A stretch of 64,000 nt of DNA from Escherichia phage W22. The stretch is taken from the sequence record PV159336, one strand, 5' to 3'. This document shows, one piece after another, positions 1 through 64,000 of the stretch. The notes beneath the pieces were generated by a model, which was given only the letters and a program-made list of their open reading frames with translations, was not told the origin of the DNA and did not search any database. Each line of letters starts with the position of its first letter. Position 1 is the first letter of the stretch. The position numbers were made by a program, and so were the translations under genes.

Positions 1-18
1 GTCGTTCTAAAAAATAAC

Positions 19-47
19 TTGCAATAAGTCTGTTTTTGATGTATACT
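19..47 (+). promoter_or_regulatory. sigma70-like promoter candidate upstream of first structural gene
   Basis: -35 TTGCAA (19-24), 17-nt spacer, -10 TATACT (42-47), followed by AAGGAG RBS and ATG at 62. Confidence 0.3.
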
Positions 48-61
48 AAAAAGGAGATACA

Positions 62-478
62 ATGCTATTAGACCAATTTACTCTCCTTGATCTTACAACG
101 TATCAGGGTCGTAAAAGAACCTATGTTCAAGATCCTGATTCGCCAATTTCCAATATGGGTAATACAGTAGCATACGAAGACTTTACAATAGAGGCTGCAA
201 GTTTGCAACCAATATCAGGTAGAACACTTCAAGCACTGCCAGAAGGATACAGATCTAAGGCACAATATAGCTTCTGGACAAAAACAGAAATCAGAGGCAT
301 TCAGCAAGGATCAGATCAATTATCTGACCAAATACTAATAGATGGACAATGGTTTTCCATTTATTCTTTGAAAGACTGGACAAGAACATCTTTCTTAATA
401 CACACACATTGTGTTGCTATTCTAGATGACCAGAATAACACCTATTCTTATTCTGAGGAGGGTGGTAATTTTGGCTAA
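62..478 (+). CDS. hypothetical virion/tail-associated protein
   Basis: 138-aa ORF with strong RBS (AAAGGAG), immediately upstream of tail sheath operon; no recognisable motif. Confidence 0.4.
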   Translation: MLLDQFTLLDLTTYQGRKRTYVQDPDSPISNMGNTVAYEDFTIEAASLQPISGRTLQALPEGYRSKAQYSFWTKTEIRGIQQGSDQLSDQILIDGQWFSIYSLKDWTRTSFLIHTHCVAILDDQNNTYSYSEEGGNFG

Positions 479-1127
479 TATCTACGAACAAATTGAATTG
501 TATGAAAATACGATATTATTAAATGTCGCTAAGTTCTTACAAAGACTCGTGGGGCTTCCGGTTTATGTTATGGATAAGCCATTTGTTAAACCAACAACCC
601 CATATCTGACATTACGTATTGTATCATCTGATGATTCAGGTGGTTGGTCACAAAAATATTCTTTTAGTGAAGATGCGTTTTCATATCTAATGGACAATAA
701 GTATGAAATAGAACTTATGGCTTTTAGAGGAAGACCAATGACACTTTTAAGTTATGTTCTTGCGGCACTTCGTGGTGCAGATGAATTAAAATACCAGTAT
801 CTTTATTCCAAAGGTATTAGCTTTCTATCTGCAACAAATGTTGCACAAGCTAACACTGTTCTGGATGGAGATAAAACTGAACAAAGAGCGAGAATATTTC
901 TTACATTCAATACTACGATGGTTATTGAGGATTTAGTAACTACCGAAATTGAAGCAATTAATATGAACATTCATTCGTTCAGAGATGATTACGATGATCC
1001 TACTCCAATAGATCTTCCTTTGGACAAGATTTACATTGTTGCTCACAGAAGTAAAACTTATTACTTTACGACGACTGATGATGGATCATTAATTAAGTAT
1101 ATCCCAACGGATAATTCATTGGAATAA
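426..1127 (+). CDS. hypothetical structural protein (possible tail completion/neck)
   Basis: 233-aa ORF overlapping previous gene, same strand, position before sheath gene. Confidence 0.4.
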   Translation: MTRITPILILRRVVILANIYEQIELYENTILLNVAKFLQRLVGLPVYVMDKPFVKPTTPYLTLRIVSSDDSGGWSQKYSFSEDAFSYLMDNKYEIELMAFRGRPMTLLSYVLAALRGADELKYQYLYSKGISFLSATNVAQANTVLDGDKTEQRARIFLTFNTTMVIEDLVTTEIEAINMNIHSFRDDYDDPTPIDLPLDKIYIVAHRSKTYYFTTTDDGSLIKYIPTDNSLE

Positions 1128-1147
1128 AGTTTCTAACAGGAGCATAA

Positions 1148-2554
1148 ATGGCAACTTTTCGTGATAAGGTAGTTTCCGTAACCCTTACCTACGGTGCTAC
1201 TTCAATTAGTGAAACACAGTTTGATATCCCTCTAATTCTTACAGGGCATAATGTTACTGGCAATCTTGTAGATTATTTCACTTCTTCAGACGCACTTCTG
1301 CAAGCAGGTTTTGGCACTGCCGATCCAGCTTATAAAATGGCAAAACTACTATTTGACGGTCTGTTCGCACCAGAACAAGTTATCGTCGGTAAGCGTGATG
1401 TTTCTAAAACAACTCTAACTCCAGTAGTTGAATATAGTGCAACTTACGTTATCACTATTAAAGCAAATTCAAAAAGCAAGGACTTCAAGTTTGTTGCCGA
1501 TGATACTGCAACTGCTCAAGAGATTGTTGTTGGTTTAACAGAAATGATCAACGCAGACATGGTGTATAAAGAATTCTTCACTGTGTCAAACGATGGTAGT
1601 GTTATCACTGTAACCCCAGTTGCAGGTAAATACGCTACTATGGATAGTTCAGGATTCACAACTAAAGTAGAATATGCAAATGATATCTTAGAAGATATTG
1701 CTAAAATTGCAGATTATGAAAACAGTTGGTTCTGGTTACTATCTGATTCTCACGCAGAACAAGATATTATCGATCTAGCAGGTTATGTAGAAGAGCACGA
1801 TAAAGTGTATTTCTTCTCTACCTCGCAACCAGGTGTTCTAACTAAAGAAGAAGATAACATTCTAGAACGCTTAGGTGATATGGGCTACAATAACACTTGT
1901 ATGGCATTGTGGATGACTAACGCTGATACAGTGTTCCCAGAGGCTGCTGTAGTTGGTTCTATCTGCTCTGCAACACCAGGTACTACTACCCTGCATGGTA
2001 AAACCCTTGTTGGTATCGAGATTGAAAAACTTGGTCAGACAGCAGAAAACTTTATCGTTCAACAGAATGGTAATATTTACCGTAAAGAACACGGTGTTCT
2101 GTTCTACCGTGATGGTTTCATGGTTAGTGGTTTCTATGTTGACTATGTGGTACACGCTCTGTGGTTCAAAGCTCGTGTAGAAGAATCTCTGTTCGCTCTA
2201 TTTAAACAGCAATCTATGCTTGGTAGTGGTGTTAGAGCAACTTCTGCTGGTCTTGCTTTGATTCGTCAGGCTGTTACTGCAAACCCAATCCAAGTAGGTA
2301 TTAACAATGGTTCTATTGCCAATGAGGTAGTAACTTCAGAGGAAACAGGACTTCTGGTAAGCCTTAAACCTACTATCTATATCCCATCTCGTGCAGATAT
2401 GACTGATGCTCAAATCAATGCACGTTTGGTTGATGGTATGGTTATTGAATACGTATATGCTGGATTCTTCCACTATGTTAAAGTGCAGGTAAACGTTCTG
2501 ACGAACCGCACTGCAAATAGCCAGAATTCCAATAGCTCTACTGTATCTTCATAA
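1148..2554 (+). CDS. tail sheath protein (contractile tail)
   Basis: 468-aa protein directly upstream of tube gene; N-terminal region resembles sheath proteins; gene order sheath-tube-chaperone-tape measure. Confidence 0.6.
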   Translation: MATFRDKVVSVTLTYGATSISETQFDIPLILTGHNVTGNLVDYFTSSDALLQAGFGTADPAYKMAKLLFDGLFAPEQVIVGKRDVSKTTLTPVVEYSATYVITIKANSKSKDFKFVADDTATAQEIVVGLTEMINADMVYKEFFTVSNDGSVITVTPVAGKYATMDSSGFTTKVEYANDILEDIAKIADYENSWFWLLSDSHAEQDIIDLAGYVEEHDKVYFFSTSQPGVLTKEEDNILERLGDMGYNNTCMALWMTNADTVFPEAAVVGSICSATPGTTTLHGKTLVGIEIEKLGQTAENFIVQQNGNIYRKEHGVLFYRDGFMVSGFYVDYVVHALWFKARVEESLFALFKQQSMLGSGVRATSAGLALIRQAVTANPIQVGINNGSIANEVVTSEETGLLVSLKPTIYIPSRADMTDAQINARLVDGMVIEYVYAGFFHYVKVQVNVLTNRTANSQNSNSSTVSS

Positions 2555-2562
2555 TTAAAAGC

Positions 2563-2583
2563 AGCGGGGGAAACCCCGCTTAT
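2563..2583 (+). terminator. rho-independent terminator-like hairpin after sheath gene
   Basis: AGCGGGG-GAAA-CCCCGCT stem-loop immediately after stop codon. Confidence 0.45.
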
Positions 2584-2612
2584 ATGAAAAGTAGTATAAA
2601 AGGAGATCCACT

Positions 2613-3092
2613 TTGGATAAAATGCTTACTGGCGTAATGGCCTATGATCCTTCTCAAGTAATCCTGTCTTTGGGTGGTTGGGAACCTTGGGGTTTCGCCG
2701 CAGATACCAAAATTGTTATTAACAAAACTAACGATATCATCAACCCATATTCAGGTACTGATGGTGACGTTTCCTTGGCGCTTAGTCGTAACCGTTTAGG
2801 TACGCTAACAATGTCACTGCAACGTACTTCTCCAGCAAACGAAGTTCTTGCTGCTTATGCACAAACGATGTATTCTACTCGTCAAGTAGCATTTAGCGTA
2901 TATCTGGAAGACCCTCGCGGATATTATATCAGCACAATTGGTTGGATTCAAAGCCAACCGGACGATACTATTGGTGAAACTATTCAAGAAAACCAATGGG
3001 TAATTGGTCTTAAAGATGCAAGCCTACTTCGTTCTACTGTAGGTGTTGGTGTTAACGCACTTAACTCTATTAGTGCTCTAACTATTCAGTAA
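2613..3092 (+). CDS. tail tube protein
   Basis: 159-aa ORF after sheath; probable TTG start 7 nt after AAGGAG; size and position typical of tube protein. Confidence 0.55.
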   Translation: MDKMLTGVMAYDPSQVILSLGGWEPWGFAADTKIVINKTNDIINPYSGTDGDVSLALSRNRLGTLTMSLQRTSPANEVLAAYAQTMYSTRQVAFSVYLEDPRGYYISTIGWIQSQPDDTIGETIQENQWVIGLKDASLLRSTVGVGVNALNSISALTIQ

Positions 3093-3094
3093 TA

Positions 3095-3121
3095 AAAAGG
3101 GCAGAAATGCCCTTTATTTTT
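3095..3121 (+). terminator. rho-independent terminator after tube gene
   Basis: AAGGGCA-GAAA-TGCCCTT hairpin followed by TATTTTT. Confidence 0.5.
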
Positions 3122-3135
3122 AAAGAGAGGAAATA

Positions 3136-3618
3136 ATGGAACAACAAAAAGATAATACTATTGCAAAATTTGCTCGTCCAGAAGTAATGGTTGAAATTGA
3201 TCTGGATGAAGGACGCAGTGTAAAATTTAGAGTTCTCAAGTGGAGTCCAACTAAAGTTTTTGAAAGGATTCCAGAACTAGGTAGTGTACTGGCTGTTCCT
3301 ATGACAATGTATAATACTGCTCTTATGTCAGCAGACGAAGATCTAGAAGCTCGTATTGCTATGGCACTGATCCAATTATTCAGTGGTCTGGAAGAAAAAA
3401 ACTTAGCCGCATTCTTACGTAAAATTTTAGATGAAGTTTACACAGAAGCAGGACACAGTGTTTCCGATAATTTTGATGAATTGTTTTTTGCTCACCCAGA
3501 ATTAGTTGTTGACTTAGCTGCAAAAGTTCTTGAGGTGAACTATGCCCCTTTTTTCAAACGAGGTTTCGGAAAACTGTTGACCCAATTTCAAGGAATAGAG
3601 ACTCTAGCGAAGAGTTAA
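3136..3618 (+). CDS. tail assembly chaperone (gpG-like)
   Basis: 160-aa acidic protein immediately upstream of tape measure gene; followed by overlapping -1 frame ORF. Confidence 0.45.
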   Translation: MEQQKDNTIAKFARPEVMVEIDLDEGRSVKFRVLKWSPTKVFERIPELGSVLAVPMTMYNTALMSADEDLEARIAMALIQLFSGLEEKNLAAFLRKILDEVYTEAGHSVSDNFDELFFAHPELVVDLAAKVLEVNYAPFFKRGFGKLLTQFQGIETLAKS

Positions 3619-3893
3619 GTCCGGCAATTAAATCAGCAATTGAAATTGCCTCACAAACCCTTAGCTTGACATGGTATGAAGTAATTCTTTGTAAGGTAAT
3701 TAAGAATACCTCCGAAACCTTGTCCTCGTTAGATAATTATGGTGTAGATTATCTACTTAAAATTTATGAATATTTAACATTTGAAGACTATGTACAAGAT
3801 CTTCACGTTAAAGATGCGGATATTAAACGTGGTCAACAGAGAACAATAAGAGAACTGGATACGGCTATGAAAAAATTAATTCCAGATTCATAA
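3534..3893 (+). CDS. frameshift extension of tail assembly chaperone (gpGT-like), -1 frame
   Basis: Open -1 frame overlapping last 85 nt of chaperone ORF and running to 3893; ORF track reports only a TTG-initiated 75-aa piece (3666..3893). Confidence 0.35.
   Translation, partial: GELCPFFQTRFRKTVDPISRNRDSSEELSPAIKSAIEIASQTLSLTWYEVILCKVIKNTSETLSSLDNYGVDYLLKIYEYLTFEDYVQDLHVKDADIKRGQQRTIRELDTAMKKLIPDS
3549..3555 (+). other. candidate -1 programmed ribosomal frameshift slippery heptamer T_TTT_TTC
   Basis: Run of six T then C in zero frame of chaperone ORF (codons CCT TTT TTC); the -1 frame is open from 3534 to 3893. Confidence 0.35.
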
Positions 3894-3912
3894 GTAATAC
3901 GGAGGATTACCC

Positions 3913-5892
3913 TTGTTAGAAATTAACACTTCCAAGATTAAGAATACAGTAACGTTTACTGTAGATAAAGACAGTTTAAAAAATACTAAAGACGCAATTA
4001 AAAACCTTAAAACTTTTACAGAATCTATTGAACCATCTTTAAATATGACTAAAATGCGTCGTCAATTTAAAAGTATGGAAGAGTATGCTAAAAGAATAAG
4101 GCAGCAAATGTCAGGTCTTGGCGGCGGTAATCCTCCACCAATCCCACCAACCGGAGGTTCAAGAGGTGGTGGAAAAGGAGGAAGTGGTAGAGGTGGTTCT
4201 GGATCTTCTGGAGGACGTAAAACACCAGAGGAAAGAGCCGCAGAAGCCGCCGCTAAACGTGCAGCACTTGCTAATATGAAGCAAGACGATTTTAGTTTTA
4301 AAGCTATGCCTTTTACAAAAGCAGACAGCAGAATTCTAGAAAAATCTAAAAAGATTGTAGAAGAAACTGTTGAACTTTATCGTAAAGGTGTAATCACTAG
4401 CCAACAAATGAATAATACTTTGGCTAGACAGTTAGAAGAACTACGAAGATCTCATAGAGAGAAGAATGCACAACTTCTTGATGAAGAGAGAGCTAGACGT
4501 AGAATTGCCCGTCTGCAAGAAGCAGAAGATAAAAGAAGACAGCGTATCCGAGAAAGAGAAAGAAAGGATTTCGAACGTCAGCAAAGAAGAGAGAAAGAAG
4601 CAAGACAACGAGATAGACAACGTAAGCTATCTGGTGTAGGTAATGCTGCTATTGCTCTTAACCCTGCTATGTTTGGTGCTGCTCTTTTAGGTGCTGGTTT
4701 ATATCAAGGTATAAGCAAAATAGCTGAAAATATTACAGCGGCGGCAGAACGTATTAATATGGTTAGTAAAGGTGGTCAGAACGTACAGGTAAACCCTAAC
4801 GCAATTTTAACAATGCGTACTTGGGGTGAAATGAACGGTGTAGACTCTGCCAGCATTATTAAAGCCATTGACAATATTAAAGACGTTCGTGAACGTTTAG
4901 GTAATACTGTACTCCACTCTGAATTTGATGAAAAATCAGGTAAATGGAAAGGTGGAGACAGTGGTATTAATGAAATCATGAACCAATTTGGTTGGTCGAA
5001 AGAAGATGTTGCTAAATTCCAGAACAGACCTCTAGACTTTGTTCAAGCACTTGTTAATGAAGGTCAAAAAAGAGGAATGAACTCCGCGCAAATTGGTCGT
5101 TTGATGGAAAACCTTGGTGATGACTTAATGCACTACCAACGTATGTTTTTGGATAACGGTAAAGAGTATATGAAAGTCTTGGATATGTTAAAAAATTCAG
5201 GAGCAACTCTTAACGATGAAAACATCAAAGCAGCACAAGATTTTGTTAAACTAAGAGCAGAAATTAGTGCAGCAGGAGAAGGTTTTACCAATAACTTACT
5301 TGTAGGTTTTATGGATGGTTTAAAATCTGCACCAGATTTTGCAGAAAATATGAAAACTTTCCAAGAAGCTGCTCGTGGTCTTGGTGAAATGTCTGGTAGT
5401 ATTGTAAGTAGCCTTGCAAAAATTGCAAAATATTTCCTTGATTTTTCCAATAAGGTTGGGCCAAAAAACAATACTAAAGAAGCTGTAAGAGATTATTATA
5501 ATGGTACGCAGTATGGGTACGATGCACAGGTTGGTGGTAATCCTTGGGCTTATTGGCCTATTGGAAGAGATCAACATAAACCTGAAAATCAACCTTTAGG
5601 TGACTTTGATAGTAGTTTCTTAACTAGCGCCTTAAATCCAAGTGCTTCTAGTATTGGTTACAACAGACCTGATTTAACAGCATCTATGCTAACACCACGC
5701 CAAGGTGTTCCAGTACCGTTAAGTCTAGAGAATACGGTTGTTATCCCAGACAACGCATTCCAGATTAATGTTATTCCAGATGGTTATGGTTTTAGTAATT
5801 ATCTAGATGCGACAATGAATACCAGTTTTAGTAACTTCTCACAAGGTTTAACTCTTCAGTTAAGCAGTGGACAATCTTCTACTGGTGGTTAA
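3913..5892 (+). CDS. tail tape measure protein
   Basis: 659 aa; Gly-rich segment (GGGNPPPIPPTGGSRGGGKGGSGRGGSGSSGG), long Arg/Glu-rich coiled coil, position after chaperone pair; TTG start 6 nt after GGAGGA. Confidence 0.7.
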   Translation: MLEINTSKIKNTVTFTVDKDSLKNTKDAIKNLKTFTESIEPSLNMTKMRRQFKSMEEYAKRIRQQMSGLGGGNPPPIPPTGGSRGGGKGGSGRGGSGSSGGRKTPEERAAEAAAKRAALANMKQDDFSFKAMPFTKADSRILEKSKKIVEETVELYRKGVITSQQMNNTLARQLEELRRSHREKNAQLLDEERARRRIARLQEAEDKRRQRIRERERKDFERQQRREKEARQRDRQRKLSGVGNAAIALNPAMFGAALLGAGLYQGISKIAENITAAAERINMVSKGGQNVQVNPNAILTMRTWGEMNGVDSASIIKAIDNIKDVRERLGNTVLHSEFDEKSGKWKGGDSGINEIMNQFGWSKEDVAKFQNRPLDFVQALVNEGQKRGMNSAQIGRLMENLGDDLMHYQRMFLDNGKEYMKVLDMLKNSGATLNDENIKAAQDFVKLRAEISAAGEGFTNNLLVGFMDGLKSAPDFAENMKTFQEAARGLGEMSGSIVSSLAKIAKYFLDFSNKVGPKNNTKEAVRDYYNGTQYGYDAQVGGNPWAYWPIGRDQHKPENQPLGDFDSSFLTSALNPSASSIGYNRPDLTASMLTPRQGVPVPLSLENTVVIPDNAFQINVIPDGYGFSNYLDATMNTSFSNFSQGLTLQLSSGQSSTGG

Positions 5893-5897
5893 TGCAT

Positions 5898-5928
5898 AAA
5901 GCCTCGCTTCGGCGGGGCTTTTTATTTG
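5898..5928 (+). terminator. rho-independent terminator after tape measure gene
   Basis: AAGCCTCGC-TTCG-GCGGGGCTT hairpin followed by TTTATTTG. Confidence 0.55.
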
Positions 5929-5930
5929 TC

Positions 5931-5960
5931 TTGACAAAGAGTTGTTTTTCGTGATAAAAT
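5931..5960 (+). promoter_or_regulatory. sigma70-like promoter with extended -10
   Basis: -35 TTGACA (5931-5936), 18-nt spacer, TG at 5952-5953, -10 TAAAAT (5955-5960); same TGTGATAAAATGA string recurs at 17404. Confidence 0.4.
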
Positions 5961-6007
5961 GAGTGATAAGGGAGAATGTTTCTTATCACATTAAGAGGTA
6001 AAATTAT

Positions 6008-6718
6008 ATGGCAGCAAACACTCCAGAACAACACGTTCAAGCGGTTTATAAAGCGGAACAAGATATAAATTCTACAAAAAACACAAATAACTCTGCCTCT
6101 ACTGTGAAAGGGGAGAATGGTTTTTGTATTTTAGCAAGTGTTTACAATAGTGCAAGTGATCAATATATTCAAAACTACCAGGCTATAGTTTTTGATGCTG
6201 TGCCAAATATCGGTGTAAAACGCCAAGCAGATGTTACTAGCTATCCTGTAGAAAATGGTGCTAATGTATCGGATCACGTTCAAGTTAAAAATAATACTTT
6301 CTCTTTATCAGGAATGATTACAGAGACACCTGTAAGATTGATGCGAGATATGCTATATAGTGCTGGTGTTAACGGTACTCGTATCAGTCAAGCAATTACT
6401 TATTTAGATAAAATATTTGATGAAAGACAGCCTATCATTTTAATAACAGAACATAAGGTGTATGAGAATGTTATTTTGAAAGGCATATCATATGAATATC
6501 AAACAGAATATGCAATGCAATTTGACTTGGAATTTGAACAAGTAAGATTAGTTTCCTACGGGGAAACAAATGCTATTGCACTTAAGACAAAACCAAATAA
6601 GAATACAGGTGTTAAAAACAAGAAAGGTACTAGTCCAGATGCTGATTTGGATGCAAGAACAGGGAAAGCAACTGGTACAGAACATCTTAGTGATCACAGT
6701 GCAGATGGTAAAAAATAA
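6008..6718 (+). CDS. hypothetical tail/baseplate protein
   Basis: 236-aa ORF, first gene after tape measure terminator/promoter. Confidence 0.35.
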   Translation: MAANTPEQHVQAVYKAEQDINSTKNTNNSASTVKGENGFCILASVYNSASDQYIQNYQAIVFDAVPNIGVKRQADVTSYPVENGANVSDHVQVKNNTFSLSGMITETPVRLMRDMLYSAGVNGTRISQAITYLDKIFDERQPIILITEHKVYENVILKGISYEYQTEYAMQFDLEFEQVRLVSYGETNAIALKTKPNKNTGVKNKKGTSPDADLDARTGKATGTEHLSDHSADGKK

Positions 6719-6729
6719 GGAGAAAATTT

Positions 6730-7149
6730 TTGGCTATTTCATCTTATTCAAAGATCAGTAGAAGCACATCTAATAGTGGCTACAATGCAGTATTTATTGA
6801 TCGAAATTTAGGTTATTATTCTTGGTACTTACCTACAGAACAGTACCCAGACCAAACATATACGGTAACTCTCGATGGAGTAGATTATGATATACGTTTG
6901 AGATGGAATACAAGAGATCAAGCGTGGCAAATGCAATTAGGATTATCAGGAGACAATCCTAGTGTAACTTTTAAAGTAACTAATGGTTTAGATCTTCTAG
7001 AACCATATAAGTATATAGAATCTGTACCGGATGGTCAACTCTATTTGGTAGATACTGTTAAAATAAACGGTAGACCTAATTACTATGACACAGGTGTAGA
7101 TAAAAGATTTGCTTTGGTTTATATCGACGCTCTTCCATATCAAGCATGA
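6730..7149 (+). CDS. hypothetical tail/baseplate protein
   Basis: 139-aa ORF; TTG start 7 nt after AAGGAG. Confidence 0.35.
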   Translation: MAISSYSKISRSTSNSGYNAVFIDRNLGYYSWYLPTEQYPDQTYTVTLDGVDYDIRLRWNTRDQAWQMQLGLSGDNPSVTFKVTNGLDLLEPYKYIESVPDGQLYLVDTVKINGRPNYYDTGVDKRFALVYIDALPYQA

Positions 7150-7165
7150 TAAAAGGAGTTTTTAA

Positions 7166-8176
7166 ATGGCAGAAGAAAGAAATTACACAAAAGCTCCTGC
7201 ACCAAATCTAAACAGAGCATACAAACTGTTAATAGGTACAGCTACTAATACTAAAGAAAAAAGGACAAAAAATTCCTCTTTCAAATCTACAGTAGACTTA
7301 GATACTAAACTAGGGGATGCTAAAAAATCAACCCCTAATTTGTATGTTATTACGGAGCACCAAATATCTTTCACAATAAGAAAAGATAATAATAAAGATC
7401 CTAATCAAGCCGAGATAACTATTTATAACCTAAGTGATGATACTGTTAATTATATTAACAAAGGTATTCGTAACAACTTGGCTGTTGCTTTGGCAGTAGG
7501 TTATGAAGGTCAAGAGTTAATTATGATCTTTAAGGGAACGGTGCAGTGGGTGAGTGATACCTTTAACAATACAGACAGACGTACAGTGTTACATTGTCTG
7601 GATGGTGGTATTAACATCTCCGAAGCAAGGACAAGCAGAAGTTATCCGAAAGGTACAAAAGTAAGTAAGGTTGTTAAAGATTTAGTTAAAGATTTAGGTA
7701 CTACAGAAGGTAATATTCACGTAGATACAGAGAAAACTTTATCATCTGCAACAGCTATGTGTGGGAACACATCACATTACTTAGAAAGTATCTGTAAAGG
7801 TATTGATCATAATGTGTCAATACAAGACGGATCTGTTTACGTGACACCAAGATCACAAATGTCTAGTGCAAGATGTGCATATATTAGCGCAGAAACAGGT
7901 TTAATTGGTAGTCCAGAACCTTTCCACAATGATATTAAACCGACACAAAAAGTAACCAAATCTTCTAAGAAAGCTAAAAAGCCTACAGATGGTGTTAAGT
8001 TCAGATGTGAGATGAACGGTGCTATTTTACCAGAAAAAACTGTTTGGCTCAAGAGCCATAACTACGATGGTGGTTTTAAGGTGGTGTCTGTTGTTCATAC
8101 AGGCGATAGGGAAGGTAAAGACTGGACAACTGAAGTAGAGTCTGTATCTGTATCTGCAATTATTAAGAAGGGCTAG
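7166..8176 (+). CDS. putative baseplate hub/tail protein
   Basis: 336 aa, position between tape measure and spike gene; assignment by synteny only. Confidence 0.3.
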   Translation: MAEERNYTKAPAPNLNRAYKLLIGTATNTKEKRTKNSSFKSTVDLDTKLGDAKKSTPNLYVITEHQISFTIRKDNNKDPNQAEITIYNLSDDTVNYINKGIRNNLAVALAVGYEGQELIMIFKGTVQWVSDTFNNTDRRTVLHCLDGGINISEARTSRSYPKGTKVSKVVKDLVKDLGTTEGNIHVDTEKTLSSATAMCGNTSHYLESICKGIDHNVSIQDGSVYVTPRSQMSSARCAYISAETGLIGSPEPFHNDIKPTQKVTKSSKKAKKPTDGVKFRCEMNGAILPEKTVWLKSHNYDGGFKVVSVVHTGDREGKDWTTEVESVSVSAIIKKG

Positions 8177-8178
8177 AA

Positions 8179-8916
8179 ATGGATGCTTTAAATTTTGTAA
8201 CAGCAATCCGTGGATTAATCAACGAGCAAGTTGCGGAAGTACATACATCTTTACCTGTAAGGGTAATTGGTGTAGATTATGGATCTAAGACAGTAACTTT
8301 AGAATCTATCGTAAAGAATACCAGATCTACTGAAGATGAAATAGATTACCCAACATTCCACGATGTTCCTTTTATGGTAAATGGTGGTGGTACAGGTAGA
8401 ATTTCATTTCCAATTAAAGCAGGAGATATTGGTGTTGTTGTCTTTTCAGAAAGAGATCCGTCGAATGCTTTCCAGACAGACGGAGATACAGCCAGTAGCG
8501 GAACATTAATTCAACCTTGTGGTTTGTATCCAGCCTGTTTTATTCCTAAGATAGCAACAGCTACGGATTCTTCTGAAGAAGTAGATTCTGAAAAAGTTGT
8601 TATCTCAAATAATAAGCAAACTTACGCTTCGTTTGATCCTAACGGTAATATATCTGTGTACAACACACAAGGTATGAAAATAGATATGACACCAGACAGT
8701 ATCGTTCTTACTGATGCAGGAGGAGGAAAACTTACACTGCAAGGTGGGACTATGACATATAAAGGTGGTACTGTAAATTTAAACGGTTTAACAATCACAC
8801 CTGACGGTCGTATGAAAGATAGTGGTGGCATTGGTTTACACACACATACACACCCTGTACGCGGTGTTGAAACTGGTGGTAGCACTGTTACTTCCGACAA
8901 ACCAAATGGAGGTTAA
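8179..8916 (+). CDS. baseplate central spike protein (gpV/gp5-like)
   Basis: 245 aa; N-terminal region resembles gpV-type spikes, Gly-rich beta-rich C-terminus ending in His-rich tip (HTHTHP). Confidence 0.5.
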   Translation: MDALNFVTAIRGLINEQVAEVHTSLPVRVIGVDYGSKTVTLESIVKNTRSTEDEIDYPTFHDVPFMVNGGGTGRISFPIKAGDIGVVVFSERDPSNAFQTDGDTASSGTLIQPCGLYPACFIPKIATATDSSEEVDSEKVVISNNKQTYASFDPNGNISVYNTQGMKIDMTPDSIVLTDAGGGKLTLQGGTMTYKGGTVNLNGLTITPDGRMKDSGGIGLHTHTHPVRGVETGGSTVTSDKPNGG

Positions 8917-8919
8917 CAG

Positions 8920-9555
8920 ATGGGAATACCATTTGATTTAAAACTTGATGGTTCTAACGATTTAGTAATGGTGGATGGTGATTTAACACTAACCACAACT
9001 AAAAGTGAAATTGCAGCACAGACGCTTGGAATAACACTTAGAACTTTCCGTGGAGAATGGTTCCTCAATTCTAATTTTGGGGTTCCATATCTGCAAGAGA
9101 TTATTGGTGTTGCCAAGAAGAAAGAGATTGTTGATCGCATTTTCTTATCAACTATCGCAAGTAATGTTTATATAGATAATATTAATTCCTACACATCCTC
9201 TTATGATAGAGATGATAGGTATTACTCAATGAACGTTACTGTTACAGTTGGTGAACAAGTTGTTAGTGCGCTGTTCAGTACACAGCCGTCTGAAGAATAT
9301 ATCTATCCAGAAGCTGGTGATGATAATGCAGCAATCACTTGTGAAGCATTTGAAATTGTTGAATCTGCAAATAGACTCTATCGCTTTATTAACATTGTTG
9401 GTCTTCCTAGAAATACTTATTCTACTTGGTGGAATGAGTGGTCTAACGAGGCATTGATTGAAAAATACCTTGTTAACGAAGCCAATAAAGGTCTTGCAAC
9501 CAATTACAACTATGCTATAACAGCAACAATGGGAGCTACAAACAATAATGGCTGA
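8920..9555 (+). CDS. baseplate protein, GPW/gp25-like
   Basis: Motif TLRTFRGEWFLNSNFGVPY resembles GPW/gp25 family core (GER...P.FG); follows spike gene. Confidence 0.45.
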   Translation: MGIPFDLKLDGSNDLVMVDGDLTLTTTKSEIAAQTLGITLRTFRGEWFLNSNFGVPYLQEIIGVAKKKEIVDRIFLSTIASNVYIDNINSYTSSYDRDDRYYSMNVTVTVGEQVVSALFSTQPSEEYIYPEAGDDNAAITCEAFEIVESANRLYRFINIVGLPRNTYSTWWNEWSNEALIEKYLVNEANKGLATNYNYAITATMGATNNNG

Positions 9556-10021
9556 TTTAACTACAATCAAGGTGTCTGATCTACCTGTAACAACATCTGT
9601 TTCAGACACAGATTATTTTGTAACAGATCAATCGGGCATCACTAAGAAAACATCATTACGTGTTCTTCTTGCGGGTGCTGGTGTTACACGAAATCGTCTT
9701 TCTGCAAGGGGTACTGTTACAAACACCCTAGCTTTAGATATTAGTACGGCAGAGTATTTCTCTGCCACTTTATCTAGTCCAACTTGCAGTATTTCATTTA
9801 GTAATGTTCCAGTTACAACTAACATTGTTCAAAACTTTACTCTATCCCTACGTCAAGGAAGTGGAGCAAATAAAGTAACGTGGCCTCAATCTGTTAAATG
9901 GAGTTTTGGTCGCGCTCCTGTTTTGAGTTATAAACAGGGAGCTACAGATATTTTTGAATTTGTTAGTTATGATAATGGAGCTACCTGGATAGGTAGTTTA
10001 GTGATGGCAGGAGTGATTTAA
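9548..10021 (+). CDS. tail fiber-related protein with conserved N-terminal anchor motif
   Basis: N-terminus (TTIKVSDLPVTTSVSDTDYFVTDQSGITKKTS) parallels N-terminus of the EEP fiber at 15074. Confidence 0.4.
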   Translation: MADLTTIKVSDLPVTTSVSDTDYFVTDQSGITKKTSLRVLLAGAGVTRNRLSARGTVTNTLALDISTAEYFSATLSSPTCSISFSNVPVTTNIVQNFTLSLRQGSGANKVTWPQSVKWSFGRAPVLSYKQGATDIFEFVSYDNGATWIGSLVMAGVI

Positions 10022-12897
10022 TGTCAAGAATTAAGCACAGAATTGACAATGTTTTTCAACTGATCGATGGACATATTCAGTTCTTAGATCGTAATACAGG
10101 TTTAACTGTAGATCCTACAGTGCAACACTATGTATTAAACCCACAAAACGTTCTAGCTAATAACAGACACTTTATAAACTGGACTGCTCAAGAAGGGCAA
10201 CCAAACGGGGATGCTACAACAGAAGGTCAATCCGTGCTTATTCTTGGTTGCGCTTATGCATACCTAGCTTCCGGCGATACAAAGTATTTAGACTCTGCTA
10301 AAAAATATTGGCAAGCCTATATAGATTACTTCTTTGGTGGTCAGCCTATTCCAGATCCGCCAGCAAAATATCGCCCTAACTGGATTATTAACGGTAAAGA
10401 ACCACGTCTTGCGCACTATCCTCTTACAGATGATGGCTACCCTACACACGGAGGTTTTAAGGGTAGCTTAATGACGTGGACTAACGGTAGAACAGTTATT
10501 CCTCATGGTGCTCCACATTGGGGAGAATACCTTGACAAAGCATGGTTTGCTTTTAATGGTAATCTAGGATGGAACTCTGTAAACGCTACAGTATATGCTG
10601 TTAATGCAGATGGAACAACAGATTGGTCTAAGAATGGAGATCAATGGGATGTTGATTGGATCATTGATCGTCTAGGACGTAAAGTTGATTGGGATGGAAA
10701 TATCTTAGAAGAAGGTTTTCCAACATCTCAATACGGAACAGTTCAACTAAAAAATACTTCTGTAAACGGTACATATAAATTTAACTACGCGACTTGTAAC
10801 CCTGTTGAACACGGTGGTTATTTAATGGAGCGTAACACTATGTGGCATAACAGACCAGTTAACGTTCCGGTAGAAATGGGCTTTCAGGATAATGCGTCAG
10901 ATGCCGAAACTTGGTGGTGTGATGCTAATTACCTGATGTACCAAATTACAGGAGAAAGAAAATATTGGCTATGCTGGCAGTCTTCACTGTTAGTGTGTCA
11001 AGATTACTCAAACATTGATATGTTTGATAAATTCTTCCGTAAATCTACATATGCAACTATTCCGTTTACAGATGGCATCTCTTACGATTATTCGTATCCA
11101 TCTACAGCAATACCTAAATATTCAAGAGATACTTTAGGTTATATTGTTATTAGACAAGATGTTGCTGCTCAAACAACATTAGAACAGCAAGCCATTTGGT
11201 TTAAAGTGGATCAGAACTCTAAGTTACGAGTTCAGTTTCAAGGTGTAGATGACGCAGGACATGGTATTCTTTTCCGTCCAGAGTTGGAACTAAGTAAGAC
11301 CAAAGATGAAAATAACACAGTAACTTACCGTTGTGGCTTACCACTGGGTACAGCTAGTATGACAAGCATGGATATTCCATTATCCAGCTTTATGAGAAGC
11401 ACCCCTCCGAATGGTGGAACATATATTATCGCAGATCCGCGAATTATTGTTGACTGGGGTGGCAATACTGTGGTACAATTTAAGTATGTAACAGGTATTG
11501 CTGGAACTAATAATGACCAGATTGTTACTGCATCAATGGATACGGATGGTGGTATTACTGTTGGTTTTTGGTTAACTCCTACATCAAAAGCTAATGTTAA
11601 GTCTATTACATATAGAACATATGAAGATGACTTTAACATGACTATCACGGATGCTCAAGGTTGGAGATGGTGGGCTATGCTTCCTAAAACGCAAGGGGCA
11701 TGGAGTACGAAGACTTTATCAGCTTCTGATTTTAAGTTAAGTGCTTACCAGCCTAATCATCCAGAAACAGATCCTAAACCTTCAGCAATAAATCTTACTG
11801 CGGTAGACCAGGTAAATTTAGTTCTCGATACGGCTCCTGTCAATGGTTTAACAGGAACAATAGATTTCTATTGTATTAACGATGTACCTGAAAGATATTC
11901 GTCATCTTCTGGTGATGATTATACCATGTACTTCCGTATCACTGTACAGGCTTCAAGTCCTCATACTGCTAAATTAGGTGATTGTACTATTATTGACTAT
12001 AAGTTAAATAGTCTTAATTACACACCAGGAATAATTCCATTCTCTAATATCAGTGACCCAAACACTGCATTGTATGATGGCTGGCGTGGTATTCCATACC
12101 CAGGATACCAATACCCTTCCTTATACTGTTTTGCAGGTAGAGATATTGATTGGACGCGTTTAAATAACAGTATCAATTTCTTGTATGATGCTCAAATGTG
12201 GTTTTATAACACGTTTGATCCTGTGATGCCTGGGCCTATGGCACAAGCATATGTGTGGGATCGTTGGGATGCAAGAAAATACGGTGAACCTAATACGTTT
12301 ACAATGAAACACTGGAATGAAAAAGCGTGGGATGGTTATGAAGCTCGTGCATTCTACTGTGCTTGTCATGCTGTATACGAACTTGTACAAAGAGGAGAAA
12401 CACCTCCTGAAAAACTAGTAACTGTTTGTAAAAATTGGATCAACTACCTTAAATGGTTCCAAGACAATAATGATGGAAGAACACCAACTATCTTTAACCC
12501 AGATGGTACAGTTCTTGCACCTATAGATGACTTTACTAGTCATATGTCTGCACTGTTTATGGCGGGTTGTTCAATCATGGGCTTGGCAGGTTATGATTCA
12601 CAAATTCCAAACATTGGTATTGTAGCAGACAGATGTTTTGATCTGATTCAGCAAAACTATATTGTGCTTTCCCCTAACCATCCGATGAATGGTTCCTGGA
12701 GTGTTGCACCACGCCCAGATTCAGATAACGGAATGTTCTTTGGTTTCCATGCTGGAGAACTATTACGTGGTTTTGGTTTATATGCCTTGTATCGTAAACT
12801 AAACCCTCAAAACGCTTTACCAATTTTGGATAATAGTAACATACCAACACTAACTGTTCTAACTATGAATGATATTAGTGTTGATGTAACCAAATAA
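10021..12897 (+). CDS. large tail fiber/baseplate-associated protein (possible carbohydrate-active domain)
   Basis: 958 aa, Trp/Tyr-rich; N-terminal segment (GCAYAYLASGDTKYLDSAKKYW) loosely resembles (alpha/alpha)6-barrel glycosidase/lyase motifs. Confidence 0.4.
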   Translation: MSRIKHRIDNVFQLIDGHIQFLDRNTGLTVDPTVQHYVLNPQNVLANNRHFINWTAQEGQPNGDATTEGQSVLILGCAYAYLASGDTKYLDSAKKYWQAYIDYFFGGQPIPDPPAKYRPNWIINGKEPRLAHYPLTDDGYPTHGGFKGSLMTWTNGRTVIPHGAPHWGEYLDKAWFAFNGNLGWNSVNATVYAVNADGTTDWSKNGDQWDVDWIIDRLGRKVDWDGNILEEGFPTSQYGTVQLKNTSVNGTYKFNYATCNPVEHGGYLMERNTMWHNRPVNVPVEMGFQDNASDAETWWCDANYLMYQITGERKYWLCWQSSLLVCQDYSNIDMFDKFFRKSTYATIPFTDGISYDYSYPSTAIPKYSRDTLGYIVIRQDVAAQTTLEQQAIWFKVDQNSKLRVQFQGVDDAGHGILFRPELELSKTKDENNTVTYRCGLPLGTASMTSMDIPLSSFMRSTPPNGGTYIIADPRIIVDWGGNTVVQFKYVTGIAGTNNDQIVTASMDTDGGITVGFWLTPTSKANVKSITYRTYEDDFNMTITDAQGWRWWAMLPKTQGAWSTKTLSASDFKLSAYQPNHPETDPKPSAINLTAVDQVNLVLDTAPVNGLTGTIDFYCINDVPERYSSSSGDDYTMYFRITVQASSPHTAKLGDCTIIDYKLNSLNYTPGIIPFSNISDPNTALYDGWRGIPYPGYQYPSLYCFAGRDIDWTRLNNSINFLYDAQMWFYNTFDPVMPGPMAQAYVWDRWDARKYGEPNTFTMKHWNEKAWDGYEARAFYCACHAVYELVQRGETPPEKLVTVCKNWINYLKWFQDNNDGRTPTIFNPDGTVLAPIDDFTSHMSALFMAGCSIMGLAGYDSQIPNIGIVADRCFDLIQQNYIVLSPNHPMNGSWSVAPRPDSDNGMFFGFHAGELLRGFGLYALYRKLNPQNALPILDNSNIPTLTVLTMNDISVDVTK

Positions 12898-12905
12898 GGA
12901 AAATA

Positions 12906-15065
12906 ATGAAACAGGCTATTTTTACTGTAACTCGAAATACGAGAGTAAATGCCAGTTCATTCAGCTATAAGACCGTCGATGGAACGGCGGTCGCTGGTAG
13001 AGATTATGTAGCTAAACAGGGAACAGTAACGTTCCCTTCTGATGCAGATTCTGCTACTGTAGTGGTTGATGTATATGAACGTCCGGCAAACTCTTTAGAT
13101 CTTTATTTTACTCTTGAGATTACTAGCATAAGTCAAAATAACATGATGATCAACGAAGAAATTCGTTGTGTTATTACGACTGATCAATCGAATACAACCC
13201 CGCTAACTTGGCCTGTTGTGAAGTCTAGAATGTTTGATCCTAAGTTTTGGACAATAGATTCTCAAGCAACAGAAAGTTGTTCTATTATCTCTAATGGTGA
13301 TTCTTTCACAGCAAGAATGGTTAATAGGACAGTGGCTGGTCTTGCTGGGATTATTTGGTCAACTTACGATAAATATGATCACAAAGGATTAGGCTACCAA
13401 GAACATTCTGACTTAAGTAAAGAGAAACTTTGGTTTAAAATGGAACTTAGTCAAGGTGTTCCTGGATTAAAAGAAGAAAAATTAATACCATCCTTAACAG
13501 TGACACTGAAGGATGAAACAGTTCATTATGTATCTCTAAACTTTTATGCAGAAGAAGTTTCAGAGGATGGTAAAACAGCAACAATCAAACTAGATTTCTC
13601 AAATTTAAAATCTGGGCCAGAAAATGATATTGTTGTTGACACTACACAGATAGATAATATGTTCTTCTCCTTGATCTCAACGAGGTATCAAGAAATTGAA
13701 GATATTATTCCTGTAGACAATGAGGATCTTTCCTTTAAGTTTACCATACTGGAGCCTGATACTGGTTACAGTATGATGAATATGGGTAATTTAAATGTTC
13801 CAGCACACACCATAAGAATGTGTACATCTTATGATGATATGTATAACCTGACCCCAGAGCGAGTTATTTCTAACACCTACAGATTAGGTTATAGGGATAT
13901 GATTAACCACTATAATGGTATGTCACACTATTATCAGTTTAGTTGGGATGCTGGTTCTAATAAATGGGCTTTGAATAGAACAGAATATTTAAACCCAGCA
14001 ACAGAAGCATGGTTTGATAATTTCCACGCTAATGCAAAAGCTATGGGCTACACAGTAATGAATTCCTTAAGTTTTGAACTTATGAGTACAGTGTGTCCTG
14101 TAGAATGGGTACAACATACTTGGAATGATAATCTTGCTGCTACAGGTTATGAGCCACCAAGTTATGTTTTATCTCCTTCAATTGATGAAGGGATGAATTA
14201 TTTACAAGGTGTAATAAATAAGATAGCTTCTATATCCGCTGCTAATGATCTTCCGGTTATTATTCAGGTTGGTGAACCGTGGTGGTGGTATAACACAGCT
14301 ACCAATCTACCGTGTATTTATGATTATACAACCAAAGTTGCATTTAATAATGAAACTGGATTGTATGCACAAGATGTTGGTACAGTTAAAAATTATAAAA
14401 CTGGTACACCATATGATGAATATTATGCATTCCTATCTAAAACATTAGGACTGCGTGTTGCTAAATTTGCAACAGATACCAGATTAGCATATCCTGGAGC
14501 TAAAGTTACATTGTTACCATTTGTGCCATCCATTTTGGGTAACGGTATGATGGAATTTGTTAACTTCCCTAAAGATTATTATATCCCAGAAAACTTTGAC
14601 TTTTATTGTTCAGAATGTTATGATTGGTTGTTGGAAGGTAAGATGGAAAGATCTTTCGACGCTATCACAATACCTAATGAGCAACTAGGTTTTAGTTATG
14701 ATAAGATACATTATCTTGCAGGGTTTGTTCCAGATGCAACTCTAGCACCATTATATGGCTTTGATCCTGAATCAGACTACAGAACATATTTGTGGAAAAT
14801 GATTATAGGTAATATTGTATTGAATGACCAGAAGTTTGTTGGTTTATATCAATACATATGGGCTTATCCACAAATAATGCATGATTCAATAACTGTTCTT
14901 AATTCAAAATCCCAAGTTTTTTATATGGGTAATGTGCCTTTGAATTGCTATTTGCAAGATATCACTCTTAAACAGGTAAATGTTACGATTGCTACTATAA
15001 GCGGAATTACATTAGCCACTAAATCTGGAGAAGATTTAGTAACAACACAAAAATTTTATATATAG
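12906..15065 (+). CDS. large tail-associated protein with N-terminal Calx-beta-like domain
   Basis: 719 aa; N-terminal VDGTAVAGRDYVAKQGTVTFPSDADSATVVVDV...LYFTLEI fits Calx-beta pattern (G.A..G.DY...G.l.F). Confidence 0.4.
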   Translation: MKQAIFTVTRNTRVNASSFSYKTVDGTAVAGRDYVAKQGTVTFPSDADSATVVVDVYERPANSLDLYFTLEITSISQNNMMINEEIRCVITTDQSNTTPLTWPVVKSRMFDPKFWTIDSQATESCSIISNGDSFTARMVNRTVAGLAGIIWSTYDKYDHKGLGYQEHSDLSKEKLWFKMELSQGVPGLKEEKLIPSLTVTLKDETVHYVSLNFYAEEVSEDGKTATIKLDFSNLKSGPENDIVVDTTQIDNMFFSLISTRYQEIEDIIPVDNEDLSFKFTILEPDTGYSMMNMGNLNVPAHTIRMCTSYDDMYNLTPERVISNTYRLGYRDMINHYNGMSHYYQFSWDAGSNKWALNRTEYLNPATEAWFDNFHANAKAMGYTVMNSLSFELMSTVCPVEWVQHTWNDNLAATGYEPPSYVLSPSIDEGMNYLQGVINKIASISAANDLPVIIQVGEPWWWYNTATNLPCIYDYTTKVAFNNETGLYAQDVGTVKNYKTGTPYDEYYAFLSKTLGLRVAKFATDTRLAYPGAKVTLLPFVPSILGNGMMEFVNFPKDYYIPENFDFYCSECYDWLLEGKMERSFDAITIPNEQLGFSYDKIHYLAGFVPDATLAPLYGFDPESDYRTYLWKMIIGNIVLNDQKFVGLYQYIWAYPQIMHDSITVLNSKSQVFYMGNVPLNCYLQDITLKQVNVTIATISGITLATKSGEDLVTTQKFYI

Positions 15066-15073
15066 GAGTAAAA

Positions 15074-15988
15074 ATGTCAACTACAATTACTAATTTACCC
15101 GAAACATCAAAAGTTAATGGTTCAGATTACCTGGTTTTAGATCAATCTGATAAAACTGTTAAAAGCACAGTTTCCAACTTTCTTACTGACACTGGGGTGG
15201 TTAAAGATTACACTCGTCCTAATATCCGTCAGTTGATCCGCGACCGTGAGGAAGCATTGATCGGAAACAAGGTTCGCTTTGTAACATGGAACACTCAAGG
15301 ATATAACAGTGTGTACAAGTATTATGGAAAAGACTTCGCTAACCAACAACGTGTAACAGACTTGACAGAGTGGTTCCTTCGCATAGGGGCTGATTTTGTG
15401 GGATCACAAGAAGTCTGGTCTGTGCCAGATCAACCGGATAGATTCTTCGCACAATATCCGTATATTTCTGCTTTCCAGTCTATCTCTCTTTGGGAATCAT
15501 CGCTAGGACGCCGCTACGGAAACCTGGCAGTAGCTACACGCGCTTTGAACAACAGTACGTTTAAGATTTATGACTCTCAGCCTATCCCTGGTGACACCGA
15601 TAAGGAACTCCGTTCATATATCCGAACGGAAATGACGGTAGCAGGAACGACCATCGCAATCTACGTCACACACTTGTCTCTTAATCAGACACGCATAAAT
15701 GAAGAGATTGCCGAGTTGGGGCTGGCAATGCAGAACGACACAGCGACGCACATCGTTGTCATGGGGGACTGGAACACTAACACTGATACTGACTTCGCGC
15801 CGTTCACCGATCATGGATTCACTATGGTGAACAGGTTCGGTGAATTTAACACCAACAACGTTGGCAATACCTGGTATCTCGACCGAATTTTCTACAAAGG
15901 TTTCTCGGCTGAAGATGATCGCGGGGTCTTTGATACTCCTGTGTCACTTGGCGACCACAAGGCTCTCTATGTAGATCTGGTAATTTAA
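15074..15988 (+). CDS. tail fiber protein with endonuclease/exonuclease/phosphatase (EEP) domain
   Basis: Tail-fiber N-terminal anchor motif, then EEP-type motifs RFVTWNTQG, VVMGDWNT and C-terminal GDHKALYVDL. Confidence 0.6.
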   Translation: MSTTITNLPETSKVNGSDYLVLDQSDKTVKSTVSNFLTDTGVVKDYTRPNIRQLIRDREEALIGNKVRFVTWNTQGYNSVYKYYGKDFANQQRVTDLTEWFLRIGADFVGSQEVWSVPDQPDRFFAQYPYISAFQSISLWESSLGRRYGNLAVATRALNNSTFKIYDSQPIPGDTDKELRSYIRTEMTVAGTTIAIYVTHLSLNQTRINEEIAELGLAMQNDTATHIVVMGDWNTNTDTDFAPFTDHGFTMVNRFGEFNTNNVGNTWYLDRIFYKGFSAEDDRGVFDTPVSLGDHKALYVDLVI

Positions 15989-16000
15989 GGGGAAAGGAAA

Positions 16001-17308
16001 ATGAATTTACATACAATTGACGCAAACATACTTGACATGCAGGGGCTGCCTTTGGATCTCCGCATCAACAAGATGCTGTCAGACATCAACCGCCTGTATC
16101 AACGAGGGCAGGTTATACTGCTTACTAAGTTTGCTGATTTAGGTCTTGCTGACACCGAAGCTACAATGGCAAATGTGTTCGCTCGTATGCCTAATAACAC
16201 CATCTTTATGACTGAAGTTTACCGTGGTGTTCACACCAATTTCGACATGCCGACACTAATCAACGGTGCGAGATTATCTGGACGGTTGATTGTCTATGGT
16301 TCGTCCGAGTCAAGTAACAAATTGACTGCATACTTTCAGCAAGAAACAGGTTTGTGGACACGCCACCTGAACAAAGGTGCTGCCACAAATTATACCGATA
16401 CGGGATGGCATAAGATTGAAGTTCATGGTTTGCAAGAGGATCTAACCACAAGCTCTGTGACTAATCTTGAAAACAAGCTGTCAAACCTAAAAACGCCAGG
16501 CATCTATTACATAGCTGGTAGCATAATGTCACAATTCACAGACGTGCCCACAACAGGTTCAGGAGCATCACTGTGTGAAGTGACCTATATTCACCATCTG
16601 GCTGACACAATACAGACTTTGCGTACCAACGGGGTTGCTCAGACCGGGTGGCGTAGACAAATTTCTAACAATGGAACTGTTGGGGAATGGAAACAGGAGT
16701 TTGTTAGTGGCTCTCCTATGAATAGTTCGTCTACTATAAGTTTCGCCGGGGGAACTGTTTCTGGGACATTAACTACAAGGACGCTCCAACCTGAAAAAAC
16801 AGCAACCCACAACATCGGTTATGCTTCTGCTGCATACAATCAAGCGTATTTTCAGAATGCGCCCACAGTTGTTTCTGATGTGAATTATAAACTATTCATA
16901 GACGATATTCCTGACGATGTTTTGGATGCGTGGAGCACGGTTAACTACTATCAGTGGAAAATGAAAACTGCTGTTGCGGAGAAAGGTGAGGAAAAAGCGC
17001 GCCTTCATGTAGGTGTCCTTGCACAAGAAATCAAAGAGAAGTTTGAAGCTGCTGGTTTGGATGCAACCAAGTATGGCATTCTTATCTATGATTGTTGGGA
17101 AGCTGTTGAGGCTGTTGAATATAAACCTGCTGTATACGATCCAGATACTAACGAATTAATCTCTGAAGAAGTTCAGGCTGTTGAAGGACGTGAAGCAGGT
17201 GAGATCTGGATGGTGCGAATGGAAGAGTGTCTTGCTTTAGAAGCGGCACTGATGCGCCGGACTACAAAACGACTGGAAGATCGCATGGCTGCTCTGGAAG
17301 GCAAGTAA
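16001..17308 (+). CDS. tail fiber protein with C-terminal intramolecular chaperone (S74-like) domain
   Basis: 435 aa; C-terminal ARLHVGVLAQEIKEKFEAAGLD...YGIL segment resembles autoproteolytic chaperone domain of endosialidase-type fibers. Confidence 0.5.
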   Translation: MNLHTIDANILDMQGLPLDLRINKMLSDINRLYQRGQVILLTKFADLGLADTEATMANVFARMPNNTIFMTEVYRGVHTNFDMPTLINGARLSGRLIVYGSSESSNKLTAYFQQETGLWTRHLNKGAATNYTDTGWHKIEVHGLQEDLTTSSVTNLENKLSNLKTPGIYYIAGSIMSQFTDVPTTGSGASLCEVTYIHHLADTIQTLRTNGVAQTGWRRQISNNGTVGEWKQEFVSGSPMNSSSTISFAGGTVSGTLTTRTLQPEKTATHNIGYASAAYNQAYFQNAPTVVSDVNYKLFIDDIPDDVLDAWSTVNYYQWKMKTAVAEKGEEKARLHVGVLAQEIKEKFEAAGLDATKYGILIYDCWEAVEAVEYKPAVYDPDTNELISEEVQAVEGREAGEIWMVRMEECLALEAALMRRTTKRLEDRMAALEGK

Positions 17309-17311
17309 ATA

Positions 17312-17331
17312 AAGCCCCGCTTCGGCGGGGA
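17312..17331 (+). terminator. terminator-like hairpin after fiber gene
   Basis: CCCCGC-TTCG-GCGGGG perfect hairpin; weak T-tract on + strand. Confidence 0.4.
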
Positions 17332-17403
17332 ATTATAAAGGTACTATCATGGTCTTCATTACGATTCACACAAACTATGTCCTGCAAGCGCATGTCATCG
17401 CCA

Positions 17404-17414
17404 TGTGATAAAAT
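17404..17414 (+). promoter_or_regulatory. extended -10 promoter-like element (TGTGATAAAAT)
   Basis: TG-n-TAAAAT identical to the element at 5950-5960; lies in 230-bp intergenic region before baseplate J operon. Confidence 0.3.
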
Positions 17415-17539
17415 GATGAAAACATATCGTAGCAGGGTTAATCTTGTCTTTAGTTACTATCGTACTAACTCAAAATGTTGTCACTACCACTGCAAACCCC
17501 TCCAAAGAGGGGCTTACTTAGAAAAACAAAGAGGTTGTT

Positions 17540-17689
17540 ATGAACGAAATGTTCTCCCAAGGCGGTATTGCCCCAGGTACTACTGCCATTAGTCTTAGTG
17601 CTGCTGTACTTGTGCATTCAGCGGGTTCTGTAGACCTTGGGGAATTAGCTGTATATCGTGATTTAAAAAGTAATGAGAACGCACTATGA
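17540..17689 (+). CDS. small hypothetical protein (49 aa), not in ORF track
   Basis: ATG at 17540 preceded by AAAGAGG; stop TGA overlaps ATG of next gene (ATGA coupling). Confidence 0.3.
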   Translation: MNEMFSQGGIAPGTTAISLSAAVLVHSAGSVDLGELAVYRDLKSNENAL

Positions 17690-17931
17690 GAAAATTTTTA
17701 ATAGGTATGTTCTGTACATATCCTGATAATAAAGTCAGTTCTACTAAAGTTTGGAATGCTATTGGTATGATTGTTATGTCCAGTATGTTTATTTATTTGG
17801 GAATTGATAAAGAAATTCCTGAATGGATGGGCTGGGCTTTTGTTTTTATGATCACACCATCTAGACTAATGAAGAATTTAATAGATTTACGTTGGGGCAG
17901 ATCACCTGCCCCTGATAAGGAGGATAACTAA
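17686..17931 (+). CDS. small membrane protein
   Basis: 81 aa with hydrophobic segments (IGMIVMSSMFIYLGI, WMGWAFVFMI); coupled to downstream baseplate gene. Confidence 0.4.
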   Translation: MRKFLIGMFCTYPDNKVSSTKVWNAIGMIVMSSMFIYLGIDKEIPEWMGWAFVFMITPSRLMKNLIDLRWGRSPAPDKEDN

Positions 17932-19418
17932 TGGCAGATTATGGTTTAACAGATGCTGGTTTTGTCATTCCAACATTTGATGATATTCTAAATAATTATA
18001 TGACAGCATTGAAAAACACTTTCGGTGCAGATACAGCTACATCTGAAGATACTGTCTTTGGTCAACTGTTTCGTATTATTGCATATACAGATTACACCCT
18101 TTGGGAAGGTATGCAAGGTGTTTACAATACCCAAACCTTAGATGGTGCAGAAGGTATTTACCTTGATGAAATCTTCTCTAAAAGAGGTTTTTATCGTAAA
18201 GCTGCTTCTGCTGGTAGTGGTTATGCTTATGTTAAATCTAACAATAAGGCAGCTTGGACTTATGAACTAAGCACAGATGTTTATTTTAATGCCGATAACG
18301 ATTTGACATATTATGTCAGTGCACCAACAATGTTGAATGCTAAGATTGGAGCATATACCATTTCTAAAGCAAACGCAACAGCTTCTGGTGAAACTTCTAT
18401 TACTTTCTACATTCAAAGTGCTATTGATGGTGGTCTTAACAGTAAAACACTAAGTCCTAGCAATACAAACTTTATTGTAGATCTCACGAATTTCATTAAA
18501 GCTAACGTATCAACAACAGATCGTGCTTTAGTATGGAATGATGCTAGTAATGTTTACATGGGTTATAATCCAGAAGATAATGTTAACCCAATAGGTCTAG
18601 TAACACCAGTGAAATTTTATGCATCCATTGCAATTGGTACAAAATGGAGTGAAATTCCAGTTACGTGTTCAGACGTTGGTTATAATCCAGTAGGTACAGA
18701 AAGTATTACAGGTATTTCTTCAACGTTTACAGGCTTTTTAGATACAGGTAACTTCTATCCGTTCTCTCCAGGTACAGATGTTGAAACAGATGCAGAATTC
18801 CGTTCTCGTTTCAATGATAATATGGATGAAGCTAATGCTGCTACTCGTGCTGCTATTGTTAAAGCTCTATTACTGACAGATGGTGTGACAAAGGTTAAGA
18901 TTTATGATAACCCTACACTACACGATCAGGAACATGCTCCAGCTATGACATTCCAGACTATTGTGTATGGTGGTACAGCAGAAGAAGTTGCACAGGTTAT
19001 TTATAATACTAAGCCTATTAACACCTTAACTTATGGTACGACAGCAATTACTATCATAACAGAAGATGGTGGTCAAGAAGTAATTCGTTTTTCTCCTGGT
19101 GATAATGCGGAATACTCACTTAAACTGGTATATCAAACTGGCAATGGTAGTGTGTTAAGTACAACAGAAAGGGAAAATATTGTTTCTGCTCTTGCAAACT
19201 TACAGGCTTACTTTGAATTAGGCTCAACAGTAACTAACGATCAGATAAAAGGTGTAATTTATTCTGCACTTGCGTTCGGACGCTTGACTTCTCTCCGTGT
19301 TTATGTTAAACTTAATACTGAGGATGACAGTAAATATAATGAGGGAGATATTACTCCAGCGTACAATGTTGTACCATCCTTTGACCTTGATAATATTTCC
19401 TACGAGTACGGAGTCTAA
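17931..19418 (+). CDS. baseplate J-like protein (gpJ/gp6 family)
   Basis: 495 aa; N-terminal region (GFVIPTFDDILNNYMTALKNTFGAD...LDGAEGIYLDEIFSKRG) resembles baseplate J family. Confidence 0.5.
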   Translation: MADYGLTDAGFVIPTFDDILNNYMTALKNTFGADTATSEDTVFGQLFRIIAYTDYTLWEGMQGVYNTQTLDGAEGIYLDEIFSKRGFYRKAASAGSGYAYVKSNNKAAWTYELSTDVYFNADNDLTYYVSAPTMLNAKIGAYTISKANATASGETSITFYIQSAIDGGLNSKTLSPSNTNFIVDLTNFIKANVSTTDRALVWNDASNVYMGYNPEDNVNPIGLVTPVKFYASIAIGTKWSEIPVTCSDVGYNPVGTESITGISSTFTGFLDTGNFYPFSPGTDVETDAEFRSRFNDNMDEANAATRAAIVKALLLTDGVTKVKIYDNPTLHDQEHAPAMTFQTIVYGGTAEEVAQVIYNTKPINTLTYGTTAITIITEDGGQEVIRFSPGDNAEYSLKLVYQTGNGSVLSTTERENIVSALANLQAYFELGSTVTNDQIKGVIYSALAFGRLTSLRVYVKLNTEDDSKYNEGDITPAYNVVPSFDLDNISYEYGV

Positions 19419-19420
19419 AA

Positions 19421-20050
19421 ATGGCAGTGAGTGTTGACCATGTGACAACGTGGGATAGTATCAATGAAGATGTTAAAGACCTACTGATTGAAGATTTTAA
19501 ATCTTCTCCGAACATTGTCAAACTACTCTATATCATTTCTAGCGAAAAACAAAAGATAGATCAGGCAATGATCTATCTTGCCAAACACCGCTTAATCTCT
19601 ACTGCAACTGGTAAGTATTTAGATCTTATTGGTGAAGAGATGGGGATGGAAAGAAATGGTGCTACGGATGAAGAGTATCGTACAATATTAAAAATCAGGG
19701 CTTATCGTGTTGCGTCTTCTGGTACGCGAGATGATATCATTGATATGTTCGCTCGTTTTACAGGAACAGAAAAAGAAACGATTAATACATACGTTGGATT
19801 AAATAAAACATTCGACGTATTCTTTTATAATTTGTGTCTACAATCCGATCAGGCAGTAGCACAGTTACTTAACGTTTTCCCGATCCTAAGTAGTTATCGC
19901 TTAGGTGCGAAAGCGGGTGCAGCCTTTGGTTTCACTTCCTACTATGCCACAAAGCCACCTCATGGTATAGGTGGTTTAGGTTCTCTTTACACAGAGGCTG
20001 AAGGAGATGATACAGGGCGAATGACTATGCTGATAGCTCAAATAGAATAA
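19421..20050 (+). CDS. putative baseplate/tail protein (gpI-like position)
   Basis: 209 aa ORF directly after J-like gene; synteny only. Confidence 0.3.
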   Translation: MAVSVDHVTTWDSINEDVKDLLIEDFKSSPNIVKLLYIISSEKQKIDQAMIYLAKHRLISTATGKYLDLIGEEMGMERNGATDEEYRTILKIRAYRVASSGTRDDIIDMFARFTGTEKETINTYVGLNKTFDVFFYNLCLQSDQAVAQLLNVFPILSSYRLGAKAGAAFGFTSYYATKPPHGIGGLGSLYTEAEGDDTGRMTMLIAQIE

Positions 20051-20063
20051 GGAGTTACCCTTA

Positions 20064-21044
20064 ATGGCAAAGCCACAATACTACCCTGACTGGGCGACAC
20101 AAACAGTAACCCTCCCAGGAACGGGAAACACAAACAAGATTAGACCAAAAGAAACCATCCGTAATGTTGGTATGGACTTTGGTCAGATTATGACTTGTGA
20201 AGAAATGAACTGGATCTTAAACAATATTGGGTCTTGGATTCGCTATATGCAAGATGAATTCTTCCCAACATTGCCTACTACATATCTTCCTATAGTCGGT
20301 ACTAAAATTACAATGGCAGGTGATGCTACAGGTGAAGTTACATGGAATGGTAATGCTGCTGTAACATTATCTATTCAAGTCGTAGATAACAGCCATAATC
20401 ACTTATCAGCTAACATTACAGACGCAACATCAAACCAAGTTGTAGGGAATGTCCTTGTTAAACGTGATAATGGTGGTGCTATCTATGCAGGTGATATTTA
20501 CACTTGTGGTACAGGTGCTACAGATCCTGCAACATTATTTTTTAGAAACTATAATGGACAAACAGTAGGCAATATGTCTTCTGAACCAGGTGCAGGTGGT
20601 CAACTCTATATTTATAGAATAAATCCATCTACTGGAGGAACATCTTGTGGAGTTCGTTTGTATGATGCAGGTTATGTTTTAATAGACAACCCTCGCTCTA
20701 ATTCTGGTCAAGATACTGGCAATGGTAATGCTCTTGTAAGATTAGATTATCTTAACTCAAGACTAAACTCATTGCAAAGCACACTGCAAAATAACATTAA
20801 CAACGTTAATAGTAACTTGCAAGGCCAAATTAATAACATTAACAATAGAGTTTCTTCTGTTGTGTCTTCTATCCGTCTAGGTACACGTATTAAAGCTGGT
20901 GTATCTGAATCTCCTTTCTATGCTGGTCACGTGATCACAGGCTGGGGTTTTGGTGATAAGAAAGAACTTCGTGGTGCTTGGTATTGGTCTGCTCCGCTAC
21001 AATATTACATTAATGGTAGGTGGATAACAGTAACCAACGTTTAG
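20064..21044 (+). CDS. tail fiber protein
   Basis: 326 aa, Gly/Asn-rich with NINNVNSNLQGQINNINNR coiled segment; followed by putative assembly chaperone. Confidence 0.45.
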   Translation: MAKPQYYPDWATQTVTLPGTGNTNKIRPKETIRNVGMDFGQIMTCEEMNWILNNIGSWIRYMQDEFFPTLPTTYLPIVGTKITMAGDATGEVTWNGNAAVTLSIQVVDNSHNHLSANITDATSNQVVGNVLVKRDNGGAIYAGDIYTCGTGATDPATLFFRNYNGQTVGNMSSEPGAGGQLYIYRINPSTGGTSCGVRLYDAGYVLIDNPRSNSGQDTGNGNALVRLDYLNSRLNSLQSTLQNNINNVNSNLQGQINNINNRVSSVVSSIRLGTRIKAGVSESPFYAGHVITGWGFGDKKELRGAWYWSAPLQYYINGRWITVTNV

Positions 21045-21056
21045 TAAGGAGAACAC

Positions 21057-21608
21057 ATGAAAAAAGATGTTATTTACACTGGCTTTGAACTATATCAACC
21101 AGAATTGACAGAAGAAAATGTCATGTATCTTTCAATAGGTGCTGGTTTTCTTAAAGATAAAGATGGTAATGATTGGTACGAAATTCAGAAATATTTATCC
21201 AAAAATTACCCTGATGCCTATTTCTTAACTCTAGATCACAACAATGTAGTTGTTGCAGTTACGAAAGATGTTTCTACATATTTTCCTGCTGGTCTTACTG
21301 TTCTTGTAACGTATAATGTTCCAGATAAAATAGAAGAAGAAAGCAATCTAGGATCGTGGAAATATGATAATGGTAAGTTTATTTCTTATAATGGGTTTGC
21401 AATAGAAGATGCCAACCTTAAAATGGAAAAAGAATTAACTTGGGCCACAAATCAAATATCTGCAATGCAAGATTTAGAGGAATTACAAGGTTTATCTGAA
21501 GAACAAAAAGATTGGTTAGGAAAAGTTAAACTATATCGTGCAACACTGATTCAAATTAACGTTGAAGATGCACCTAATATAACTTGGCCTACAAGACCTA
21601 AGAAATAG
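21057..21608 (+). CDS. putative tail fiber assembly chaperone
   Basis: 183 aa acidic protein immediately after fiber gene; synteny only. Confidence 0.3.
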   Translation: MKKDVIYTGFELYQPELTEENVMYLSIGAGFLKDKDGNDWYEIQKYLSKNYPDAYFLTLDHNNVVVAVTKDVSTYFPAGLTVLVTYNVPDKIEEESNLGSWKYDNGKFISYNGFAIEDANLKMEKELTWATNQISAMQDLEELQGLSEEQKDWLGKVKLYRATLIQINVEDAPNITWPTRPKK

Positions 21609-21617
21609 GGGTAATGT

Positions 21618-21959
21618 ATGGAGCTAACAGAAGTATGGGATATCGCTAAAGAGGCGATTATCCCTCTTATTGGTGTAATCTGGGTGGTCTTCAAACAGAA
21701 GATAGATGATATGGCAAGTGATTTGGATAAAATGGAAGACAAATACCGTGAACTAGAAAAGAAGTTGGTGTTTGTTGAATCCACTTATGCTACCAAAGCA
21801 GAACTTGCTCAAATGCTTAACCAGATCAACTCTACATTAATGGCAAATAATACTGCCTTAGAACAGAAGATTGAAAAAATAATGGATTTAAAAAATGCTC
21901 CTGTTCAATTAATGCTAGAGGAGATTACGAAGCGCACACAAAGTAAGGACAAAAATTAA
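21618..21959 (+). CDS. hypothetical coiled-coil protein
   Basis: 113 aa, N-terminal hydrophobic helix then coiled coil. Confidence 0.35.
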   Translation: MELTEVWDIAKEAIIPLIGVIWVVFKQKIDDMASDLDKMEDKYRELEKKLVFVESTYATKAELAQMLNQINSTLMANNTALEQKIEKIMDLKNAPVQLMLEEITKRTQSKDKN

Positions 21960-24373
21960 TGGCGAATTTTCCAACATATCCTGCTACGACACTAGAACAA
22001 GGTGTTGATCTGGTTATATTCTCGTCTAACCAGATGCATGATGTTATTAACGGGGATGCTACAGCAACTGTAGAAACCGAAACAGGTTTAATACCTACAC
22101 TGCGTAAAGCACTTGTTGATAACTTCTTCTTTAAGAGTCCTGTTGCTTGGTCAGCAGGATCAACTGAAACTGTATTTAACCAGTTACGTTATTTTGAAAA
22201 CGGTATCTTGAGTGGGTACTACTATGCCCCATCTGCCACTACTGCGAACCCTGTACCTATGCAGGGTACACCTGTAGGAGACAGTAACTGGACTCTGTAC
22301 GCTCTTAAAACTGAACAGTTAGCTTCAGATGTGTATCCTTGGTATTTTAAAGGTGCTACAGGATATGAAACAGAAATCAGTCCTCCTTATATCTTTGATA
22401 ATGCTATTGTCACCATTAACGGTGTAATTCAGATTCAAGGTGAAGCATTTACTATCAAAGATAGTAAAATTATTCTGGCAGAACCATTAGGTTTAGATCC
22501 GTCTACTGGGCTACCTAACAAATTGTTTGCTTTTATTGGTAAAACAACAGCCTCTACTTCTTACGTAGAGAAAAACCTTTTGTCATCTACCACTGGTGCA
22601 GCAATGGTTGGTCTTCCATCTGGAGGCAACCTGTTACAAGCTCAATACTTTGTAACGCCTGAACAGTTTGGTGCAATTGGTGATGGAGTTACCGATGATA
22701 CTCAAGCAATTTTAAAAACCATTACTTTCGCTAACACGAATAACATTCAAGTACGTGCAGATAAGAATTATAGATTCACAAGCTCAATTGCTATGTCTGG
22801 TATTCGTTGGTATGGTGGTACATTCACTGGTAACGGTGGAACAATGATTTCTACTGTGTCCTGTTGGATTGAAAACGTTCGCTTTGAAAAATGTTATGTT
22901 AAGATGTTAGGTGGGGATTGCCGATTCTATCGTAATATCTTCTCCAACGCAACATCTACAGCAGCATTCTTAATGCAAGCGATGACAAGTGAAGGTACGT
23001 TGGACTTCAGTTACAACGAAATGTATGGTTGTAAATATGCGATCCTGCAACAAGGTACTGGAGAAGTAATGACCTATGGGCGTTACTCTAACAACTACAT
23101 TCACGATATCAAAGGTGATGCTATTGAACTTAACGTAGTTCAAAAACACTACACTGAAGGTTTGATCATCGAGAATAACCACATTGCTAACGTAGATGCT
23201 TCTGGACAAGGGGCAAACTGGGGTATTGGTATTGGTGTAGCAGGTAGTGGCCCATATGGTGTTGATGCTCCTGATTCACAATATGTACGTAACTTCAGTA
23301 TCGTTGGGAATAGGGTTTACAATTGCCGTCAATGTTTACACGTTGAAATGGGTAAAAACTTTACGATACGTGATAATGAAGTTTATCCTAACACAGCAGT
23401 TTCAACAGGTACAGGTTTAACTACTTGTGGTGTTGCATTATACGGATGCCAAGACTTTGAAGTTGATGGTTTAACTGGTTATCTGCTTAATGATCCGTCT
23501 GTTTCAACACGCATGGTCTTTATTGACTGGGGTGTTAACAGTGGAAGATATGCGGGGCCACCAATTAACTTTACAATTAAGAATTTGGATATTCCAGAAT
23601 CTTCAATTGAAATTGCAACGGCTGGATCAGATGCCTGGGAAAACTCTACAATTGTTAGTAACATCAATTGTAATGTTTTTAAATGGCGTGGACTACCATC
23701 TAGCTCTACCTTTAATAATATTCGTTGCCGTAGTATTGACTTTATTGGTCAACACGGAAGCGGAGAAGGAAGTGGTGGCGGTTTCTATACTCGCAGCCAA
23801 TTCACTTATATGAAGTGGGTAGGATGTACAGCACTTAGCGGAGATGAAACAACAGTTTCTTTTGCTAAAATCTACACGGATCGTTGCGATCAGGTTGGAA
23901 ATAACTTTGGTGTTCCAACTGCTGTTGATGGTACAGGTCATCGTGGGCCAGTCTTAACCACTATTTCTGAACAATATTTTACAGATTATGATGAATTCCC
24001 AGGTGGGCGTGACTTCCCTACTGGAACAGTTATTCATTGTGCAAGCGGTAAAAAACACGTTGTTACAGTAGGTGGTGCTTTCTTTAGTAATAATGAGAAA
24101 ATAAAAGCAACTGTTACAGGTCAAACCTATCTACAGTCTAATGCTTTAAACTGGGCTAGTAATGGCTACGCTAAAGCGGCAGGTACTAAGATTGTTATTC
24201 CAGGTGCAGGAGCAAATGGTGGCGATCTTGTGACAACTATAGCACGTGCTACGTATGTGACAAATAGTTTGTACACAATAGATATTGCAGATCCAATTGT
24301 AACACCTACAGCAGAGAATACACAAATTAAAGCTCTGAACCCTGTTACTTTTGTTACTGTCAATAATGCTTAA
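21959..24373 (+). CDS. tailspike with pectate-lyase-like right-handed beta-helix (putative polysaccharide depolymerase)
   Basis: 804 aa; motif VTPEQFGAIGDGVTDDTQAIL characteristic of pectate_lyase_3-type tailspikes. Confidence 0.6.
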   Translation: MANFPTYPATTLEQGVDLVIFSSNQMHDVINGDATATVETETGLIPTLRKALVDNFFFKSPVAWSAGSTETVFNQLRYFENGILSGYYYAPSATTANPVPMQGTPVGDSNWTLYALKTEQLASDVYPWYFKGATGYETEISPPYIFDNAIVTINGVIQIQGEAFTIKDSKIILAEPLGLDPSTGLPNKLFAFIGKTTASTSYVEKNLLSSTTGAAMVGLPSGGNLLQAQYFVTPEQFGAIGDGVTDDTQAILKTITFANTNNIQVRADKNYRFTSSIAMSGIRWYGGTFTGNGGTMISTVSCWIENVRFEKCYVKMLGGDCRFYRNIFSNATSTAAFLMQAMTSEGTLDFSYNEMYGCKYAILQQGTGEVMTYGRYSNNYIHDIKGDAIELNVVQKHYTEGLIIENNHIANVDASGQGANWGIGIGVAGSGPYGVDAPDSQYVRNFSIVGNRVYNCRQCLHVEMGKNFTIRDNEVYPNTAVSTGTGLTTCGVALYGCQDFEVDGLTGYLLNDPSVSTRMVFIDWGVNSGRYAGPPINFTIKNLDIPESSIEIATAGSDAWENSTIVSNINCNVFKWRGLPSSSTFNNIRCRSIDFIGQHGSGEGSGGGFYTRSQFTYMKWVGCTALSGDETTVSFAKIYTDRCDQVGNNFGVPTAVDGTGHRGPVLTTISEQYFTDYDEFPGGRDFPTGTVIHCASGKKHVVTVGGAFFSNNEKIKATVTGQTYLQSNALNWASNGYAKAAGTKIVIPGAGANGGDLVTTIARATYVTNSLYTIDIADPIVTPTAENTQIKALNPVTFVTVNNA

Positions 24374-24376
24374 TTA

Positions 24377-24399
24377 AAAGGGGCGAAAGCCCCTTTATA
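24377..24399 (+). terminator. rho-independent terminator
   Basis: AAAGGGGC-GAAA-GCCCCTTT hairpin after stop. Confidence 0.5.
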
Positions 24400-24413
24400 A
24401 AAGGAGTAGTAAA

Positions 24414-26375
24414 GTGATTTTAACACGTCCAAATAGTGCCATTGCAGACATGGTAGAGTCTCGCTATAGAAAGCGTAGAAGTTTTGCAAGTGGTTTTACC
24501 TTAAGAGATGCTCGTGAAGCATTGCTCTTTGAAGCTGACGGTAACTACTATCAGTGGAAAGGCTCTCTACCTAAAGTTGTACCTGCTAACTCTACTCCTA
24601 CATCTACTGGAGGGATTTCAGATACAGCTTGGAAAAATGTGGGTAATGCAGATGACATTGCTCAAATAGAATCAGAATTAGATGCTATTGAAGCTGAAAT
24701 TGAAGATCTTAGAGAATCCATCCCAGAAGCTGGTAAATCAGCTTACCAGATTGCCGTAGACAATGGTTTCCAAGGTACTGAGACACAGTGGTTGGCTTCT
24801 TTAAAAGGTGATCCAGGTGCTCCATTAAAGCTATTAGGGACACTATCTAATACCAACCAATTACCTACAAGTGGAAACAATGCAGGGGATGCATGGATTG
24901 TAGGCGAGAATATGTATGCTTGGGATGGTACTGCTTGGAGAAAAGTAAACTCACAGGGGCCAGAAGGTAAATCTGCTTATGAAGTATGGCTTGCAGCAGG
25001 AAATGAAGGTACAGAACTAGATTATCTTGCTTCAATTAAAGGTGATAAAGGGGAGCCTGGCCCAGAGGGGCCACAAGGTGTGCCAGGTAATAATGCTAAT
25101 GGTTTTGATTACCAAGGCGCAGCTAATTCCGTTTCAGATCTTCCTTCTGCATCTCATGGAAACACATCTCAAGCATGGAGTGTTGGTACATATCTATACG
25201 TGTCAAACGGTGTAGAATGGATCAATATGGGTGCTATAGTGGGGCCAAAAGGAGATAAAGGCGACAAAGGTGATAAGGGTAACACTGGTGATTCAGCTTA
25301 TCAAGTCTGGTTAAATGCTGGTAACGTTGGTACTATTGATGAATATATTGCCTCTCTGAAAGGAGAAAAAGGTGATAAGGGAGACAAGGGTGATCAAGGT
25401 GCACAGGGTATACAAGGCTTGACGGGGCCAACTGGTGCAGGGTTGACCATTATTGACATTCTTACTAGCACTTCTGAACTACCACAAACTGGAGAAGAGG
25501 GTGATGGTTATCTAATCAATAATGAACTTTGGGTCTGGTTGCAAGGAGCCACAGAGTGGACAAATGTTGGTCGTTTAGCTGGTACTCCAATCACTGCAAA
25601 AGGACACGTTGCGTCTGCAAGTGCACTTCCTCCTACAGCTAATTACGGTGATGCTTATCTGACGGAAGATACAGGTCATCTTTACATTTACACCTATGAT
25701 GAACAAACTCAAACTGCTGAATATGTAGATATGGGTAGTTTGAAAGGTGATAAGGGTGAAAAAGGTGACGCTGGTACTAACGGTACAGACGGTGCAACTT
25801 GGATTGTTAAAACAACAGATCCAATCTCTAGTGATGGTAAACAAGGTGATTATGCCTTTAATATCTCCACTGGCGAGGTGTTCTTAAAAACATCTGCAAC
25901 TGTCTGGACTTCTCAAGGTACACTACCTAGTATCACAGATGCACCTAGTGATGGTAAGACTTATGCTCGTAAAGATGGGGCATGGGAAGAACTCACTAAT
26001 TCTGTAGATGGTCAAGATATAGTTCCAACAAAAGTAACAACTAATTTTATAGAGGTTACAGCATATACCAACAATTCTGTTACAGGCGACTGGACACCTC
26101 CAGGAACACATAACATGAATGTGTTGAATCTTACTGGTAACTCTACTATAAAAGCATGGCCTGGTGTCGAAGATAGCACAAAACCTAAACCATTCTCTGC
26201 AATAGTTTATCTTATCCAAGATGCCACTGGAGGTCATACTGTTACTTTAGATCCATCTTACAAAGTAATTGGTTCTAGTGATATTAATACAGATCCTAAC
26301 GGAGTAACAATACTACAACTAACATATTGTGGTGTTGGCGATTACGTGGATGCTATTGTTGCTAAACGCACATAA
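24414..26375 (+). CDS. tail fiber protein with collagen-like triple-helix repeats
   Basis: 653 aa, GTG start after AAAGGAG; Gly-X-Y runs (GPKGDKGDKGDKGNTGD; KGEKGDKGDKGDQGAQGIQGLTGPTGAG) and three copies of a ~25-aa motif SAYq.w...G.eGT...YLASlKGd. Confidence 0.6.
   Translation: MILTRPNSAIADMVESRYRKRRSFASGFTLRDAREALLFEADGNYYQWKGSLPKVVPANSTPTSTGGISDTAWKNVGNADDIAQIESELDAIEAEIEDLRESIPEAGKSAYQIAVDNGFQGTETQWLASLKGDPGAPLKLLGTLSNTNQLPTSGNNAGDAWIVGENMYAWDGTAWRKVNSQGPEGKSAYEVWLAAGNEGTELDYLASIKGDKGEPGPEGPQGVPGNNANGFDYQGAANSVSDLPSASHGNTSQAWSVGTYLYVSNGVEWINMGAIVGPKGDKGDKGDKGNTGDSAYQVWLNAGNVGTIDEYIASLKGEKGDKGDKGDQGAQGIQGLTGPTGAGLTIIDILTSTSELPQTGEEGDGYLINNELWVWLQGATEWTNVGRLAGTPITAKGHVASASALPPTANYGDAYLTEDTGHLYIYTYDEQTQTAEYVDMGSLKGDKGEKGDAGTNGTDGATWIVKTTDPISSDGKQGDYAFNISTGEVFLKTSATVWTSQGTLPSITDAPSDGKTYARKDGAWEELTNSVDGQDIVPTKVTTNFIEVTAYTNNSVTGDWTPPGTHNMNVLNLTGNSTIKAWPGVEDSTKPKPFSAIVYLIQDATGGHTVTLDPSYKVIGSSDINTDPNGVTILQLTYCGVGDYVDAIVAKRT
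25038..25439 (+). repeat. collagen-like Gly-X-Y triplet repeats (interrupted) inside tail fiber CDS
   Basis: Repeated GGTGATAAAGG/GGAGAAAAAGG codon units encoding G-D-K/G-E-K triplets. Confidence 0.55.
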
Positions 26376-26377
26376 TC

Positions 26378-26404
26378 AAAGCCCCTTCGGGGGCTTATTA
26401 TTTA
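26378..26404 (+). terminator. rho-independent terminator
   Basis: AAAGCCCC-TTCG-GGGGCTT hairpin followed by ATTATTT. Confidence 0.5.
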
Positions 26405-26414
26405 AGGAGATTAA

Positions 26415-29234
26415 ATGTATCCTATTCCTTTATTTATGTCAACAACATCAGCTTCAGTAGTAACAGCTACATCTATAACCACTTCCTCTATTGGTATTGC
26501 AATAGTTGGTAGTAAAAAGCAACTGACATACACAGTTTCACCGGAAGATGGTGCGTTATTTGATATAGCTTTTTCATCTTCAGATAATACCAAAATGGTT
26601 ATAGATAATAACGGTATGATGGAGTTTGTTGCTGAAGGCGGTTTTGATGCAATAATGACAGCTAAAAATAATTTAGGTGCTGTCTTAACTGATCAGTCTG
26701 GTGGCTATGCTTCAGAATTAAGTGTGTACACTGAAAGTCTGTCTGCTATGGATGCAGGAACTACTCAACAATTGGTTGCTACAATCAGTCCAGAAGGTGC
26801 TAAAGACCTTCCAGACATGGTAATTACGTACACCACAACAGATCCAGAAGTAGCTACTGTAAGCCCTACAGGATTAATAACTGCTCTTAAAGATGGCAGT
26901 TGCCGTATAGGTTGCACTGCAACTTATCAAGGAACAGTGGTGGCCTCTGATAGTTCTTATTTAGGTGTTAATGCTGTTCCTGTTATTTCTAATGTAACAG
27001 CCGTGGCAAACAGCTATGGAGACATTCGTGTTGCTTGGGATGTAGCTGATCCGCTAGATGGTGATACTTATACTGTAGAAGTATTAGATTTAAGTAATAA
27101 CAGTGTCCAGTGGACTACAACAACCACGAATACTTACGCCTACTTTGATATCTCTGACTCTATTCCTCTTTATGGGTTTGCTCCAACATACCTTAAAATT
27201 AGCGTTAAGAGCACCAAAGCAGCAGCCGTTATCTTTAATAACTCAATAGCTACAGATGATTCATTCATTAAAGAAGTTATTGTCTTTGCTGGACAAGATA
27301 ACGTAAATGCACACTTTACAGAACTATCTGGTGCAAATAAAGCAGCAATGAGTAGCACAACAGCCCGTAATGCATATGCTACGCAACGTGGTTTAGCAAA
27401 TGCTGAAGTTCTCCCGTTAAATACAGCTTCTGGATCATCAGCAGCAGATAAATATGCAGATGATAAAGCCGGAACAGGTACACCAGACAACTACTGGTAT
27501 GATCTGGATAACACAGCAGATGGGCCATGCTTAACTAACTTTATCACTAAAGTCACACCTTATGCAAGTAAGGTTAAAGCAATTATTTGGGGACAAGGTG
27601 AAAATGATGCTGTATCAGCATCTTCGACTGTTGCAGGAAGATACAGTAACACTACACGTTACCATGATGCTACGATAGCTATCTTTGATAAGATGCGTAC
27701 AATAGTTCCTGCTTCTCAAGCAAAAATTGTTTGGCAGATCCTAGGACGTTCTTATCTGTATGGTGTAGAAGTTAATGGTGTGGATTGGCAGAAATACAGA
27801 AATGTACAAAGAACCATCTCTACAGCACGTGACGATGTTATCATTGGTTCTTGGGTAGATGGTGCTGAACGTTACAGTGGTTATGTTTATGAAGAAGGTA
27901 TTGATGGTCGTATCCATTATATTTCTTCTGTATACCAGACAGCAGCTACAAAACTTGCTAAATCAGCAGCAGACGGTACAGACCTAACATCAACGTCACC
28001 TGTTTGGGTTGATATGGCTGTTCCAACTGGAGCAACAGCTACTTCCCAACCTAATCAAGATACAATCTTAGCATGGGATGCTCAAGGTTATAGTAAACAC
28101 TACTTCCGTAATATTAACGTCTTAACAGCATCTGTATTAACTGAACAAACGCTTAATACGAACAGTTATACGTTTACCTATGCAGATCAAGTAGAACAAT
28201 ATGGTTTTGCAGCAGGTACTACGATATTTGATGTTGCATATTATGACGAAGCAAATGATGTGTTATCTCCTTTAGTACGTTTTAATGTTAGCGTTACAGC
28301 AGGAAAAGTAGAAGATAAACCTGTCGTGATGGACTATGATTTGACGCAAGAAACTCTCCCATCAGATGTTAAGGTTAATGGTGGAAACTCTTTTGCTCGT
28401 GCTTCTGGAGATACACTTGTAGCCACTAACACCTTGGTTGCTCCGTTGGAGTATGTTGGCACTACCCCTGTAGGTAGACGTGTAACAGCTAACACAGCTA
28501 CACAAATTTTTGTCAACAACGCCTTAACAAGCGCAAGCCCGTGGGTAAAGACCAACTTAACTGTTGCAGCTTCATCTGATAAATCTCCGGCTGGAACTAC
28601 TGCTAATGTATTCAAATTAACTCCGACTACAACCTCTGGTAGTCATATCTTAACTGCAACATATACTAACGCGTACAACATATCTGCCGGACGTAACTGG
28701 TCTGCCTCTGTTTTCTTGAAAGCGAACGGGATTACTAAGGCCAAACTAAGATTAAAAGCAGGGACTGAAGTTAATGAAGGTACTTTTGATTTAGCAGCAG
28801 GTACATTCACAGGAAGTGAAGCTAATATTATATCTATGGGCAACGGTTGGTATCGTGCTATTCTGCATAAAACAGGGATAGCCAAACAGTCCTCCATAAG
28901 TTTTGAAATAATTGCCTTGGATGCTACTGGTGCGGAGATTTTCGCTGGGGATGGTACTAGTAACCTTGCAGTTTGGTTGCCACAGCTTGAAGGTGCTTCT
29001 ACAGGAGAAACATCAAAAGCTGGATCGCCTTATGTCTGCACATATCCTGGAAATTTAGGAGGAGTATCCTTCACTATACCAAGGAACGGACATACTGGTG
29101 TGGATGTTTACTATTCCAACGGAGACGTTGTTCGTGACGTATTCTCTGGTACGGCATCTACTTGGACAATAAACTACTCCAGCTTGTACGATTGGGGATC
29201 AGTCTTTATTACAGGTTTGAAATATTACGACTAA
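26415..29234 (+). CDS. tail fiber protein with SGNH/GDSL-type esterase-like domain
   Basis: 939 aa; blocks FAGQDNVNAHF (GxSN-like block I), IIWGQGENDA (GxND block III), DGRIHY (DxxH block V); flanked by beta-rich regions. Confidence 0.5.
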   Translation: MYPIPLFMSTTSASVVTATSITTSSIGIAIVGSKKQLTYTVSPEDGALFDIAFSSSDNTKMVIDNNGMMEFVAEGGFDAIMTAKNNLGAVLTDQSGGYASELSVYTESLSAMDAGTTQQLVATISPEGAKDLPDMVITYTTTDPEVATVSPTGLITALKDGSCRIGCTATYQGTVVASDSSYLGVNAVPVISNVTAVANSYGDIRVAWDVADPLDGDTYTVEVLDLSNNSVQWTTTTTNTYAYFDISDSIPLYGFAPTYLKISVKSTKAAAVIFNNSIATDDSFIKEVIVFAGQDNVNAHFTELSGANKAAMSSTTARNAYATQRGLANAEVLPLNTASGSSAADKYADDKAGTGTPDNYWYDLDNTADGPCLTNFITKVTPYASKVKAIIWGQGENDAVSASSTVAGRYSNTTRYHDATIAIFDKMRTIVPASQAKIVWQILGRSYLYGVEVNGVDWQKYRNVQRTISTARDDVIIGSWVDGAERYSGYVYEEGIDGRIHYISSVYQTAATKLAKSAADGTDLTSTSPVWVDMAVPTGATATSQPNQDTILAWDAQGYSKHYFRNINVLTASVLTEQTLNTNSYTFTYADQVEQYGFAAGTTIFDVAYYDEANDVLSPLVRFNVSVTAGKVEDKPVVMDYDLTQETLPSDVKVNGGNSFARASGDTLVATNTLVAPLEYVGTTPVGRRVTANTATQIFVNNALTSASPWVKTNLTVAASSDKSPAGTTANVFKLTPTTTSGSHILTATYTNAYNISAGRNWSASVFLKANGITKAKLRLKAGTEVNEGTFDLAAGTFTGSEANIISMGNGWYRAILHKTGIAKQSSISFEIIALDATGAEIFAGDGTSNLAVWLPQLEGASTGETSKAGSPYVCTYPGNLGGVSFTIPRNGHTGVDVYYSNGDVVRDVFSGTASTWTINYSSLYDWGSVFITGLKYYD

Positions 29235-29237
29235 TAA

Positions 29238-29266
29238 AAAAGGAGCCATTAGGCTCCTTTTCTTTT
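29238..29266. terminator. bidirectional terminator between convergent late (+) and early (-) modules
   Basis: AAAAAGGAGCC-ATTA-GGCTCCTTTTCTTTT hairpin with A-run upstream and T-run downstream. Confidence 0.6.
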
Positions 29267-29269
29267 ATC

Positions 29270-29701
29270 TTAATCAGTGAAAATTACGCTCACATCTTCT
29301 TTAGAGAAGAGTTTATGATCTTCGCCTTTTGTCTCAAGAGTTTCATACAGGTTAAGAAGTTCTGAAACATCTTTCTCTACCAGTTTCTTCAATGTTGCAA
29401 TTTTCTGTTTGCGACTCTTAATACGTTCAGCTACAACCTTACGTTGGTATCCAGCAGTACGATAACCTGAGAAAGTTACACCAGTAAGACTTGCAGTTAC
29501 AGGATCGTAGTGACGTTCAATCTGAAATTTATTAAAAGGTACAGCGTCATCACGAATAATCTTACCGCCATTACTTACTTGACGAAGACCAGTAACTTGT
29601 TCCAGTCGTGCCATAGAAATCTTTGGAGACAGACCAGAGTCCAAATTCATACCGTTGTTAATCAGTGCTTTCAGGGTGATTTTGCTGTTCATTGTACTCA
29701 T
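29270..29701 (-). CDS. hypothetical protein linked to DNA methyltransferase
   Basis: 143 aa; own strong RBS (GGAGGA) embedded in 3' end of MTase gene, 44-nt overlap. Confidence 0.45.
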   Translation of the reverse strand: MSTMNSKITLKALINNGMNLDSGLSPKISMARLEQVTGLRQVSNGGKIIRDDAVPFNKFQIERHYDPVTASLTGVTFSGYRTAGYQRKVVAERIKSRKQKIATLKKLVEKDVSELLNLYETLETKGEDHKLFSKEDVSVIFTD

Positions 29702-30389
29702 TTAGTCGTTCCTCCGCTTGCTTAAAAATATTTACATCGGCTTCACAGCCTAAGTATTCTCTACCTGTTAAAAGTGCCGCAACTTGTGTTGTTGCACTTC
29801 CAGAGAAGAAGTCTAAGACTACATCTCCTTCGTTGGTATGTATATTAATAAGGTCACAAAACAAAGTCAAGTGTTTTTGTGTTGGATGAAAACGATCTGC
29901 TCCTTGATAGATAGGATACTCAAACACACCCTTATGGTAGGAAGCATTGAAGGTTGGCTTCGAACCTTTAACACAAACAATAGCCATCTCTTTAGCGTTA
30001 CTAAGGTAGTTAACACCACTGTTGATGGGTACAGGGTTTGTTTTAATCCATTCAATAGTACGGAACATACGAAAACCAAGCGGTTCAAGGATTTCACGTA
30101 GCTCCTGGATCTTCCAGATATCATACCAAACTATGCAAGTACCACCTTTTCTAAGCACCCTATAGGCTTCTTTGAATACTTCTTTAAAGTAAGGAATATC
30201 TACAACGTCCCAGTCACCAAAGTTGTAAGATACACGGAATCTATCCGTATCTTTTCCAGTAGGCTCTCCAGATTGAAAATTTGTGTCACGAGAAATAGCA
30301 TATGGTGGGTCAGTAAGAATCAAATCTACACTATTGCTTTCGAGGGTTTGCAGGTAGTTTAATGCAGTGTTGTTTACAAATTCGCTCAT
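29658..30389 (-). CDS. DNA methyltransferase (beta-class N6-adenine/N4-cytosine, DPPY type)
   Basis: Catalytic motif LILTDPPYA near N-terminus and AdoMet-binding motif FFSGSATT near C-terminus (order IV then I = beta class). Confidence 0.75.
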   Translation of the reverse strand: MSEFVNNTALNYLQTLESNSVDLILTDPPYAISRDTNFQSGEPTGKDTDRFRVSYNFGDWDVVDIPYFKEVFKEAYRVLRKGGTCIVWYDIWKIQELREILEPLGFRMFRTIEWIKTNPVPINSGVNYLSNAKEMAIVCVKGSKPTFNASYHKGVFEYPIYQGADRFHPTQKHLTLFCDLINIHTNEGDVVLDFFSGSATTQVAALLTGREYLGCEADVNIFKQAEERLNEYNEQQNHPESTD

Positions 30390-30405
30390 TATATCTCCTT
30401 CAAAG

Positions 30406-30430
30406 AAAAGGAGCCGTTAGGCTCCTTATA
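30406..30430 (-). terminator. rho-independent terminator after ssDNA-binding protein gene
   Basis: AAAAGGAGCC-GTTA-GGCTCCTT; near-identical stem to hairpin at 29241-29258. Confidence 0.5.
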
Positions 30431-30449
30431 TTCACACAATATTTAACTA

Positions 30450-31397
30450 TTAGAAACAGTGCAGGAAGTTTCGACCATATTGCAAACCAATAGGAGCAAA
30501 CGGGATATCATCATCGAAATCTTGAACAACAGGTTCTGGTTCTTTCGGTGCTGGCTCTTTCTTCTCTACTTTTTTAGTTTCTTTCTTAACATCTTGTACT
30601 GGAGTAGACATTCCACGGATAGCAGCAGCTACTTTATCAGACAAAGCAAGAACTTCACGAGCAGCTTCAATAATCTCTTCTGCCGTTACAGTTTTACCTG
30701 TATGATCACGACAAGCGTTAAGAATTGCGTGTCCAACTGAAGCACCAAGATCATAGTCAGTCACATCAACACCACGATCTTTAGCAATTTCAGCTTTCAG
30801 AGTAACAGTTGCAGATTGTACCACACCAGCCAAATCGAAAGCATCACCTTTCACACCAGCACGTAGAAGCTCCAGAGCGCCGTTTACAGCGTGTCCTGTT
30901 TCAATCCCTACGGTATCACGTTTTTTGTAGTTAGGCTTGTTACCGTCATTATTAGATGGCTTATTTCCACCTTTTGAAGAGGATTGCGCTTGCTGAACAC
31001 CTTCTGTTGAAAGAATAGTGATTTTACCTTTAGAGGAGTTGTAGTATGTTTTACCATTCCATTCGGAAGGTTTAACATCCATAGTTAGTTCTACGCCTTT
31101 TTCGATAGTAACCCACTTATCACCATCTTTAACTTGCAGGTTTTCATGTTCTGGGTGCAGTTTAACTTCACCTAGGCTAACCCAAACACCTTTATCATCA
31201 GCACCAGCACCTTTCTCTTTAATAAGCAGAGATGCTTTGTGAGTTGATTCAATTTTCTTATCTGGCTGACCTGCAACCTTAATATAAGAGACTTTCATTT
31301 CATCAAACTTATCTAGCTTGACATATTCGACAATACCTTCAGCCCAGAATGCTTCTTTTTTAGTACGACGGTCGATTTCAGAATTAATTACTGGCAT
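30450..31397 (-). CDS. putative ssDNA-binding protein with SSB-like acidic DDDIPF motif
   Basis: 315 aa; beta-rich N-terminal domain, helical middle domain, C-terminal FDDDIPF followed by 15 extra residues (APIGLQYGRNFLHCF). Confidence 0.4.
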   Translation of the reverse strand: MPVINSEIDRRTKKEAFWAEGIVEYVKLDKFDEMKVSYIKVAGQPDKKIESTHKASLLIKEKGAGADDKGVWVSLGEVKLHPEHENLQVKDGDKWVTIEKGVELTMDVKPSEWNGKTYYNSSKGKITILSTEGVQQAQSSSKGGNKPSNNDGNKPNYKKRDTVGIETGHAVNGALELLRAGVKGDAFDLAGVVQSATVTLKAEIAKDRGVDVTDYDLGASVGHAILNACRDHTGKTVTAEEIIEAAREVLALSDKVAAAIRGMSTPVQDVKKETKKVEKKEPAPKEPEPVVQDFDDDIPFAPIGLQYGRNFLHCF

Positions 31398-31413
31398 AAA
31401 TTCTCCTCTATAA

Positions 31414-31812
31414 TTACATTACTTTAACACAAAACTCTCGTAAAAGAGTAGCGTCAGTTTCTTCCAACAGGTATTTACCAAGACCAATACCAAATCCTAT
31501 TTCACCACTTTCAAAATGGAGAATTTGTATCTTTTCTCCACCAAGGTTAATTACTTTTGCTTTTCCAGGATTGTCCAAAACATCTCGTATTGTGTCCTGT
31601 AGTAGCATTAGTTCACGTTTTGTGATAGTGGTTTCAGATATCTCTTTGTCTTCTACCCGCACTGTTAAACGGTTGTATCCACCAAAGAGACATAGTATTT
31701 GAATAAAAAAGGTATTATCTTGAGGTTCAACATCTTTTTTAGTTAGTTCAAGACGATTAGTTTCTCTACTGTAGAACGTCTCGACTAAGATTTTAGAACG
31801 ATTGTCTGTCAT
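31414..31812 (-). CDS. hypothetical protein
   Basis: 132-aa ORF on same strand in replication module. Confidence 0.4.
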   Translation of the reverse strand: MTDNRSKILVETFYSRETNRLELTKKDVEPQDNTFFIQILCLFGGYNRLTVRVEDKEISETTITKRELMLLQDTIRDVLDNPGKAKVINLGGEKIQILHFESGEIGFGIGLGKYLLEETDATLLREFCVKVM

Positions 31813-31855
31813 TCAAGTCCTCATAATAACACATAATTGTAAGGTTTGTCAACAC

Positions 31856-32470
31856 TTAAATCTTAAATTCTTCGTTGTTAAATGAATCCAGTGTACGTAC
31901 TTCTGGTTCTTTGGGAATGAAAACGTCTTTTACAAAGCGGAACATAGGGAAACGTTCTGCCATTTTACGGACGTGTGCTTCTTTACCTGTGTATCGGTGA
32001 TTAATAGTGCAAATATTAGTTTTCAATGCAAATTCAAAATCTGGATGATATACATAATTTTGACCATCCCAGTAACACAGGCAAATAGCTACGTCAAAGT
32101 TCCATACGATTTCACTGCGTACACCTTCTTCCATGATCATAAAGTTAAACTTAAGGTCTTTATAGTATGCTTCAAATACCCATTTCAAATGTGGTAGTTC
32201 GGCATAAGTGTGTTCTGTTTGCTTAGTAAGTTGTTTAACATTACGTGCACCAACACCCAACATCAAAAATTTCTCTACTAGCACGAGTGTATTGTGGTTA
32301 GGCATACGCAAGTAAATGTCAATGTTTTGTGCAGGTTTCTCTAATCGCCAATCACGTACAGCGCCGCCAGCTACAATTGCAAACGGATCTACCAGTTGGC
32401 ACATACGTAATACTTCTAAAGCGCGTACTTTTTGATCTTCAATATTCATATTTTCTCCTATCGTGTCCAC
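31856..32470 (-). CDS. minimal nucleotidyltransferase (CCA-adding/poly(A) polymerase head-domain-like)
   Basis: Motif FAIVAGGAVRDWRLEKPAQNIDIYL matches GGxVRD...DxD of class II tRNA nucleotidyltransferase head domain; only 204 aa. Confidence 0.4.
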   Translation of the reverse strand: MDTIGENMNIEDQKVRALEVLRMCQLVDPFAIVAGGAVRDWRLEKPAQNIDIYLRMPNHNTLVLVEKFLMLGVGARNVKQLTKQTEHTYAELPHLKWVFEAYYKDLKFNFMIMEEGVRSEIVWNFDVAICLCYWDGQNYVYHPDFEFALKTNICTINHRYTGKEAHVRKMAERFPMFRFVKDVFIPKEPEVRTLDSFNNEEFKI

Positions 32471-33054
32471 TCTTTATGTTGTTCTACATGCTCAAGCATT
32501 TCATTATACAGTGCTTTAAGATGTGGAACAACTCTTTCATCTTCAGTTTCAAAGAATTTTGTAAGCTGTTCTGCTTTAGCTTTCAACCAGCAAAGATGCG
32601 CTTCAATTTCAGTATTAAAACGCCCCAGCGTTTTCATGCGACCGTCTACTTTTATATTGGCTTTGTATTTATTACGATCTTTTTCGTAACTACAGCCTAC
32701 CATAGTTCCATGAGATCTTTTACTTACTCTATAAGCTAAGAACTTATTAAGATCTCCTGTTACTAAAAGACAGGTATCGGGAGAGTAAACCCTCCCTCCT
32801 ATAATATCTTTATCAAGTTCTAAGTTTTCCCAGTTTTCCCAAGTTTGCAACCAGGAGTAGAAATTTGAGAACAGTTTCCATTCTTCACAAACCGTCACCC
32901 CCTTATAACAAGGATCACGTTCTTGTTGGCAAGGGGAGTAACACCTCCCCAACATAGCCATCCATTTCATATAATGCGGCGTTAGTTTCTTACTACCAGG
33001 TAGTGTACTCTCGCCTTCCAAATCATTAATACCTTCACCATATACGGTAAGCAT
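32458..33054 (-). CDS. AP2-domain / HNH-type homing endonuclease-like protein
   Basis: N-terminal Cys-rich region (YKGVTVCEEWKLFSNFYSW) and AP2-like segment (KYKANIKVDGRMKTLGRFNTEIEAHLCWLKA). Confidence 0.45.
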   Translation of the reverse strand: MLTVYGEGINDLEGESTLPGSKKLTPHYMKWMAMLGRCYSPCQQERDPCYKGVTVCEEWKLFSNFYSWLQTWENWENLELDKDIIGGRVYSPDTCLLVTGDLNKFLAYRVSKRSHGTMVGCSYEKDRNKYKANIKVDGRMKTLGRFNTEIEAHLCWLKAKAEQLTKFFETEDERVVPHLKALYNEMLEHVEQHKEWTR

Positions 33055-33081
33055 AAAAACTCCTTTAAAATCAAAGAGATG

Positions 33082-35661
33082 TCAGTGACAAGTTGACCAT
33101 GAACTACCAACATCGTAACCAGCAGTGAGAGGTACATTAAGATTGTAATACTCACCAGCTTTATTAACAGCGATAGATGCTAATTCTCCAGCACGACTGT
33201 AGGCTGTAAACCAACCACCTTTCGGAGATTCATGTACGTTAGCCCAAATCTTGCCAGTACGTTTCTCTTCCTCTTCTTTCCAGGCGTTAACTTTATCCAA
33301 ACATTCTTTATCAATTTTCTTTTGTTCTTCTGGATCATCAACTTGAGTCCAACCTAAAGATTCTTTAGAGAACCATTTAAAATGCACCAGATCACGAGTT
33401 ACTTCAAGCTGTGCTTCATCGTGATATGCAATCATTTGTTGAACGAATGACTTATTTTTCCAGTCATCAACAAAAAAGTCAACAGCTAATCCTTCTTCTT
33501 CGATAAGATCATCGTAGATAACCATTGCTCTTTTTGCACAAATAACACCACCACTCTGGAACAGAGAGTTAAGTATTGCGTGTGCAGATCGTGTAGGTAC
33601 TTTCCTACCATCAATACCAAGAATGTATTTCTTACCTGTTTTAACCCAAAAATCATGCAGACGTTCTTTAAGAAGAGCAAGAGGCTTTGCAGCTTCCCAG
33701 AAAGCATCGTATACAAGCTGTCCTGTATACATATCACTACCAATAGTTTTTGCTACTTTTGCAGCTTGAGCACCATAAGTAATGCCATACTTAACAGATT
33801 TAGCAGGGCTTCGTTCAAACTTGCGACCAATAGTGTCAGAAATACGTCGAGCCATCATTGTATGAACATCATTAGGTTTTTCCAACAATAGAGCATTACA
33901 ATATTCGTGTGGTTCCTGCTCGTACCGCCAACAGTAGTGTGATTCTATTTTTGCCTCAAGAGAATCAAAATCATAACCAATTTGGAAGTATTTTGGAACT
34001 TCTACACCAAATAAGTTACGCATTTCATATCCGTACAGAGATGTTACACGTGGGATATTTGCTACTAGCCTATGCTTCATACGAGACGTAGCTGCATCAC
34101 ACGTTGCAGCAGGAGTTGGTATACGACCATCAGCCCTTACTGCCGCCAGATAACCTTTATCGTAATCCTCTTCATCTTCTTCCCAATCAGCGCCACCACC
34201 TAGAATAGAGTTTCTACGATGTTTATACGTAAGATACTGCACAATCTGCGTAGCATAAGGAAACTTTTCACCTAGTGCTTCCAAGTTAGGACAAATATCC
34301 TTCTCTTGCCCTTTTGTAAAGGAAGGGTTAGTAAGCACTTTAACACCACGACCTTTAGCTTTAGCAATACGATCTCTTAGTTTCCATTCCAAAGTTTCTG
34401 GTGTGCACTCCAGATGATCACATCTGTCCTGGCAGAAATTAGATGCTAATGTTTGATCAACATAGTCACGAATAGCCTTCTCCATTTGTGCTTCATCTTT
34501 CTTAATCTTAGTGCCAGATTTAAGAGTGATATCTTTATCTTTATATTCAGATGGACTCCAACCTAAACCAACTAACCAATTTTTAATATGTGTAGTGTCG
34601 TCTAAAGTAGCAGGTACTGTAGGATCACAAATAGGTTCTTCTGCTGGAATAGGTAGTTTAAACTCTTTACCTAATGCAAATAACCACCAACCATCTTCTT
34701 TTTGTACAAGTTCACCAGAATGTTTCTCTGCAAACTTTATCATGTTACTTGAAGGTTCACCATTCTTTTTAAACTGTAGTTTAGGTGGAATGAATGATTT
34801 CAAATAACCTTTAGTAGCAGGTTTAGGAGGTAGCACAGGTTCTGCCTCTAAACGACATGCTTCCATTCGAGCATCCAGATCACGAATATTATCTTCTGCT
34901 TGTTTCATATTGAAAGCAAAGCCACGGTGCTCTTGACGTGTAATAATATCAGCTACACGTTGTTCTAAGTTAAATGGTTCAGACCACTTGTTATAATCAC
35001 CCCACTCTTCCATCAAATAACGGAACACTGCGGTGTTAGCTTTGTTATCGTAAATACAGTAATACAGCATATCTGCTGCAAATGTTCTAAATCTTTCAGT
35101 TTCAGGAATGTTTTTTCTAAAATCAATTTTAACATCCCCTCCAGCTTTCTTAGATAACTCTGCCAGACTATGACCACCGAAGCGATCAGGGTTTAGTGTC
35201 TTACTTAAGATCATAGTATCACAAATTTCAATGTTACTATTACCCCAAGTATTGTACTTAATACTGTAGTTGAGTTTAAAAAATAATTTAATTGCCAGTA
35301 AGTCGAAGTTAATGATGTTGTGTCCAACTACTTTGGTAATTTTATAGTTTGAATTACCTTTAAATTTACCTGTTCCATTTACAAAATCAGGAAAATCTTT
35401 AAGAGGGAAATGGGTATATTCTAAATGCTCATATTCCTCCAGTCGGTATTCATACTTTCCGTCAGTCTCAATATACGGACGACCATCGAAAAGATATTTA
35501 TCACCATCATGGAAAGCAATAATCTCTCCAGTATCATGACTTTCGCACACAATACAGTGCATTGCAAAACTATCTTTTAAACGATATGGACTTGCCAAGT
35601 AATCTACACTTTCGTCATTAAGCAAGTTGTTACTTTCAATGTCGAAAGTAAAAGCTCCCAT
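33082..35661 (-). CDS. DNA polymerase, family A (T7-like) with 3'-5' exonuclease
   Basis: 859 aa; N-terminal Exo I motif FDIES, motif B KSVKYGITYGAQ, motif C AYHDEAQ. Confidence 0.8.
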   Translation of the reverse strand: MGAFTFDIESNNLLNDESVDYLASPYRLKDSFAMHCIVCESHDTGEIIAFHDGDKYLFDGRPYIETDGKYEYRLEEYEHLEYTHFPLKDFPDFVNGTGKFKGNSNYKITKVVGHNIINFDLLAIKLFFKLNYSIKYNTWGNSNIEICDTMILSKTLNPDRFGGHSLAELSKKAGGDVKIDFRKNIPETERFRTFAADMLYYCIYDNKANTAVFRYLMEEWGDYNKWSEPFNLEQRVADIITRQEHRGFAFNMKQAEDNIRDLDARMEACRLEAEPVLPPKPATKGYLKSFIPPKLQFKKNGEPSSNMIKFAEKHSGELVQKEDGWWLFALGKEFKLPIPAEEPICDPTVPATLDDTTHIKNWLVGLGWSPSEYKDKDITLKSGTKIKKDEAQMEKAIRDYVDQTLASNFCQDRCDHLECTPETLEWKLRDRIAKAKGRGVKVLTNPSFTKGQEKDICPNLEALGEKFPYATQIVQYLTYKHRRNSILGGGADWEEDEEDYDKGYLAAVRADGRIPTPAATCDAATSRMKHRLVANIPRVTSLYGYEMRNLFGVEVPKYFQIGYDFDSLEAKIESHYCWRYEQEPHEYCNALLLEKPNDVHTMMARRISDTIGRKFERSPAKSVKYGITYGAQAAKVAKTIGSDMYTGQLVYDAFWEAAKPLALLKERLHDFWVKTGKKYILGIDGRKVPTRSAHAILNSLFQSGGVICAKRAMVIYDDLIEEEGLAVDFFVDDWKNKSFVQQMIAYHDEAQLEVTRDLVHFKWFSKESLGWTQVDDPEEQKKIDKECLDKVNAWKEEEEKRTGKIWANVHESPKGGWFTAYSRAGELASIAVNKAGEYYNLNVPLTAGYDVGSSWSTCH

Positions 35662-35726
35662 TCTCCCTCCTTAAAATATTTCTAAAGTCTTAATTTGTTA
35701 ATACTGTACCATAAATTAATTGTTTT

Positions 35727-35750
35727 GTAAAGGGGCTTTCGCCCCTTCTT
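35727..35750 (-). terminator. terminator-like hairpin upstream of DNA polymerase gene
   Basis: AAGGGGC-TTTC-GCCCCTT hairpin between convergently adjacent same-strand genes. Confidence 0.4.
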
Positions 35751-35751
35751 G

Positions 35752-36147
35752 TTATTTATTGTCAGCACTTAATTGTACTTTAATAAGGCAATTAGGGACA
35801 CCATTGGTATTTCTCAAGCCTACACGTTCAATTTTAACTGTCCCTGTTAAGCCACTAAAAGTGGAAACAATGTTATTAATGTTTTCATCCTTACTAGCTA
35901 TATCAAGAACAACCTTATCACTAACATTTTTCAGCATACGATCTACAAGCTCTCCCACAAAACCACTGGTAGTTTGAATGAGAAGGTATAGGCAACCATC
36001 CTCAAACCACAAATGTTCACCATAAGCATAACCGTATGGTTCTAACTCCGATCCATCTTGAAATTTAAACTTAGCAACAGTTTTCGTATAATCATACCCT
36101 AACGCAGAAGGGGATACCCCATAAAGGATATTTTCGTTGTCTTTCAT
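35752..36147 (-). CDS. hypothetical protein
   Basis: ORF track gives 35752..36276; ATG at 36147 with GGAG RBS right after primase stop is the more likely start (131 aa). Confidence 0.4.
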   Translation of the reverse strand: MKDNENILYGVSPSALGYDYTKTVAKFKFQDGSELEPYGYAYGEHLWFEDGCLYLLIQTTSGFVGELVDRMLKNVSDKVVLDIASKDENINNIVSTFSGLTGTVKIERVGLRNTNGVPNCLIKVQLSADNK

Positions 36148-36157
36148 ATTTCTCTCC

Positions 36158-37930
36158 TTAATAAGAACCATCAGGAATATTCTCTGGGTTACTTGTGTAT
36201 TGATCGTAATCGTGAAGTGTAGCTGTTTTAATCTCATAGAAGAAACTACCTGCTGCACCAGTTTCTGAGAACTCACGGTTCTTTAGAATGTAGCAATATG
36301 TGCGGTTACGTTCCATAGGATCTTCAGCTTGTTTATCACGCTCCAGCGCAATTGTGATACCAGCACCTTTAGCAAGGAAGCTACTACCCATTGCATCATC
36401 TTCTACAATATGTTCATTACTATTGTTAGAAGACTTTTTAACGTGTGAAATTACAACAATGGTAATTGCGTACTCTTTCATAATGCGTTTGAGCCACGTC
36501 GCAAGTTCCTCTTGTTGTGACACGTCCATACCAGAAAGCAAGTCAGAATAAGGGTCGATAACAAGAATGGTTACTCCGAAATAAATAATCATTTCCAGAA
36601 CCTTCTCTTTAATCACATCTACGTTAGCTCCACGATCATCACAAACATAGAAACGTGGTGTTCCATCTTCTCGTTCGTAAAAATCACGAATCTTTTCTTC
36701 ATTATCTTTTAAAATCTTTTCCTTCTCTTCTTTTGTTTTACGGTGAAGAGGGATGTGCAAGAATGAAGACAGTAAGTTACGAGAATACTTCTTATACGTT
36801 GCCTCCAAAGATAAAATACCAAGAGTATGTTCTGGGTGTGCAAGAATAATGTGCTTCGTAATCTCGTTAACCAACAGTGTTTTACCGATACTTGTTTTTG
36901 CAAGTATAACAGTAATTTCTTCTTCTACCAAGCCTCCACCTAACATATTAGAAGCAACACGCATGAATGGAGGAAGGGTGATCATTTTAGCTTCCAGGCA
37001 TTCCAAGGCTGCTTCATACAGTACGTTAGAAGCATAAACACCAGCAGGTGTGTACAGTTTAGCTTTGAAAAAGCGATCAAGAAAGTGATCAATTTTTCCT
37101 TCTACTAGTGCCTGGTTAGGATCTTTAACATCCGTTAGTTCCATCACGTAAACTTTATTACGTGGTAAGATTTTAACACATTTCTCAACTGCTGCACGTC
37201 CAGCTTCATCATTATCCATACACAGAACAATCTTTTTAAATTGATCTAAGAATTTATAACGATGTTGAAGCTGCTTATGCAGAGATGTTTCGCCACAAGT
37301 ACCAGATACTACAGCAGGAACAGGATATTTACCGCCCTTGTTATAATCTTTTAGCATCTGTGTTGCAGCCAGCATATCGTGTTCACCACCAACAATTAGA
37401 ATAGTACCGCTGTGGTTACGATATTTAAACTCACCAAAAAGATCACAATCCTTTCCTGTTTCACCAATAGGATGCGAAAAATCTTTTGGATCGATACGTT
37501 GTTTATACCCAGCAATATTGTAATCTTTAGTTGTAGGGTATAATGTTGAAATTACTTCGCCAGTAGCTTCATCGTACATATAGCGTACACCGAAAGGTTT
37601 AGAGATATCTTCACGAATACCGCGATAACCTTTTGGATTAGTTCCAGTGCTGGCTTTTAGTTTATCATGTACTTCTGGATTAAACTCACTACCCAAGATA
37701 TCCTCCTCTTCAATTTCTTCGCCGTGTGCATTTAACCATTTTTGATCAGGGATAGTAAAGCCACAAGAAAAACAATGTGCGCCTCGATGGTCTTCATCGG
37801 CATCTAAGCCATATACCATCAAATTGTTTTGTGATCGATCACGCCCTCCTTTCATACAACGAGGACACCCAGTATGTCCTTCTTGACTTAGATCAATGTT
37901 ATACCCATATTTATTTACAACATAAGACAC
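36158..37930 (-). CDS. bifunctional DNA primase-helicase (T7 gp4-like)
   Basis: 590 aa; N-terminal zinc ribbon (CPRC...CFSCGF), TOPRIM-like acidic motif (LCMDNDEAG), C-terminal P-loop (AKTSIGKT). Confidence 0.8.
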   Translation of the reverse strand: MSYVVNKYGYNIDLSQEGHTGCPRCMKGGRDRSQNNLMVYGLDADEDHRGAHCFSCGFTIPDQKWLNAHGEEIEEEDILGSEFNPEVHDKLKASTGTNPKGYRGIREDISKPFGVRYMYDEATGEVISTLYPTTKDYNIAGYKQRIDPKDFSHPIGETGKDCDLFGEFKYRNHSGTILIVGGEHDMLAATQMLKDYNKGGKYPVPAVVSGTCGETSLHKQLQHRYKFLDQFKKIVLCMDNDEAGRAAVEKCVKILPRNKVYVMELTDVKDPNQALVEGKIDHFLDRFFKAKLYTPAGVYASNVLYEAALECLEAKMITLPPFMRVASNMLGGGLVEEEITVILAKTSIGKTLLVNEITKHIILAHPEHTLGILSLEATYKKYSRNLLSSFLHIPLHRKTKEEKEKILKDNEEKIRDFYEREDGTPRFYVCDDRGANVDVIKEKVLEMIIYFGVTILVIDPYSDLLSGMDVSQQEELATWLKRIMKEYAITIVVISHVKKSSNNSNEHIVEDDAMGSSFLAKGAGITIALERDKQAEDPMERNRTYCYILKNREFSETGAAGSFFYEIKTATLHDYDQYTSNPENIPDGSY

Positions 37931-37942
37931 ATGATTCTCCTA

Positions 37943-38212
37943 CTAAAATGATTCGTTTGTCTCCATAATATATTGCATTTCCAAATCTTCCATATGTTTC
38001 TTAAATTGGTAAACAATTTCCGATGGGGAAATATCTATATCAAAAAGTTCTTTTGTACCAGAATAAAACCTAATACCGTCAACAATAAGTCCACCATAAT
38101 AATCCCAATCACTTTCTCGTGAGAAAGGATTAGGTTCTTCATAATAGTAATCTACTTCAACAATAATAGGTTCTTTATTATCTTGTTTATACTCAAAATC
38201 AAAAGTGTTCAT
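37943..38212 (-). CDS. hypothetical protein
   Basis: 89-aa acidic ORF coupled upstream of glycosyltransferase gene. Confidence 0.35.
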   Translation of the reverse strand: MNTFDFEYKQDNKEPIIVEVDYYYEEPNPFSRESDWDYYGGLIVDGIRFYSGTKELFDIDISPSEIVYQFKKHMEDLEMQYIMETNESF

Positions 38213-39156
38213 TATAAATCCTCGATAAGCAGTCTGCGGGTTTCATTTAAATCATCAATATTGTAGTTATCTCTTACATATTTAGCAAGAGCCAATCCTT
38301 TCTCAATACAAACATCAGGAGATTCGATTAAGTATTCTACAATATCTTTCCACTCTTTAACTGAATCAGCAAAGAAGATTAGATCTTTAAATTCTTCAGT
38401 ATAGTAGTTCTCTCGTGGAGAACAAACGAGTGGCAAACCTTTAGCACCAGCCTCAAGAATTTTTAAATTACTTTTGGCATTATTAAAATGATTATTTACT
38501 AATGGAGCTATGGAGATTTGATGACCATCGTATGCTTCCATATAACACTCATAAGGACGAATACCTTCATAAACACAATCTGGTTGAATCTCTTCTTTAA
38601 TTTGCAACCATTGAGCACTACTTAACTCTTCGTGATCTCTACGAAATCCACATAAAGTTAAATCTTTACCAAAAGCAGGAAGAATTGCTAAATCATGTTT
38701 ATGTGTTTCACTTCCCGCCCAAACCAGTGGGCTTTTAGAATAACGATCTTTAGTAAGAACAAACTGCCCTTCATCAAAAGGTAGTCCGTTAGGCACAATA
38801 TGTACATTATCATTGTATTGGCTTAATTCAACCTTTAATGCTGGAGTTGTTGTAGTTACAAGATCGCTTCTTTCAAGGAACCATTTTAGGTCATCTCGGA
38901 TTTGACTTTCAAATAATCCTTCCAGCATATGCCCTTCAGGAATAATTAAAGAATCATCCAGATCCATTACCAATTTAAACCCAAGTTGTTTAAGAGCCAG
39001 GAAACCTGGCTTTCCACGAGTTGGTACTCCATTGAATACAAAAATATTATGCTTAGGATTAATAGTCAGTTTGCGTTTATATGGCAAAATGATTCTATGA
39101 AAATCACATACACTATACCTTTCATGTCCACGTGTGTCAAGAATAATATTAGGCAT
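38212..39156 (-). CDS. glycosyltransferase, GT-B fold (GT4-like), paralog 1
   Basis: C-terminal KILEAGAKGLPLVCSP resembles GT4 donor-binding motif; clear paralog of adjacent gene. Confidence 0.5.
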   Translation of the reverse strand: MPNIILDTRGHERYSVCDFHRIILPYKRKLTINPKHNIFVFNGVPTRGKPGFLALKQLGFKLVMDLDDSLIIPEGHMLEGLFESQIRDDLKWFLERSDLVTTTTPALKVELSQYNDNVHIVPNGLPFDEGQFVLTKDRYSKSPLVWAGSETHKHDLAILPAFGKDLTLCGFRRDHEELSSAQWLQIKEEIQPDCVYEGIRPYECYMEAYDGHQISIAPLVNNHFNNAKSNLKILEAGAKGLPLVCSPRENYYTEEFKDLIFFADSVKEWKDIVEYLIESPDVCIEKGLALAKYVRDNYNIDDLNETRRLLIEDL

Positions 39157-39167
39157 ATGGCTCCTTG

Positions 39168-40181
39168 TTAAAGACTTTCAATAACTTGACGACGCAGTTC
39201 ATTGGCATCTGCAAGATTATAATTAAGACGAACGTGTTCTGCAAGCATCATACCACGATCTTCTGTGTATCTAGGGTTCCTCATTAGCTTGACAACTTCA
39301 TAATGCCAAGATGCTTTAGAGTCTGCATAAATAACAGCCTTTGCATCTACCGGATTGAAGTACGGCAGCACAGGAGAACAGATAATAGGAAGACCCTTTG
39401 CACCTGCTTCCAAAATCTTCAAATTGCTTTTACAGTTGTTGAAGTCATTATCTACCAGAGGAGCAATTGCAATACTGTGACCGTCATACACAGACATATA
39501 CTCACCTAAATTTTTAATAGCTGGTTTATACTGTGCATTTGGAATTTTACGTTTTACTTTAACCCACTCCGCAGTAGTTAGATACTGACTATTATTTCCA
39601 ACAGGTGCAGAAGGATACACTTCATACCCTGCAATTGTCAATAGCGTATCATCAAATGTGTTAGCTACAAGAGATAAATCAGGTTCATGGCTTGCTCCTC
39701 CAGCCCAAACGATAGGCGTGTCAGAATAACGGTCTTTTGTCAAAGTAAATTGACCTTCATCGTAAGGTAGTGCGTTTCTAATAACGACAACATTACGATT
39801 TAAATGACGAATTTTGTAAGCTAGGTATTCTGTTGTTACAGTAACAACATCTGCTAACTTAACCATCTCTACAATAGTCTTTGAGTGATTAGTAAATACG
39901 CCAGCCATATAATGTTCAGGATTAAGCGAATAAAAGTCATCTAAATCAACAATAATCTTAACACCTTGTGCCTTCAGGCGTTTAACTTCGTCTGATCCAC
40001 GAGAATACACTCTATTAAAAACTAAAACGTCTTTCTTAGGCTTAAACGTATTTCCCGCAAATGGCATTACAATACGATGGTAATCACAACCACTGCCTAA
40101 CTTATTATCACACTTAAGTACAGGAGTATTAGGATTTACCATATTTTTGAGCCTCCTCATAAGAGATAAAAGTTTTACCAT
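39168..40181 (-). CDS. glycosyltransferase, GT-B fold (GT4-like), paralog 2
   Basis: Shares blocks with 38212..39156 (LTKDRYS..P.VWAG, YDGH.I.IAPLV.N.FNN.KSNLKILEAGAKGLP); tandem duplication. Confidence 0.5.
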   Translation of the reverse strand: MVKLLSLMRRLKNMVNPNTPVLKCDNKLGSGCDYHRIVMPFAGNTFKPKKDVLVFNRVYSRGSDEVKRLKAQGVKIIVDLDDFYSLNPEHYMAGVFTNHSKTIVEMVKLADVVTVTTEYLAYKIRHLNRNVVVIRNALPYDEGQFTLTKDRYSDTPIVWAGGASHEPDLSLVANTFDDTLLTIAGYEVYPSAPVGNNSQYLTTAEWVKVKRKIPNAQYKPAIKNLGEYMSVYDGHSIAIAPLVDNDFNNCKSNLKILEAGAKGLPIICSPVLPYFNPVDAKAVIYADSKASWHYEVVKLMRNPRYTEDRGMMLAEHVRLNYNLADANELRRQVIESL

Positions 40182-40815
40182 TGCGAAGATCCTCCAGTGA
40201 TTGTTTATATTGTTCCCAGTTTACACCAATCCCCTGTTCTTTCTCTTCTTTTGACAGATTCGCAAAAGGTAAAGGGTTGTCTCCAAACACATCATCAGGA
40301 TGGATAAACGCCATAATTCGAATAGGACATGGTACGCCCTGAATACCTCGGTTCAAACCTGCTAGTGGAACGCGCTGAATCCACTCTGCATCTTCATATC
40401 CATAACCGTGGGTGTATGAGCGGAAATAGCCAGCTTTCTCAATAACTGCACGGGAATACATACCAAACTGGCACATACCTAGTTCCCAAATAACCACTTC
40501 ACCTTCAATACCTTTTACTTTATCTTTAAAGTATTCAGGCATACCAAAGAAATCCCAGCCATTTTCCTTAGCTTGTTTTACAAAATATGTTTCCCAACCT
40601 GGCACAACCGGATAGCAATCATCATCAAAAATAAACCAGTAATCATACCCTTCATCATAAAACTTTTTCATCAGTTCATTACGAGCATATGCAACACCTT
40701 TTCGTTCCCGATCATACTGTACAACAAAAGTAGCATTAGGATCAGTCACAAGATAATCTTTAAGAGGACGCTTACCTACAGTAATAACACCAACACCAAT
40801 TTTTGTATTTTCCAA
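40129..40815 (-). CDS. glycosyltransferase, GT-A fold (DXD motif)
   Basis: 228 aa; YDYWFIFDDDCYP (DXD) and downstream GYGYEDAEW motif. Confidence 0.5.
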   Translation of the reverse strand: MENTKIGVGVITVGKRPLKDYLVTDPNATFVVQYDRERKGVAYARNELMKKFYDEGYDYWFIFDDDCYPVVPGWETYFVKQAKENGWDFFGMPEYFKDKVKGIEGEVVIWELGMCQFGMYSRAVIEKAGYFRSYTHGYGYEDAEWIQRVPLAGLNRGIQGVPCPIRIMAFIHPDDVFGDNPLPFANLSKEEKEQGIGVNWEQYKQSLEDLRNGKTFISYEEAQKYGKS

Positions 40816-40824
40816 AATAACTCC

Positions 40825-41388
40825 TTAAATAATTTTATTCATGTCTTGACAATGTAAAAGGTGTGAAACAGCTTTTCTAGGATCATCATTACCTAAACGG
40901 TATGTGTGAAATAAATATAACCCACGTAGTAAACCTAGCCTTTTATTGTTAGCGTGTAATGCTTTAGAGAAAATTATATCAAACTGTATTGATCTTTCCT
41001 CAAAAGGGATTTCATTCCACAAACTCTTACGAAAGAGAAGAAAGAATCCTGCTAAGATAGCATCTGTAGGTACTTCCTCTATTGAGTTTCCCCATTCTAG
41101 ATGTGCTCTTTTTGCAATCTCAATGTGGTGTAATATATTTGGATCTTCACTTCTTTCATTATTAAATAATTGATATGTTGATCCCAGTCTATTACAAGAT
41201 GCACCAAGAACATCAAAATCAGGATTTGAACGGACTATTGATTCCAACCAAGCAGGTTGTTCTGGAAGAAGAAACATTGTATCAATGTCTCTTAGGCAAA
41301 TCCAACTATCTTCTGGTAAGACACTTATTGTGTCATTGATACCTTTTCCAATATCTCCAGAAAGATAGGGAGTTATGTGAAATATCAT
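40825..41388 (-). CDS. possible GT-A-like glycosyltransferase / hypothetical
   Basis: 187 aa; ICLRDIDTMF could be a DXD-type motif; weak. Confidence 0.3.
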   Translation of the reverse strand: MIFHITPYLSGDIGKGINDTISVLPEDSWICLRDIDTMFLLPEQPAWLESIVRSNPDFDVLGASCNRLGSTYQLFNNERSEDPNILHHIEIAKRAHLEWGNSIEEVPTDAILAGFFLLFRKSLWNEIPFEERSIQFDIIFSKALHANNKRLGLLRGLYLFHTYRLGNDDPRKAVSHLLHCQDMNKII

Positions 41389-41445
41389 ACTCCCTCCGTA
41401 TTATTACTTTAGCATTTTTAGACTAAAAAGTCCAAATGGTTTTAC

Positions 41446-41640
41446 CTATTGATTACGTTTTGCGAGTTCCATTTGGATAGCTAAACTGTGATCTCGTGCT
41501 TCCATATACTCTTTATATGTTTCATTAAGATGATCACGACAAACATCACGCAGTTTAATCAGTTTATCTGTAGGGATACCACTAAGATCATCCCAAGACT
41601 TTACAACTTCACCAGTATCATTGATCCCAATGGTTTTCAT
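41446..41640 (-). CDS. hypothetical small protein
   Basis: 64-aa ORF. Confidence 0.3.
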   Translation of the reverse strand: MKTIGINDTGEVVKSWDDLSGIPTDKLIKLRDVCRDHLNETYKEYMEARDHSLAIQMELAKRNQ

Positions 41641-41848
41641 CTACAACCTCCTTAATTGCTACAGCACAGTTTTTGCAGATACACTGCCCTTTACCTTTAG
41701 AAATCTGGATGTAAGGTTCATTTTCATTTTCGCCCTTACGTGAGTCATATATTACAGAATTGAAGCACACAACGCAAATATTTTTTAAGATTGTATACTT
41801 ATCAACTTTCTTTTTTGTTTTAAAGTTAACTTCAATAACATCAGCCAT
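41618..41848 (-). CDS. small zinc-ribbon protein
   Basis: CVVCFNS...CICKNC (two CxxC pairs); start moved to internal Met adjoining upstream stop. Confidence 0.35.
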   Translation of the reverse strand: MADVIEVNFKTKKKVDKYTILKNICVVCFNSVIYDSRKGENENEPYIQISKGKGQCICKNCAVAIKEVVDENHWDQ

Positions 41849-42126
41849 CAGTGTAACACTCCCAGTATGTTGTTTTGTGACATAACCATAGAACATTCAA
41901 CATTATCGTGACTACGTGAAAAACGTTCCCAAACATCTTCATCGACTCGTAAAGCTATACAAGGATAGACGTTATCATTGATCATTTCAATTGAATAAAC
42001 ATCCACATTGTCTTCGTCCTCGATGAACATCATTGCAAACTGTTCTAAATGTTTCCTAATGTAATGTACATCCTCTTCTGTAAGACCAATAACAAGATAA
42101 CTTGCAACGATAACGCCATCTTTCAT
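41848..42126 (-). CDS. hypothetical small protein
   Basis: 92-aa ORF coupled to neighbours. Confidence 0.3.
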   Translation of the reverse strand: MKDGVIVASYLVIGLTEEDVHYIRKHLEQFAMMFIEDEDNVDVYSIEMINDNVYPCIALRVDEDVWERFSRSHDNVECSMVMSQNNILGVLH

Positions 42127-42136
42127 CTATATCTCC

Positions 42137-42646
42137 TTAGCGATAGAATTGATGTTCTTTGTAGCGGTACACCAGAACCATATCTTTTTCCCAGTGTGCT
42201 CTTATTGTAGATTTTTTAAAGTATAATGCTCCTTTTGTAATATCTAATGCAATTCGTAATTCTGGAAAATGGTTATCGAGATAAAGTAGACGTTCTGCTA
42301 TAGCTTTAGCGTCTTTCCACTTATCGTGTTCCATAACGTTGAATGTCTTCGTGTAAGAGAATTGTCCTTTCTGAAACAAAACTTCTTTTATAGTATCAGG
42401 GAAATATGAATCTCTAGCCCTATTCAATACTACATTACCAACAGCAGACATACCGCGCTTTCCTTGATTACGACTTTCTGCATAGATTGCACAAGCTAAT
42501 AGATTTTCTTTACTATCACGCTTTGTACACTTGTGAACTACTTTAGCAGTTTTTACGTTTGCAGCTTCGGCTTGCGCCACAACAGGTGTAAATGTAAAAG
42601 CAGTTAAGGATAGTAACGCAATTGCGACAAAGGTTTTTATTGACAA
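42137..42646 (-). CDS. secreted cell wall hydrolase (SleB/Hydrolase_2-like), candidate endolysin
   Basis: N-terminal signal peptide (FVAIALLSLTAFTFTPVVAQA) and motif AIYAESRNQ...AVGNVVLNR typical of SleB-like hydrolases. Confidence 0.55.
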   Translation of the reverse strand: MSIKTFVAIALLSLTAFTFTPVVAQAEAANVKTAKVVHKCTKRDSKENLLACAIYAESRNQGKRGMSAVGNVVLNRARDSYFPDTIKEVLFQKGQFSYTKTFNVMEHDKWKDAKAIAERLLYLDNHFPELRIALDITKGALYFKKSTIRAHWEKDMVLVYRYKEHQFYR

Positions 42647-42705
42647 ACTTGCCTCCTATTTTGTTAAACGAACTTTTATTGTAACACAGAAGAGGCTATT
42701 TTGCA

Positions 42706-42730
42706 AGTGGAGGGGGACTATCCCCCTCTT
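42706..42730 (-). terminator. GC-rich hairpin (terminator-like, weak T-tract)
   Basis: GGAGGGGGA-CTA-TCCCCCTCT stem-loop downstream of 42739 gene. Confidence 0.3.
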
Positions 42731-42738
42731 ACACTCTG

Positions 42739-43341
42739 TTAGATATTGTAAACCTTTGTATGAGTTACTACACCATCTTCTACAAAATCAATACGTTCTT
42801 GATCCGTGACTAGTGCAGACAACACTTTAAATTTAATTTTTACACGTTCAAAAGCTGGTTGACCATCTTTAAGATAATTATGTTCGGTTGTCACTGTCTT
42901 GTTTACAAAATCAACTTTCGCTTTACCGTTTTCGCGTAGGTGGAATGTTTTTCCTGCTTTGTACACAATTTCAACATTACCTTCGAGAGTAATTCCTTCA
43001 AAAAGTTCACCCTCTTCTTCATTTTCTTCACTTTTGAACAGACGACGAAACTCTTCCATATCAAGATAAACAACATCTTCAGAAGAACTATCAGTAAGAT
43101 ATGTCTTACCCTCCATCAACCCGAAATATTGCCAGATTGCCGAATAAACATCACTAGATGATCCAAGGGTTTCTCTGAGTTTAGTTCCACGGATTACTTC
43201 ATAAACTTCAAAATTGAAACCAGACTGCAAAGCATCAAACAGCACATCACTAACTTCTAAAGCATAATCTTCATCGCTGTCAATATCTACAAGAAAATTG
43301 CCGCTACGAATAAGTTTTTGACCTTCTAAAGTAATACCCAT
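42739..43341 (-). CDS. hypothetical acidic protein
   Basis: 200-aa ORF between terminator hairpins. Confidence 0.4.
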   Translation of the reverse strand: MGITLEGQKLIRSGNFLVDIDSDEDYALEVSDVLFDALQSGFNFEVYEVIRGTKLRETLGSSSDVYSAIWQYFGLMEGKTYLTDSSSEDVVYLDMEEFRRLFKSEENEEEGELFEGITLEGNVEIVYKAGKTFHLRENGKAKVDFVNKTVTTEHNYLKDGQPAFERVKIKFKVLSALVTDQERIDFVEDGVVTHTKVYNI

Positions 43342-43366
43342 TGTTTTCTCCTCTTTTATTTCAAAT

Positions 43367-43390
43367 ATGCGCCCCGAAGGGCGCTATGAT
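43367..43390 (-). terminator. rho-independent terminator after TerD-like gene
   Basis: GCGCCC-CGAA-GGGCGC hairpin followed by T-rich tract on - strand. Confidence 0.45.
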
Positions 43391-43405
43391 TTATTACTTG
43401 ACGTC

Positions 43406-44002
43406 TTACTCGAACCAATCGTCGCCAGCGCCAAACGCTTTAACTACATCGTAAATGTCAAGCCCAGCTTTACCTACACCATATGCTTTCAGTTTCCATT
43501 CGCTATCTTCTCGCACCAGGGAGGCAACGTGGCAAATGGTGTTACCTGCAAGTTCTGGAGCCAAGAAGTCAAAGTCCAGCAGTTCAACATTACGTTCATC
43601 ATCGAAGATTTTAAGGAAACCTTCGGTAGCGTGACCAAGGCGTTTCTTACCCGTTTCGTCATCAATAGTAATTACGAATGCAATTTCCTGTGCTTCAGCA
43701 GAGATATTATCCAGTGTAACATCAATCTGCTCCATCTGTCCTACACCATCACGAACATCTTCACCTGCAAAAGTAGAACGTTCAGGATCAAATTTCTGCG
43801 CGTAGCACACCAGGTGACGAGGAGACAACAGTTCCGGCAGACCAGATGCATTGTGTCGGCAAATCAGAGCACTAACATCCAGATCCAGTTTTTCGTTAGA
43901 TTTCCAAGAGAATTCCAGACGAATGCGTTTCAGTGCTGGTGCGATCTTTTTCAGAGAAACTTTTTCGCTAGAACCTTTTTTCAGGGAAATTTTCTGAGTC
44001 AT
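43406..44002 (-). CDS. terD: TerD-domain protein (tellurite-resistance TerD/TerZ/TerE family)
   Basis: 198 aa; MTQKISLKKGSSEKVSLKK..., LDLDVSALI, IAFVITIDDE, EWKLKAYGVGKAGL track the TerD domain along its whole length (compared with E. coli TerD from memory). Confidence 0.85.
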   Translation of the reverse strand: MTQKISLKKGSSEKVSLKKIAPALKRIRLEFSWKSNEKLDLDVSALICRHNASGLPELLSPRHLVCYAQKFDPERSTFAGEDVRDGVGQMEQIDVTLDNISAEAQEIAFVITIDDETGKKRLGHATEGFLKIFDDERNVELLDFDFLAPELAGNTICHVASLVREDSEWKLKAYGVGKAGLDIYDVVKAFGAGDDWFE

Positions 44003-44074
44003 AATTTATTATCTCCTTTGTTGTTAATTTACGTTGTCTATTTTACTAATCTTTTCTACAAAGTCAAGCGTTTT

Positions 44075-44869
44075 TTACGCTTTTGCTCCGAATTTTTTAA
44101 CCCACTCACCAAACTCTTCGGATAACAGTTTATCGTAAAGTTCTTCATCAGACAAGGACAAATCTGCAATACCGATAAAATCAACATTATCGTACTCTTT
44201 TGCCAAGTCTTTCAGGAATTTAAAGTTTGCATTACCTACACCAACCATAAACCAGTAAACAGGCGTATTGCGGTGTTTGTTCAGTAAGCTACGTACTGCT
44301 GAAGTATCCATGTTTTCCCCGTCAGTTTGGAAGAAAATCATTGCAGGAGTACGATCAACTTGTGCATCAGTATCTACAACCTGTTCTACAACAGTACGTG
44401 TTACTTCTACAAGTTCTTTTTTACCAGTTAGTTTAGCAAGGAAACCCTTAGCCGGGACTTCTTCATACTCAACGACTTCACGTGTAATATTTTTCATAGG
44501 TACACTACCGAAGTATGTATCATAGATCTCTTGCATTACTGGAGCATAAGCAGTACCACCGTTGATGCAAACATTAGACATGCAAGAGCCGACATAATCA
44601 TCATACACATCAGCCGTTGCAGGAGGCAGTTCAAAAGAAGAACTATTGAAAGCCCACATGTCAATCTGTGCATTATCATCAAACTTCATACCAAACGGCA
44701 GCAGTTTACCTACAAAATCACTAACAGTGCCATCACGATACAGCTCACACATACTACCCGAAATATCTAAGGCGCTACCGACACGAAGAACAACATCGTT
44801 AATCTTTTTCTTACGCAGAGATACAGTAAGAGTTTCTTGACGTTTTTTAAGACTGATTTTATTGGACAT
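44075..44869 (-). CDS. von Willebrand factor A domain protein (TerY/TerF-C-like)
   Basis: MIDAS motif DISGSM, then GGTAY and FFQTDGENMD; N-terminus ISLKKRQETLTVSLRKK echoes TerD first strand. Confidence 0.65.
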   Translation of the reverse strand: MSNKISLKKRQETLTVSLRKKKINDVVLRVGSALDISGSMCELYRDGTVSDFVGKLLPFGMKFDDNAQIDMWAFNSSSFELPPATADVYDDYVGSCMSNVCINGGTAYAPVMQEIYDTYFGSVPMKNITREVVEYEEVPAKGFLAKLTGKKELVEVTRTVVEQVVDTDAQVDRTPAMIFFQTDGENMDTSAVRSLLNKHRNTPVYWFMVGVGNANFKFLKDLAKEYDNVDFIGIADLSLSDEELYDKLLSEEFGEWVKKFGAKA

Positions 44870-44870
44870 A

Positions 44871-45140
44871 TTATTTCTCCTTTCTGAGTGTAATGTTAGT
44901 AACTTCTAAATCCACTTCTACCACTTCTGTATCATATAAAATACAGTTAAGTTGACCTCTTTGTGAACCGTTCAGACACATTGCTTGGTTTGTATTAACT
45001 TTAATAAACACTAAGTTTCTGAACGTATCTAAACCAGAATCTTGATACGCAACATAATATACGAATGTATCACCTGCGTCAAGTTCTCCAAAACATTTAG
45101 GTTCATCTGATTTATCGTCTTTGATATTAAATTTAAGCAC
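44871..45140 (-). CDS. hypothetical protein
   Basis: 89-aa ORF coupled to vWA gene. Confidence 0.35.
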   Translation of the reverse strand: MLKFNIKDDKSDEPKCFGELDAGDTFVYYVAYQDSGLDTFRNLVFIKVNTNQAMCLNGSQRGQLNCILYDTEVVEVDLEVTNITLRKEK

Positions 45141-45696
45141 TGTCTTCTCCTTTACCTGCCATCCAGCCTAAATAGAAAGCCTCTCTGGTGATCTTTTGCA
45201 ACTCGTTTAAAGAGATAGTTACAACTAAATCATCTTCAATTTCTAGCTTTGAGTCTTCTTCTGTCTCAATGCAAGTATTATGCACTTTGTGGTAAGGATT
45301 GTCAACACGTTTAAATTTATTATTTTCAGTGCTGAAGAAGCAATCTGGATCTTCTTCTCCATCACCCCAACCCTGGTTAGGGTCTTCTTCAGATCTTTCT
45401 GTTGGGATCTCACCTGTAAAGTGCTCTTCTAATACCATAGCGATACCATCTCCAAGATCGGAAGAGAACATCAAATTACAAACTTCTTCCCAAGGCATAG
45501 ACCACTTAAATCTTTTACGATTGCCATGTTTATCTTCTTCGTTAGAGAAAACACTACCATAGCTATCATAATTGCCATACATCTCTTCAACAACTTTACC
45601 ACCTTTCAAAAGAAATAGGTAGCAAGGAGAACCATCGAAAGAGGTAGAAAGAGCAGCATTACCAGACTCTTTGCACAAGAAACTAAAACACCCCAT
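45133..45696 (-). CDS. hypothetical acidic protein
   Basis: 187-aa ORF, Cys-containing, very acidic. Confidence 0.35.
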   Translation of the reverse strand: MGCFSFLCKESGNAALSTSFDGSPCYLFLLKGGKVVEEMYGNYDSYGSVFSNEEDKHGNRKRFKWSMPWEEVCNLMFSSDLGDGIAMVLEEHFTGEIPTERSEEDPNQGWGDGEEDPDCFFSTENNKFKRVDNPYHKVHNTCIETEEDSKLEIEDDLVVTISLNELQKITREAFYLGWMAGKGEDSA

Positions 45697-45896
45697 TATA
45701 CACCAGCCTTAAGATCAATTAAAGCCAAAGTTGTTTCAGAATGTGTTTGCTCGTCTACAGGTGCAGTCATATGATAATACAAAAAGTCTTCGGCATCATA
45801 CCAATCTGACTCTTGACCTTGTTTCCAACCATCAATGAAAGCATCTTCCATAATGGTTTGTAATTCTTCACGAGTTAAGTGAATATCTTTATTCAT
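45696..45896 (-). CDS. hypothetical small protein
   Basis: 66-aa ORF, start/stop coupled to neighbours. Confidence 0.3.
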   Translation of the reverse strand: MNKDIHLTREELQTIMEDAFIDGWKQGQESDWYDAEDFLYYHMTAPVDEQTHSETTLALIDLKAGV

Positions 45897-46129
45897 TACA
45901 CATTCTCCTCTTTTACCAATTCCATCGTTGAACTATCAAAACCATCTTTAGAAGAATAGGTATAGACAGAACGTAGTTCTCGCAGGACAGTAAATACATT
46001 AGGATCATCTAACCAAGCATCCTGGAGGAGAACATAACGATCTTCATTGTCGTACTGGACAGCGATCATAGAACCAGACAGTTTGTAAATTTTAATATTC
46101 ATAATATATTGCTCCTTAAAGTAGACCAC
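45896..46129 (-). CDS. hypothetical small protein
   Basis: 77-aa ORF overlapping upstream gene end. Confidence 0.3.
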   Translation of the reverse strand: MVYFKEQYIMNIKIYKLSGSMIAVQYDNEDRYVLLQDAWLDDPNVFTVLRELRSVYTYSSKDGFDSSTMELVKEENV

Positions 46130-47219
46130 GTTTAACAGTTTGAATCATACCATCTTCAAGAGATTGCACTTCTTGAATATAATCAATACGAGCAGCACGG
46201 GCTTCAGTGTTGATTCGGTTAGTTTCTTCCAACATTTTAACTAAGTTTTCTTGATCGCGACGTAATGTTTCAATATCCAATACTTGACGATTAGCAAGTT
46301 GCGTAGCTTCAATTTGGTTTTGTGAAGCCAGATCACTACCCATTGCAATAGCAGCATTAAATTCATTCAGTACATTGTTCTGTGTATCGGCTGCTTTCTT
46401 CTGGCGTAGACTTTCAATATACATAGAAAAGTTTGCAGAGTAAGCAGGGATAACATTATTCACAATGTTACGTGCTGATCGCATCAAACTTGCAGATACT
46501 TTCTGCATACTTTGTACACGTGGCCCCATCTGAACACACAGTAAACGCAAGGCTTTCAGGTCTGCAATACGAATTTCAAGCAGATCCATAGTATCACGAG
46601 TACGTTGACGCTCTTCTACTTCATTTTCAGGTAGTGTATTAAGGCGAACTTCTTCTTTTTCATAAGTAGCTGTTAGAAGCTCTATATCCCTGTTTAAGCT
46701 AAGAGCATATTTTGCAATAGCCTCTTCTAAACGTTGCAGATATCGTAAAGAATCTTCTTCTTTTTTCAAGTCTGTTTGGAGTGTCTTTACCAAACCTTCA
46801 ATACGATTATTGATGGTGTCAAATTCACCAAACAAATCTTCTTTCATACCTAATACTTTCTTAACTAGTTTACCTAAGCCTTTAGATTGTTTAATAGAGT
46901 TAGGATCAAGTTGCTTTGCTTGCTTAATAAGTGCAGTTAAACGTTCACTCATTTCATCTCCCTGAGATGAACGCTGGTGTTTAAGCACTTCAGCATTAAG
47001 GTTACGAAGAGTAAGTCCTGCATCAGCACCAACTTGTTCAATCTCTTCACGAGACATTGGAGGCAGCATTTGTACAGGTCGTGCAACAGCAGGGGCATAT
47101 ACAGGGCTTGCATCCATAGCACTTGGAGCAAACAAAGACTTACTTTTTTCTGTTGTTGCCGTGAATACACTCATTTCAGACGGTTTGCTTTTTACGGCAC
47201 TGATAAAAGGACTGGACAT
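46116..47219 (-). CDS. TelA-like (toxic anion resistance) coiled-coil protein, tentative
   Basis: 367 aa, predominantly helical/coiled-coil; call rests largely on size, composition and neighbourhood with TerD/TerC/vWA. Confidence 0.4.
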   Translation of the reverse strand: MSSPFISAVKSKPSEMSVFTATTEKSKSLFAPSAMDASPVYAPAVARPVQMLPPMSREEIEQVGADAGLTLRNLNAEVLKHQRSSQGDEMSERLTALIKQAKQLDPNSIKQSKGLGKLVKKVLGMKEDLFGEFDTINNRIEGLVKTLQTDLKKEEDSLRYLQRLEEAIAKYALSLNRDIELLTATYEKEEVRLNTLPENEVEERQRTRDTMDLLEIRIADLKALRLLCVQMGPRVQSMQKVSASLMRSARNIVNNVIPAYSANFSMYIESLRQKKAADTQNNVLNEFNAAIAMGSDLASQNQIEATQLANRQVLDIETLRRDQENLVKMLEETNRINTEARAARIDYIQEVQSLEDGMIQTVKRGLL

Positions 47220-47287
47220 TCAATTTCCTCCATATTCTTTAGTAGATGGTGATACCTCTGTACCACCATCATAACACAAATTAAGTA

Positions 47288-48139
47288 TTAAACAAACATA
47301 TCTAAATAATTTGTAGTAATAAATGCTCCATCTGCTTCCAGATTAACATAACCAGTAGCATTAGTGGTTAAGAAATCCAGATCGAAGGATTCTTTAACAC
47401 CCCGTACCTCAACACGAGAGATATCGAATACAGGTAGTGTAACAGCCTCTTCGTGCAATACCGTACCTTTGTAGGTTGCCTTAATGATAAACTTGATATT
47501 ACCCGTTCCCGCATCATACAAAACACTTTCAAACCCTTTGAGAGTATACTTATCACCAGAAGTGAAGTGCAAAGTGGCTTTGTTTACAGTACGTTTTTTA
47601 CGAGGAGTTCCTTTCACACGTTTATGATCACTACGTTTTTTGTATTTAGGAGTGAATACAAACGATACACTCTCAAGAAAGGTATCAACATCAAGGATTT
47701 CAATATCCTCTGTTGCAGCAAATTTTGAAGTCGTTGCATCAAAATGCTTTCCCCTGCGATCATACATAAAGATATCAAACCGATCTTCTACATCAAACAA
47801 ATTATGTATCTTAATTTCAGAATGCTTGCACATTGCAGCAACCTTAAACTCTTCAAAACGTGGGTGTTCTACAAGCTCTTCAAGTTTTACACCAAAGACA
47901 GTATATTGTTTCGAAGTTTTTTCTGGCGTTGGCATTACAGAAGCATAATCACCGATTGCGCTTTTAAAGCAAAATTGTTCTTGACCTGTATTTTTACCAA
48001 CGAATTTACAGTATTCGTCATCGTGCATACTTTCTTTGGTAGTACCAACAAACTCAAAACCATCTTTATTCTTCTCAAGAATTTCTTGATTAAAGATCCA
48101 ACCTTCCAGGCGATACACTTTACCAACTTCTAGTTTCAT
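47288..48139 (-). CDS. hypothetical protein
   Basis: 283-aa ORF with Lys/Arg-rich linker (KYKKRSDHKRVKGTPRKKRTVNK). Confidence 0.4.
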   Translation of the reverse strand: MKLEVGKVYRLEGWIFNQEILEKNKDGFEFVGTTKESMHDDEYCKFVGKNTGQEQFCFKSAIGDYASVMPTPEKTSKQYTVFGVKLEELVEHPRFEEFKVAAMCKHSEIKIHNLFDVEDRFDIFMYDRRGKHFDATTSKFAATEDIEILDVDTFLESVSFVFTPKYKKRSDHKRVKGTPRKKRTVNKATLHFTSGDKYTLKGFESVLYDAGTGNIKFIIKATYKGTVLHEEAVTLPVFDISRVEVRGVKESFDLDFLTTNATGYVNLEADGAFITTNYLDMFV

Positions 48140-48174
48140 CTGTTTCTCCTTCTTATTTAATCTGTATTAAATTA

Positions 48175-48780
48175 TTAACGACGACGTGAGCTACTAAAAC
48201 TACGTTTCGACGAAGAATAACTTTTCGAAGACTTACTATAAGAGCTAATAGGGCTTGAGTAAGACTTACGAGCAGAGTAATTACTATTCACTTTTGTTGT
48301 TGATGGGCGTGAATACGTTTGTACACTTTGCTGCTTAATTGTGTTTTGTTTAGTGGTTGTATATGTATTCCCTTGTTTATCATAAAAACTATGCTTTTGT
48401 GTTGTATATGCTTTACTGTTAGTTGTAGGAGCAGCGTTGTTATTAATAATTGTTGTATTGCTACCGCCATCTCTATAACCACCACCGCCACTATTACCAC
48501 TCAACATATGACCAAGAAGCATACCTGTAGCAAACTCACCTACACCAGAAGAACCACTGCCGCCTCCTTGCACAACAACTGTTGAAGGTTGTGCAGGTGC
48601 TGCTTGAACAACTTGAGGTGCAGGTTGATTTACATATTGTTCATCTACCATCTGATTTGGTGTTTGTTGGTAACGTTGGTTTTGTACATTTTCAGAATCA
48701 TCACAACCTACCAGCAATGCACTGCCTAAAACAACTGCAACAATAAAAGATTTAATGTTTTTCATTTGTAACCCTCTCAT
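48175..48780 (-). CDS. putative lipoprotein with low-complexity Q/P- and S-rich regions
   Basis: Signal peptide plus lipobox-like LLVGC; Gly-rich centre; S/K-rich C-terminus ending RRR. Confidence 0.45.
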   Translation of the reverse strand: MRGLQMKNIKSFIVAVVLGSALLVGCDDSENVQNQRYQQTPNQMVDEQYVNQPAPQVVQAAPAQPSTVVVQGGGSGSSGVGEFATGMLLGHMLSGNSGGGGYRDGGSNTTIINNNAAPTTNSKAYTTQKHSFYDKQGNTYTTTKQNTIKQQSVQTYSRPSTTKVNSNYSARKSYSSPISSYSKSSKSYSSSKRSFSSSRRR

Positions 48781-48958
48781 TTAAAGTCTCAACACAATTT
48801 TTAAAATCTCTAGAGAAACAATACATCTGTTCTCCGTTCCTGTTGATAGTAATTGTATGGTTATCAATATATGTTGTCAATATAAAAATCAAACAAAATA
48901 GCCCTAAAGCAAAACAAATATTTTCAAACAGAATCCAAAGAACACGTAAAACCACCAT
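48752..48958 (-). CDS. small membrane protein
   Basis: 68 aa with one long hydrophobic segment (VLWILFENICFALGLFCLIFILTTYI). Confidence 0.3.
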   Translation of the reverse strand: MVVLRVLWILFENICFALGLFCLIFILTTYIDNHTITINRNGEQMYCFSRDFKNCVETLNERVTNEKH

Positions 48959-48972
48959 CAGATCACCTCAAC

Positions 48973-48993
48973 AAAGCCCCCGAAGGGGCTTAA
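48973..48993 (-). terminator. rho-independent terminator after TerC gene
   Basis: AAAGCCCC-CGAA-GGGGCTT hairpin; T-rich on - strand. Confidence 0.5.
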
Positions 48994-48997
48994 TGAA

Positions 48998-49975
48998 TTA
49001 AGCAACAGCCTGGTCTTCTTTTTCAGGGAAGATTAAACTTGCAATAACACCCAGCCCCAGAGTACCTAACACAATATACATACTGATCGTCGGATCAATG
49101 TGTGCTGGCAGGAAACTCACTTTTGCGTGCAGAGTTTCTGCAAACGGGTGATACATCAGTTTTACACCCACAAATACCAGGACTACGATAACTGCTTTCT
49201 CCAGATGAACCAAATATTTCAGTGCAACACTAAGGACAAAGAACAGAGCACGTAGACCTAAAATTGCACACAGCATTGAAGAAAATACAAGCAGAGGTTC
49301 TTGTGTCACTGCAATTACTGCTGGAACAGAGTCTACTGCAAAGATTACGTCAACCATTTCCATTACAAACACACAAACCAATGCAGGAGTTGCTACACGA
49401 ACACCATTTTTGATTGTGAAGAACTTCTCACCATCCATCTGATCAGATACAGGGAACAGCTTACGAACAATGCGAGTAGCCCAGTGTTTAGAGTAATCAA
49501 CTTCTGCGTCATTATCTCCAGCGAATACCATTTTAGCTGCACAGAAAAGGATGACCGCACCGAAGAAGATATTAACATACCAGCCCAAACTCAACAAGTA
49601 AGTACCTACTGCTACAAACACACCTCGGAAGACAATCGCACCTGCAATACCCCAAAGTAGAATCTTGTGTTGCAAGTGTGTACTTTTAATACCAAAACTT
49701 GCGAATACTGCCACAAATACTACTAAGTTATCTACAGAAAGAGATTTCTCCAACACATACCCACTCAAGAACAAGCTCGCAAAATCAGCACCGTGTTGGA
49801 AGTATACAAAACCATAGTAGGCTAATGATACCCCAATCCAGAAAATTGACCAGCCAATTGCAGATTTAAATGAAATTTCTTTGTTTTCCCTGTGTCCAAA
49901 GAAATCAATACAAATCGACAAGACTAAAATACCCACTAAAACAACCACATCAATAATTGGGAAACCCAGTTGCAT
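48998..49975 (-). CDS. terC: TerC-family integral membrane protein
   Basis: 325 aa, multiple TM helices; signature motifs LEKSLSVDN and second-repeat FAVDSVPA characteristic of TerC family. Confidence 0.8.
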   Translation of the reverse strand: MQLGFPIIDVVVLVGILVLSICIDFFGHRENKEISFKSAIGWSIFWIGVSLAYYGFVYFQHGADFASLFLSGYVLEKSLSVDNLVVFVAVFASFGIKSTHLQHKILLWGIAGAIVFRGVFVAVGTYLLSLGWYVNIFFGAVILFCAAKMVFAGDNDAEVDYSKHWATRIVRKLFPVSDQMDGEKFFTIKNGVRVATPALVCVFVMEMVDVIFAVDSVPAVIAVTQEPLLVFSSMLCAILGLRALFFVLSVALKYLVHLEKAVIVVLVFVGVKLMYHPFAETLHAKVSFLPAHIDPTISMYIVLGTLGLGVIASLIFPEKEDQAVA

Positions 49976-49992
49976 TCTTTTCTCCTCTTTAA

Positions 49993-50012
49993 TGCGGAGG
50001 ACAATCCTCCGC
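49993..50012 (-). other. GC-rich hairpin upstream of TerC start
   Basis: GCGGAGGA-CAAT-CCTCCGC stem-loop between 50053 gene and TerC RBS; no T-tract. Confidence 0.3.
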
Positions 50013-50052
50013 TCTATGTCGTATACTATAAACTGTTTTTAAAGAAAGTCAA

Positions 50053-50301
50053 CTAGTTCAGTTCTGTAATTTTAAGTTTATCTTCTTTGTTAATGATAGG
50101 GAAAGCTACAGCATCACCTACATCATCAATAAAGCAAACAGCAAGACCACCTTCCACTTTGCTAACCTGGCCATTAAAGGCGTGATACGGGGCAGGAACA
50201 ATATCTCCATCTTCAAGGAGAATAGCCTCATAAACCTTACCAACAGTACAATCACGAGTGTTTATAAATTTTTCAAGCACTTCAACATTTACTTTACGCA
50301 T
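50053..50301 (-). CDS. hypothetical small protein
   Basis: 82-aa ORF. Confidence 0.35.
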   Translation of the reverse strand: MRKVNVEVLEKFINTRDCTVGKVYEAILLEDGDIVPAPYHAFNGQVSKVEGGLAVCFIDDVGDAVAFPIINKEDKLKITELN

Positions 50302-50315
50302 ATAAAAATCCTCTC

Positions 50316-50522
50316 TTATTTGTTAGATTGAAAGATACCACGAAGTACCGCAAGAATGAACGTCACACAGACTACACTCCAAAACGTTACAGGAACATGA
50401 TGCCAGTCTAAACCGATAATGTCAATCATATAGTTGTATGCTAAAAGCAGTAGCCAACTAGGGATTAACACAATCAAGAATACAACAATAAAACAACCTA
50501 ATACTGCTAAAACACCTGCCAT
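50316..50522 (-). CDS. small membrane protein
   Basis: 68 aa, two hydrophobic helices. Confidence 0.35.
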   Translation of the reverse strand: MAGVLAVLGCFIVVFLIVLIPSWLLLLAYNYMIDIIGLDWHHVPVTFWSVVCVTFILAVLRGIFQSNK

Positions 50523-50531
50523 ACTTTCTCC

Positions 50532-51248
50532 TTATTTCAGTTTGTAAACAATTACATTTAAACCTTTGTTTACTAGAGTTTCTTCGATCATAAGTTTTAC
50601 AATATTCCAAGAACCTCCAGCCAAACCACAACCAAGCATTGGTAAACCTACAATTTTACCGCCTGAAGATACAACATCGTCTCCCATACTATCTAACGCA
50701 TTGTAGATAGCTTCATAATTCAGGTCACGCTTACCTTCCTCACGACGACTATAACCATATTGTCCATATAAATTATAAATTGTCAAATTGTTTTCTGTAT
50801 ACTTAGTAAACGTACCTAATTTTTTATAATCACCACGTTTAGTGGCACAATCTGCTTTAAACGCACCAGGCCACTTGCTTTTAATTTTTGGTGCAATACC
50901 ACTACCCATAGTGCAAAAACAGTTACAGCAGTGTGCTATAGCGTCTATATCGCCTCTCTCGGCTGCTGCTAAAAGATCACCGTATACCTCAATGATACCT
51001 GCTGGATAACTTGTTACAATTTCATCTTCCCAGTACATTTGCTCTACACCACCGATCAGTGCAAAGTTTTGTGTAATGCGATCATCAATATAATTAAGAC
51101 CTGAAACATACACAGCATATTCATCCTGTGCTGTAATGCCTTGTACACGAATTCTTAAGACACCATCTTTATCTGTTGCTACACGCCCAAAATCTTTTTC
51201 TGTAATATTGGTGATAGGATCTCCGAAAGTCGTCACTTTATTAGACAT
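50532..51248 (-). CDS. macro domain protein (ADP-ribose binding/processing)
   Basis: DAIAHCCNCFCTMGSGIAPKI and VGLPMLGCGLAGGSW resemble macro-domain blocks; start taken at internal ATG 51248 overlapping PRTase stop. Confidence 0.5.
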   Translation of the reverse strand: MSNKVTTFGDPITNITEKDFGRVATDKDGVLRIRVQGITAQDEYAVYVSGLNYIDDRITQNFALIGGVEQMYWEDEIVTSYPAGIIEVYGDLLAAAERGDIDAIAHCCNCFCTMGSGIAPKIKSKWPGAFKADCATKRGDYKKLGTFTKYTENNLTIYNLYGQYGYSRREEGKRDLNYEAIYNALDSMGDDVVSSGGKIVGLPMLGCGLAGGSWNIVKLMIEETLVNKGLNVIVYKLK

Positions 51249-52098
51249 AATAATCCCCTTTAACATTAGATTTGTTGATAATGTTGCTTTCAAAAAATTG
51301 ACGCAGGAAATCAAAGTTCTCTTTGTATTTTTCAATATTATTGTAACCTTCTGCAAGGCAACCAAAGAACAGTTGTTCTACATAATACAAAGGAAGTTGT
51401 GAAAGTGCAATTTTAAAATCAACTTCGCTTTGACTCATTAGATACTTAATAGGACGAACCAAACATTTAGCATCAGTTTCTTGCTTAATCATTTTAATAA
51501 AAGCTGCCAGGTTATTGATATAGTTGAAGTTAAGTGCAGCTTCGGTGTTGGCTTCTGTACCTTCATACTTTGCAAAGTACAGGAAAAACGTATCGTTTTC
51601 AACACCTTCTTTGTCTAAAATTTCAATAAGTTTTTCTTCGTGTGTTCCTGTAATATTAACATCATCAATGAAAATCAGAGTTTTATTACCCCAGAAATCA
51701 CGATTGATAGAGAAAGTGTCACCATCGATCAAAGCCTTACGATCTTCTTTGCTAAGAAATCCATAATCATTGATATAACTCACTTTACGATGAACGATAT
51801 CCCACTCTACTGCTTTACCTCCTTTGATAGAGATTAGGTAGTTGAGGTGATCTACAAAATGTTCAGATAACACTGTAGCTGCATTTTTCACATAGTTATA
51901 TGGAGATGGAATAACAACAAAACTTTCATTTACTAGTCGTTCTTCATATTTAGAAAAGAAACTTTCAGCCAGAATGCGTCCCATTCTTTTTGCTGCCTGG
52001 TTACTACCAAACTTTAGTTTGGAATAATCTGCAATGTTAAATTTTGCTTCCTTCAGGTTAGTAAAAGTATTAGCAAAATGTTGAATTTGATTACGCAT
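51241..52098 (-). CDS. phosphoribosyltransferase (type I PRTase fold) domain protein
   Basis: PRPP-binding motif TLIFIDDVNITGTHEE (hydrophobic-DD-hydrophobic-x-TG); 285 aa with uncharacterised C-terminal half. Confidence 0.55.
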   Translation of the reverse strand: MRNQIQHFANTFTNLKEAKFNIADYSKLKFGSNQAAKRMGRILAESFFSKYEERLVNESFVVIPSPYNYVKNAATVLSEHFVDHLNYLISIKGGKAVEWDIVHRKVSYINDYGFLSKEDRKALIDGDTFSINRDFWGNKTLIFIDDVNITGTHEEKLIEILDKEGVENDTFFLYFAKYEGTEANTEAALNFNYINNLAAFIKMIKQETDAKCLVRPIKYLMSQSEVDFKIALSQLPLYYVEQLFFGCLAEGYNNIEKYKENFDFLRQFFESNIINKSNVKGDYYV

Positions 52099-52747
52099 TA
52101 ATAAGTTCCTCTTTTTTAAGTTTAGCCAACAAGTCTTCTGGATTAATAATATGACAGAACTTCATCCCTATGTCAACAGCTTTTCCATCATAAATCAAAC
52201 TATCTCCAACGTGTAAAATCTCCTCTGGTGCGAGATCAAACGTTACCATTTCATCAAAAGAGAGTTTAAAAAACCTAGGATCTGGTTTACACAAGCAAAA
52301 CTCATCAGAAAAATGCATAAAGTCAAATGGTAATTTTGTTAAGCCAGAATATACAGCTAAGAAACTACCTGGTACAAAATTAGTATTGCTCTTAATACTC
52401 AAAGAATAGATTGAACTTAGCTCTTCCAACTTCTTGCAAAGCTCAGGGTTCAATATTGGAGGATGTTTTATAAACATTGCTAAACAGTCTCTTTTTAACC
52501 CATCTACTTTATCAAGATCAATGTTCAAACGAGTAGAAAGTGTTTCCCAAGCATTCCTAGACGTTCCACAAATGCCTTTTTCTGCTTTTAAATCCAGGAG
52601 AGTTTTTACCTCTTTATATACAGTAGCTGCTTCTGCCTCAGAACAAGAGGCATACTCGGCAATAACCTTGTTGCGTTCTTCTGCATACAAAGGATTAGCA
52701 GTAATAAGAGTATTCCATACATCAAAAGAAATATGCTTAACAGTCAT
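52091..52747 (-). CDS. HAD-superfamily hydrolase
   Basis: Motif I HISFDVWNTLI (DxxxT(L), dehalogenase-like variant) and motif IV HVGDSLIYD; start set at ATG 52747 with GGAGGA RBS. Confidence 0.55.
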   Translation of the reverse strand: MTVKHISFDVWNTLITANPLYAEERNKVIAEYASCSEAEAATVYKEVKTLLDLKAEKGICGTSRNAWETLSTRLNIDLDKVDGLKRDCLAMFIKHPPILNPELCKKLEELSSIYSLSIKSNTNFVPGSFLAVYSGLTKLPFDFMHFSDEFCLCKPDPRFFKLSFDEMVTFDLAPEEILHVGDSLIYDGKAVDIGMKFCHIINPEDLLAKLKKEELINA

Positions 52748-52749
52748 TT

Positions 52750-52905
52750 TTAATCCTCCGTCCAAAAGAATATCATCTGCTTAATTTTATTGATCTCTTG
52801 ATGTAGTAACTTTCCAGCATGTGATTGATCTTTAATATTGATAGCAAGAATTTCAAGCTCCGTTAGTTTTTCTTGGATAGCTTTATATTCATCATCTGTA
52901 AGCAT
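52750..52905 (-). CDS. small hypothetical protein (51 aa), not in ORF track
   Basis: ATG at 52905 to TAA at 52750-52752; stop abuts HAD RBS; coiled-coil-like sequence. Confidence 0.25.
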   Translation of the reverse strand: MLTDDEYKAIQEKLTELEILAINIKDQSHAGKLLHQEINKIKQMIFFWTED

Positions 52906-52916
52906 TTTCTTCCCCT

Positions 52917-53120
52917 TTAGAATGGTAATCTTTGTATGTCACTTATCCCCACACCCAGAAGTCTAGCAATATCCTTATCTAAAAGCAACTCTTTTTGTTC
53001 TAAAATGTTAATCAAATCTCCTAATACTTCTTTAATGTCACGATCATTTTTAGCAACGTGACCACCTGCGGTATCAACTTTATCTTTAAAAACAAAATAA
53101 TGATCCATAATACCCTCCAT
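52917..53120 (-). CDS. hypothetical small protein
   Basis: 67-aa ORF preceded by terminator and RBS. Confidence 0.35.
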   Translation of the reverse strand: MEGIMDHYFVFKDKVDTAGGHVAKNDRDIKEVLGDLINILEQKELLLDKDIARLLGVGISDIQRLPF

Positions 53121-53126
53121 ATAAAT

Positions 53127-53150
53127 AAAGGAGGCTTTCGCCTCCTTTTA
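53127..53150 (-). terminator. rho-independent terminator after AAA ATPase gene
   Basis: AAAGGAGGC-TTTC-GCCTCCTTT hairpin then TTTATTTAT on - strand. Confidence 0.5.
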
Positions 53151-53154
53151 TCAC

Positions 53155-54315
53155 TTAGTAAGAACGACCACCAAACACATACTCTGTGTAGTTTTTACGT
53201 TCTTTGTTTTTAATAACAACTTCAATGTTGTTACCTTTATCATCGGTGAACATAAAGTGATAACCGTCACCACCCATTGTACGAATGTGTTTTTCATCAT
53301 ACGTTAGCAAGATACGGTCTACACCCCAGTAGTAGTCACCTTCTTCATCTTTATCTTCTACGGTAACAATCCCTTCCATTTCAGGAAGATGCTCTTCTCC
53401 TGACTTATGATCTACAGCTACAACATAACGATTACCGCTAAACAAACCTTGTGCTGTCATACCGTCAATATCGGTATCTGACGAAACATCTGCTGTACGA
53501 TCTACACCGTTAACTTTCAGAAGTTTAACTTCTTTTGCAGCATAGCGGTGTTCAGTAATACTGATACCCATTAATGCAAGTGCATCAGAGAATTTGTCAT
53601 TAGGATAACGGTTAAGTTCTTCTACTAATGACTGAACAATATCAAAGTTCAAATCCACGGAGAGATTATAAAGCGTTTCAAAATCTGGTAAGAAGGCTTT
53701 GTTCTCCAGATTTTTAGCCAGATAATCATCCATAGTAGCTTTAGGTAGTTTCTTATAACTAAAACTGTAGAAAATACGGCTAGGACGATTACGCAAAAAT
53801 TCTGATACATAACCATCATTTTTAGTCAATACAAACAGCTTGTCATAACCACCAACACCATCCAGCAGGGTAAGCAAACCGTCTTGTGCATCTTTTTCAG
53901 CATACAGTTTATCAAATTCATCGATCATAATCATCACAGGTTGTGTGATTTTAGACATAAAATTGATAAAGCCTTCACCATTAAAAGCACTACCGATAGA
54001 AATAGTAGGAATACCCATTTCACGAAGAGCAGAAGACAGCATTTTAGCTTGCAAAGTTTTACCGCTACCTTTCGTACCCTCAAGGAGAACACCTGTGTTT
54101 TTACCTTTGCGGCTAAGGAACGTCTTGATAATACGTTCTGATTTATCATCAGTATCACCGTATGTTACTGAAGGGACTTCCATATCGTTTTTAGGATACA
54201 GGAAGAACTCGCCACTTTGAGTAACACCTACACCAAAAGTTCCTGCTGGAATTTCTTCAATATCTGTACCAGACTTCTGACGCAGGAAGATTTGATTGCC
54301 GAATACTGTAAACAT
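53155..54315 (-). CDS. AAA+-type ATPase
   Basis: Walker A GTKGSGKT and Walker B VMIMIDEFD; 386 aa. Confidence 0.6.
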   Translation of the reverse strand: MFTVFGNQIFLRQKSGTDIEEIPAGTFGVGVTQSGEFFLYPKNDMEVPSVTYGDTDDKSERIIKTFLSRKGKNTGVLLEGTKGSGKTLQAKMLSSALREMGIPTISIGSAFNGEGFINFMSKITQPVMIMIDEFDKLYAEKDAQDGLLTLLDGVGGYDKLFVLTKNDGYVSEFLRNRPSRIFYSFSYKKLPKATMDDYLAKNLENKAFLPDFETLYNLSVDLNFDIVQSLVEELNRYPNDKFSDALALMGISITEHRYAAKEVKLLKVNGVDRTADVSSDTDIDGMTAQGLFSGNRYVVAVDHKSGEEHLPEMEGIVTVEDKDEEGDYYWGVDRILLTYDEKHIRTMGGDGYHFMFTDDKGNNIEVVIKNKERKNYTEYVFGGRSY

Positions 54316-54335
54316 AGTTTTCTCCTCTATTTAAT

Positions 54336-54806
54336 TTAGTCAGATTCCCAAATGTTGTCTTTCTTAACCCACATTCGTTGATTATCTGAACCTCTATAAC
54401 GTTTCGTTGTTGGTTGATTCATATCATACTTACCATCTATCACTATGTCAACCAGTTTTTTAATTTTCTCTGGAATTTCTTCAAAAAGATATCCTGTATA
54501 TAAGACAATATCTTTTTTGTTTCCAAAACAATCTCTTACCTTCTCAAGAACATACTCTACAGTGTCAATGTTCTCTTTGTCAAGAGGTTCACCACCTAAA
54601 ACTGTTAATCCTTTAATGAAAGGTCGAGATAAATCTTCCAAGATAAGATCTAATGTTTCAGCAGTGAACTCTTGTCCGTAATTATACGACCAGGCTTTCT
54701 GGTTAAAGCAGCCACGGCAACCGTGGCTACAACCGCTCACCCACAAAGAGCATCTTACACCGTCACCGTTGAGCATGTCAACAGGTTCATATCCGGCGTA
54801 ATTCAA
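54336..54806 (-). CDS. nrdG: anaerobic ribonucleotide reductase activating protein (radical SAM)
   Basis: CSHGCRGC (CxxxCxxC) near N-terminus; 156 aa; overlaps NrdD stop. Confidence 0.8.
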   Translation of the reverse strand: MNYAGYEPVDMLNGDGVRCSLWVSGCSHGCRGCFNQKAWSYNYGQEFTAETLDLILEDLSRPFIKGLTVLGGEPLDKENIDTVEYVLEKVRDCFGNKKDIVLYTGYLFEEIPEKIKKLVDIVIDGKYDMNQPTTKRYRGSDNQRMWVKKDNIWESD

Positions 54807-56602
54807 AAATGTTTCTCCCTTTCTAGTACCTCTTGCATTTTACCTTTGTTATAAGGGCGAGAGTTAGGGGCAGAAAGGTATCCTGACACTCTTCTGATCA
54901 CAGATATGGATTCTTCTTCATGATTACCACAACTTGGACACTCGAAGCCTTTAGCTGTTGCCTTAAATTCACCATGAAAACCACATTTGAAACACTGATC
55001 TACAGGTTGGTTCACGCCAAAATAAGGAATTTTATTGTAGGCATAATCTACAAGAGTTTCCAGTGCTTGCAAGTTATTTTTAAGGTTTGGTGTTTCTACA
55101 TAACCTATGTTCCCACCATTACTAATTTGTGCAAAACCTTCCTCATAATCCCACTTTTGGAACGGGGTAGTGTGCATCCATACAGGTTGATGGAAAGAGT
55201 TTGTCAAGTAGTCACGATCAATAGAGCCAGGATAGCGATCATTTAACGCTTTGGCAAATTTATAGCACAAGGATTCTGCTGGTGTTCCATACAAACTAAA
55301 AGCTAAACCAGAACGTTCTTTAAATGTGCAACAGATATCCTTCATATATTGAAGGATGTTTTTACCCATTGCTTTTGGATTGGTGTTATTTGGGTATAAA
55401 ATCTCCATAGCTTCTGCTAAACCTACATAACCGATACTAATAGAGGCATAACCACCTTCAAATAGTTTACCAATCTCTTCATTAGCTTCTAGTCGAGCTA
55501 AAGCACCTTCCATAAACAATGTAGGGTTTTGAGATGCTTTGGTATGTCTAATACGGTTAACACGTAGCATATGTGCCTTATACGCCATCTCCATATGTTG
55601 TTCCAACAGTTCAGTAAATAAGATGCCCTTTTCACGGGACTCTGCTGCAATGATAGGTAAGTTTAAAGAAACTACGCCTAAGTTGAAACGACCATCATAT
55701 TTTTCACCTTGCTCTGTTGCATAGTATGACAAGAAACTACGGCAACCCATGCTTGTGACGCGACCATCTGAAGATCCTGTAACTTCTTTGTTTAAAGGTA
55801 CAGAGATAAAATCAGGATAAATGCGTTCAGCACAACACTCCATTGCCAGTTGCTTCAAATCATAGTTTGGATCGCCAGCTTTCATGTTAACACCATCTTC
55901 CAAGAAGAAGATAACTTTAGGAAACACAGGAGTTACCCTATCTTTTCCTAATCCTTGTTTGTGCACCATTAGGTAGTTTTTAGTGATCATTCTACCAAAA
56001 GCAGAGGTATCCAAACCTAAACTAATTGTTATAAAAGGTGACTGACCATTTACACTCATTAGAGTGTTCACCTGGTAGATTAAAGTTTGCATTGCATCAT
56101 AGACCTGTTTATCTACCATACGCATAGCAATATCATAATCGCCAACATCGGCATATATTTTATTAAAACTTGCTTTAACGTATTGACTAAGCCCAGTATC
56201 AACATGTGCACAAGTTTGTCCACCATATTGGCTAGAGGCTACTGCTTGAATAATTTGAGTTAGGACAGTAGTCGCTACACCGATAGATTTTGGTTTTTCA
56301 ATATGTGCATTACCAATACGGAAACCGTTCTCAAGCATATCTTGGTAATTTACCAGGCAACAATTAGTTAAAGGTGAGAGTAAATAATCTAAATCGTGAA
56401 TGTGACCATACCCACTTTTATGCCATTCTGCTAAATCTTCAGGTAAAATATGGGTCATTGCCATGTGCTTGCTTAGGATACCTGCTAGTAAATCTCGGTG
56501 AGTATTAACAATCATTGCAGGTTTGTTTGCATTTTCACGAGTAAATTCTTCGGATGTTTGTTCGAGGAATCCGATTACATCCTCATATAGTTTTTGGGTC
56601 AT
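54803..56602 (-). CDS. nrdD: anaerobic ribonucleoside-triphosphate reductase (class III)
   Basis: 599 aa; C-terminal Zn ribbon CFKCGFHGE...CPSCG and glycyl-radical motif RVSGYL. Confidence 0.85.
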   Translation of the reverse strand: MTQKLYEDVIGFLEQTSEEFTRENANKPAMIVNTHRDLLAGILSKHMAMTHILPEDLAEWHKSGYGHIHDLDYLLSPLTNCCLVNYQDMLENGFRIGNAHIEKPKSIGVATTVLTQIIQAVASSQYGGQTCAHVDTGLSQYVKASFNKIYADVGDYDIAMRMVDKQVYDAMQTLIYQVNTLMSVNGQSPFITISLGLDTSAFGRMITKNYLMVHKQGLGKDRVTPVFPKVIFFLEDGVNMKAGDPNYDLKQLAMECCAERIYPDFISVPLNKEVTGSSDGRVTSMGCRSFLSYYATEQGEKYDGRFNLGVVSLNLPIIAAESREKGILFTELLEQHMEMAYKAHMLRVNRIRHTKASQNPTLFMEGALARLEANEEIGKLFEGGYASISIGYVGLAEAMEILYPNNTNPKAMGKNILQYMKDICCTFKERSGLAFSLYGTPAESLCYKFAKALNDRYPGSIDRDYLTNSFHQPVWMHTTPFQKWDYEEGFAQISNGGNIGYVETPNLKNNLQALETLVDYAYNKIPYFGVNQPVDQCFKCGFHGEFKATAKGFECPSCGNHEEESISVIRRVSGYLSAPNSRPYNKGKMQEVLEREKHF

Positions 56603-56620
56603 TAATCCTCCGTGGAAAAT

Positions 56621-56645
56621 AAAAGCCAGCTTAATGCTGGCTTTA
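56621..56645 (-). terminator. rho-independent terminator upstream of nrdD
   Basis: AAAGCCAGC-TTAAT-GCTGGCTTT hairpin then TTTTATTTT on - strand, followed by GGAGGA RBS. Confidence 0.5.
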
Positions 56646-56691
56646 GGGTGGATCTTTATTTTAAATCTTTTTCGTAAGATTGTCCTTGATC

Positions 56692-57642
56692 TTAGTCAAG
56701 GTTTTTGGTAATACGTGTACAACCGTCAGAAGTCAAACCGTCAACTTGAGTTTCCCAAGTGCCATGAATATTTCGGAACAATGTTGTTACACCTTTTGGT
56801 TCATTAATAATGATTGCCATAACAAGTTTAGGATCGATAACAGACATAATCTTTTCCTCAATACCCTCTGTAATAACATTATTGCGCACAATATTAATTG
56901 CATCTTCTTGTACAGTAAGAGCACTTACGTTCTTAAGAGTATATACCTGCTGTGTAGTGTAAATGATACGAACATAACTTACAGAACGAGTAGGCACAGG
57001 TTTACGCGGTCGGCGAAAACGTGATTTTGGTGAAGATTCAGTCTTACTTTCATGTTTTGAATAATACTCCTCAAACAGTTTAGTAAATGTTTTTACATCA
57101 ACTACAAACCGATCTTTCCGGTATGGAGAATTCTTATGTGCACCATTAATACCACTGTTTTCATCGAAGAAAGTAATGTTTTCTTCAGTTGAATACATTA
57201 GATAATGATCTGCATTTTTCCAATGTGGTTGTGGACAACGAGAATTACAAACGGAAAGCAGATAATTAATATTTTCTTCCGTGGCCTCAGTATCCAGGAA
57301 ACACGTATTATGCACAGTCAGTTGTACTTTTTCAGCCATATCTTTTTCTTTATCCTCTTTAGCAAGATATTCAGTACGAATAATCTCCAGAAAACCTTCA
57401 GGTGTTACTTCCATAAATGTATATTCAGGATGAAGTTCCATATATTCAAATCCACAACCATCTAATTGCTGTAGAAAGTTAGGGTAGAAGAACAAATCAT
57501 TAACACTGTGAATCAGATCATTGATTTCTGCTTCAGTTGTGTAACCAAAACTCTTGTGAATTGCTTCGTTAAGAACATGCAGGATACCCATCTCTTCTGC
57601 TGCTTTTTTAACTTCCAGTTTATTAGCGTAAAATGCAATCAT
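56692..57642 (-). CDS. hypothetical protein
   Basis: 316-aa ORF, no recognisable motif. Confidence 0.4.
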   Translation of the reverse strand: MIAFYANKLEVKKAAEEMGILHVLNEAIHKSFGYTTEAEINDLIHSVNDLFFYPNFLQQLDGCGFEYMELHPEYTFMEVTPEGFLEIIRTEYLAKEDKEKDMAEKVQLTVHNTCFLDTEATEENINYLLSVCNSRCPQPHWKNADHYLMYSTEENITFFDENSGINGAHKNSPYRKDRFVVDVKTFTKLFEEYYSKHESKTESSPKSRFRRPRKPVPTRSVSYVRIIYTTQQVYTLKNVSALTVQEDAINIVRNNVITEGIEEKIMSVIDPKLVMAIIINEPKGVTTLFRNIHGTWETQVDGLTSDGCTRITKNLD

Positions 57643-57659
57643 TATGTTTTCCTTCTAAA

Positions 57660-58094
57660 TTAGTTTAAAATTTCTTTTGCAATGGTAGAAGCAAGTTTTC
57701 CATCGTATTGATTCGGATACTCTGCTTTAAGGTGTTTCATCATATCTGGCATTTTCTTGCCTGTCAAGGCAAATTCTTCAGCAATAGCTCGAAGATCATC
57801 TTCAGATAGCATTTCTGGCAAATATTTTTCCAGAGTGGTGATATCACGCATAGCTCGCTCACATTTGCTAATGGAGGCATTAACTTTCTTAAGCGAGTCT
57901 AGTTCCTCTTTAGCGTGTGCAATACCAATCTTAACAATGTTAATCATAATATCGTCTTCTGATTTGTTTAGATTTGCCTTTTGAGTACGAGCAAGGTCAA
58001 ACTCACCAATAATATTAGTTAACAAAGCAAAAGCACCCTTATCGGTTGTACGTGCTAAGATACGATCTGCTTTCATTTGTGTCACAATAGACAT
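57660..58094 (-). CDS. GatB/YqeY-domain protein
   Basis: 144 aa; helical; central LEKYLPEMLSEDDL and overall pattern resemble YqeY/GatB C-terminal domain. Confidence 0.45.
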   Translation of the reverse strand: MSIVTQMKADRILARTTDKGAFALLTNIIGEFDLARTQKANLNKSEDDIMINIVKIGIAHAKEELDSLKKVNASISKCERAMRDITTLEKYLPEMLSEDDLRAIAEEFALTGKKMPDMMKHLKAEYPNQYDGKLASTIAKEILN

Positions 58095-58106
58095 TCTATT
58101 CTCCTC

Positions 58107-58679
58107 TTATTTGCTAATGCTTTGAATGTTATTTACAACACGGTTTATTGCCAGTGAAGCCCTAGGCTCCGCAATACCTGTTGCATAGATATAAGGATGA
58201 CCTTTTGGAGACTCCCTCATACCGAATGAACCTAATTCTAAACCATATTCATCCTCTACGTCAACCCCAATATTAGTGGGTACTAAATATGTTTTAACTC
58301 CATAATAAGTAGAGAAGAAACAGCGCATAGCGTTAGCATACTCTTCAATTGTAGCATCAGGGTAGAACTCAATCAACTCCAATTTCAAGAAAATATTAAA
58401 ATGGGTATCATCTAAATTTTCTTCTGTACGGTAACATGGCGTTAGTGCCATATACGGATTACCTGCTGCAAATTCAAAACCATCCTTCTCCATTTGCAGG
58501 AAAGATTGTTCTGCACTAGCTACATAGTATTTACCGTTAGGATGCCCTAATGGGCGATCCTCTTTATTTTCTGGTAGTGTGTACGCCAGTATATCAGCAT
58601 CCACGAGATATGGAACTTCCAACATTTGTGCAAACCGACCATAGTAATCAATAGCTTGAGCTATTACTGCAACATTCAT
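58107..58679 (-). CDS. class II aminoacyl-tRNA synthetase-like minimal catalytic domain, tentative
   Basis: Motif-2-like CYRTEENLDDTHFNIFLKLELIEFY and motif-3-like ATGIAEPRA; only 190 aa. Confidence 0.3.
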   Translation of the reverse strand: MNVAVIAQAIDYYGRFAQMLEVPYLVDADILAYTLPENKEDRPLGHPNGKYYVASAEQSFLQMEKDGFEFAAGNPYMALTPCYRTEENLDDTHFNIFLKLELIEFYPDATIEEYANAMRCFFSTYYGVKTYLVPTNIGVDVEDEYGLELGSFGMRESPKGHPYIYATGIAEPRASLAINRVVNNIQSISK

Positions 58680-58927
58680 GATCGACCTCCATTGCGGAAT
58701 GCACGTTTAGTAATGTTTGACATAGTGATCAAATCTTGAAGCGTCATATCAGGAAAATGCTGTTCAAGAACACCTTCAACAGCGCCTACAATATCTGATA
58801 ACTCAATAAGTTGCATCAGCTTGCAATCTTGATCAATAGCATCTTGAAGTTCATAAAGCTCTTCTTGAATCTTAGCAACAGAACCATATTCCTCTTTGCT
58901 AATCTCCTTCAAATGATACCCTGCCAC
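58676..58927 (-). CDS. MazG-like nucleotide pyrophosphohydrolase, tentative
   Basis: 83 aa all-alpha; EELYELQDAI...LIELSDIVGAVEGVLEQ resembles MazG/HisE-type NTP-PPase helix pair. Confidence 0.35.
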   Translation of the reverse strand: MAGYHLKEISKEEYGSVAKIQEELYELQDAIDQDCKLMQLIELSDIVGAVEGVLEQHFPDMTLQDLITMSNITKRAFRNGGRS

Positions 58928-58937
58928 TTTAACCCCC

Positions 58938-61712
58938 TTAGTTTACCAGTTTATTTATGTCTGGTAAAAGATTTATTTCACCTAAGAAATCACCTTCACC
59001 TTCCTCTAGCCAACTCTCATATGCTTGTGCATGATTATAGTTACCATCAAAAGAATCTGCAACAAATTTTTCTACAGTTTTTCGAGATGTGCCAGCGCCA
59101 AATACACCAAGTTTAATACCATTGATCGGTAAAGTAGGGCTTGTTGGTACTTTCTCTGTTGCAACACGGTTGATATCTATAATCTCCTGTACGGTTGTAT
59201 TCCATTGTAAGCATTTAACACAACGGGTGTGCGCTACATACAGTAGGTTTCGCTCTGCCTCTTCTAGTCCTACCCATTCACCAGTCTTTTTATCATAGTT
59301 GGAAGGAAAATCATTAGCAACAATAACCTGATCCCACTCCAAACCTTTAGACTTATGTGCTGTAGTCAGTGTGACTTTTGCTGTAGGAGAATTTCTATGC
59401 GTTCTAAGTGTATGTGCTATAGTGTTTGCCTTACCAGAAACTACAATGTTTAACAAGCGTTTAGCATCTGGATCAGCCTCTGCACACTCAACAAATTCAT
59501 TCCAGTCTGCGTAAGGTAATACAGTTTCATGTTTTACTTTCTCAATATCTCCTCTCCGAAGAGCATTAACACTATCTACCATAGAGATAAAATCCCTGGT
59601 ATCTACGTTAATAATAATTTCTTCCCCATCTGCAATACGATCCATTGCCTCCATAAGCAAGGTTAAATTCTTGCGAAAGATGATAGTGTAAGGTTTTGTA
59701 TAGTCTACAACATCTGATTTGTAGCTACCTACTACAGTATCAAAGCCTTTACCAACCAAAGGATGACGCAAAGGTTCTTTATCACTTAAAATCATATTCG
59801 CAATGTTTGCCACTTTGGGGCCAAAACGGAAGCAAGCAGTTAATGGAAGCTCTGCCCCATACTTAGCTGTTTCAATCATCATATTAGAGCTACCTCTAAA
59901 TTGATAAATGCAGTTATGGCTAAGAATTTCATTGCCAAAGAAGTTAGCAGTATCCTCTACTTCAATATCATAATAGATACCATCACTATCTACAATGTCC
60001 ACAATTTCTTCTGCCGTTACAGTATCACCATCTTTTACTAACACAGACATGCCTTTAAACAAACCCGCTGCCGGAATTAAATTATATTTGGCAGTGTTCA
60101 CAGAGGACATGCATTCTTTTAAAGATGCAAACGGAACTATTTCAAGGATCTTTTGTGCAAAACTCAATGCTTCACGATAAGAATTGAAATATTTACGTAC
60201 ACGGTAACGACCTTCCAATTTAGCAACACTTACGCTTACACCTGCTTCAATGAGTGAGGCATAGATTGGCATTTCACTTTCTGTCCACTCAAAGCTAACT
60301 TGTGTTCCTTTACAACCTTGTGCTCGCAAAGTCACTGTTAACATTTTTCTTGCATCTACTGTACAATTGATGCTGTGCCAATGTGGATAAGCAAAATGAT
60401 AATCTTTATCCTCTAAAAGTTTAAAACCATTTTGTCCGAATTGTTCAAAGATATTGTTGATCCTTTCTTGATTAATACCGCGTGAACTTGCCTCAAATAC
60501 ACAAGTAGGAATGCCATATTGTAAACTGTATGCCATTTCTTTTTCCATAGCAGCTTCACGGTTTTCAACAATATCCAACACCCACAACTTCTGTGCTTTT
60601 TCAGAACGTGTACGTTGCCCCAGTTTAGAAAAACCTTCTTTATCATCGAATTTGTTAGTGATCCCTACTCGGAAACCTAAATCTTTTCTCCACATTAGGT
60701 ATACCACCATCTGATCATCTTTCAGAACATAAGGTGAAGCCCAAATACGATGGTTATGTGTCATATCTAAAGTCTTACCTTTAGCAGTAATAATATTCCT
60801 ACCTTTTGTACGTGTAGATAAAGTTTTATTTGTTACTTTTCTAAATGTAACTTTACCGTTAGAATAAGACTCTACCTTATCACCGATTTGCAGGTCTTTC
60901 ATTGTAACCTGACCATTTTCGGTATTAAGTACCGTGTTTTCTGACACACATTGGAATTCATCACCAACTACCACAATTTGTTTGGCAGATTTAGCATTCC
61001 GCAGAATAGACAAGAATGCAGGGTTAACATCCTGGAATTCATCCCCAAAAATAATGTCATAACCAAGATCAGCACCAGACAATTCAAACAATTTTACATA
61101 GGTGTCATGCGTCATCAAAGTATCTGTGTTAGGGTCAATGCGCTCTCGCCACAATTGTTTTGCATACTTAACTACTTCTGTAATTAGTTTGTGTTCGTTA
61201 ATACCTTTTCTTTTAATATCTGCAAGATGTACACTAGGAAAATGTTTACGGCTGATAAAAGGATCATCCGAAAATTCAAACTTACCTACGGTTTGCTTGA
61301 TCATTAAACCAATCATAGCACGAGTTAAAAGTGTTTTCCCTCGTTTATCAATAAGATTATTAATCTTAAATTTCTTTGCTATCTCACTACCTGTACCTGC
61401 AACGTTAACATACTGTCCTTCTGGTCGTGACAGTTTTGCACGTAAACGATGATCCAGGAATTGATAGCAAATGGAATGCAATGTACGGCATTCTACATTT
61501 GGTGGCATCTTACGCCGTGCTTCTTCTGCCATGCTTTTATTGAAAGCTAAGTAAAGAATGCGATCTTCTGTACTGTTAGCCAGCAAATAAAGTGTTGACG
61601 TTTTTCCTGATCCAGATTTAGCTTGGATAGTTAAAAACCGATGATCTGGAAAAGCCTCCTTAATAGCTGTTTGCTCTTCTGTTGGAGTAAAACTCAACTC
61701 TTTCTTAGCCAT
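58938..61712 (-). CDS. UvrD/PcrA/Rep-like SF1 DNA helicase, intein-containing
   Basis: Walker A AKSGSGKT, motif II FGDEFQD, split motif III VVGDEFQ / CIYQFRGSS, motif VI TAHKSKGLEWDQV; start moved to ATG 61712. Confidence 0.75.
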   Translation of the reverse strand: MAKKELSFTPTEEQTAIKEAFPDHRFLTIQAKSGSGKTSTLYLLANSTEDRILYLAFNKSMAEEARRKMPPNVECRTLHSICYQFLDHRLRAKLSRPEGQYVNVAGTGSEIAKKFKINNLIDKRGKTLLTRAMIGLMIKQTVGKFEFSDDPFISRKHFPSVHLADIKRKGINEHKLITEVVKYAKQLWRERIDPNTDTLMTHDTYVKLFELSGADLGYDIIFGDEFQDVNPAFLSILRNAKSAKQIVVVGDEFQCVSENTVLNTENGQVTMKDLQIGDKVESYSNGKVTFRKVTNKTLSTRTKGRNIITAKGKTLDMTHNHRIWASPYVLKDDQMVVYLMWRKDLGFRVGITNKFDDKEGFSKLGQRTRSEKAQKLWVLDIVENREAAMEKEMAYSLQYGIPTCVFEASSRGINQERINNIFEQFGQNGFKLLEDKDYHFAYPHWHSINCTVDARKMLTVTLRAQGCKGTQVSFEWTESEMPIYASLIEAGVSVSVAKLEGRYRVRKYFNSYREALSFAQKILEIVPFASLKECMSSVNTAKYNLIPAAGLFKGMSVLVKDGDTVTAEEIVDIVDSDGIYYDIEVEDTANFFGNEILSHNCIYQFRGSSNMMIETAKYGAELPLTACFRFGPKVANIANMILSDKEPLRHPLVGKGFDTVVGSYKSDVVDYTKPYTIIFRKNLTLLMEAMDRIADGEEIIINVDTRDFISMVDSVNALRRGDIEKVKHETVLPYADWNEFVECAEADPDAKRLLNIVVSGKANTIAHTLRTHRNSPTAKVTLTTAHKSKGLEWDQVIVANDFPSNYDKKTGEWVGLEEAERNLLYVAHTRCVKCLQWNTTVQEIIDINRVATEKVPTSPTLPINGIKLGVFGAGTSRKTVEKFVADSFDGNYNHAQAYESWLEEGEGDFLGEINLLPDINKLVN
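59913..60950 (-). mobile_element. intein (346 aa) inserted in helicase motif III
   Basis: Starts Cys (CVSENTVLNTENG), block B TLDMTHNH, C-terminal YYDIEVEDTANFFGNEILSHN followed by extein Cys. Confidence 0.55.
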
Positions 61713-61713
61713 T

Positions 61714-62190
61714 TCAACCTCTCTTAATTTGTTTAACAAGCATAGGAACAAAATCTCGTTTTAAAATTTGTTCAATAATATGATCAGGTAGCTGTTGGAA
61801 ATTATAATTAAACGCTACTGTTTCACCTTTAGGTGTTTCTACCCGCACATATAACATGTTGCGAAGTTTATCCACTTGTGCTGTATATTCTAAACCACGT
61901 AATTGATGCATTGCAAACATCAAATCATCAGTTTCAGTTTGGAATCTATCCCTTGTCTGCATCAAGGATAAGGCAAAAGGTAGATTTTCCCTAAGAGCCA
62001 CCTTCTTAGGCACTAGTGAAGGGAAATACTCCCCAATAACTTCCTGTGTAAGCTGAATACACTCTTTTTCAAGCTGGTTTTGTTCCTTGAGTTCACAAAC
62101 ACTTTTTTGTAAAGTGTTAACCTCTTTTTGCAAAGCTGCTAGTTGAGCACTTAACTTTCTTTTTTGATTACGACCGAAACGTTTAGACAT
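61714..62190 (-). CDS. hypothetical coiled-coil protein
   Basis: 158-aa ORF; stop overlaps helicase start. Confidence 0.4.
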   Translation of the reverse strand: MSKRFGRNQKRKLSAQLAALQKEVNTLQKSVCELKEQNQLEKECIQLTQEVIGEYFPSLVPKKVALRENLPFALSLMQTRDRFQTETDDLMFAMHQLRGLEYTAQVDKLRNMLYVRVETPKGETVAFNYNFQQLPDHIIEQILKRDFVPMLVKQIKRG

Positions 62191-62198
62191 ATTTCCCC

Positions 62199-62714
62199 CT
62201 AGTAAAACCCCTTAACAATTTGTATTAACTCGGCACAACGGTTGACCAACTTTTCATCGTACAATACACGTTGTGGCATATGTTGTATAATATACTCCAT
62301 TTGCTCATGCCATGTCCACTTTTCTTTTTTGTCTGGGATAACATCACTAGCACGAGAATTATCTTTTAATGTTTGTATAATCCAATTACTTGGAAAGTGC
62401 TCTCCACCTTTCTTAAATGGTTTATAGTGGCCTAGAGTGAATTGAGAATCCCCTGTTAGAGCACCCAATTTATTTAGATGGATAATCAAACTACGAAACA
62501 CATAATATTCATAGATGTTATCCACCGTATAGCAAGCATAATATTTCAAGATACCCTTATCTCGCGGATACTTACCAACATCCAGATTACACCAGTTGAC
62601 ATTTTCTGGATCATAGTGGTGTTCCTTAAGCCATATTTCTCTTTCATCAAAGTCTGGATATATTACCGCCCTACTTACAGAGTCAACAAGTGGAGATTGA
62701 GCATCAAAAAACAT
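62199..62714 (-). CDS. hypothetical protein
   Basis: 171-aa ORF. Confidence 0.4.
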   Translation of the reverse strand: MFFDAQSPLVDSVSRAVIYPDFDEREIWLKEHHYDPENVNWCNLDVGKYPRDKGILKYYACYTVDNIYEYYVFRSLIIHLNKLGALTGDSQFTLGHYKPFKKGGEHFPSNWIIQTLKDNSRASDVIPDKKEKWTWHEQMEYIIQHMPQRVLYDEKLVNRCAELIQIVKGFY

Positions 62715-62736
62715 TATATTTTTCCTTATTGGTTTA

Positions 62737-63102
62737 TTAAACGTTTTCTAAATCTTTTAAGGCATTACCCAACGTTAGAACAATAACATCGTTTGCTGCC
62801 TCTTCCCCATTGATATTGGTGAAATTTGGTGTGACAAAAGTAACCATATAAAACTCGTCCACCTGGAAGACAGCAATAACACCGTCCATCTTAACATCTT
62901 GACGAAAGGAAAAACCAATCATCTTCTCTTGCAAAGGCATATCCCCTTCCTTCATTACTGCCAGGGAGTTTTCAGGAATGTTATATTTATCTGCTCCGAT
63001 GTAGATGTACGTAATGTTATCTTTATCGTGATGATACAGGGTTGCTTTTTCCATATCTAAACCTGACAGATCAAATACGTTAATTTCTTGTGTAGTCTTC
63101 AT
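62737..63102 (-). CDS. hypothetical protein
   Basis: ORF track 62737..63177; ATG at 63102 with GGAGGA RBS preferred. Confidence 0.35.
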   Translation of the reverse strand: MKTTQEINVFDLSGLDMEKATLYHHDKDNITYIYIGADKYNIPENSLAVMKEGDMPLQEKMIGFSFRQDVKMDGVIAVFQVDEFYMVTFVTPNFTNINGEEAANDVIVLTLGNALKDLENV

Positions 63103-63466
63103 AAATATCCTCCCAAATCCAATAATCATCTGTGTAAGTAGGATGCCTTTTATCCCACTCTGTTCTAGCCCAAGCAACCGCTGCTACCAATACATCACCA
63201 TGACAAGGTTGAGGTGAGCAGAAGCAAACTAAGTCTTTCCCTTCTAATTCTAACAAATCCTCAAGAGTGATTTTACCACAACGAATTTGTTCCCACAACC
63301 ACTCTTTATATCTTTGTATAGTTGATCCTCGTGGTTCATCATCCTTTAACTTAAAAGGATTTGCAAACTTTGAGGCTTTTAACCCCATATGAGGCATAGC
63401 TCTGCCAATGTACACTGCACCTTCAGGTATTACTTTACCTAAATGGTAGAAATTTAATACTTTCAT
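63080..63466 (-). CDS. DUF4326-like protein
   Basis: Motif KDLVCFCSPQPCHGDVL resembles DUF4326 core (C.C.P..CHgdvL); ATG 63466 coupled to upstream stop. Confidence 0.4.
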   Translation of the reverse strand: MKVLNFYHLGKVIPEGAVYIGRAMPHMGLKASKFANPFKLKDDEPRGSTIQRYKEWLWEQIRCGKITLEDLLELEGKDLVCFCSPQPCHGDVLVAAVAWARTEWDKRHPTYTDDYWIWEDIYEDYTRN

Positions 63467-63467
63467 A

Positions 63468-63818
63468 TTAACCCAAACACATCTGTGCAATCAAGCCCTG
63501 TATAAATTTATTAGCTTCTTTACTGTCGTAATCAGTTTCTTCTGGATATCCATCTTCATCGTACACAACTGTACCTTCAATATACCCTGCCTCAATTAAG
63601 GCACGGATCATATCAAATTGCCAGCATGAGTTACCAAATGGACGTTTACCATTAAAACACTCTTCTTCTCTCCATAACGTAGAGAGTAGTTGTCGGAAAT
63701 ATTCCCGTACAGTGACAGTACCAAGATCTGAATCCTCAAACATAACATCCAGGGCATCAGGATTGCTTTTCTCTACATAAGGAATATATTTAACACCATT
63801 AATAGTTACATCAAGCAT
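63468..63818 (-). CDS. hypothetical protein
   Basis: 116-aa ORF with AAGGAG RBS. Confidence 0.4.
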   Translation of the reverse strand: MLDVTINGVKYIPYVEKSNPDALDVMFEDSDLGTVTVREYFRQLLSTLWREEECFNGKRPFGNSCWQFDMIRALIEAGYIEGTVVYDEDGYPEETDYDSKEANKFIQGLIAQMCLG

Positions 63819-64000
63819 TTATTTCTCCTTATCATCATATTCTAGGAACATATCTGCACGATATGCTTTACGCTCTTCAAACTTAGCAGGATCTACAACA
63901 ATAAGCAATACAAGGTTAACATCTAAATACTTCTTAACAAATAGAAATAAATCTTTTCCACAGTTAAAACCTACACCAGTATAGGCATCCCCATATTGAT
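63819..64000 (-). CDS. hypothetical protein, 3' portion only (gene begins beyond window end)
   Basis: Open frame ending TAA at 63819-63821 overlapping next start (TAAATG); C-terminal ...AYTGVGFNCGKDLFLFVKKYL... Confidence 0.3.
   Translation of the reverse strand, partial: QYGDAYTGVGFNCGKDLFLFVKKYLDVNLVLLIVVDPAKFEERKAYRADMFLEYDDKEK

What the first reader, a model, noticed from the sequence alone, without database searches (positions are those of the whole stretch)
3534..3893. Candidate -1 programmed frameshift in the tail assembly chaperone upstream of the tape measure gene
The zero frame of 3136..3618 contains the heptamer T_TTT_TTC (3549..3555). The -1 frame is open from 3534 and continues to 3893, which would give a ~250-aa fusion in place of the 160-aa protein. 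This mirrors the conserved G/GT-type frameshift of tailed phages. The ORF track only shows the distal part as a TTG-initiated 75-aa ORF.
Basis: partly seen in the sequence, partly recalled or inferred. Interest (0 to 1): 0.45.

Follow-up and report, generated by a model that had tools for sequence, protein, structure and literature searches.

The report
Tail chaperone -1 frameshift, phi92-like phage
The window comes from a phi92-like E. coli phage, and its tail assembly chaperone gene very probably makes a second, longer protein through a conserved -1 ribosomal slip on CCCTTTTTTC; the device is a well-known one, but public annotations of this phage group leave it out.

Summary
The ORF at 3136..3618 encodes a Pfam Phage_TAC_15 protein, the homologue of phi92 gp132. 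It carries the in-frame heptamer T_TTT_TTC at 3549..3555, overlapped by a second heptamer, C_CCT_TTT, at 3546..3552. The -1 frame is open from 3534 to 3893, which gives a 252-aa fusion.

In 62 related loci, some only ~25-35% identical in protein, the -1 frame stays open 212-293 nt past the zero-frame stop in every complete locus. The +1 frame closes within 4-73 nt.

T_TTT_TTC is invariant at synonymous sites in 44/44 distinct ORFs. A distant clade (Rheinheimera Barbavirus and two metagenomic loci) has lambda's G_GGA_AAG at the same place.

The annotated TTG start at 3666 has no Shine-Dalgarno sequence and reads TTA in relatives. Conserved -1-frame codons with third-position variation begin right after the zero-frame stop, upstream of any start codon.

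No conserved downstream RNA structure was found.

This is a lambda G/GT- or P2 E/E+E'-type frameshift, so a new member of a known kind. None of the 20 GenBank records inspected annotates it, and 45 database homologues are all ~160 aa. A 2025 paper proposes the same device in sister families. Expression itself was not tested.

The parts
2613..3092 (+). Tail tube gene (phi92 gp131 homologue). It marks the upstream boundary of the chaperone locus.
   Evidence: Pfam PF11681 and PHROG 280. Annotated as tail tube in MZ501100. gp131 is the tube protein in the phi92 cryo-EM paper PMC13450770.
3096..3115 (+). Terminator-like hairpin between the tube gene and the chaperone gene (context only; it could lower chaperone expression relative to tube).
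   Evidence: Consensus scan. Also annotated as a terminator in OX090893.
3136..3618 (+). Zero-frame ORF for the short tail assembly chaperone (TAC-N, 160 aa; phi92 gp132 homologue). ATG start preceded by GAGAGGA.
   Evidence: Pfam PF21822 Phage_TAC_15 at 78.8 bits (cut-off 22). PHROG 3840 at 4.4e-54.
3532..3536 (+). SD-like GAGGT, 9-12 nt upstream of the slippery run. A possible upstream stimulator; this is inferred only.
   Evidence: The Glu codon here is GAG in all 9 distinct Stephanstirmvirinae-like contexts and in 32 of 37 Glu codons overall, although GAG makes up only 23% of Glu codons in this window. The motif is absent in the phiTE-like and some other lineages.
3546..3555 (+). Slippery run C_CCT_TTT_TTC, made of two overlapping canonical -1 heptamers (3546..3552 and 3549..3555). 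Slipping on either gives the same protein.
   Evidence: In 44 distinct ORFs the third position of codon 138 is T in 44/44, codon 139 is TTT in 44/44 and codon 140 is TTC in 44/44, whatever the preceding amino acid. H_HH.U_UU.Y motifs are among the most efficient in E. coli (PMC4066793).
3562..3567 (+). GGT TTC, read as Gly-Phe in the zero frame and as part of Arg-Phe-Arg in the -1 frame. Its synonymous sites do not vary, which is the signature of dual coding.
   Evidence: GGT in 44/44 and TTC in 38/38 Phe codons. R143 F144 R145 are invariant in the fusion alignment.
3555..3893 (+). The -1 frame extension: 112 codons plus TAA. It holds a variable linker and then a conserved C-terminal domain (..PAIxxAIxxAxxTxSLxWYEVILCK..LDxYGVDYLLKxYEYL..). 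Together with residues 1-140 it gives the 252-aa long form (TAC-NC). It includes the annotated 'gp133' ORF at 3666..3893.
   Evidence: PHROG 16039 and 10409, both of unknown function.
3913..5892 (+). Tape measure protein gene (phi92 gp134 homologue). It marks the downstream boundary of the locus.
   Evidence: PHROG 16051, full length. Public annotations. gp134 is the tape measure protein in PMC13450770.

Best explanation
Most ribosomes translating the chaperone gene (3136..3618) finish in frame and make the 160-aa short chaperone. A minority slip back one base while Pro/Phe/Phe tRNAs sit on C_CCT_TTT_TTC (3546..3555). They then read ..NYAPFF-QTRFRK.. in the -1 frame to TAA at 3891-3893 and make a 252-aa long form, which has the same N-terminal chaperone domain plus a C-terminal domain encoded at 3555..3890.

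By analogy with lambda gpG/gpGT, the shared N domain would coat the tape measure protein (gene 3913..5892). The extra C domain would recruit the tube protein (gene 2613..3092), and the frameshift rate would fix the ratio of the two forms.

Shown here:
- the frame architecture;
- nucleotide-level conservation of the slip site;
- translation-type selection on the -1 frame upstream of any start codon;
- membership of the N domain in a tail assembly chaperone family.

Inferred:
- that the slip is ribosomal;
- its efficiency;
- the binding partners of the two domains.
For: 1. Gene order is tube, chaperone, -1 ORF, tape measure. The N part matches Pfam PF21822 (E 6.7e-22) and PHROG 3840.

2. In 62 loci from Stephanstirmvirinae, Vequintavirinae, Plateaulakevirus, Barbavirus and metagenomes, the -1 frame is open 212-293 nt past the zero-frame stop in every complete locus, whereas the +1 frame closes after 4-73 nt. 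Some of these loci are only ~25-35% identical in protein.

3. T_TTT_TTC is invariant and in phase in all 58 loci of that type. Its synonymous sites are fixed in 44/44 distinct ORFs, while other conserved residues (L127, Y136) vary freely in codon choice.

4. The slip site has turned over while the architecture is kept. Barbavirus and two metagenomic relatives carry G_GGA_AAG, lambda's heptamer, two codons downstream of the Phe-Phe position.

5. In the window the -1 frame has no ATG, GTG or TTG from 3534 to 3665. The TTG at 3666 reads TTA in two relatives and has no SD. Variable sites switch from zero-frame third positions in the overlap (14/5/6) to -1-frame third positions (6/4/13) directly after the zero-frame stop.

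6. Both heptamers fall in the high-efficiency class measured in E. coli (PMC4066793).

7. In two relatives the -1 frame opens at, or one codon before, the heptamer, which fixes the upstream limit of the shift (L027; L061).
Against: There is no direct evidence of the fusion protein: no proteomics, reporter assay or ribosome profiling. No significant or conserved downstream RNA structure was found. Single-sequence z-scores are 0.23 and -1.5, and RNAalifold predicts 0 pairs in 9 relatives, so the efficiency may be low. The upstream SD-like GAGG is not conserved in all lineages. One distant locus (L050) has G_GGG_GAA, which is not a canonical heptamer. The function of the C domain rests on analogy only; it has no Pfam or PDB match.
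Confidence: 0.88

Rival explanations
1. Transcriptional slippage. RNA polymerase adds one extra U on the T6 run (3549..3554), giving a minority mRNA in which normal translation produces the same 252-aa protein.
For: The site is a homopolymeric T6 run. The product would be identical..PFFQTR.. (sequence). No RNA stimulator for ribosomal slipping was found. According to PMC12846349, Vladimirov et al. 2022 proposed a non-translational route for T4-like chaperones; that paper is not held.
Against: Six T is short for efficient polymerase slippage in bacteria (own knowledge). The run is exactly T6 followed by C and in the same codon phase in 44/44 distinct ORFs, and never lengthens, which is a constraint on tRNA re-pairing rather than on run length. 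The Barbavirus clade replaces it with G_GGA_AAG, which is not a slippage-prone homopolymer.
Confidence: 0.06
2. There are two independent genes, as in GenBank. 'gp133' starts on its own at TTG 3666 (or a later start) and makes a separate 75-aa protein, and no frameshift occurs.
For: This is how the records inspected annotate it. PHROG 16039 and 10409 are built from such short ORFs.
Against: There is no SD before 3666 (attgcctcacaaacccttagc), whereas the neighbouring genes have GGAG-type sites. The TTG reads TTA in L004 and L021, and the first start-like codon falls at codon 38, 40 or 50 depending on the phage. Conserved residues with synonymous variation (P, A, I, A, I, A, T) lie upstream of it. 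Annotators choose different starts or call no gene at all.
Confidence: 0.04
3. The overlap is a chance open frame or a sequencing indel, with no biological meaning.
For: AT-rich genomes have many T runs, and about 0.12 heptamers are expected by chance in the overlap.
Against: The same two-frame layout appears in 62 independently sequenced loci, with protein-level conservation of the -1 product. It is the only site of its kind in the 64-kb window.
Confidence: 0.02

Closest known systems
Phage lambda gpG/gpGT tail assembly chaperone frameshift (Levin, Hendrix and Casjens 1993; Xu, Hendrix and Duda 2004, 2013, 2014; reviewed in PMC5009743)
   Same: Two overlapping ORFs lie between the major tail/tube gene and the tape measure gene. 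[quoted passage not shown] A distant branch of this same protein family uses lambda's exact heptamer, G_GGA_AAG.
   Different: The host phage is a large (~148 kb) contractile-tailed virulent phage. The heptamer is T_TTT_TTC, overlapped by C_CCT_TTT. The chaperone belongs to Pfam PF21822 and was not compared with gpG. The C domain has no detectable similarity to anything annotated.
Phage P2 E / E+E' frameshift (Christie et al. 2002, as cited in PMC3091744)
   Same: It is a myovirus. It has a T-run heptamer (TTTTTTG in P2), a -1 shift and no downstream RNA structure. The genes lie between the tube gene and the tape measure gene.
   Different: The last base of the heptamer is C rather than G. The proteins are larger (160/252 aa against 91/142 aa). 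No sequence relationship was shown.
Proposed -1 frameshift in the chaperone genes of Vandenendeviridae (Pakpunavirus, phage Adele) and Andersonviridae (Mooglevirus) (PMC12846349, Dec 2025)
   Same: These are sister clades of Vequintavirinae and Stephanstirmvirinae according to that paper. They show the same locus layout, the same argument from an uninterrupted -1 frame, and a conserved GTTTTT motif at the 3' end of the short-form gene. Vequintavirinae here read tGTTTTTTC.
   Different: That paper did not examine the frameshift in Stephanstirmvirinae or Vequintavirinae. tblastn from the window did not reach those families, so homology of the two sites is likely but was not shown here.
E. coli dnaX -1 frameshift
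   Same: There is a possible SD-like element (GAGGT) about 9-12 nt upstream of the slippery run, the range in which SD-like sequences were searched for or found to stimulate (6-17 nt, PMC4066793).
   Different: dnaX also needs a strong downstream hairpin and produces a shorter product. Here no hairpin was found, and the SD-like motif is specific to some lineages.

Membership tests
G/GT-type tail assembly chaperone frameshift of long-tailed phages (Xu et al. 2004) | A pair of overlapping ORFs located between the major tail/tube gene and the tape measure gene | tested here: met
   Tube 2613..3092, ORF 3136..3618, -1 ORF to 3893, tape measure gene 3913..5892.
G/GT-type tail assembly chaperone frameshift of long-tailed phages (Xu et al. 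2004) | The upstream ORF encodes a tail assembly chaperone | tested here: met
   Pfam PF21822 Phage_TAC_15 at 78.8 bits (cut-off 22). PHROG 3840 'tail assembly chaperone' at 4.4e-54. This is family assignment by sequence; chaperone activity was not tested.
G/GT-type tail assembly chaperone frameshift of long-tailed phages (Xu et al. 2004) | A canonical slippery sequence (X_XXY_YYZ), in phase, inside the overlap | tested here: met
   C_CCT_TTT at 3546..3552 and T_TTT_TTC at 3549..3555. Both are in the efficient class in E. coli.
G/GT-type tail assembly chaperone frameshift of long-tailed phages (Xu et al. 2004) | The downstream frame has no start codon or ribosome binding site of its own that covers the conserved part | tested here: met
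   No ATG, GTG or TTG in the -1 frame from 3534 to 3665. TTG 3666 has no SD and is not conserved.
G/GT-type tail assembly chaperone frameshift of long-tailed phages (Xu et al. 2004) | The frame arrangement and slip site are conserved in divergent relatives | tested here: met
   62 loci. The heptamer's synonymous sites are fixed in 44/44 distinct ORFs. An alternative heptamer, G_GGA_AAG, is found in a distant clade.
G/GT-type tail assembly chaperone frameshift of long-tailed phages (Xu et al. 2004) | Both the short form and a low-abundance fusion protein are actually made | not testable with these tools
   This needs proteomics, a reporter assay or ribosome profiling. All 45 database homologues are ~160 aa and none is a fused entry.
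G/GT-type tail assembly chaperone frameshift of long-tailed phages (Xu et al. 2004) | Both products are required for tail assembly but absent from the virion; the N domain binds the tape measure protein and the C domain binds the tube protein | not testable with these tools
   The phi92 cryo-EM paper lists no gp132 or gp133 among the modelled virion proteins. This is consistent with the feature but is not a test.
Structure-stimulated -1 frameshift signals (dnaX / IS3 type) | A stable, conserved hairpin or pseudoknot 5-9 nt downstream of the heptamer | tested here: not met
   Folding z-scores are 0.23 (70 nt) and -1.54 (100 nt). RNAalifold gives 0 pairs in 9 relatives. No Rfam family reaches its threshold. 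Only the distant locus L046 has an 11-bp stem 6 nt downstream (z -2.7).
Structure-stimulated -1 frameshift signals (dnaX / IS3 type) | An SD-like sequence upstream of the heptamer | tested here: inconclusive
   GAGGT at 3532..3536. GAG is used in 32 of 37 Glu codons at this position against 23% genome-wide, but the motif is missing in several lineages.

The most novel reading that the evidence does not exclude
The signal may be an unusual, structure-free one. In this reading it consists of a ten-base double slippery run (C_CCT_TTT_TTC), an upstream SD-like GAGG held at a rare Glu codon, and an invariant GGUUUCG 6-9 nt downstream that acts at the RNA or nascent-peptide level rather than merely being dual-coded. 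Because the same protein family swapped T_TTT_TTC for G_GGA_AAG (the latter with a downstream stem in L046), it would offer a natural experiment on how frameshift efficiency is re-tuned when the slip site changes.
Probability: 0.15. Interest if true: 0.45.

Novelty: new member of a known kind. Interest (0 to 1): 0.3.

Why it matters
The main value is a correction to annotation.

- At least 370 phage records match this locus. They include therapeutic-candidate coliphages of the phi92, Phapecoctavirus and rV5 groups.
- In all 20 records inspected, a 'hypothetical protein' of inconsistent length, or no gene at all, stands where the C-terminal domain of a frameshifted chaperone should be.
- PHROG families 16039 and 10409 ('unknown function') are this domain.

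The finding also extends the lambda G/GT rule to another large clade of big virulent myoviruses. The conserved slip site is a clean target for engineering or for testing how chaperone ratio controls tail assembly. It does not change any concept.

Tried and rejected
- **Downstream stimulatory structure.** Single-sequence folds of the window and six relatives, and RNAalifold on 9 relatives, found nothing significant or conserved in the window's group.
- **Rfam.** No family reaches its gathering threshold in the window. One sub-threshold CRISPR-DR35 hit on the minus strand at 3568..3602 (25.1 bits against 35) is judged to be chance.
- **Structure prediction.** The C part alone, without an alignment, gave pLDDT 45.9, too poor for a fold search, so none was run.
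- **PDB.** A profile search with the fusion alignment found no hit at E <= 1.
- **Natural in-frame fusions or annotated joins.** All 45 hits among 5.8 billion proteins are ~160 aa.
- **Literature.** No held paper reports this frameshift for phi92-like or rV5-like phages. The rV5 proteomics paper and the phi92 cryo-EM paper do not mention a chaperone or a frameshift. Vladimirov et al. 2022 is not held.
- **tblastn E-value differences between near-identical relatives** (1e-114 against 1e-68). I suspected in-frame fusions, but L004 and L021 have the normal two-frame layout.

Full report
**What the window is.** Bases 2600..6000 are 99.6% identical to Escherichia phage pEC-M2929-1AR.1 and 98.5-99.5% identical to the other 29 records listed, which include Justusliebigvirus phages (phi92-like, Stephanstirmvirinae, ~148-kb myoviruses). 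Public records and family searches give the local gene order:

| Gene | Coordinates | Support |
|---|---|---|
| Sheath | 1148..2554 | Pfam DUF3383; annotated as tail sheath in public records |
| Tube (gp131) | 2613..3092 | Pfam PF11681 |
| Chaperone (gp132 homologue) | 3136..3618 | Pfam PF21822 Phage_TAC_15, E 6.7e-22; PHROG 3840 |
| Short ORF 'gp133' | 3666..3893 | annotated ORF only |
| Tape measure (gp134) | 3913..5892 | PHROG 16051 |

The phi92 cryo-EM paper confirms gp131 as the tube protein and gp134 as the tape measure protein. It does not mention gp132, gp133, a chaperone or a frameshift (PMC13450770).

**Checking the observation.** Every coordinate in the finding is correct.
- The zero frame reads ..AAC TAT GCC CCT TTT TTC AAA.., so T_TTT_TTC lies at 3549..3555.
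- The -1 frame has TGA at 3531-3533 and is then open to TAA at 3891-3893.
- The fusion is 140 + 112 = 252 aa.
- A second canonical heptamer, C_CCT_TTT (3546..3552), overlaps the first. Because of the T run, a slip on either gives the same protein, ..NYAPFFQTRFRK...
- Within the 64-kb window, ORFs of >=150 aa on both strands hold 81 in-frame X_XXY_YYZ heptamers. The open -1 frame after them has a median of 5 codons. Only the two at this site exceed 60 codons (112 and 113), and T_TTT_TTC occurs in phase only here.

**Comparative test.** tblastn with the 252-aa fusion finds 370 phage records, and 290 of them cover at least 80% of it. In nearly all rows listed the match comes in two pieces, as expected for two reading frames.

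I read 62 loci. They cover:
- Justusliebigvirus, Phapecoctavirus and 'Sichuanvirus';
- Vequintavirinae (rV5, phiTE, GAP31, KB57, Hena1, SSBI34, ABPH49, LTH01);
- Aeromonas Plateaulakevirus and Rheinheimera Barbavirus;
- IMG/VR, JGI and Logan metagenomic contigs.

In every complete locus the -1 frame continues 212-293 nt past the zero-frame stop and ends just before the next gene. The +1 frame closes after 4-73 nt. The fused proteins align over their whole length at 24-32% identity between the subfamilies. Invariant residues lie on both sides of the junction: N135, Y136, F139, F140, then R143, F144, R145, then A168, L178, W180, L208, E212, Y213.

**The slip site is conserved as nucleotides, not only as amino acids.** In 44 distinct chaperone ORFs:
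- the third base of the codon before Phe-Phe is T in 44/44, whether that codon is Pro (CCT), Cys (TGT) or Ser (AGT);
- the two Phe codons are TTT and then TTC in 44/44;
- three codons on, Gly is GGT in 44/44 and Phe is TTC in 38/38 Phe codons.

Other conserved residues use many codons: L127 uses six, and Y136 splits TAT 14 to TAC 30. The fixed GGT TTC is what dual coding predicts, because any synonymous change there would alter the invariant Arg-Phe-Arg of the -1 frame.

In two phages the -1 frame opens at, or one codon before, the heptamer, so the shift cannot occur further upstream (L027; L061).

**The slip site has turned over.** Rheinheimera phage Barba18A and two metagenomic relatives lack the T run. 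They carry G_GGA_AAG in phase two codons downstream (HYGC-L/I-x-S-G-K), with the same open -1 frame. This is lambda's heptamer. One of these loci has an 11-bp stem starting 6 nt after it (z -2.7). A third relative (L050) has G_GGG_GAA, which is not canonical. Replacing one canonical heptamer by another while keeping the architecture argues for ribosomal frameshifting and against polymerase slippage on a homopolymer.

**The annotated 'gp133' is not an independent gene.**
- The -1 frame has no ATG, GTG or TTG between 3534 and 3665.
- The TTG at 3666 follows attgcctcacaaacccttagc, which has no SD. The neighbouring genes have GAGAGGA, GGAGG, AGGAG or GGAG.
- That codon reads TTA in L004 and L021. 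The first start-like codon falls at codon 38, 40 or 50 in different phages, and in L021 it lies inside the conserved motif.
- Codons 24-39 of the extension (3618..3665) encode S-P-A-I-K-S-A-I-E-I-A-S-Q-T-L-S and show synonymous variation such as CCG/CCG/CCT/CCA and GCA/GCT/GCG/GCC.
- Variable sites by -1-frame codon position are 14/5/6 in the overlap, where -1-frame position 1 is the zero-frame third position. They change to 6/4/13 immediately after the zero-frame stop and to 21/12/51 further on.
- Annotators disagree. They aa from TTG, 57 aa in RefSeq PD06, other starts in rV5-like phages, or no gene at all. None of the 20 records carries a joined CDS.
- All 45 homologues found among 5.8 billion proteins are ~160 aa.

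**Mechanism.** In the E. coli survey of all heptamers, H_HH.U_UU.Y motifs are among the most efficient; this class includes both U_UU.U_UU.C and C_CC.U_UU.U. U_UU.U_UU.C is under-represented in genes, shifts above 0.1% without stimulators, and is used by IS elements. U_UU.Y is the second-best A-site tetramer (PMC4066793).

I found no downstream stimulator. Folding z-scores are 0.23 and -1.54, RNAalifold predicts no pairs across nine relatives, and no Rfam family reaches its threshold. Phage P2's TTTTTTG site likewise has no downstream structure (PMC3091744).

A possible upstream stimulator is GAGGT at 3532..3536, 9-12 nt before the run. The Glu codon there is GAG in all nine Stephanstirmvirinae-like contexts and in 32 of 37 Glu codons overall, against 23% GAG usage in this window. 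The motif is missing in phiTE-like and other lineages, so this remains inconclusive.

The functional model rests on lambda gpG/gpGT (PMC5009743): the N domain binds the tape measure protein, the C domain recruits the tube protein, and the ratio is set by slip frequency. None of this was tested here. The C domain has no Pfam or PDB match and belongs to PHROGs of unknown function.

**Rivals.**
- Transcriptional slippage on T6 would give the same protein and cannot be excluded without RNA data. The fixed length and phase of the run and the G_GGA_AAG replacement count against it.
- Independent initiation is contradicted by the start-codon, SD and selection data above.
- Chance or sequencing error is contradicted by 62 independent loci.

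**Novelty.** The device is the classic one (lambda G/GT, P2 E/E+E'). A December 2025 paper makes the same bioinformatic argument, with a conserved GTTTTT motif, for the sister families Vandenendeviridae and Andersonviridae. It names Vequintavirinae and Stephanstirmvirinae as relatives but does not examine their chaperone locus (PMC12846349). I found no held paper that reports the frameshift for phi92-like or rV5-like phages. I therefore rate it a new member of a known kind. It is well supported, useful for annotation and conceptually unsurprising. Interest is 0.3.

Noticed in passing
window 3096..3115: A terminator-like hairpin (8-bp stem followed by a T run) lies between the tube gene and the chaperone gene, and another lies after the tape measure gene at 5898..5921. 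Together they may set the expression step-down from tube protein to chaperone and tape measure protein.
   Followed up: partly
window 3568..3602 (minus strand): A single sub-threshold Rfam match to CRISPR-DR35 (25.1 bits against a gathering score of 35, E 0.011) lies inside the dual-coded region just downstream of the slip site. It is not conserved in relatives beyond the coding constraint and is probably chance.
   Followed up: partly
GenBank MG065656, MG065639, MG065682, MG065676, MG065647 (hits H33, H110, H64, H73, H128): Unannotated records named 'Campylobacter phage' (host C. jejuni) match this locus with the same tblastn statistics as E. coli Justusliebigvirus or rV5-like phages. This suggests mislabelled or contaminant genomes.
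   Followed up: no
L059 1589..2227 (Rheinheimera phage Barba18A, NC_048189): An HNH endonuclease gene on the opposite strand is inserted between the end of the chaperone -1 ORF and the tape measure gene, a junction that is otherwise tight.
   Followed up: no
L046 1819..1883 (IMG/VR UViG_3300034110_000041): In a relative that uses G_GGA_AAG, an 11-bp stem (AAGAGCCUGUU...AACAGGCUCUU) starts 6 nt after the heptamer (z -2.7). This is a candidate frameshift stimulator that is absent from the T_TTT_TTC lineages.
   Followed up: partly
L050 about 1800..1830 (IMG/VR UViG_3300048672_000060): One distant relative has G_GGG_GAA at the slip position. It is not a canonical X_XXY_YYZ heptamer, yet the locus keeps the open -1 frame. 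It may shift by P-site slippage on the G run or may be a weakened site.
   Followed up: no
L011 1324..1910 (phage phiTE, JQ015307): In phiTE, the -1 ORF is followed by an annotated terminator and two small hypothetical genes, not directly by the tape measure gene.
   Followed up: no
L010 586..1059 (rV5_ev168, LR694610): The short chaperone is annotated as 'structural protein' in an rV5 record, which would be unusual for an assembly chaperone. The rV5 proteomics paper (PMC3606486) contains none of the words 'chaperone', 'tape measure', 'slippery' or 'translational'.
   Followed up: partly

Follow-up and report, generated by a model that had tools for sequence, protein, structure and literature searches.

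Predicted sigma70 extended -10 promoters at two junctions of the tail and baseplate gene cluster of a phi92-like phage

Phages of the phi92 type are used in phage therapy and in host-range work. In E. coli, sigma70 promoters of the extended -10 (TGn) class can function without a -35 hexamer, and a spacer of 17 nt is optimal. The late promoters of T4, TATAAATA, are read through gp55, gp33 and gp45. The closest described case is that of phage rV5, in which MEME retrieved eight late-region copies of the motif TggTAaAAtA, compared by the authors with T4 late promoters (Kropinski et al. 2013, PMC3606486). Promoters P036, P048 and P051 are listed there as predictions only (Table S4), and no homologues of gp33, gp45 or gp55 were reported. 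Tailspike genes have conserved 5' ends, thought to aid gene exchange by recombination (PMC11414711).

The window analysed here is a stretch of 64,000 nucleotides from a phi92-like myovirus of E. coli (Justusliebigvirus). The 12-mer GTGATAAAATGA occurs there in two exact + strand copies, at 5951-5962 (site 1) and 17405-17416 (site 2), with no other exact copy in the 64 kb. Each lies in a true intergenic gap, of 115 nt and 231 nt respectively, and no other gap of the + strand structural (tail/baseplate) cluster is as long. A third copy with one mismatch, at 53143-53154 on the - strand, belongs to a terminator hairpin. The first-pass annotation had reported one and the same string at both places. 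This holds for the 12-mer, but not for the 13-mer TGTGATAAAATGA given in its title, which is found at site 2 only, site 1 reading CGTGATAAAATGA.

Both copies can be read as an extended -10, TG-n-TAAAAT, in the same orientation as the downstream gene, the end of the -10 being 47 nt (site 1) or 125 nt (site 2) from the start codon. As in the extended -10 class, the TG stands one base 5' of the hexamer, in an R-T-G context, and TAAAAT matches TATAAT at 5 of 6 positions, including the A at position 2 and the T at position 6. We propose that the two copies are probably -10 regions of extended -10 promoters for the host's sigma70 RNA polymerase, within the late tail/baseplate cluster. Transcription of the upstream sheath, tube and tape-measure genes would end at the terminator at 5898-5921 and resume about 45 nt later from TTGACA-N18-TGaTAAAAT (site 1, 5931-5960), giving an mRNA that would begin with a stable stem-loop and go on to cover the genes for the baseplate hub, spike and tail fibre. 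Site 2 (17406-17414), an extended -10 without a -35, would supply additional transcripts of the tailspike adapter and the baseplate J block, and would have come within a mosaic non-coding junction cassette travelling with receptor-binding-protein genes. The 12-base identity would be convergence on one consensus, plus three or four chance matches. Both sites are ordinary: they would add to a promoter type that is known and was predicted earlier for rV5, and involve no new mechanism.

The likeness to rV5 lies in the shared -10 type, TGnTAAAAT, and in the position of each rV5 site after a rho-independent terminator in the tail/baseplate cluster. P036 precedes the baseplate J gene, like site 2, and the junction between the rV5 tape-measure gene and the next gene has a terminator (t049) and an extended -10, like site 1. 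The register given to P048 in the paper differs from the reading made here, TTGTAA-N17-TGATACAAT. TGATAAAATG agrees with the rV5 motif at 8 of 10 positions, the mismatches being the lower-case third position and the last base. However, rV5 belongs to another subfamily, Vequintavirinae, its sequences cannot be aligned with those of the window, and it has eight late-region copies, whereas the late-region gaps of this genome hold only two. With T4 late promoters the two sites have in common an A/T-rich, -10-only type of element before late structural genes; neither, however, is TATAAATA, and the TG together with the perfect -35 of site 1 points to sigma70.

The features around site 1 are as follows.

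3913-5892: tape measure gene, with the site 1 terminator after it
5898..5921, + strand: intrinsic terminator stem-loop, 10-bp stem with 6 GC pairs, tail TTATTTGTCT, T-run to about 5931
5931..5936, + strand: site 1 -35 hexamer, a perfect TTGACA, 18 nt before TAAAAT
5951..5962, + strand: site 1 12-mer GTGATAAAATGA with the extended -10 (TG at 5952-5953, TAAAAT at 5955-5960)
5963..5989, + strand: stem-loop of 11 bp at what would be the 5' end of the transcript, -12.3 kcal/mol, z = -4.1
6008..6718, + strand: tail tube initiator gene (phi92 gp135 homologue), the first gene 3' of site 1

The terminator consists of a GC-rich stem-loop followed by the T-run TTTTTATTT on the transcribed strand. The perfect TTGACA at 18-nt spacing, already noticed in the first pass, was confirmed. 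In all, the promoter agrees with the consensus at 11 of 12 positions, in addition to the TG, and departs from the class in its spacer (18 nt versus the optimal 17). We infer a transcription start at about 5966-5968. Behind the tail tube initiator gene come those for the baseplate hub, spike and tail fibre, through to 17308. Three GTGATAA half-sites at site 1 (5951, 5963 and, inverted, 5983) were considered as an operator and rejected, as they are not kept in ESCO5; they are better explained as arms of the 5' hairpin. At the position of the stem-loop, ESCO5 has an 8-bp hairpin of another sequence, and Tr1 only a weak one.

The tape-measure junction was compared in ten lineages: the window, ESCO5, Tr1, the IMG/VR contig L012, DrSchubert, PVP-SE1, Mydo, Hena1, phiTE and Aeromonas phage 2L372D. 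These span Stephanstirmvirinae, five genera of Vequintavirinae and an Aeromonas phage. TGnTAnnnT is present at the homologous position after the tape-measure stop codon in all ten, and a terminator in nine, the exception being L012, which has no hairpin. Between the window, ESCO5, Tr1 and L012 the spacer has changed in sequence but not in length (18 nt), with TTGACA and TGnTAnnAT preserved on either side of it; all Stephanstirmvirinae examined have the perfect TTGACA at that distance. In the other six lineages a terminator is followed, 19-59 nt before the start codon, by an extended -10, which reads TGATACAAT in DrSchubert (rV5-like), TGATAAAAT in PVP-SE1 and Mydo, TGATAAACT in Hena1, TGCTAAAAT in phiTE and TGATAAGAT in 2L372D. 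Vequintavirinae have a poor -35 or none. The proteins encoded downstream of the junction have only about 30% identity to those of the window. The probability of such a pattern arising by chance is about 1e-5 for the seven diverged lineages, and about 1e-7 for all ten. Support for site 1 as a predicted host sigma70 extended -10 promoter is strong, resting on a phylogenetic footprint of great depth and on the perfect TTGACA. Conservation of the terminator-promoter pair over two subfamilies and beyond suggests a need for separate dosing of the baseplate genes versus the tube, sheath and tape measure genes.

The second gap is organised differently, and contains the following features.

16001-17308: tail-fibre gene, with hairpin CCCCGCTTCGGCGGGG after it
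17315..17330, + strand: hairpin CCCCGCTTCGGCGGGG, next letters AATTATAAA, no T-run on the + strand
17349..17408, + strand: 19-codon micro-ORF (MVFITIHTNYVLQAHVIAM, then a stop), with a TGA stop that includes the TG of the extended -10 of site 2
17367..17539, + strand: core of the non-coding cassette, nearly invariant, from about 40 nt 5' of the -10 through to the start codon
17405..17416, + strand: site 2 12-mer GTGATAAAATGA (TG at 17406-17407, TAAAAT at 17409-17414)
17497..17512, + strand: hairpin 2, CCCCTC-CAAA-GAGGGG, with a ribosome-binding site beyond it at 17528-17534
17540..17689, + strand: 49-aa ORF, an in-frame deletion form of a 102-aa tailspike N-terminal adapter protein
17686-17931: 81-aa gene; several relatives carry homologues with a membrane-protein annotation
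17931..19418, + strand: Baseplate J-like wedge gene (Baseplate_J, E = 3.5e-11), of the block assigned to site 2

Both copies had been described as following a terminator. This is correct for site 1, where the terminator is canonical, but not for site 2: the hairpin at 17315-17330, 75 nt upstream of the motif, is called terminator-like by the scan on the minus strand only, where there is a T-run. The baseplate block placed downstream of site 2 is indeed there, but begins with the 49-aa tailspike-adapter fragment, a form annotated identically in phage alia, and reaches Baseplate_J only from 17931. No -35 hexamer was found for site 2, the best candidate having 3 of 6 matches at a distance of 21 nt. 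The -35-independence of the extended -10 class is what we propose, as a prediction from sequence, for this site.

Site 2 belongs to a non-coding cassette of about 230 nt that phi92 itself lacks; Phapecoctavirus, an N4-like podovirus and certain small, unclassified contigs of phages have it at 94-98% identity. Over the core, identity is 94-98% across Phapecoctavirus, Justusliebigvirus PD114 and Gamaleyavirus U1G, and the flanks diverge. Among 50,697 phage records, the cassette turned up in just 17; no copy was found in a set of one genome per bacterial species, nor in 5,426 E. coli genomes. The site 2 element is invariant in six of the seven aligned cassette copies, the exception being U1G, with GGGATAAAAT (TG mutated to GG). 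At the homologous place BUCT618 has CGTGATATAATGAT, nearer to consensus than site 2, with the element kept as TGATATAAT. In five IMG/VR and metagenome loci (L042, L049, L075, L076 and L077, with L042 and L076 being one contig), the segment extends to about 8 nt past the -10, where it is fused directly to a ribosome-binding site ahead of a baseplate J gene, the remainder of the leader being unlike that of the window. The element is absent from phi92, PaulScherrer and alia, and is therefore dispensable.

Positional analogues were also found. The order in DrSchubert/rV5 (P036) is fibre stop, CCCCGCTTCGGCGGGG with a T-run, TTGACT-N17-TGGTAAAAT, baseplate J. In PVP-SE1 it is tailspike stop, terminator, ATATGATAAAATAGC, baseplate J, and TGATAAAAT is found at both the tape measure and the baseplate J junctions of this phage. 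Conservation support for site 2 consists of these analogues and of the reuse of the segment with a different leader; it is weaker than for site 1. By way of the rV5-like and PVP-SE1 analogues and of the reuse directly before baseplate J, the case for site 2 as a sigma70 extended -10 promoter is moderate.

What does the shared string mean? A same-strand 12-mer common to these two particular gaps arises in about 0.1% of shuffles. However, when all intergenic regions of PD114, the closest complete genome, are shuffled, about 15 shared 12-mers are obtained, so that one isolated shared 12-mer is unremarkable. Moreover, 8 or 9 of the 12 shared bases are plain promoter consensus, and the flanks of the two sites have no similarity. 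The earlier suggestion of a reused, identical promoter can be retained as regards a host sigma70 extended -10, but the wording was too strong, and the identity is best read as coincidence, not as a dedicated regulatory word. PD114 has 53 sigma70-like sites within the intergenic 8.3% of its genome, 15 of them with a TG, site 1 among these; site 1 is a member of a class of about 40 ordinary predicted sigma70-type promoters, distributed over the early and late regions of the genome.

The first pass had also envisaged a phage-specific late regulatory element. In such a case TGnTAAAAT(A) would form a late class read by the host polymerase with a phage factor, as T4 late promoters are, and both copies would be members. 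The eight late-region copies in rV5, likened to T4 late promoters (PMC3606486), speak for it, as do the recurrence of the -10 variant TAAAAT at both junctions in several genera, and the poor or missing -35 in Vequintavirinae and at site 2. Yet the E. coli extended -10 consensus fits the motif with no extra assumption, site 1 has its perfect TTGACA at 18 nt throughout the Stephanstirmvirinae examined, and the rV5 authors reported none of the gp33, gp45 and gp55 homologues (PMC3606486). A genome-wide motif search, proposed in the first pass and run on PD114, argues against a dedicated element: TGNTAAAAT occurs 29 times, of which 4 are intergenic, and neither it nor the 10-mer is enriched in intergenic regions. 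With two late-gap copies, enrichment of the rV5 type upstream of late genes is not seen, and the 12-mer as such is not conserved at site 1 among relatives. Inspection of the late-region gaps by eye for a common late motif gave only sigma70-type promoters and terminators, the remaining predicted promoters of the structural region being plain TTGACA-N17-TAnnnT. We hold a late class to be quite improbable. More weight, although we still consider it unlikely, goes to the possibility that only site 1 is a promoter, site 2 being a chance match in a junction cassette whose conservation would stem from recent horizontal transfer along with receptor-binding-protein genes. As site 2 lacks a -35 and the hairpin upstream is not a + strand terminator, read-through from site 1 may already serve the downstream genes. 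Chance sharing of intergenic 12-mers, the phages that do without the element, the loss of the TG in U1G and the rarity of the cassette all go in this direction. Against it stand the terminator and TGnTAAAAT found at the equivalent position before baseplate J in rV5-like phages and PVP-SE1, the reuse of the promoter-bearing segment with a different leader in other phages, and the retention of the element in BUCT618.

The string at site 2 might otherwise be kept as the TGA TAA tandem stop of a translated micro-ORF (17349-17408), and not as a promoter. Frame and length of this ORF are kept in all nine sequence variants, although indels are found immediately 5' of it; the ATG has a Shine-Dalgarno-like sequence before it (AAGAGG-N7, AAAGG-N7, AGGTG-N3) in each of three upstream classes that have diverged; and the T-to-G change of U1G turns TGA into GGA, the neighbouring TAA then ending translation. 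However, the differences (about 12 non-synonymous versus 3-4 synonymous) are near neutral, with no sign of purifying selection, Ro121c4 has ATT in place of the ATG, and BUCT618 has the -10-like string without the micro-ORF. The peptide, moreover, has no longer homologue and was never annotated. On these grounds the micro-ORF was rejected as a coding gene, and its tandem stop is a quite improbable reason for the string, even if this reading and the promoter reading are not mutually exclusive. As for the cassette, its near-invariance could result from recent horizontal transfer instead of selection. That the gap is a portable junction cassette, made of a hairpin, a micro-ORF stop overlapping the promoter and a near-invariant leader, with a 175-nt core kept by selection, seems doubtful to us. 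Such a cassette may move among virulent Stephanstirmvirinae, U1G (an N4-like podovirus) and small, unclassified contigs of phages with BUCT618-like baseplate genes, and its location may always be the point at which a receptor-binding-protein gene meets the next structural module. If true, it would give a ready-made promoter and homology for swapping receptor-binding genes.

For the preferred reading, two host sigma70 promoters, the outcome is a testable transcription map of the tail/baseplate region of phi92-like phages, in which the tape measure gene is followed by a terminator and a predicted promoter, and the baseplate J block of some genomes is preceded by a further predicted promoter. It can be used for annotation and for the engineering of tail-fibre cassettes. 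In the literature searched, no mapping of transcript 5' ends was found for this phage group.

Other candidates were looked at. Rfam was run over the entire window at gathering thresholds, and permissively over both gaps, and gave only sub-threshold matches to terminator-like hairpins. The site 2 leader does not fold more stably than shuffles (z = -1.4 and -0.4), so that a structured RNA is unsupported, and its variation is too low for a covariation test. A longer ORF from 17413 was dismissed, a 1-nt insertion in ukendt breaking the frame. So was a minus-strand small RNA ending at hairpin 1, for which the sole candidate promoter is weak (GTGACA-17-GATAGT) and falls within the stretch of leader replaced where contigs join the cassette directly to baseplate J. 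Hairpin 2 and its ribosome-binding site form a module common to the tailspike genes of Kuttervirus and G7C-like phages. The 5' part of the cassette, which bears the promoter, is missing from these phages, in which the hairpin stands directly after the preceding tailspike gene. The 3' third of the gap (about 17493-17560) matches their tailspike 5' junctions, made of a hairpin, a ribosome-binding site and an MNEMFSQGG start, at 80-95% identity.

Over 5000-19000 the window is 98-99% identical (megablast) to phi92-like myoviruses (Justusliebigvirus, Stephanstirmvirinae), and gene order was taken from the annotated relatives PaulScherrer, phi92 and PD114, the last being the closest complete genome. 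The + strand order begins with sheath, tube, tape measure, tail tube initiator, hub and spike, followed on the same strand by three large tail-fibre genes. A small tailspike-adapter gene and an 81-aa gene come next, and then baseplate J and more fibre genes.

Genes of the structural cluster (from annotated relatives; baseplate J from Pfam Baseplate_J)
3913-5892, + strand, tape measure gene
6008-6718, + strand, tail tube initiator
17308, + strand, end of the third large tail-fibre gene
17931-19418, + strand, baseplate J
up to 29234, + strand, further fibre genes downstream of baseplate J

The 12-mer GTGATAAAATGA occurs exactly twice in the window, at 5951-5962 (site 1) and 17405-17416 (site 2). 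The first-pass annotation had described an identical extended -10 element after two late-operon terminators, each copy preceding a baseplate gene block; this was real in its essentials, save for the length of the string, the second terminator and the gene downstream of site 2. The preceding base is C at site 1 versus T at site 2, so that the 13-mer of its title is present at site 2 only. No real gaps in the structural cluster are longer than the two that hold the sites (115 and 231 nt), and these two share a same-strand 12-mer in about 0.1% of shuffles. By itself the exact identity carries little weight, because about 15 shared 12-mers arise in shuffles of all PD114 intergenic DNA, the 9-mer TGNTAAAAT was found 29 times in a genome-wide search of PD114, with only 4 intergenic occurrences, and a third copy of the 12-mer, at 53143 with one mismatch, lies within a terminator. 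Deliberate reuse of one sequence is not supported. Relatives do not keep the 12-mer at site 1 (TGTGTTACAATAAT in ESCO5, CATGCTATCATAAC in the IMG/VR contig L012).

At site 1, as had been noted, TTGACA (5931-5936) and an 18-nt spacer precede TG-a-TAAAAT, just downstream of a canonical terminator (5898-5921). Intergenic DNA of PD114 (8.3% of the genome) contains 53 sites of sigma70 type (TTGACA with no more than one mismatch, 16-18 nt, TAnnnT-like), 15 of them with TG, in early regions, around tRNA genes and inside the structural module. Site 1 is typical of these sites, and it is very probably a promoter; a special phage late element is not supported. The predicted transcript starts with an 11-bp stem-loop (5963-5989, z = -4.1). 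At the homologous place, an 8-bp hairpin of another sequence is present in ESCO5 and only a weak one in Citrobacter phage Tr1; the stem-loop may be a 5' stabilising hairpin.

Comparison with relatives argues strongly for a promoter at site 1. ESCO5 (Phapecoctavirus), Tr1 and L012 keep TTGACA, the 18-nt spacing and TGnTAnnAT, while the spacer diverges. In L012 (1080-1140) a 12-bp inverted repeat, TTGTACATCAGT ... ACTGATGTACAA, brackets the promoter from just 5' of the -35 to just 3' of the -10 element. In six more distant phages, whose downstream protein shares only about 30% identity with that of the window, the tape measure/tube initiator junction again has, in this order, a stop codon, a GC hairpin and its T-run, and an extended -10, the latter 19-59 nt upstream of the start codon.

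Extended -10 elements at the site 1 junction of distant phages
DrSchubert (rV5-like), TGATACAAT
PVP-SE1, TGATAAAAT
Mydo, TGATAAAAT
Hena1, TGATAAACT
phiTE, TGCTAAAAT
Aeromonas phage 2L372D, TGATAAGAT

The motif TGNTANNNT is present in 10-48% of shuffled junctions, and the joint chance of the site 1 pattern is about 1e-5 for the seven clearly diverged lineages, or about 1e-7 for all ten. The arrangement is widespread, not universal, since IMG/VR relatives L013-L028, with a downstream protein 60-78% identical to that of the window, have a short junction without promoter.

In the rV5 genome, 33 sigma70-like promoters were predicted, 11 with extended -10 regions, and a MEME motif, TggTAaAAtA, was found upstream of eight late genes, several right after terminators; P036, before baseplate J, is among its sites (PMC3606486). 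Sites 1 and 2 are the phi92-group counterparts of these predictions and further examples of a known element type. In the literature searched, no 5' ends of transcripts were reported for phages of these subfamilies. Another predicted sigma70-like promoter (TTGCAA-N17-TATACT) lies at 1-61, directly 5' of gene 62-478; together with hairpins at 2563-2580, 3096-3115, 24378-24396 and 26381-26396, it suggests that several short units of transcription make up the structural cluster.

Site 2 repeats the TG-a-TAAAAT of site 1, with no -35. The hairpin upstream (17315-17330) is followed by AATTATAAA and is therefore not terminator-like on the + strand, and the small tailspike-adapter and 81-aa genes come before baseplate J. 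This hairpin, CCCCGCTTCGGCGGGG, has an A-run upstream and no T-run downstream, and resembles a minus-strand terminator, yet the neighbouring genes are all on the + strand; DrSchubert (L081, about 5225-5250) carries the same hairpin with a T-run. A terminator accompanied by TGGTAAAAT or TGATAAAAT separates the fibre/tailspike gene from baseplate J in rV5-like phages and PVP-SE1, and PVP-SE1 carries TGATAAAAT at both junctions, the same picture as in the window. Against a required role, the element is absent from phi92, PaulScherrer and alia, and U1G has GG for TG. Overall, a promoter at site 2 is moderately supported.

As a minor alternative, the string could be kept as the stop region of a 19-codon ORF (17349-17408, MVFITIHTNYVLQAHVIAM), the TGA of TGTGATAAAAT being its stop codon and overlapping the -10-like element. 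The frame is retained in 9/9 variants (Stephanstirmvirinae, podovirus U1G, unclassified IMG/VR and metagenome contigs), Shine-Dalgarno-like sequences precede it in three diverged upstream classes, and the T-to-G change of U1G in the TGA is followed at once by a TAA stop. However, differences are mostly non-synonymous in a near-neutral pattern, one copy begins with ATT, the peptide has no other homologue and was never annotated, and BUCT618, which lacks the ORF, retains the -10-like string.

The gap around site 2 is itself the most intriguing loose end: a mobile, nearly invariant non-coding cassette.

Cassette copies
window, 17309-17539
U1G (L002), 2478-2726
L042, 8422-8676

This 231-nt, three-part mosaic is shared at 94-98% identity with TSP7_1, ukendt, ZCKP1 and Ro121c4 (all Phapecoctavirus), PD114 (Justusliebigvirus) and U1G, an N4-like podovirus. 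It is more conserved than the coding DNA on both sides, which diverges. Copies fall into three diverged classes upstream of about 17367, and from there to the start codon only about eight positions vary. Kuttervirus and G7C-like phages have the 3' third, with its hairpin (17497-17512), ribosome-binding site and MNEMFSQGG start, as the junction preceding their tailspike genes. Five IMG/VR and metagenome loci, of which two are one contig, carry the 5' part, with downstream baseplate genes similar to those of BUCT618; there, the segment to about 8 nt beyond the -10 runs straight into a ribosome-binding site and a baseplate J gene. BUCT618 has CGTGATATAATGAT at the homologous place, immediately 3' of the stop codon of another upstream gene. 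The cassette was found in only 17/50,697 phage records, and neither in 5,426 E. coli genomes nor in one genome per bacterial species.

Unrelated groups of phages have the cassette in common: large virulent myoviruses, the N4-like podovirus, and unclassified phage contigs of small size. One metagenome contig, L077, has a hydrophobic ORF of 27 codons, MFIFAGILAVFVLFVVLVIRCSVAGYG, just 5' of the cassette hairpin on the opposite strand (about 5740-5820, minus strand); its ribosome-binding site is strong. In the window, a 49-aa ORF (17540-17689) corresponds to the 102-aa tailspike N-terminal adapter protein of PD114, TSP7_1 and PaulScherrer with residues 10-62 deleted in frame; as phage alia has the same short form annotated, this is an established variant and no one-off defect.

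Follow-up and report, generated by a model that had tools for sequence, protein, structure and literature searches.

A short N-terminal segment shared by a conserved predicted mini-fibre and a predicted phosphoesterase protein in the tail-fibre locus of a phi92-like Escherichia phage

Two tail genes of Escherichia phage W22 (record PV159336), which encode proteins of 157 and 304 amino acids, share a homologous N-terminal module of about 42 residues. Sequence comparison makes homologous anchors combined with module exchange the probable core explanation of this locus: recombination right after codon 43 would have replaced all downstream sequence of the second gene, an exchangeable receptor-binding protein, and the first gene would encode its constant partner. 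The modular build of phage receptor-binding proteins is a well-documented principle, and the locus is a real, if largely expected, instance of it. The analyzed stretch of 64,000 nucleotides is called the window below, and all positions refer to it.

The locus and the two N-termini

The window holds the baseplate and fibre genes of an E. coli myophage of the phi92 type (Stephanstirmvirinae), with 98% DNA identity to phi92-like phages, and a synteny comparison gave the gene order of phi92 and PD114 across it. The phi92 counterpart of the gp139-like gene has been assigned as the sheath initiator (PMC13450770). In the window, the stop of this gene overlaps the start of the gp140-like gene by 8 nt, and the latter keeps the position of its orthologues in phi92 and PD114, after the sheath initiator gene. 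The gp141-like gene is located between the two anchor-bearing genes; for its product, no Pfam family and no PDB relative were found. The gp142-like protein combines a Calx-beta domain with a TIM barrel of the N4 gp64/gp65 "non-contractile tail sheath" type, and matches Gp64 (PDB 9lc0) at 1.2e-26. The features are as follows.

8920..9555, + strand: gp139-like sheath initiator, upstream neighbour of the gp140-like gene
9548..10021, + strand: gp140-like predicted mini-fibre, 157 aa (N-terminal anchor and C-terminal tip domain)
9548..9694, + strand: anchor copy 1, residues 1-49 of the gp140-like protein (BLASTP, shuffles, family profile)
9707..10018, + strand: tip domain of the mini-fibre, residues ~54-157 (matches to C-terminal ends of PHROGs)
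10021..12897, + strand: gp141-like tail protein, 958 aa (synteny with phi92, rV5 and Seunavirus; PHROG 2871)
12906..15065, + strand: gp142-like protein, 719 aa (PF23845 at 9.7e-82; also PF23844 and PF03160)
15074..15988, + strand: EEP open reading frame, 304 aa, present like the one at 9548 as the earlier note described it; its place is that of the endosialidase gp143 in phi92
15074..15202, + strand: anchor copy 2, residues 1-43 of the gp143-slot gene (family profile)
15203..15988, + strand: predicted EEP phosphoesterase module joined to the anchor, residues 44-304 (PF03372)
15203..17366, + strand: horizontally exchanged two-gene cassette of EEP module, fibre and hairpin (DNA identity to L008)
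16001..17308, + strand: partner fibre, 435 aa, second cassette gene (C-terminal Peptidase_S74 domain, an intramolecular chaperone; PF13884 at 3.7e-11)
17315-17330: hairpin within the cassette
17931..20050, + strand: gp145-like and gp146-like wedge proteins, the favoured candidate for the anchor socket

The earlier note had claimed a common N-terminus for the proteins at 9548 and 15074 and had proposed a pairwise alignment of their first residues with shuffled controls; the similarity turned out to be real by alignment, by shuffling and by an independent profile. Using BLASTP, residues 9-49 of the gp140-like protein aligned without gaps to residues 5-45 of the EEP protein (15/41 identical, 26/41 positives, E=3e-6 for the pair), and this was the sole significant cross-similarity when 12 tail-cluster proteins were compared all against all. 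The Smith-Waterman score of 75 was reached by none of 20,000 shuffles (26.0 +/- 5.1, maximum 57, z of about 9.6), with an unchanged outcome when full-length proteins were used. A family profile built without both window sequences scored 58.1 bits for the gp140-like protein and 55.2 bits for the EEP protein (about 1e-16 to 1e-17), and matched nothing else in a six-frame translation of the 64 kb. A resemblance by chance or by the composition of Thr/Ser/Asp-rich N-termini could be suspected for a segment of 41 residues with 37% identity; the shuffles, the profile matches and the recurrence of the same pairing in other genera make it exceedingly improbable. The DNA of the two anchor segments shares only 67/123 positions and contains no long identical run, so that the similarity reflects an ancient paralogy that has been preserved in the protein sequence and not a recent duplication. 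A test for concerted evolution of the paralogous anchors gave a mixed outcome: in Seunavirus and Mydovirus, the anchors of one genome are each other's best match, which is not the case in phi92 and rV5. The motif that had originally been pointed out, DY-hydrophobic-V-x-DQS...TKK/S, is only the core part of the shared unit, which is the whole N-terminal module.

The anchor family and the mini-fibre

A search of this N-terminus across related fibres, also proposed in the earlier note, bore out the idea of an anchor with different distal modules: 120 protein clusters (E<=1e-3, among 1.84 billion representatives) carry it, nearly always at residue 1 and with varied receptor-binding domains downstream. 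The family has the consensus MAxIKISELPxAxxVxxxDYLVVDQxDxTKKxT, and the first copy begins within residue 12 in 103/109 clusters. The module can also be repeated: 19 of the 109 clusters contain 2-5 tandem copies of the ~40-residue unit, which shows that the anchor is a fold unit and does not have to be a terminal plug in every case. The downstream domains include beta-helix, pectate lyase, alginate lyase, Collar and SASA esterase, and a PF18668 neck was found in 20/60 family members. The family is covered by no Pfam model, and sequence and profile searches of the PDB with both proteins and two anchor profiles gave nothing significant. The best phage-related PDB match, residues 29-56 of crAss001 gp22 (E=0.069), was rejected, because the model of that fibre covers residues 1-26 and does not reach the matched stretch, which therefore gives no structural information. 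A tblastn match inside a "quorum-sensing-regulated virulence factor" of Klebsiella phage K45PH128C2 was likewise set aside as an annotation problem, the open reading frames there being anchor-bearing fibres. Related genomes contain from 1 to 4 anchor-bearing genes, and the pairing of a short with a long anchor-bearing gene is kept in phi92, rV5 and SalP219. On this basis, the module is predicted to form the end by which trimeric fibres attach to the virion, both in phages of the phi92, rV5, PVP-SE1 and Mydo types and in many uncultured relatives.

The 157-aa protein had been suggested to be an adaptor or a decapitated fibre. This is not supported, since it is a conserved gp140 orthologue with a tip domain of its own that is constant between relatives. 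Its residues 1-55 are 100% identical to phi92 gp140, and the protein matches PHROG 9017 "tail fiber protein" over its full length (1.3e-69, 1-157 of 159 positions). Orthologues share 71-99% identity at a constant length of about 157 aa, and the protein shows no variation between relatives. The tip domain, i.e., the C-terminal ~100 residues, is common to the C-terminal ends of several families of tail fibres (PHROGs 7760, 22179, 24774, 32568, 27998 and 3904); in the 1086-position profile of PHROG 3904, for example, the match is at 957-1083. The same tip domain occurs in protein P0020 behind an anchor and a PF18668 neck. The gp140 orthologues of rV5 and Seunavirus are 222-224 aa long and have an extra neck with the PF18668 motif, suggesting that the phi92-type gp140 is a shortened yet complete mini-fibre; in the gp140-like and EEP proteins of the window, PF18668 had no match at E<=0.1. 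For the gp140-like protein, AlphaFold gave a monomer model of too low quality for use (pLDDT 43), with a weak hint of a beta-beta-beta-helix unit. The gp140-like protein is thus predicted to be a constant mini-fibre consisting of an anchor and a small tip domain. It should be noted that gp140 could not be placed in the 2026 cryo-EM study of phi92 (PMC13450770).

Exchange of a two-gene cassette behind the second anchor

The proposal that the N-terminus marks module exchange is confirmed for the gene at 15074 by three observations: the end of identity to relatives at codon 43, an exact DNA junction, and the presence of the EEP module on other anchors. Residues 1-43 of the slot protein are 93-100% identical in ~80 phi92/phAPEC8-like phages (93% compared to phi92 gp143), and in most of these there is no identity beyond, the remaining sequence consisting of endosialidase, GDPD, pectate-lyase-like or other domains. 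The DNA junction lies at 15202/15203, exactly after codon 43. Upstream, the DNA matches phi92 and PD114 identically and in register, and the RBS and the DNA preceding the slot gene are the same as in phi92. The phi92/PD114-like DNA stops at 15202, and PD114-like DNA resumes at 17367. The cassette between these points is 86.5% DNA-identical over 2083 bp to L008 (8348-10429), where it is located behind a P22-type anchor in another phage. The label "EEP fiber" of the earlier note understated the locus, because the EEP gene travels with a second fibre gene in a two-gene cassette.

The slot protein cannot be regarded as a gp143-type endosialidase, because only its first 43 residues match gp143 and the rest is PF03372. 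The PF03372 match (4.3e-12, 46.7 bits compared to a cut-off of 24.5) spans residues 70-295 and positions 1-225 of the 225 in the profile. The motifs WN72-73, QE112-113, TH199-200, DWN232-234 and DH294-295, which we take to be the catalytic motifs of the EEP superfamily, are invariant in 8 EEP homologues. The AlphaFold model of the EEP protein is of moderate quality (pLDDT 62, pTM 0.67) and resembles TDP2, sphingomyelinase and mannosyl-6-phosphatase folds, the top Foldseek matches being TDP2, sphingomyelinase and Bt3783 (E down to 5e-12). The phosphoesterase domain is predicted to be catalytically intact, and it may cleave phosphodiester links in a surface glycan.

The EEP module was found on at least 5 other kinds of anchors: P22-type head-binding, G7C-type, Drexlerviridae lateral-fibre, T7-like gp17 and a short "MSKLRVDQLSP" type. 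The EEP module is 92% identical to P0022, which has the P22-type anchor, and the metagenomic protein P0021 is 98% identical to the 304-aa protein. The combination of this anchor with the EEP module was present in no record of a 50,697-phage collection, and searching the literature for tail fibres with EEP domains returned no paper. The 435-aa partner fibre shares 87% identity with the product encoded next to P0022 in L008 and 57.5% with the one that follows the EEP fibre of siphovirus BEK2; its own N-terminus has no similarity to the anchor. Thus, the gene pair is kept in three contexts (the window, BEK2/3 and L008); gene 1 has a different virion anchor in each of them, and gene 2 has none. 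The incoming sequence would be a two-gene cassette from another phage lineage, comprising the EEP domain and a fibre that folds via its C-terminal chaperone domain. We infer that the 43-residue module alone may suffice to mount a new module on the particle, and that the anchor-less fibre may ride on the EEP protein, forming a branched fibre.

Conserved N-terminal anchors with swapped receptor-binding domains have been described in eight E. coli phage genera including Justusliebigvirus (PMC10408124), and the same principle applies to Drexlerviridae and Gamaleyavirus (PMC8594841, PMC11990801). The window resembles these tailspikes and fibres in its lineage-conserved anchor, sharp junction and a C-terminal module common to unrelated phage families; unlike in the described cases, a second, non-exchanging gene has the same type of anchor. 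This paralogy of gp140- and gp143-type anchors was not found stated in the literature searched, and could already be mentioned in the original phi92 paper (Schwarzer et al. 2012). Compared to phi92 itself (Justusliebigvirus), the window agrees in gene order, in the start of gp140 and in residues 1-43 of gp143. However, gp143 of phi92 is an endosialidase of 918 aa that ends in a chaperone domain of its own, whereas the window slot holds the EEP protein and a separate fibre. In contrast to most relatives, the junction directly follows the minimal 43-residue anchor, without the "LATQLKDTDG..." linker and the PF18668 neck that is found in many gp143-slot relatives.

Two-gene lateral tail fibres, of the T5-like LtfA/LtfB type, are known in siphoviruses. 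Drexlerviridae phages BEK2/BEK3 (PMC8594841) resemble the window, having an EEP-ended fibre followed by a fibre of ~400 aa with the S74 chaperone (57% identity), with an anchor in gene 1 only; the first protein of BEK2, however, is 505 aa long and begins with a long stretch of coiled-coil and PF18668, in place of which the window has the 43-residue myophage anchor. The capsid spike Pa223 gp52 (bioRxiv 10.1101/2025.06.11.659172) differs in sitting on the capsid and in its long triple beta-helix, which gp140 does not have, and the anchor profile gave no sequence match to PDB chains, Pa223 gp52 included.

The docking site and its meaning

Both proteins may dock at the same baseplate site, as suggested earlier, which leads to the question of the socket. 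It would most likely be a core baseplate component, at the edge of the wedge formed by gp145/gp146, and not gp141 or gp142, a step that, taken alone, we consider evenly balanced. This placement is based on a relative, L011, in which the gene order is gp139L, anchor-bearing fibre, gp144L, gp145L, gp146L: an anchor-bearing fibre is still located beside the wedge genes, and no gp140-142 homologues were detected in the 17.7 kb examined. It should be noted that the contig is just 36 kb, so gp141/142 homologues could sit elsewhere in that genome. Protein P0091 has the same downstream neighbours as the L011 fibre. In phi92, fibre I attaches to the gp145 C-terminal domain; it is L-shaped, with an arm of unassigned identity that carries the endosialidase, and fibre II branches from its base (cryo-EM, PMC13450770). 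Both anchor proteins are presumably in one virion, which would require several equivalent sockets or shared occupancy.

Alternatively, the anchors could dock on an accessory scaffold encoded between them, namely the gp141 trimer, possibly with gp142, resulting in a branched fibre with two homologous sites. The order of a short anchor protein, a gp141-like protein of ~900 aa and a long anchor protein is kept in phi92, rV5 and Seunavirus, and the geometry of the two phi92 fibres would fit such a scaffold. Conversely, the L011 locus has an anchor-bearing fibre in the absence of gp140/141/142 homologues, BLAST detected no gp141/142 in a Mydovirus locus that has 3-4 genes with anchors, and a docking scaffold on gp141 is down-weighted by these two loci. 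Branched receptor-binding complexes include T4 gp10 with gp11/gp12, CBA120 TSP1-4 and G7C gp63.1/gp66. In such complexes, several fibres are mounted via short homologous N-termini on few sockets (PMC11414711), and we propose a likeness to this arrangement; however, the Pfam search detected no T4 gp10-like domain for docking in either gp141 or gp142, and the candidate socket may be the wedge itself. Neither do gp141 and gp142 show mutual similarity, and BLASTP detected no internal duplication, a hint of paired sockets, in gp141, gp142 or gp145. We consider the scaffold rather unlikely.

The shared unit could also serve chiefly in folding or trimerisation, as a small, repeatable beta unit from which fibre assembly begins, in which case its conservation would be uninformative on common docking. 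The tandem copies and the weak AlphaFold hint at a beta-beta-beta-helix unit agree with this possibility. Still, nearly all clusters have the first copy at their very N-terminus, the unit is conserved across the ~80 phages despite replacement of everything downstream, the swapped modules supply their own oligomerisation determinants, and the recombination junctions directly follow the unit, a pattern established for attachment domains (PMC10408124). An attachment module appears the better reading, and a pure folding element is improbable.

These results are of interest because phi92-like phages are prized for their very broad host range, and which genes build which of their fibres is only partly assigned (PMC8594841; for fibre II, PMC13450770). 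The same plug on gp140 and on the exchangeable gp143-slot protein leads to a concrete hypothesis for placing both on the baseplate. In a bolder version, which we regard as a long shot, the ~42-residue module would be a portable plug, the core-wedge socket would take any plug-bearing trimer, and gp140 would be the missing occupant or base of phi92 fibre II. If so, genomes with 1-4 plug genes would have several equivalent sockets per wedge or would load them competitively; competitive loading would produce virions with mixed fibre sets, i.e., host-range bet-hedging, and 43 residues would suffice as a transferable tag by which any module could be mounted on broad-host-range myophages of this class. 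Apart from this version, the natural chimera in the window appears to set the size of the smallest transferable anchor at 43 residues, a result of direct use when phi92-like phages are to be engineered with new receptor-binding modules.

The anchor on two tail proteins

Using synteny with phi92 and PD114, we assigned the gene names in the window, of which positions 9000-15203 have 98% DNA identity to phi92-like myophages (Stephanstirmvirinae, Justusliebigvirus: PD114, PD06, phi92 and others).

Baseplate and fibre genes of the window, assigned by synteny
7166-8176, hub (gp137-like)
8179-8916, central spike (gp138-like)
8920-9555, sheath initiator (gp139-like)
9548-10021, gp140-like protein, 157 aa
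10021-12897, gp141-like protein, 958 aa
12906-15065, +, gp142-like protein, 719 aa, with a Calx-beta domain and an N4 gp64/gp65-type TIM barrel
15074-15988, 304-aa ORF in the gp143 endosialidase position, with a PF03372 EEP domain (residues 70-295)
16001-17308, +, extra 435-aa fibre with a C-terminal Peptidase_S74 chaperone domain
17686-17931, gp144-like protein
from 17931, gp145/gp146-like wedge genes

The earlier note had proposed that the 157-aa and 304-aa proteins have an N-terminal motif in common. This likeness is confirmed by a gapless alignment of residues 9-49 of the former with residues 5-45 of the latter (15/41 identities, E=3e-6); the Smith-Waterman score of the two N-termini is 75 (z = 9.6 against 20,000 shuffled controls, the best of which scored 57). 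No other similar pair was found when the tail-cluster proteins were compared, and when the 64 kb were translated in six frames, the family profile matched no stretch besides these two anchor copies. At the DNA level the copies agree at 67 of 123 positions (54%) and have no long identical run in common; thus, the paralogy is old and has been maintained in the protein sequence.

Among 1.84 billion representative proteins, an anchor profile built from seven N-termini matched 120 clusters at E<=1e-3. The family consensus is MAxIKISELPxAxxVxxxDYLVVDQxDxTKKxT, and of the 109 clearly matching clusters, 103 have a first copy that starts no later than residue 12. In 19 of the 109, the N-terminus carries tandem units, two to five copies of about 40 residues (e.g., database proteins P0062, P0067, P0070, P0083 and P0108), indicating that the anchor unit is a repeatable fold rather than just a terminal peptide. 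The anchor is followed by domains typical of receptor binding or of depolymerases (beta-helix, pectate lyase, alginate lyase, Collar, SASA esterase), and a PF18668 neck is present in 20 of 60 family proteins. The anchor itself has no Pfam model, and PDB searches found no solved structure containing it.

In the gp142-like protein, the Calx-beta domain is joined to two domains of the N4 'non-contractile tail sheath' family, the N-terminal one and the TIM barrel, and the protein matches Gp64 as well as the sheath protein of recent N4 structures (PDB 9lc0); this domain composition and these matches connect the fibre set of phi92 with the receptor-binding apparatus of N4. The 653-aa ORF at 24414-26375 (+) has a PF18668-type neck motif (YYQWKGSLPKVVPANS) at its N-terminus and no anchor, and is a further tailspike-like protein of the cluster with another attachment end.

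Exchange of modules in the gp143 slot

About 80 phages have the first 43 residues of the 304-aa protein at 93-100% identity, in proteins whose annotations include endosialidase, tail spike, lateral tail fibre and phosphodiester glycosidase, and most alignments with these relatives end at residue 43. The window DNA is identical, in register, to phi92 and PD114 through GGGGTGGTT (codon 43, window 15202) and differs beyond it. From 15202 to 17284 it is instead 86.5% identical over 2083 bp to the metagenomic contig L008, in which an EEP module of 92% protein identity lies behind a P22-type head-binding domain and is followed by a 445-aa fibre, 87% identical to the 435-aa fibre of the window; PD114-like sequence returns at 17367. 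Module exchange at this gene, as the earlier note had suggested, is therefore directly shown. The same EEP/fibre gene pair makes up the lateral-fibre locus of siphoviruses BEK2 and BEK3 (57% identity), Citrobacter phage T7-like gp17 fibres end in an EEP module, and short anchors as well as G7C-type ones carry the module too. The anchor+EEP chimera is absent from the records of 50,697 phage genomes; a metagenomic protein, P0021, is 98% identical.

A 49-aa ORF at 17540-17689 (+; MNEMFSQGGIAPGTTAISLS...) is an internally deleted copy of the PD114 102-aa 'tailspike protein', which itself consists solely of a G7C/Kuttervirus-type tailspike's N-terminal anchor, with the start seen in database protein P0023. 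With the swapped cassette on one side and the gp144-like gene on the other, the 49-aa ORF is an orphan anchor fossil.

Eight homologues have the EEP catalytic motifs WN, QE, TH, DWN and DH without variation. A moderate AlphaFold model (pLDDT 62, pTM 0.67) matches TDP2, neutral sphingomyelinase and Bacteroides mannosyl-6-phosphatase, which are EEP-fold phosphodiesterases and phosphatases. The module is predicted to cleave a phosphoester on a surface glycan. The 435-aa S74 fibre has no recognisable virion anchor, and in three phage backgrounds that are unrelated to each other, genes of its type always lie 3' of an EEP-domain gene (window 16001-17308; L008 9146-10483; BEK2, L003 4770-5978). Because the pair always moves together while the first gene alone changes anchor, the EEP protein is a putative mount for this fibre, which suggests a branched two-protein fibre.

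The constant short protein and the putative docking site

The order short anchor protein, gp141-like protein, long anchor fibre is common to phi92, rV5 and SalP219 (PVP-SE1-like Seunavirus). In rV5 and Seunavirus the short protein has 222-224 aa and has both anchor and PF18668 neck in common with its long paralogue; the 157-aa phi92 type lacks the neck. The suggestion that the latter is a decapitated fibre was not borne out: its orthologues are constant in length (71-99% identity), and its last ~100 residues match the C-termini of several tail-fibre PHROGs; it is thus a constant mini-fibre, not what remains of a truncated fibre.

The gp141-like protein, whose gene sits between the two anchor genes, is an obvious candidate for the scaffold on which the anchors dock. 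However, in contig L011, whose baseplate proteins are 57-73% identical to those of the window, the sheath initiator gene is followed, in this order, by those for an anchor-bearing fibre (P0089) and the gp144-like, gp145-like and gp146-like proteins, and the 17.7 kb examined contain no homologue of gp140, gp141 or gp142; likewise, gp141/142 are not detectable at a Mydovirus locus with three or four consecutive anchor-bearing genes. Given these loci and the phi92 cryo-EM study, which attaches fibre I to the C-terminal domain of gp145, a socket on the core wedge is therefore favoured over the gp141 scaffold, its main rival. The two proteins, for which the earlier note had proposed a shared site, may occupy equivalent sockets or compete for a single one. 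In the cryo-EM study gp140 was not placed and fibre II was not assigned (PMC13450770). Its 'Structure of the baseplate' text gives one gp145 and two gp146 conformers per wedge, whereas the Fig 3J legend lists gp145-i, gp145-o and gp146, so that the source leaves the stoichiometry of the wedge, on which a count of sockets depends, ambiguous.

L011 (Logan contig SRR23814683_22503, 7381-12045), with its single anchor-bearing fibre directly 3' of the sheath initiator gene, looks like the phi92 fibre apparatus in simpler form. The Mydovirus genes (Klebsiella phage vB_Kpn_K45PH128C2, L005 2165-11229) encode 250, 616, 1131 and, with a weak anchor match, 277 aa; the deposited annotation (many short pseudogene fragments, 'quorum-sensing-regulated virulence factor') is at odds with these long ORFs.

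Relation to known receptor-binding proteins

Horizontally swapped receptor-binding domains on conserved N-terminal anchors are a well documented principle, described for the Justusliebigvirus receptor-binding protein (PMC10408124), Drexlerviridae lateral fibres (PMC8594841) and Gamaleyavirus tailspikes (PMC11990801). Added here are the explicit paralogy between constant gp140 and the exchangeable slot protein, which the 2012 phi92 paper may already mention, an anchor family that is broad and has no Pfam model, and a natural chimera in which the anchor is cut down to 43 residues.
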